Shown here one piece after another: positions 1 through 17,584 of a DNA stretch of 17,584 nt. This DNA comes from a virus. A model generated the notes under the pieces. It searched no databases. It saw only the letters and a list, made by a program, of their open reading frames with translations, and was not told the origin of the DNA. How positions within the stretch are numbered: the first letter of the stretch is position 1; every line of letters begins with the position of its first letter. Where the stretch lies: the IMG/VR virus record IMGVR_UViG_3300029827_000114; one strand, written 5' to 3'. The translations under genes and the position numbers were made by a program.

Positions 1-2
1 TA

Positions 3-194
3 ATTTTAGCTGAAGCTATTATGCATGATTTGGAACCTAGATTTCTTGATACACCCAAAGAGTGGATAAGTGAACGTGATGGTTTAGTATGCAGTAATGA
101 AGATTTGAAGGATTTTGAAAGAATTAGTTTGGATTCTGAATTGTCAGCTTTGAATTTTTGGAACAGGAGTATTGCGAACTCGAGTTCGTTGTAA
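3..194 (+). CDS. 3' end of an upstream CDS entering the window (partial), hypothetical protein
   Basis: Frame 3 is open from the window edge to TAA at 192-194 and is not in the supplied track. Its last codons span the first GCGAACTCGAGTTCG palindrome. No homology recognised. Confidence 0.3.
   Translation: MLAEAIMHDLEPRFLDTPKEWISERDGLVCSNEDLKDFERISLDSELSALNFWNRSIANSSSL
174..188. promoter_or_regulatory. Palindrome copy 1 (GCGAACTCGAGTTCG); Cheo/LexA-box-like CGAAC-N4-GTTCG
   Basis: Read directly: perfect inverted repeat, core CGAACTCGAGTTCG at 175-188. It lies about 20 nt upstream of the ATG at 210. Confidence 0.5.
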
Positions 195-209
195 AGAAGG
201 ATATATAAA

Positions 210-503
210 ATGGAATGGATAGGTGTTGATTTGGATGGGACATTGGCTGAGTATGATAAATGGCGTGGTCCTTCTCATATAGGTAAGCCTATTTCTAAAA
301 TGGTTGATAGAGTAAAAAGATGGCTTAAGGATGGAAAGGATGTTCAGATTTTAACAGCTAGAGTTCATAAGGATAATCCTGGTAAAGTTGAATCTGAATT
401 GGCGATTAATTTGTGGACTAAAAGAGTCTTTGGAAAATCGTTAAAGACTAGAGCTGATAAAGATTTGAATATGATTGAATTATGGGATGATAGATGTATT
501 TAG
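210..503 (+). CDS. Small HAD-superfamily phosphatase-like protein (possible 5'(3')-deoxynucleotidase type)
   Basis: N-terminal VDLDGTL (HAD motif I DxDGT), ILTAR (motif II Thr), a downstream Lys, and C-terminal ELWDD (motif IV DD), all within 97 aa. RBS AAGAAGGA upstream of the ATG. Confidence 0.55.
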   Translation: MEWIGVDLDGTLAEYDKWRGPSHIGKPISKMVDRVKRWLKDGKDVQILTARVHKDNPGKVESELAINLWTKRVFGKSLKTRADKDLNMIELWDDRCI

Positions 504-531
504 TTGCTTACTAATACTGGAGAAAGAGTTG

Positions 532-735
532 ATGGTAAAGAATAAAGTAATTATATCTTGGGAAATAGATGATTGTAAGATGTGTCCAAACTATAGGTTA
601 TCCCGTGGTATACATCAATGTAGTCTTAATATTGCATGTATGTTAAAAGTTAAATTTACTGTAAAAGATATGGTAAATGTTATTGAAATACCAATTCCAG
701 ATGAATGTCCATTACTTGAGGTAAAACAGGATTGA
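532..735 (+). CDS. Hypothetical small Cys-containing protein (start trimmed to ATG 532)
   Basis: ORF 475..735 overlaps the previous gene. The in-frame ATG at 532 follows GGAG (519-522) with a 9-nt spacer. CxxC plus an additional Cys suggest possible metal binding. Confidence 0.4.
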   Translation: MVKNKVIISWEIDDCKMCPNYRLSRGIHQCSLNIACMLKVKFTVKDMVNVIEIPIPDECPLLEVKQD

Positions 736-757
736 GAAAGTAAGATGAGGTTATAAG

Positions 758-1012
758 ATGGCTGTTTTTTATGAAGAACATGAAAAACCAACAAGAATAT
801 TTAGTTTTAAAGATACTATTGGTGATTTTCATTTTATTGATTTTACATTAATTTATAGAATAAGTATTCATGAAAATTGTGCGTCTGATTCATCTGATGT
901 ATCTATATTTTGGAATTTTAAAATTACTGGATTAATTAAAACTGAATTTAAGACAAGTAAAGATAGTGCAAAAAAAATAGCTAATGCATGGTGTATGTAT
1001 ATTAAGAGGTAA
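758..1012 (+). CDS. Hypothetical protein
   Basis: 84-aa ORF with GAGG upstream; no recognisable motif. Confidence 0.4.
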   Translation: MAVFYEEHEKPTRIFSFKDTIGDFHFIDFTLIYRISIHENCASDSSDVSIFWNFKITGLIKTEFKTSKDSAKKIANAWCMYIKR

Positions 1013-1016
1013 TTAA

Positions 1017-1283
1017 ATGAATGAAGATGACAGTAAGTTATCTATAGTTAAAAAAAGTAATGATAGTGTTGAGTTGTTTAGTTTATCTGCAATTTATACT
1101 CAAGATGCAGATTCTTGTAGTAATGAAACATGTCATGAATTGGAATTGAAGACAGATGATGCAGGTGGCGGAATGTATTATGTTTTATCTACGAAAAGAT
1201 GGGCTTTTGAAAGTGTTGATGAGATAGTAGGTATAATTGAAGATTTTCTGAAAAGAGTAAAGGATGGTGAGAATTATGATTGA
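1017..1283 (+). CDS. Hypothetical acidic protein
   Basis: 88-aa ORF starting 4 nt after the previous stop; no recognisable motif. Confidence 0.4.
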   Translation: MNEDDSKLSIVKKSNDSVELFSLSAIYTQDADSCSNETCHELELKTDDAGGGMYYVLSTKRWAFESVDEIVGIIEDFLKRVKDGENYD

Positions 1284-1554
1284 AATTATGAGTAAAATTA
1301 AATGTATAAAATGTGATTATATGGCTAAAGATATAGAGGATATGATGTGTCATATTGAAAAAGAACATGTTGATGTGTTTAATATGATTGAATCTATTAA
1401 GAATGTTGATCCAAATGAAAGAGGTAAAAAAATTGCTAGTGTTATTGAAGAAATGTTAGGAGAAAAGATTCATGGAAATATTAATTATGATTCTCTTAGT
1501 GATATGTATGCTTTAAATGGTATATGTTCAATATTGGAATTGATTGTTTATTAA
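1276..1554 (+). CDS. Hypothetical protein with C-x2-C-x12-H-x4-H spacing
   Basis: The track ORF starts at 1264, but the in-frame ATG at 1276 follows GGTGAG. The sequence CIKCDYMAKDIEDMMCHIEKEH has C2H2-like spacing, which may be coincidental. Confidence 0.35.
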   Translation: MIEIMSKIKCIKCDYMAKDIEDMMCHIEKEHVDVFNMIESIKNVDPNERGKKIASVIEEMLGEKIHGNINYDSLSDMYALNGICSILELIVY

Positions 1555-1577
1555 TATATATAATAAGGAGAGTAGTT

Positions 1578-2105
1578 GTGGTTAAACCTGAGATTAAGCC
1601 GGAATGGGTTGAAAAGTATACTGATTCATTTGCATCACATTTAAGATATTATCGGCAGGCTGCTGATAAACTTGGTGTGGATAAATCACTTGTGCTGATT
1701 CATGATAATTCAAAAAGTATGCATGAAGAATTTCCTTGGTATGTAAGGAGATTTGGTGGTGAGATTAAAGATGATCCTGAATGGTTGGCTGCTTGGAATC
1801 ATCATATTCATAATAATCCTCATCATTGGGAATATTGGATAACACCAGGTGGTAATAATGAACCCAGTACAATATTGCCAATGCCAGAAAGATATGTGTT
1901 AGAAATGGTGGCAGATTGGATGGGGTCTGGGCGTGCATATACTGGTGATTGGGATATGACAGATTGGTTAAGTAGAAATTTGTCAAGGATAAAAATTCAT
2001 AACAAGACAAGAGGACATGTTGAGAGAATTTTAGTTGATAAGCTTGGTTATGAGAGACAGGATATGATGTTATGGGGATTGGATTGTAGGGCAGCTAAAA
2101 AATGA
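1578..2105 (+). CDS. Hypothetical protein, possible HD-domain metal-dependent phosphohydrolase
   Basis: The track ATG at 1524 lies inside the upstream gene. GTG at 1578 follows GGAG (1567-1570) with a 7-nt spacer. Motifs His (ASHLRYY), HD (LIHDNSK), later His cluster (HHIHNNPHH) and Asp (MVADWM) are in HD-domain order. Weak call. Confidence 0.35.
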   Translation: MVKPEIKPEWVEKYTDSFASHLRYYRQAADKLGVDKSLVLIHDNSKSMHEEFPWYVRRFGGEIKDDPEWLAAWNHHIHNNPHHWEYWITPGGNNEPSTILPMPERYVLEMVADWMGSGRAYTGDWDMTDWLSRNLSRIKIHNKTRGHVERILVDKLGYERQDMMLWGLDCRAAKK

Positions 2106-2171
2106 ATGGTTTTTTGTCGGGTATTTGGGGTTGTAAAGAGGGTAGTTGTTTATTGTTAGAAGAGGATACTA

Positions 2172-2897
2172 ATGAATAATTTTATTGTATTTGAAGGTAT
2201 TGATGGTGTTGGAACTACAACACAATCATATATGATGTATGAATATTTAAAAGATTTGATTGGAAAGAATCAAGTTGTATGGACAAAAGAACCAACTGAT
2301 TGTTGTATTGGACATTTAATACGAGAGATTTTAGGTGGTACAGAAGAGAAGCCTTCTGGTAATGCCATGGAATTACTGTTTAGAGCAGATAGAATAGACC
2401 ATGTTGAGGATTTTATAAGACCAAAGATAGAGGAAGGGAAATGGGTTATTTGCGATAGATATTATCCTTCAACACTTGTGTATCAAGGAATTCAAAATAC
2501 TATGTTAGATAGTATAAAGCAGATGAAGCGTATGTTTTATCATTTTATTGATAATGATGGAATTGTTATTCCTATTTTAACAATTATTTTAGATGCTGAT
2601 GTTGATATTTGTCAGAGCAGAATAAAAGATAGGGATATTCATCGTGAAATTTATGAAGATATAGAATTTCAATTAAAGGTAAAAGAATTGTATTTAGAGT
2701 GGGCTAATGTCGATTGGGATAGAATAGCTGGGGCACATGGTAAAACTGATGAAATTATTTATCCATGGAATAAGAAAATAGTTGTTGATGCGAATGGAAG
2801 TGAAAAAGAAGTTCATGATAGATGTAAAAAAGTATTATGTGATGTTTTATCTGATGCTTTAGGTATCGATTGGAACAGTTTAGAAGGTATAAAATGA
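2172..2897 (+). CDS. Thymidylate kinase-like (dNMP kinase family) protein with atypical P-loop
   Basis: FEGIDGVGTTT matches the Tmk P-loop EGxDGxGKTT except Lys is replaced by Thr. The CDRYYPSTLVYQG motif (Tmk DRY...YQ) and an Arg-rich lid-like segment (QSRIKDRDIHRE) are present. Confidence 0.6.
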   Translation: MNNFIVFEGIDGVGTTTQSYMMYEYLKDLIGKNQVVWTKEPTDCCIGHLIREILGGTEEKPSGNAMELLFRADRIDHVEDFIRPKIEEGKWVICDRYYPSTLVYQGIQNTMLDSIKQMKRMFYHFIDNDGIVIPILTIILDADVDICQSRIKDRDIHREIYEDIEFQLKVKELYLEWANVDWDRIAGAHGKTDEIIYPWNKKIVVDANGSEKEVHDRCKKVLCDVLSDALGIDWNSLEGIK

Positions 2898-3457
2898 AAT
2901 ATTCTGTTTATGCAAAAGTTATTGGAAGTAAATATTTGGGTGAGGTAGAAGCTTCTAGCGAAAAAGAGGCCATTGAAAAAGGTTGGGAATTAGACGAAGC
3001 TTGCGTTTGTCTTTGCCATCAGTGTTCTTCGGAATGTGAAAACCCAGAAGTAGGTCATATATCTGTTGTTCAGCATGGAGATGAGGATAATGGGGATTTT
3101 GATAAGAGTGGTGTTGAGTTAATAGCAGATGAGAGAAGAAGGCAGATTGAAGAAGAGAAGTATAGTTTAGAACATGATAGATCTGTTAATAAATGTGGTC
3201 AACTGTCTTGGGCAGCTATTGCATATGCTGCACCCGGAAGAGTATACAGAAGAATGGGATTAGGAGAATCTAATTTTAAGTTTGTTGACCCGTTTCCTTG
3301 GGATATTCAGTATGATGTTAGACTTAGAACGAGGAAGGCAGATAGAGGGAGTTTTTGTCCTTCTGAATATGAAAAAGAGGAGAGGATGAGTTTGTTGATA
3401 AAAGCTGGTGCTTTGATTGCTGCAGAGATAGATAGGTTGAACAAATGGCAGAAGTAA
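2894..3457 (+). CDS. Hypothetical Cys-rich protein
   Basis: The ATG at 2894 overlaps the upstream stop as ATGA, with GAAGG upstream. Cys cluster CVCLCHQCSSEC. Any resemblance to MazG-like pyrophosphohydrolases is speculative. Confidence 0.45.
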   Translation: MKYSVYAKVIGSKYLGEVEASSEKEAIEKGWELDEACVCLCHQCSSECENPEVGHISVVQHGDEDNGDFDKSGVELIADERRRQIEEEKYSLEHDRSVNKCGQLSWAAIAYAAPGRVYRRMGLGESNFKFVDPFPWDIQYDVRLRTRKADRGSFCPSEYEKEERMSLLIKAGALIAAEIDRLNKWQK

Positions 3458-3699
3458 AAGATGGGTTAGAAGTACTTTCTAGGGTTTCTGGTGTTCCTAA
3501 AAAGGAAGTTGATGAGATATGGCAGAGAGTAAAAGAAAATAAAGCCAGGTTAGATTCTTGTGAACTTCCTCATGATTTTTATCCGATAAATGAGAATGGT
3601 AGGTTACCAAGAAAAGCTGTATGCAAGAAGTGTCTTGGTGTTGTTGATATAACTAATGCTAGATTTTATATACAAGGTTTAAGAGATGCAAAAGGATGA
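3445..3699 (+). CDS. Hypothetical protein
   Basis: 84-aa ORF overlapping the upstream gene by 13 nt. Confidence 0.4.
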   Translation: MAEVKDGLEVLSRVSGVPKKEVDEIWQRVKENKARLDSCELPHDFYPINENGRLPRKAVCKKCLGVVDITNARFYIQGLRDAKG

Positions 3700-3868
3700 A
3701 GAAAAGGTTCATATTTGTACATGGGAAGACCCATGGACACCTGAAAAATCTAAGAGAGCACAGCATCCATTTGCAAAATGTGTATTTGATGGTGGTTGGG
3801 AACAAGAATACGAGAGATATGAATGTCCGTGTTGTGGCAAGAGATATAAAGTAGATATTCCTGGTTAG
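3686..3868 (+). CDS. Hypothetical Zn-ribbon mini-protein
   Basis: 60-aa ORF with C...C...CPCC. Confidence 0.4.
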   Translation: MQKDEEKVHICTWEDPWTPEKSKRAQHPFAKCVFDGGWEQEYERYECPCCGKRYKVDIPG

Positions 3869-3885
3869 GAATGGAAGGATAGAAA

Positions 3886-4092
3886 ATGAAAGAGAAGAGG
3901 ATGAGGGATGAAGATAGATTAATTGGAATAGCTTTTGATGATAAGTATGATGATAATTGTCCATGTTTTCATGTATTTGAAAATAAAGATGATTTGATAG
4001 AATTTATTGGTGATTATAAAGATGAAATTGGAGAATATTCTGTATATAAACTAGAAAGAATTTTTTTAGACAAAGATAGAATTTTACATTAA
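3886..4092 (+). CDS. Hypothetical acidic protein
   Basis: 68-aa ORF with GGAAGG upstream. Confidence 0.4.
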   Translation: MKEKRMRDEDRLIGIAFDDKYDDNCPCFHVFENKDDLIEFIGDYKDEIGEYSVYKLERIFLDKDRILH

Positions 4093-4103
4093 CAAGGAGA
4101 TGA

Positions 4104-4991
4104 ATGATGAAGGTTTTTTATCACAGGGATGCTGACGGTAAATGTGCTGGGTATATTGCTAGGAATTTTATTACTAAGGGAGATATAGTAGGATTAGGTT
4201 CATCAGTAGAATGTATATCCATAAATTATAATGAAGAATTTCCGATTGATAGAATTAGGGAAGATGAGGGGGTTGTTATTGTTGATTTTAGTCTTAATCC
4301 AGATGTTATGTCAGATTTGGTTAAAAAAACACATAATGTGATATGGATTGACCATCATATAAGTGCCATAGAAAAGCTTGATTCCTTTAAGCATGTTCGT
4401 GGTTTAAGGTCTGTTGATTTTTCAGGTTGTGAACTGACTTGGTTGTATTTTCATGATAAAATTGAGGGGCATAATATAAAAATAAAAGAAAAATTGCTAG
4501 AGTTTTGTCCGAAATCGTTTCGTTTGATTGGTGATAGGGATGTGTGGCGGTTTCAATATGGAGATGAATCAAGATGGTTTAATGAGGCTTTTAAATTGAT
4601 GGGTTCTCCATGTCCTGAAGATGAAGAAGCTTGGGAAAAATTGACTTTTCAGACTGATGAATTGTTAAAAAATGGAAAGTTGCTTTGTGAACATACTGCT
4701 ATGATAAATAAAGCATTTACAGATACTTGGGCATATGAAGCTTATTTAGAGGGGTATAAGATACTTGTATGTAATTCTGCTATTTCTGGGGCTGAAATAT
4801 TTGGAGATAGAGTAAAAGATTACCCTTTTGTAGCTGTATATTGTCATAACGGTAAGAATTGGACTACATCGCTTTATTCTATACAGATGGATGTATTAGA
4901 GATAGCTAAAAGATGTGGTGGTGGGGGTCATCCAAGGGCTTGTGGTTTTACATCAGATGAAGTTCCTTTTGAAAGGATTTATAAAATATGA
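4104..4991 (+). CDS. DHH/DHHA1 phosphoesterase (NrnA-like nanoRNase / pAp phosphatase family)
   Basis: DHH motifs in order: HRDADG (I), VIVDFS (II), IDHH (III). C-terminal GGGGHPRACGF matches the DHHA1 GGGH motif. AAGGAG at 4094-4099; the start is probably ATG 4107 (ATG 4104 is also possible). Confidence 0.7.
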   Translation: MMKVFYHRDADGKCAGYIARNFITKGDIVGLGSSVECISINYNEEFPIDRIREDEGVVIVDFSLNPDVMSDLVKKTHNVIWIDHHISAIEKLDSFKHVRGLRSVDFSGCELTWLYFHDKIEGHNIKIKEKLLEFCPKSFRLIGDRDVWRFQYGDESRWFNEAFKLMGSPCPEDEEAWEKLTFQTDELLKNGKLLCEHTAMINKAFTDTWAYEAYLEGYKILVCNSAISGAEIFGDRVKDYPFVAVYCHNGKNWTTSLYSIQMDVLEIAKRCGGGGHPRACGFTSDEVPFERIYKI

Positions 4992-5155
4992 ATTGTGAAA
5001 AAATAGAGATGTCACAGGAAGAAATTAATGATCGTTTGAGAATGTTAAATGATAGACTTCCATTAGAAGTTAGAGAAGATTTTGAATATAGGTTTATTGG
5101 ATATAAAAAATGTGATGGTGTTTTTACAGCAACATTTGGAATTTATAAAAAATGA
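4988..5155 (+). CDS. Hypothetical small protein (55 aa), not in track
   Basis: ATG 4988 overlaps the DHH gene stop as ATGA. The open frame runs to TGA 5153-5155. Confidence 0.3.
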   Translation: MNCEKIEMSQEEINDRLRMLNDRLPLEVREDFEYRFIGYKKCDGVFTATFGIYKK

Positions 5156-5288
5156 TAAAATAGGAATAGATGATGACCTTTATGATGATGAGGATGATCC
5201 TTGTATAAAGTGTCGGTTTAGATATACAAAAATTTGTTGGTTTTTAGGATGTATAAAGAGAATAAAGATTAGATATGTATGTTGTTAG
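5115..5288 (+). CDS. Hypothetical Cys-rich mini-protein (start uncertain; track gives TTG 5082)
   Basis: A different frame from 4988..5155 and overlapping it. Contains a poly-Asp stretch then CIKC...C...C. Which of the two overlapping ORFs is expressed cannot be decided from sequence. Confidence 0.3.
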   Translation: MVFLQQHLEFIKNDKIGIDDDLYDDEDDPCIKCRFRYTKICWFLGCIKRIKIRYVCC

Positions 5289-5715
5289 TTGGATATCGTT
5301 TGATGATGCTGTTAAAAGTAATAATTTTTATTATTTGAATTTTGGTGGTTGGTTTGGAATAAATGATGATAAACAATATACAGGAAAAAGATGTGATTTT
5401 AGGGCGAGGCATAGGTGGTGTGATTATATTGATAGATCACCCAATGATATTGAGTTATATCTGGAGGCAATAAGAGTTTCTGTTGTTGATAAATATGTTT
5501 CAGTTGATAAGGCAATGAAACATAATGGAATATATCATCAAAGATATAAAGATGGTGTTCCTTTGTTTTCTGATGGTAAAGCAGGTGTGTTTTCTAGAAA
5601 TGCTTGGGGTGATTTGATGGCTGCAATTTGGACTGAAGTTAGTATAGAGAATGATATTGATTCATATAATGAATTTGGTTTGTGTGCTCAATATTGTTAT
5701 TATGATTTTAGATGA
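5275..5715 (+). CDS. Hypothetical protein
   Basis: 146-aa ORF; no recognisable motif. Confidence 0.45.
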   Translation: MYVVSWISFDDAVKSNNFYYLNFGGWFGINDDKQYTGKRCDFRARHRWCDYIDRSPNDIELYLEAIRVSVVDKYVSVDKAMKHNGIYHQRYKDGVPLFSDGKAGVFSRNAWGDLMAAIWTEVSIENDIDSYNEFGLCAQYCYYDFR

Positions 5716-5727
5716 AAGGTGATTAGG

Positions 5728-6138
5728 ATGTGTGATGAGATAAAGAATAATAAGTTTAGTACTACTTTATTTAAACTTATAGAAGCAGAAGAAGAAGTTA
5801 AGATAGTTTGGAAAAAAGTGAGAGAGGATATAATAAAATGTATTGGTGTTGAAAATATTATATTGAAAATGATTGATATGTGTTTTGATAATTTTATTCA
5901 AATGGTAACAGCATTAAGAATTTATCATGATGATGATGGTAAATGGTTTATGAAGTGTGGAGATGAAATAGAGTCTATTCCTATTTATGAAGGTTTTGAA
6001 TTGAATATTGAACATTTTATTTATGAACAAGCATATAATATGTTGCAAAGGAAATTTAATAGATCATTTTTTATGATAGATCAAGTTTTGATAAATTTTT
6101 ATGAAAATATGGGCAATAAAAAAGCAGATTTGGTATGA
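5728..6138 (+). CDS. Hypothetical protein
   Basis: GTG 5719 or, more likely, ATG 5728 preceded by GGTGA with a 5-nt spacer. Confidence 0.45.
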   Translation: MCDEIKNNKFSTTLFKLIEAEEEVKIVWKKVREDIIKCIGVENIILKMIDMCFDNFIQMVTALRIYHDDDGKWFMKCGDEIESIPIYEGFELNIEHFIYEQAYNMLQRKFNRSFFMIDQVLINFYENMGNKKADLV

Positions 6139-6446
6139 AAAATATAATAGATGGTGTTAATAGTGTTGAGAATGAAATCATGGCTAAACTAATTAATAAT
6201 ATTAAGATTGATATGGATATCTTGGTTTTAGAAGCGATAAATAAGATTATTAATGTGTTTTTTGAAGATAAGTTGGTGTTGAGTGAAGTTAGAGATAGGA
6301 TTACTGTTGGTTTTGGTCCTGGAAGATCTGAGAATGTTTTATTTAAAAATATTGTTTTTTTAGATAAGGTACCGATGATTGAAGTAGTTCTTATGAAAGA
6401 AGATAATAAGATGTTTTTAAAAAAACGTTTGGTAGAATTAGTATGA
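6135..6446 (+). CDS. Hypothetical protein
   Basis: ATGA stop/start overlap with the upstream gene. Confidence 0.45.
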   Translation: MKNIIDGVNSVENEIMAKLINNIKIDMDILVLEAINKIINVFFEDKLVLSEVRDRITVGFGPGRSENVLFKNIVFLDKVPMIEVVLMKEDNKMFLKKRLVELV

Positions 6447-7150
6447 ATTGGCATTCTATTATATTTTCAGGGAAAATGGTTAGAGCAATTATTGCTGAAA
6501 AGAAGAGTCAAACCAGAAGAGTTTTGAAAAAACAACCTAAAGTTGTAGTGGATGGTAAAGTCCCATATACATGGGAAGTATCTGGTGGTGATTTTTCTAA
6601 AAGTAAAATTTTGAAATGCCCATATGGAAAACCAGGGGATTTTCTATGGGTAAAAGAAAAATATGCGTTATCTTTATGTGACCCAGAAACACCAGAAGAA
6701 GATAGAGATATAAAGAATTCCTATATATGGGATCATCCAGTATATGCAGCAACAGATAAGGGTGGAGAATGGTGCATGGAAGAGGTAGTAGATGAAATTT
6801 TGATTTCTAAGCCAATTGATGCACCATGGAGAAATCCTGTTTTTATGCCTAGATGGGTATCTAGGATTTATTTGAAAATAGTTAATGCTGACCTTAAAAG
6901 ACTTCATGATATTTCAGAACAAGATATTATTGATGAAGGAATATTTTTGCCTCCTTTGTATCTTGGAGCAATTAATGGTGAGCCAGTAGAGAATGATTCT
7001 TGGTGGGATGCTGAACGAAAAGAGATGAAAGACCCATGGTCGTTTTTTTCTGAAGAATGGGACATTATAAATGCTAAACGTGGATATCCATGGAAAGAGA
7101 ATCATTGGGTTTGGGTTGTAAAATTCAAGATACATGAGATATTTAAGTAA
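6443..7150 (+). CDS. ASCH/PUA-like domain protein (putative)
   Basis: ATGA overlap. N-terminal HSIIFSGKMVRAIIAEKKSQTRR resembles the ASCH N-terminal beta-strand/GKK..R signature. The C-terminal 120 aa is unassigned. Confidence 0.45.
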   Translation: MNWHSIIFSGKMVRAIIAEKKSQTRRVLKKQPKVVVDGKVPYTWEVSGGDFSKSKILKCPYGKPGDFLWVKEKYALSLCDPETPEEDRDIKNSYIWDHPVYAATDKGGEWCMEEVVDEILISKPIDAPWRNPVFMPRWVSRIYLKIVNADLKRLHDISEQDIIDEGIFLPPLYLGAINGEPVENDSWWDAERKEMKDPWSFFSEEWDIINAKRGYPWKENHWVWVVKFKIHEIFK

Positions 7151-7163
7151 TTAGAAAAAAGTG

Positions 7164-7190
7164 TTGACAAAGCATTTTTTAGGCTATAAC
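7164..7190 (+). promoter_or_regulatory. Sigma-70-like promoter (TTGACA ... TATAAC)
   Basis: Perfect -35 TTGACA at 7164-7169 and TATAAC at 7185-7190 with a 15-16-nt spacer, about 50 nt upstream of ATG 7243. Confidence 0.45.
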
Positions 7191-7242
7191 TTGTGTCTAG
7201 GATACGGTTTGAGATTGCCGTTTTATCACAAGGAGAAAAAAG

Positions 7243-7491
7243 ATGGATATTGTCAAGCTTATCAAAGAAAGAGGTAGAGTAGATATAGAGGAAAAGGAAG
7301 GAAAGCTTTTGATTCTAAGGAGTTTGATGATAAGTGGAACTGGAAAGGTTATGTTGAGAGAAACATATGTTGCTAAGAATGGGGAGGTAGTGCTTGATTG
7401 TGTTGAAATGGGGGAATCTAGAGAGAGATTGGTAAAGCAGGAGGATGTTTCGTGGGAAAAGATGGAGATTGGTTTAAGGATGGGGTGTTAG
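7243..7491 (+). CDS. Hypothetical protein
   Basis: AAGGAG followed by ATG. The stop codon abuts palindrome copy 2. Confidence 0.45.
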   Translation: MDIVKLIKERGRVDIEEKEGKLLILRSLMISGTGKVMLRETYVAKNGEVVLDCVEMGESRERLVKQEDVSWEKMEIGLRMGC

Positions 7492-7506
7492 CGAACTCGA
7501 GTTCGC
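7491..7506. promoter_or_regulatory. Palindrome copy 2 (GCGAACTCGAGTTCGC, 16-bp perfect)
   Basis: Read directly. It overlaps the last base of the TAG stop of the upstream gene. Confidence 0.5.
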
Positions 7507-7623
7507 AAGAAATAGTTTCAAAATGTAAAGGATTATATTTTAGATATATAATGAAAATAATGATGAACATAATTTTGATTTATCTTATCATGATGATATC
7601 GTTTTAAAAATAAATGGTGAGTG

Positions 7624-7663
7624 TTATCCGTTGAAGAAAAACTAATAATAGTTTTACGGATAA
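7624..7663 (+). promoter_or_regulatory. Stem-loop in the leader of the vault-protein gene
   Basis: TTATCCGT (7624-7631) pairs with ACGGATAA (7656-7663), and inner AAAACT (7638-7643) pairs with AGTTTT (7650-7655). No downstream T-run. Confidence 0.35.
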
Positions 7664-7708
7664 GAGTTTAAATTGGCTGAAAAGCTGTTGGCAAAAAGGA
7701 GATAAATA

Positions 7709-17584: not shown

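Follow-up and report, generated by a model that had tools for sequence, protein, structure and literature searches.

The stretch of DNA analysed here, referred to as the window, comprises 17,584 nucleotides of the viral record IMGVR_UViG_3300029827_000114. An open reading frame (ORF) of 295 codons plus a stop codon was read from its sequence at positions 4104–4991 of the plus strand, the coordinates described earlier, with the TGA stop at 4989–4991. The first-pass annotation had attributed to this ORF all of the DHH motifs as well as the GGGH motif of the DHHA1 domain, and both the ORF and its motifs were confirmed from the sequence. The coding sequence specifies a DHH/DHHA1 phosphoesterase of 295 aa if translated from the ATG at 4104, or of 294 aa if translated from the ATG at 4107. 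Given that a Shine-Dalgarno-like AAGGAG (4094–4099, plus strand, read from the sequence) is placed 7 nt before the second ATG and only 4 nt before the first, that homologues share the N-terminus MK.FYH, and that a protein 97% identical to the window protein (P0001) is 294 aa in length, translation probably begins at the ATG at 4107. The DHH gene is under purifying selection (dN/dS of 0.21–0.23 between the window gene and a relative that is 76% identical in protein). Together with the family match, the homologues and the confident structural model described below, this rules out a chance reading frame. No record of the exact window protein was found in public assemblies.

The stop codon of the DHH gene is overlapped by the ATG (ATGA) of a 55-aa ORF at 4988–5155 on the plus strand, an arrangement consistent with translational coupling. 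This small ORF is kept solely in the closest relative (L006) and had no match to Pfam or PHROG. Positions 3300–5400 were scanned for promoters and terminators, and nothing exceeding shuffled expectation was recovered; the DHH gene appears to lie within a polycistronic array.

Domains, motifs and fold

Two alpha/beta domains and a helical linker are present in the window protein, which is the architecture of the DHHA1 branch. The N-terminal DHH catalytic domain (approximately residues 1–150; 4104–4553, plus strand) was placed by a Pfam DHH match over residues 4–133, by AF2 secondary structure and by fold matches. It is followed by the inter-domain linker (approximately residues 151–209; 4554–4730, plus strand), in which AF2 DSSP helices were assigned to residues 154–165, 174–182, and 184–209. 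The C-terminal DHHA1 domain (approximately residues 210–295; 4731–4988, plus strand) was placed by a Pfam DHHA1 match over residues 241–285, PDB profile matches over residues 237–288, and the AF2 model. This model had a pLDDT of 94.9, and its top structural matches were DHH/DHHA1 proteins, the best neighbour being PDB 6mtz. The DHHA1 regions of solved enzymes were matched by profile down to E 6e-8. The protein ends 19 residues past the GGGH motif and has no C-terminal extension.

Both Pfam scores were below the gathering score (25.8 versus 28.1 bits for PF01368 and 19.2 versus 25.9 bits for PF02272), which is an operational threshold and not a biochemical feature. Many homologues carry precomputed PF01368 or PF02272 matches. 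Membership in the DHH/DHHA1 group was decided by the motifs and the fold and not by Pfam cut-offs; the two matches are real despite their scores, and the sequence is divergent.

Conservation was determined from an alignment of 44 sequences (identity range 32–89%), and all of the following motifs lie on the plus strand. Motif I (H7-R-D9-A-D11-G12; 4122–4139) includes the metal-binding DxD, and H7, D9, D11, and G12 are invariant, as is D61 of motif II (VVIVD61FS; 4272–4292). All five residues of motif III (W81-I-D83-H84-H85; 4344–4358), which contains the eponymous DHH, are invariant. Within motif IV (G-D144-R-D146-V-W148, or GDRDVW; 4530–4547), D146 and W148 are invariant and D144 is conserved in at least 90% of sequences. 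The DHHA1 signature (G272-G-G-G-H276; 4917–4931), invariant from G273 to H276, is followed by P-R278. Between motifs III and IV lies a family-specific G100-L-R102 (4401–4409), of which G100 and R102 are invariant in the family and unconserved with respect to B. subtilis NrnB. Finally, a strand reading W253-T-T-S-L-Y-S259 (4860–4880) was aligned to the RxRxR strand of NrnA through a HMMER alignment to 8iu7. Judged by these residues, the window protein is a complete DHH/DHHA1 phosphoesterase that is apparently catalytically competent.

Placement among DHH/DHHA1 phosphodiesterases

The first-pass annotation had described the protein as NrnA-like, a label that needed correcting, as the protein is not specifically of that type. 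The RxRxR strand of the NrnA DHHA1 domain has a role in phosphate binding. All three of its arginines are absent from the window protein (IRCRLRSK in S. aureus versus WTTSLYSI), and the consensus at this strand across the 44 sequences is WxVSLYS. The NCBIfam NrnA equivalog (NF053633) scored 14.2 bits against a cutoff of 350, with the GGGH region alone matched. The comparison was extended to NrnA-type and pApA/pGpG phosphodiesterases (B. subtilis and S. aureus NrnA/Pde2, M. tuberculosis CnpB (Rv2837c), T. maritima TmPDE, V. cholerae PggH, and B. burgdorferi DhhP), relative to which WTTSLYS replaces RxRxR and the catalytic DxD is found at residues 9–11 rather than at approximately 20–30. In an hmmsearch with the family profile, NrnA-type chains were matched at E 6e-8 to 1e-5, better than 6mtz (6e-3).

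The motif architecture, the COG2404 names given by JGI, the profile alignment to NrnB, and the best structural neighbour 6mtz point to the NrnB-type (COG2404) branch. Both the DHH and the GGGH signatures of the NrnB/COG2404 definition are present. Like NrnB, the window protein is a stand-alone DHH plus DHHA1 protein with HxDxDG in its first 12 residues, IDHH, a DxW motif IV, and GGGH. The DxW is common to the window protein, NrnB (YDTWEW), and 6mtz (VDIWD), whereas S. aureus NrnA has GDTGRF. At least 10 homologues (34–53% identity) were named [quoted passage not shown] by JGI. The family profile was aligned to B. subtilis NrnB using hhalign with 98.7% probability (E 4e-16, 260 columns); the NrnB sequence used agrees with the published papers in its length of 399 aa, K285, and a basic patch at 205–212. 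The 6mtz structure is of an NrnB-like H. pylori protein and is the probable structural representative of NrnB. Characterised members of this group are B. subtilis YngD and its H. pylori and B. thuringiensis homologues (PMC10570053, PMC12709177).

Identity between the window protein and NrnB is only about 23%, and the marks of NrnB clade A, a C-terminal extension exceeding 100 aa and an RYIRRKxR basic patch, are absent; the window segment aligned to this patch is not basic. NrnB position 285 is Lys in clade A and Asn in clade B, and is Arg (R278) in the window protein and Gly in most of the viral family. The viral family also has invariants of its own relative to NrnB, R102 and W81, and most of its members, unlike NrnB, come from viral contigs and metagenome bins.

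Viral distribution and gene neighbourhoods

The window protein matched the PHROG family phrog_4771, "DHH phosphoesterase" (E 4.6e-45, 155 bits, residues 4–293 on profile positions 20–292 of 363). Its named members include gp125 of Pseudomonas phage EL, a "DHH family protein" of a Vibrio anguillarum H20-like phage, and phosphohydrolases of Erwinia phage PhiEaH1, Ralstonia phage RP12, and Pseudomonas phage PaBG. The homologues from cultured phages are all less than 30% identical to the window protein, and EL gp125 has an N-terminal extension of about 120 aa that the window protein lacks. Database searches returned 228 homologues at E ≤ 1e-3 (best E 1.5e-199), and the family amounts to approximately 4,000 clusters at 50% identity and E ≤ 1e-30 or approximately 21,000 clusters at E ≤ 1e-3. 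Matches were obtained by tblastn in 55 phage genomes at 24–28% identity. Carriers include jumbo phages, temperate Vibrio phages, and giant eukaryotic viruses, the last through structural homologues in BFVD whose matches reach E 3e-20. The family is thus large, already catalogued, and at least strongly represented in viruses. A literature search returned no assayed phage DHH/DHHA1 enzyme and a 2021 comparative-genomics prediction alone. Some longer homologues have unrelated C-terminal parts (GIY-YIG/NUMOD homing endonuclease, glycosyltransferase, crAss001_48-like, AAA fragment), which are probably neighbouring genes or mobile endonucleases; the pattern was inconsistent, and domain fusions were dropped as a clue to function.

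Pattern scans confirmed at least 280 loci among 600 listed matches in IMG/VR versus at least 43 among 600 listed matches in 185,579 species genomes, a rough figure for viral enrichment given that the two scans used partly different patterns. Among the matches listed, no species-genome locus exceeded 35% identity along the whole gene, and almost all of these loci came from metagenome bins; no host was therefore assigned to the window phage. One protein with 89% identity was labelled Lokiarchaeota, but it lies on a binned contig of 1.4 kb. Bacterial-type prepilin and lipoprotein signals within the window argue for a bacterial host. The viral setting proposed in the first-pass annotation was borne out: many window ORFs match PHROG families, all genes lie on one strand, and the window has relatives in IMG/VR and two syntenic metagenomic contigs. 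The complete window sequence had no megablast match among 50,697 phage records; the window phage is not a known isolate.

Gene neighbourhoods were surveyed by calling ORFs in 89 loci and clustering them. The loci were split into 42 context lineages without a conserved neighbour, and the commonest neighbour family occurred in at most 23 loci, all from one lineage. A fixed two-gene system or conserved operon partner was therefore ruled out. The DHH gene travels on its own, as an accessory gene, between phages of widely differing background, a mode of spread that is also typical of counter-defence genes. Neighbours across 41 lineages were dominated by nucleic-acid metabolism, including helicases, DNA methylases, thymidylate synthase, RNase H, and DnaB. 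Within the window, a thymidylate kinase is encoded at 2172–2897, 1.2 kb upstream of the DHH gene, and a syntenic relative (L001) also encodes ThyX; the link to thymidylate kinase is restricted to the window's own lineage.

Function of the viral enzyme

An even chance is given to the leading interpretation, namely that the window protein is a minimal, stand-alone, metal-dependent (probably Mn2+) NrnB-type DHH/DHHA1 phosphodiesterase that acts on short linear oligonucleotides in nucleotide recycling. We infer its substrate, digestion polarity, and physiological role as follows. The Asp and His residues of motifs I–IV would hold two metal ions in the DHH domain, and the DHHA1 domain with its GGGH loop would close over a short substrate lying between both domains. 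Nucleoside monophosphates (NMPs) would then be removed stepwise from short linear oligonucleotides, 2–5-mers being the most probable substrates and the 3′ end, as in NrnB, the most probable point of attack. NrnB enzymes without a long C-terminal extension favour short substrates (PMC12709177). The enzyme may thereby carry out the final breakdown of oligonucleotides that arise from host RNA and DNA degradation, abortive transcription, and primer removal; the resulting NMPs and dNMPs could be fed back, in concert with the thymidylate kinase encoded nearby, to the pool from which phage DNA is made, and a build-up of nanoRNA would be prevented. Nucleotide salvage had been offered in the first-pass annotation next to immune signalling, and it fits the local context, with the upstream thymidylate kinase and ThyX in the syntenic relative, better than immune signalling does. 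Against this recycling model, hosts already own Orn, NrnA, or NrnC, and that a phage would need its own copy is assumed. The invariant R102, W81, and W148 together with the lost Arg-rich DHHA1 strand could also indicate a different substrate.

It is unlikely, in our view, that the window enzyme destroys the messenger of a CBASS, Pycsar, type III CRISPR or related system, whether directly or by finishing the linear products of another phage nuclease. Some DHH/DHHA1 enzymes do cut signals, and GdpP and CnpB hydrolyse c-di-AMP. Structures of GdpP and NrN were among the fold matches. The N-terminal TM, PAS, and degenerate GGDEF modules of GdpP are absent from the window protein, in which the DxD starts at residue 9. 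NrN is a phosphodiesterase specific for SAM-AMP and does not cleave cA2–cA6 (PMC10600005), and the relation of the window protein to NrN (PDB 9lq9) and MAD is distant and weaker than that to nanoRNases. [quoted passage not shown] The nearest characterised relatives, the NrnB enzymes of three species, are 3′-5′ exoribonucleases that do not cleave c-di-AMP (PMC12709177). The folds of the proven phage anti-signal proteins Acb1 (2H), Apyc1 (metallo-beta-lactamase), and AcrIII-1 (DUF1874) are unrelated to that of the window protein; Pfam gave no Acb1 or similar anti-signal domain in it, the fold search returned DHH/DHHA1 only, and a PADLOC scan of the protein matched no defence-related model. The family's abundance in viral contigs and its spread as a lone accessory gene would suit counter-defence, and signal degradation by jumbo-phage DHH enzymes was already predicted by Iyer et al. 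2021 (PMC7824862). In phage EL, gp125 directly adjoins gp126, which matches Pfam Acb1 at 42.9 bits (threshold 27), and NUDIX and cytidylyltransferase-like genes lie near the DHH gene in an SPbeta-like lineage; an Acb1-like neighbour was found, however, in just 1 of 41 lineages. Giant eukaryotic viruses carry structural homologues, which is hard to square with a target in bacterial immunity only and argues for a general function in nucleic-acid or nucleotide metabolism. Overall, the window analysis offered no direct support for an immune-signal role.

Proximity of the DHH gene to RlaP, and in one lineage also to a CCA-adding enzyme, suggests RNA-end repair, in which the enzyme would trim or dephosphorylate damaged 3′ ends, such as those left by tRNA-targeting toxins of the host, so that they can be restored by a ligase, a CCA-adding enzyme, or an RlaP-type nucleotidyltransferase. 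An RlaP-family nucleotidyltransferase (PF10127, "RNA repair pathway") is encoded at a distance of 2–3 genes from DHH in two independent IMG/VR lineages; in one it lies upstream of DHH, in the other downstream. One locus (L048) has a tightly packed run of successive genes for RlaP, a CCA-adding enzyme that includes an HD domain, and DHH, and RtcB, NYN, or 2H phosphoesterase genes lie beside DHH in other lineages. The exoribonuclease activity of NrnB would fit such a role, and NrnA-type enzymes also remove 3′-phosphates. The window contains an RlaP-family gene of its own (14839–15819), but this is 10 kb and 18 genes distant. A fragmentary PNK/HAD-like ORF at 210–503 of the window may be counted on the same side. 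RlaP or CCA-adding genes are nearby in a minority of lineages, however, and these are raw counts without a background frequency of RlaP in large phages; the protein also lacks the C-terminal basic extension that NrnB-A requires for long RNA (PMC12709177). End healing or trimming is rated as improbable. Even less is to be said for a RecJ-like ssDNA exonuclease or a flap- or primer-removal nuclease in phage replication or recombination, which we consider very unlikely. In its favour, helicases and DnaB are common neighbours, EL gp125 lies between replication genes that include NAD-dependent ligase and RNase H, and the weak NCBIfam matches are to archaeal RecJ N-termini. The RecJ equivalog models, however, scored no more than 17–18 bits (cutoffs of 360–550). 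The two core domains fill the 295 aa, leaving out the OB fold, the CID-type insert and any DNA-binding module of RecJ and archaeal RecJ-Cdc45, and the overall motif architecture is nearer to NrnB. A dedicated phosphatase for pAp (3′-phosphoadenosine 5′-phosphate) has hardly any probability: the protein has lost the Arg-rich DHHA1 strand found in pAp-binding enzymes of the NrnA type, sulfur-assimilation genes are absent from the vicinity, and a benefit to the virus is hard to see.

A broader proposal, which we hold to be doubtful, takes the whole NrnB-like viral clade, with its minimal C-terminus, lost Arg-rich DHHA1 strand, and gained R102 and W81, to be a dedicated counter-defence enzyme and not a housekeeping nanoRNase. 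Such an enzyme would hydrolyse a nucleotide signal of immunity (a cyclic oligoadenylate, cGAMP, or a conjugate of the SAM-AMP type), perhaps acting after an Acb1-like nuclease in the manner suggested by EL, or would join a CCA-adding enzyme and an RlaP-type nucleotidyltransferase in trimming and rebuilding tRNA 3′ ends damaged by host toxins. If either immune-signal degradation or tRNA-end repair were true, a new enzyme class would be added to the phage counter-defence repertoire.

For the window itself, the practical outcome is an annotation corrected from NrnA-type to NrnB-type. The last step of RNA and DNA recycling is essential in many bacteria. If the viral protein is simply a nanoRNase, as in the recycling model, then large viruses would bring their own enzyme for this step, which could limit nucleotide supply during infection.

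The DHH gene and its viral family

The open reading frame (ORF) at 4104-4991 (+) had been described in the first-pass annotation as encoding a DHH/DHHA1 phosphoesterase with all DHH motifs and GGGH, and was found exactly so in the sequence and its translation. The 295-aa product carries HRDADG (residues 7-12), VVIVDFS including D61, WIDHH (residues 81-85), GDRDVW (residues 143-148), and GGGGH (residues 272-276). Upstream, AAGGAG at 4094-4099 (+) is separated from the first ATG by 4 nt and from the second (4107) by 7 nt. Based upon this spacing, the MK.FYH N-terminus of homologues, and the 294-aa length of the 97% identical homologue P0001, the second ATG was considered the likelier start. The stop codon is overlapped by the ATG of a 55-aa ORF on the + strand (ATGA). 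The window is AT-rich, and every gene in the array is on the same strand. Scanning 3300-5400 returned no promoter-like or terminator-like signal above shuffled expectation, so the gene appears to lie within a polycistronic block.

Strand asymmetry was extreme across 1-17584 (A 0.346, T 0.322, G 0.239, C 0.093), with a GC skew of +0.31 to +0.61 in all 1-kb bins. At third codon positions of 12/12 long ORFs, C made up just 0-6% and G 14-26%, synonymous C being almost missing from the coding strand; this may stem from mutational bias, DNA modification, or deamination pressure.

The Pfam DHH (E 1.4e-5) and DHHA1 (E 1.7e-3) matches were both under gathering scores, and phrog_4771, 'DHH phosphoesterase' in a phage-specific library, matched almost the full length (E 4.6e-45). 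Searching 5.8 billion proteins recovered 228 homologues (top E 1.5e-199), and the family profile, run against 1.84 billion cluster representatives, gave 20,889 matches at E ≤ 1e-3, of which 4,081 reached E ≤ 1e-30. Across a 44-member alignment (32-89% identity), the catalytic residues and GGGH loop were invariant (D144 ≥ 90%), as were R102, W81, G100, and W148. Comparison with a syntenic relative (76% protein identity) gave a dN/dS of 0.21-0.23. The window protein is a new, divergent member of an already catalogued viral family.

Subfamily assignment and predicted structure

The earlier 'NrnA-like' label was not borne out. In a HMMER alignment, the Arg-rich strand of Staphylococcus aureus NrnA (IRCRLRSK) paired with WTTSLYSI of the window protein, with 3/3 arginines missing; the viral consensus at this position in the 44-member alignment is WxVSLYS. 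The NCBIfam NrnA equivalog scored 14 bits, its cutoff being 350. JGI gives at least 10 homologues the COG2404 name, 'oligoribonuclease NrnB/cAMP/cGMP phosphodiesterase (DHH superfamily)'. The Bacillus subtilis NrnB sequence used here agrees with three facts of the NrnB papers (399 aa, K285, and RYLRRKKR at 205-212). Using hhalign, the family profile aligned to it over 260 columns (98.7% probability, E 4.3e-16), with HNDLDG at the very N-terminus, IDHH and GGGH aligned with the viral family, and YDTWEW paired with the viral RDVWRF. The best PDB match of this NrnB sequence (E 1.2e-8) was 6mtz, an uncharacterised Helicobacter pylori protein that likewise ranked first among structural neighbours of the window protein. 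Against this grouping, plain hmmsearch of the family profile ranked NrnA-type chains above 6mtz, chiefly through the GGGH region. Several of these results favour the NrnB/COG2404 branch over NrnA for the window protein. Clade A NrnB proteins have a C-terminal extension of > 100 aa and a basic patch, whereas the window protein has neither, and the equivalent of NrnB residue 285 is Arg in the window protein (Gly in 27/44 and Arg in 12/44 family members). It was therefore called NrnB-like, with no published NrnB clade assigned.

An AlphaFold2 model generated from the 44-member alignment (pLDDT 94.9, pTM 0.86) comprised two alpha/beta domains, one N-terminal and one C-terminal, joined by a helical linker (approximately residues 151-209). 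The best 50 Foldseek matches in the PDB were all DHH-superfamily proteins; 6mtz ranked first (E 1.8e-13), and next came NrnA from mycobacteria and staphylococci, TmPDE, Rv2837c, GdpP, PAP phosphatase, DhhP, archaeal/bacterial RecJ, and PggH. In structural comparison, the model scored 13.9 with 6mtz, 12.6 with RecJ-Cdc45, 11.8 with PAP phosphatase, 11.7 with PggH, 11.6 with MSMEG NrnA, 11.4 with GdpP, and 9.1 with NrN; TM-scores were modest owing to differing inter-domain orientation. Among predicted viral structures, the top matches (E 3e-20 to 1e-15) were phosphohydrolases of jumbo phages (PhiEaH1, RP12, PaBG, ME3, Y3) and giant eukaryotic viruses (Klosneuvirus, Marseillevirus, Pithovirus, Lausannevirus, Hokovirus).

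Distribution and gene neighbourhood

Using tblastn, homologues with 24-28% identity were detected in 55 phage genomes, among them 25 temperate phages of the Vibrio anguillarum H20-like type, Ralstonia jumbo phages, the Pseudomonas EL group, and phages of Brevundimonas and Caulobacter. Pattern scans confirmed at least 280 relatives among 600 matches listed from IMG/VR and at least 43 among the matches listed from 185,579 species (one genome each), counts that are only roughly comparable given that the patterns differed and both are lower bounds. Relatives among the listed species-genome matches came nearly all from metagenome bins, and all had ≤ 35% identity over the full gene. The two counts fit a family that is mainly viral. 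Archaeal labels on two DHH proteins (89% identical, Lokiarchaeota; 35% identical, on L100, a contig binned as Borrarchaeum) probably reflect mis-binning. In the window, a 60-aa ORF at 13966-14148 (+) has an N-terminus resembling that of bacterial type IV prepilins (KRG/FTLVELMIVLIILG) and a 204-aa ORF at 14189-14803 (+) has a lipoprotein-like signal (LCVLFVGC), features that point to a bacterial host.

The window had no DNA-level match to known phages, and two metagenomic contigs were syntenic with it (L006, protein 97% identical; L001, 76%). Gene order in L001 is that of the window: DUF5662 (window 1524-2105 (+)), thymidylate kinase (window 2172-2897 (+), PF02223, E 3.8e-36; L001 2747-3472), small ORFs, then DHH. 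In L001, ThyX lies farther upstream, and this contig also holds a faint QueC-like match. The genes upstream of DHH look like a nucleotide-metabolism block.

ORFs were called and clustered in 89 DHH loci representing 42 context lineages. The commonest neighbour family occurred in 23 loci, all of one lineage; with no family recurring beyond a single lineage, the DHH gene was considered a free-standing accessory gene with no fixed system. Pfam domains in 100 flanking proteins from 41 lineages mostly concerned nucleic-acid metabolism (ResIII, DEAD, SNF2, UvsW, and DnaB helicases; DNA methylases; thymidylate synthase; RNase H; RtcB; CCA-adding enzyme; NYN; HNH and GIY-YIG endonucleases). C-terminal additions in longer homologues were heterogeneous and carried no consistent functional message.

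In P0153 (528 aa) and other long homologues, a GIY-YIG/NUMOD homing endonuclease, family 2 glycosyltransferase, or crAss001_48-like domain is fused or mis-joined. HNH and GIY-YIG homing endonucleases are also recurrent neighbours, which suggests that the DHH gene is a common landing site of mobile endonucleases. A phrog_874 protein (6443-7150 (+), E 6e-45), 1.5 kb 3' of the window DHH gene, clusters with Vibrio phage P2 P2_0018 (L004 8540-9205; 'RNA binding protein, PUA domain-like'), itself 1.7 kb 3' of that phage's DHH gene, making it a second neighbour common to distant lineages.

Elsewhere in the window, an 879-aa protein (7709-10348 (+)) is homologous to eukaryotic Major Vault Protein (MVP), with a Pfam MVP shoulder domain (E 3e-24) and a weak Vault_3 repeat. 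Its residues 494-863, which span the region of C-terminal repeats, shoulder, and cap helix, match PDB MVP chains (E 5e-15). It had no PHROG match; viral MVPs in gut phages were described in a 2023 preprint (bioRxiv 10.1101/2023.11.10.566534). In the 172-aa protein at 16956-17474 (+), a SocA/Panacea antitoxin domain scored 27.5 bits (PF13274, cutoff 25.7); the protein may be a phage-borne toxin neutraliser. A 97-aa ORF (210-503 (+)) with weak PHROG matches to polynucleotide kinase (PNK)/HAD phosphatase families (E 1e-7 to 2e-7) and an N-terminal DxD-type motif may encode a small HAD phosphatase or truncated PNK phosphatase domain.

Candidate functions

A literature search found no assayed phage DHH/DHHA1 members. 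The first-pass annotation had proposed immune-signal degradation or nucleotide salvage, and the former has been published as a prediction: a few jumbo phages were noted to encode DHH phosphodiesterases, which were proposed to counter SMODS/CBASS and type III CRISPR signals (Iyer et al. 2021, PMC7824862). Small DHH enzymes can be narrowly signal-specific, as the CRISPR-associated NrN cuts SAM-AMP and not pApA or cA2-cA6 (Chi et al. 2023, PMC10600005). In Pseudomonas phage EL (L005 4641-6552), gp125 (DHH) lies between RNase H and gp126, with a NAD-dependent ligase just upstream; gp126, annotated 'RNA ligase', scored 42.9 bits against Pfam Acb1 (anti-CBASS 2H phosphoesterase; cutoff 27). Cleavage of c-di-AMP was seen for 0/3 tested NrnB homologues (Myers et al. 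2025, PMC12709177), and we regard a signal hydrolase as unlikely.

RNA 3'-end repair or trimming was considered slightly less likely still. Outside the window, RlaP-family nucleotidyltransferases occur close to DHH in two or more phage lineages (L048 3615-6891; L039 2653-6906; L071 6004-9107); in two independent lineages the distance is 2-3 genes, with RlaP upstream in one and downstream in the other. In L048, three successive genes encode RlaP, an HD-domain CCA-adding enzyme, and DHH, and may form an RNA-end repair module. The window's RlaP-type 'RNA repair pathway' nucleotidyltransferase (14839-15819 (+), phrog_388, PF10127) is 18 genes from its DHH gene. A RecJ-like DNA exonuclease was judged improbable, and a pAp phosphatase more so.

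NrnB proteins of three clades digest RNA from the 3' end, and those without C-terminal elements favour short RNAs (Myers et al. 2025, PMC12709177). The best-supported reading, held with about even confidence, is that the window protein is a virus-encoded nanoRNase-type exonuclease that would act on short linear oligonucleotides for nucleotide recycling and nanoRNA clearance.
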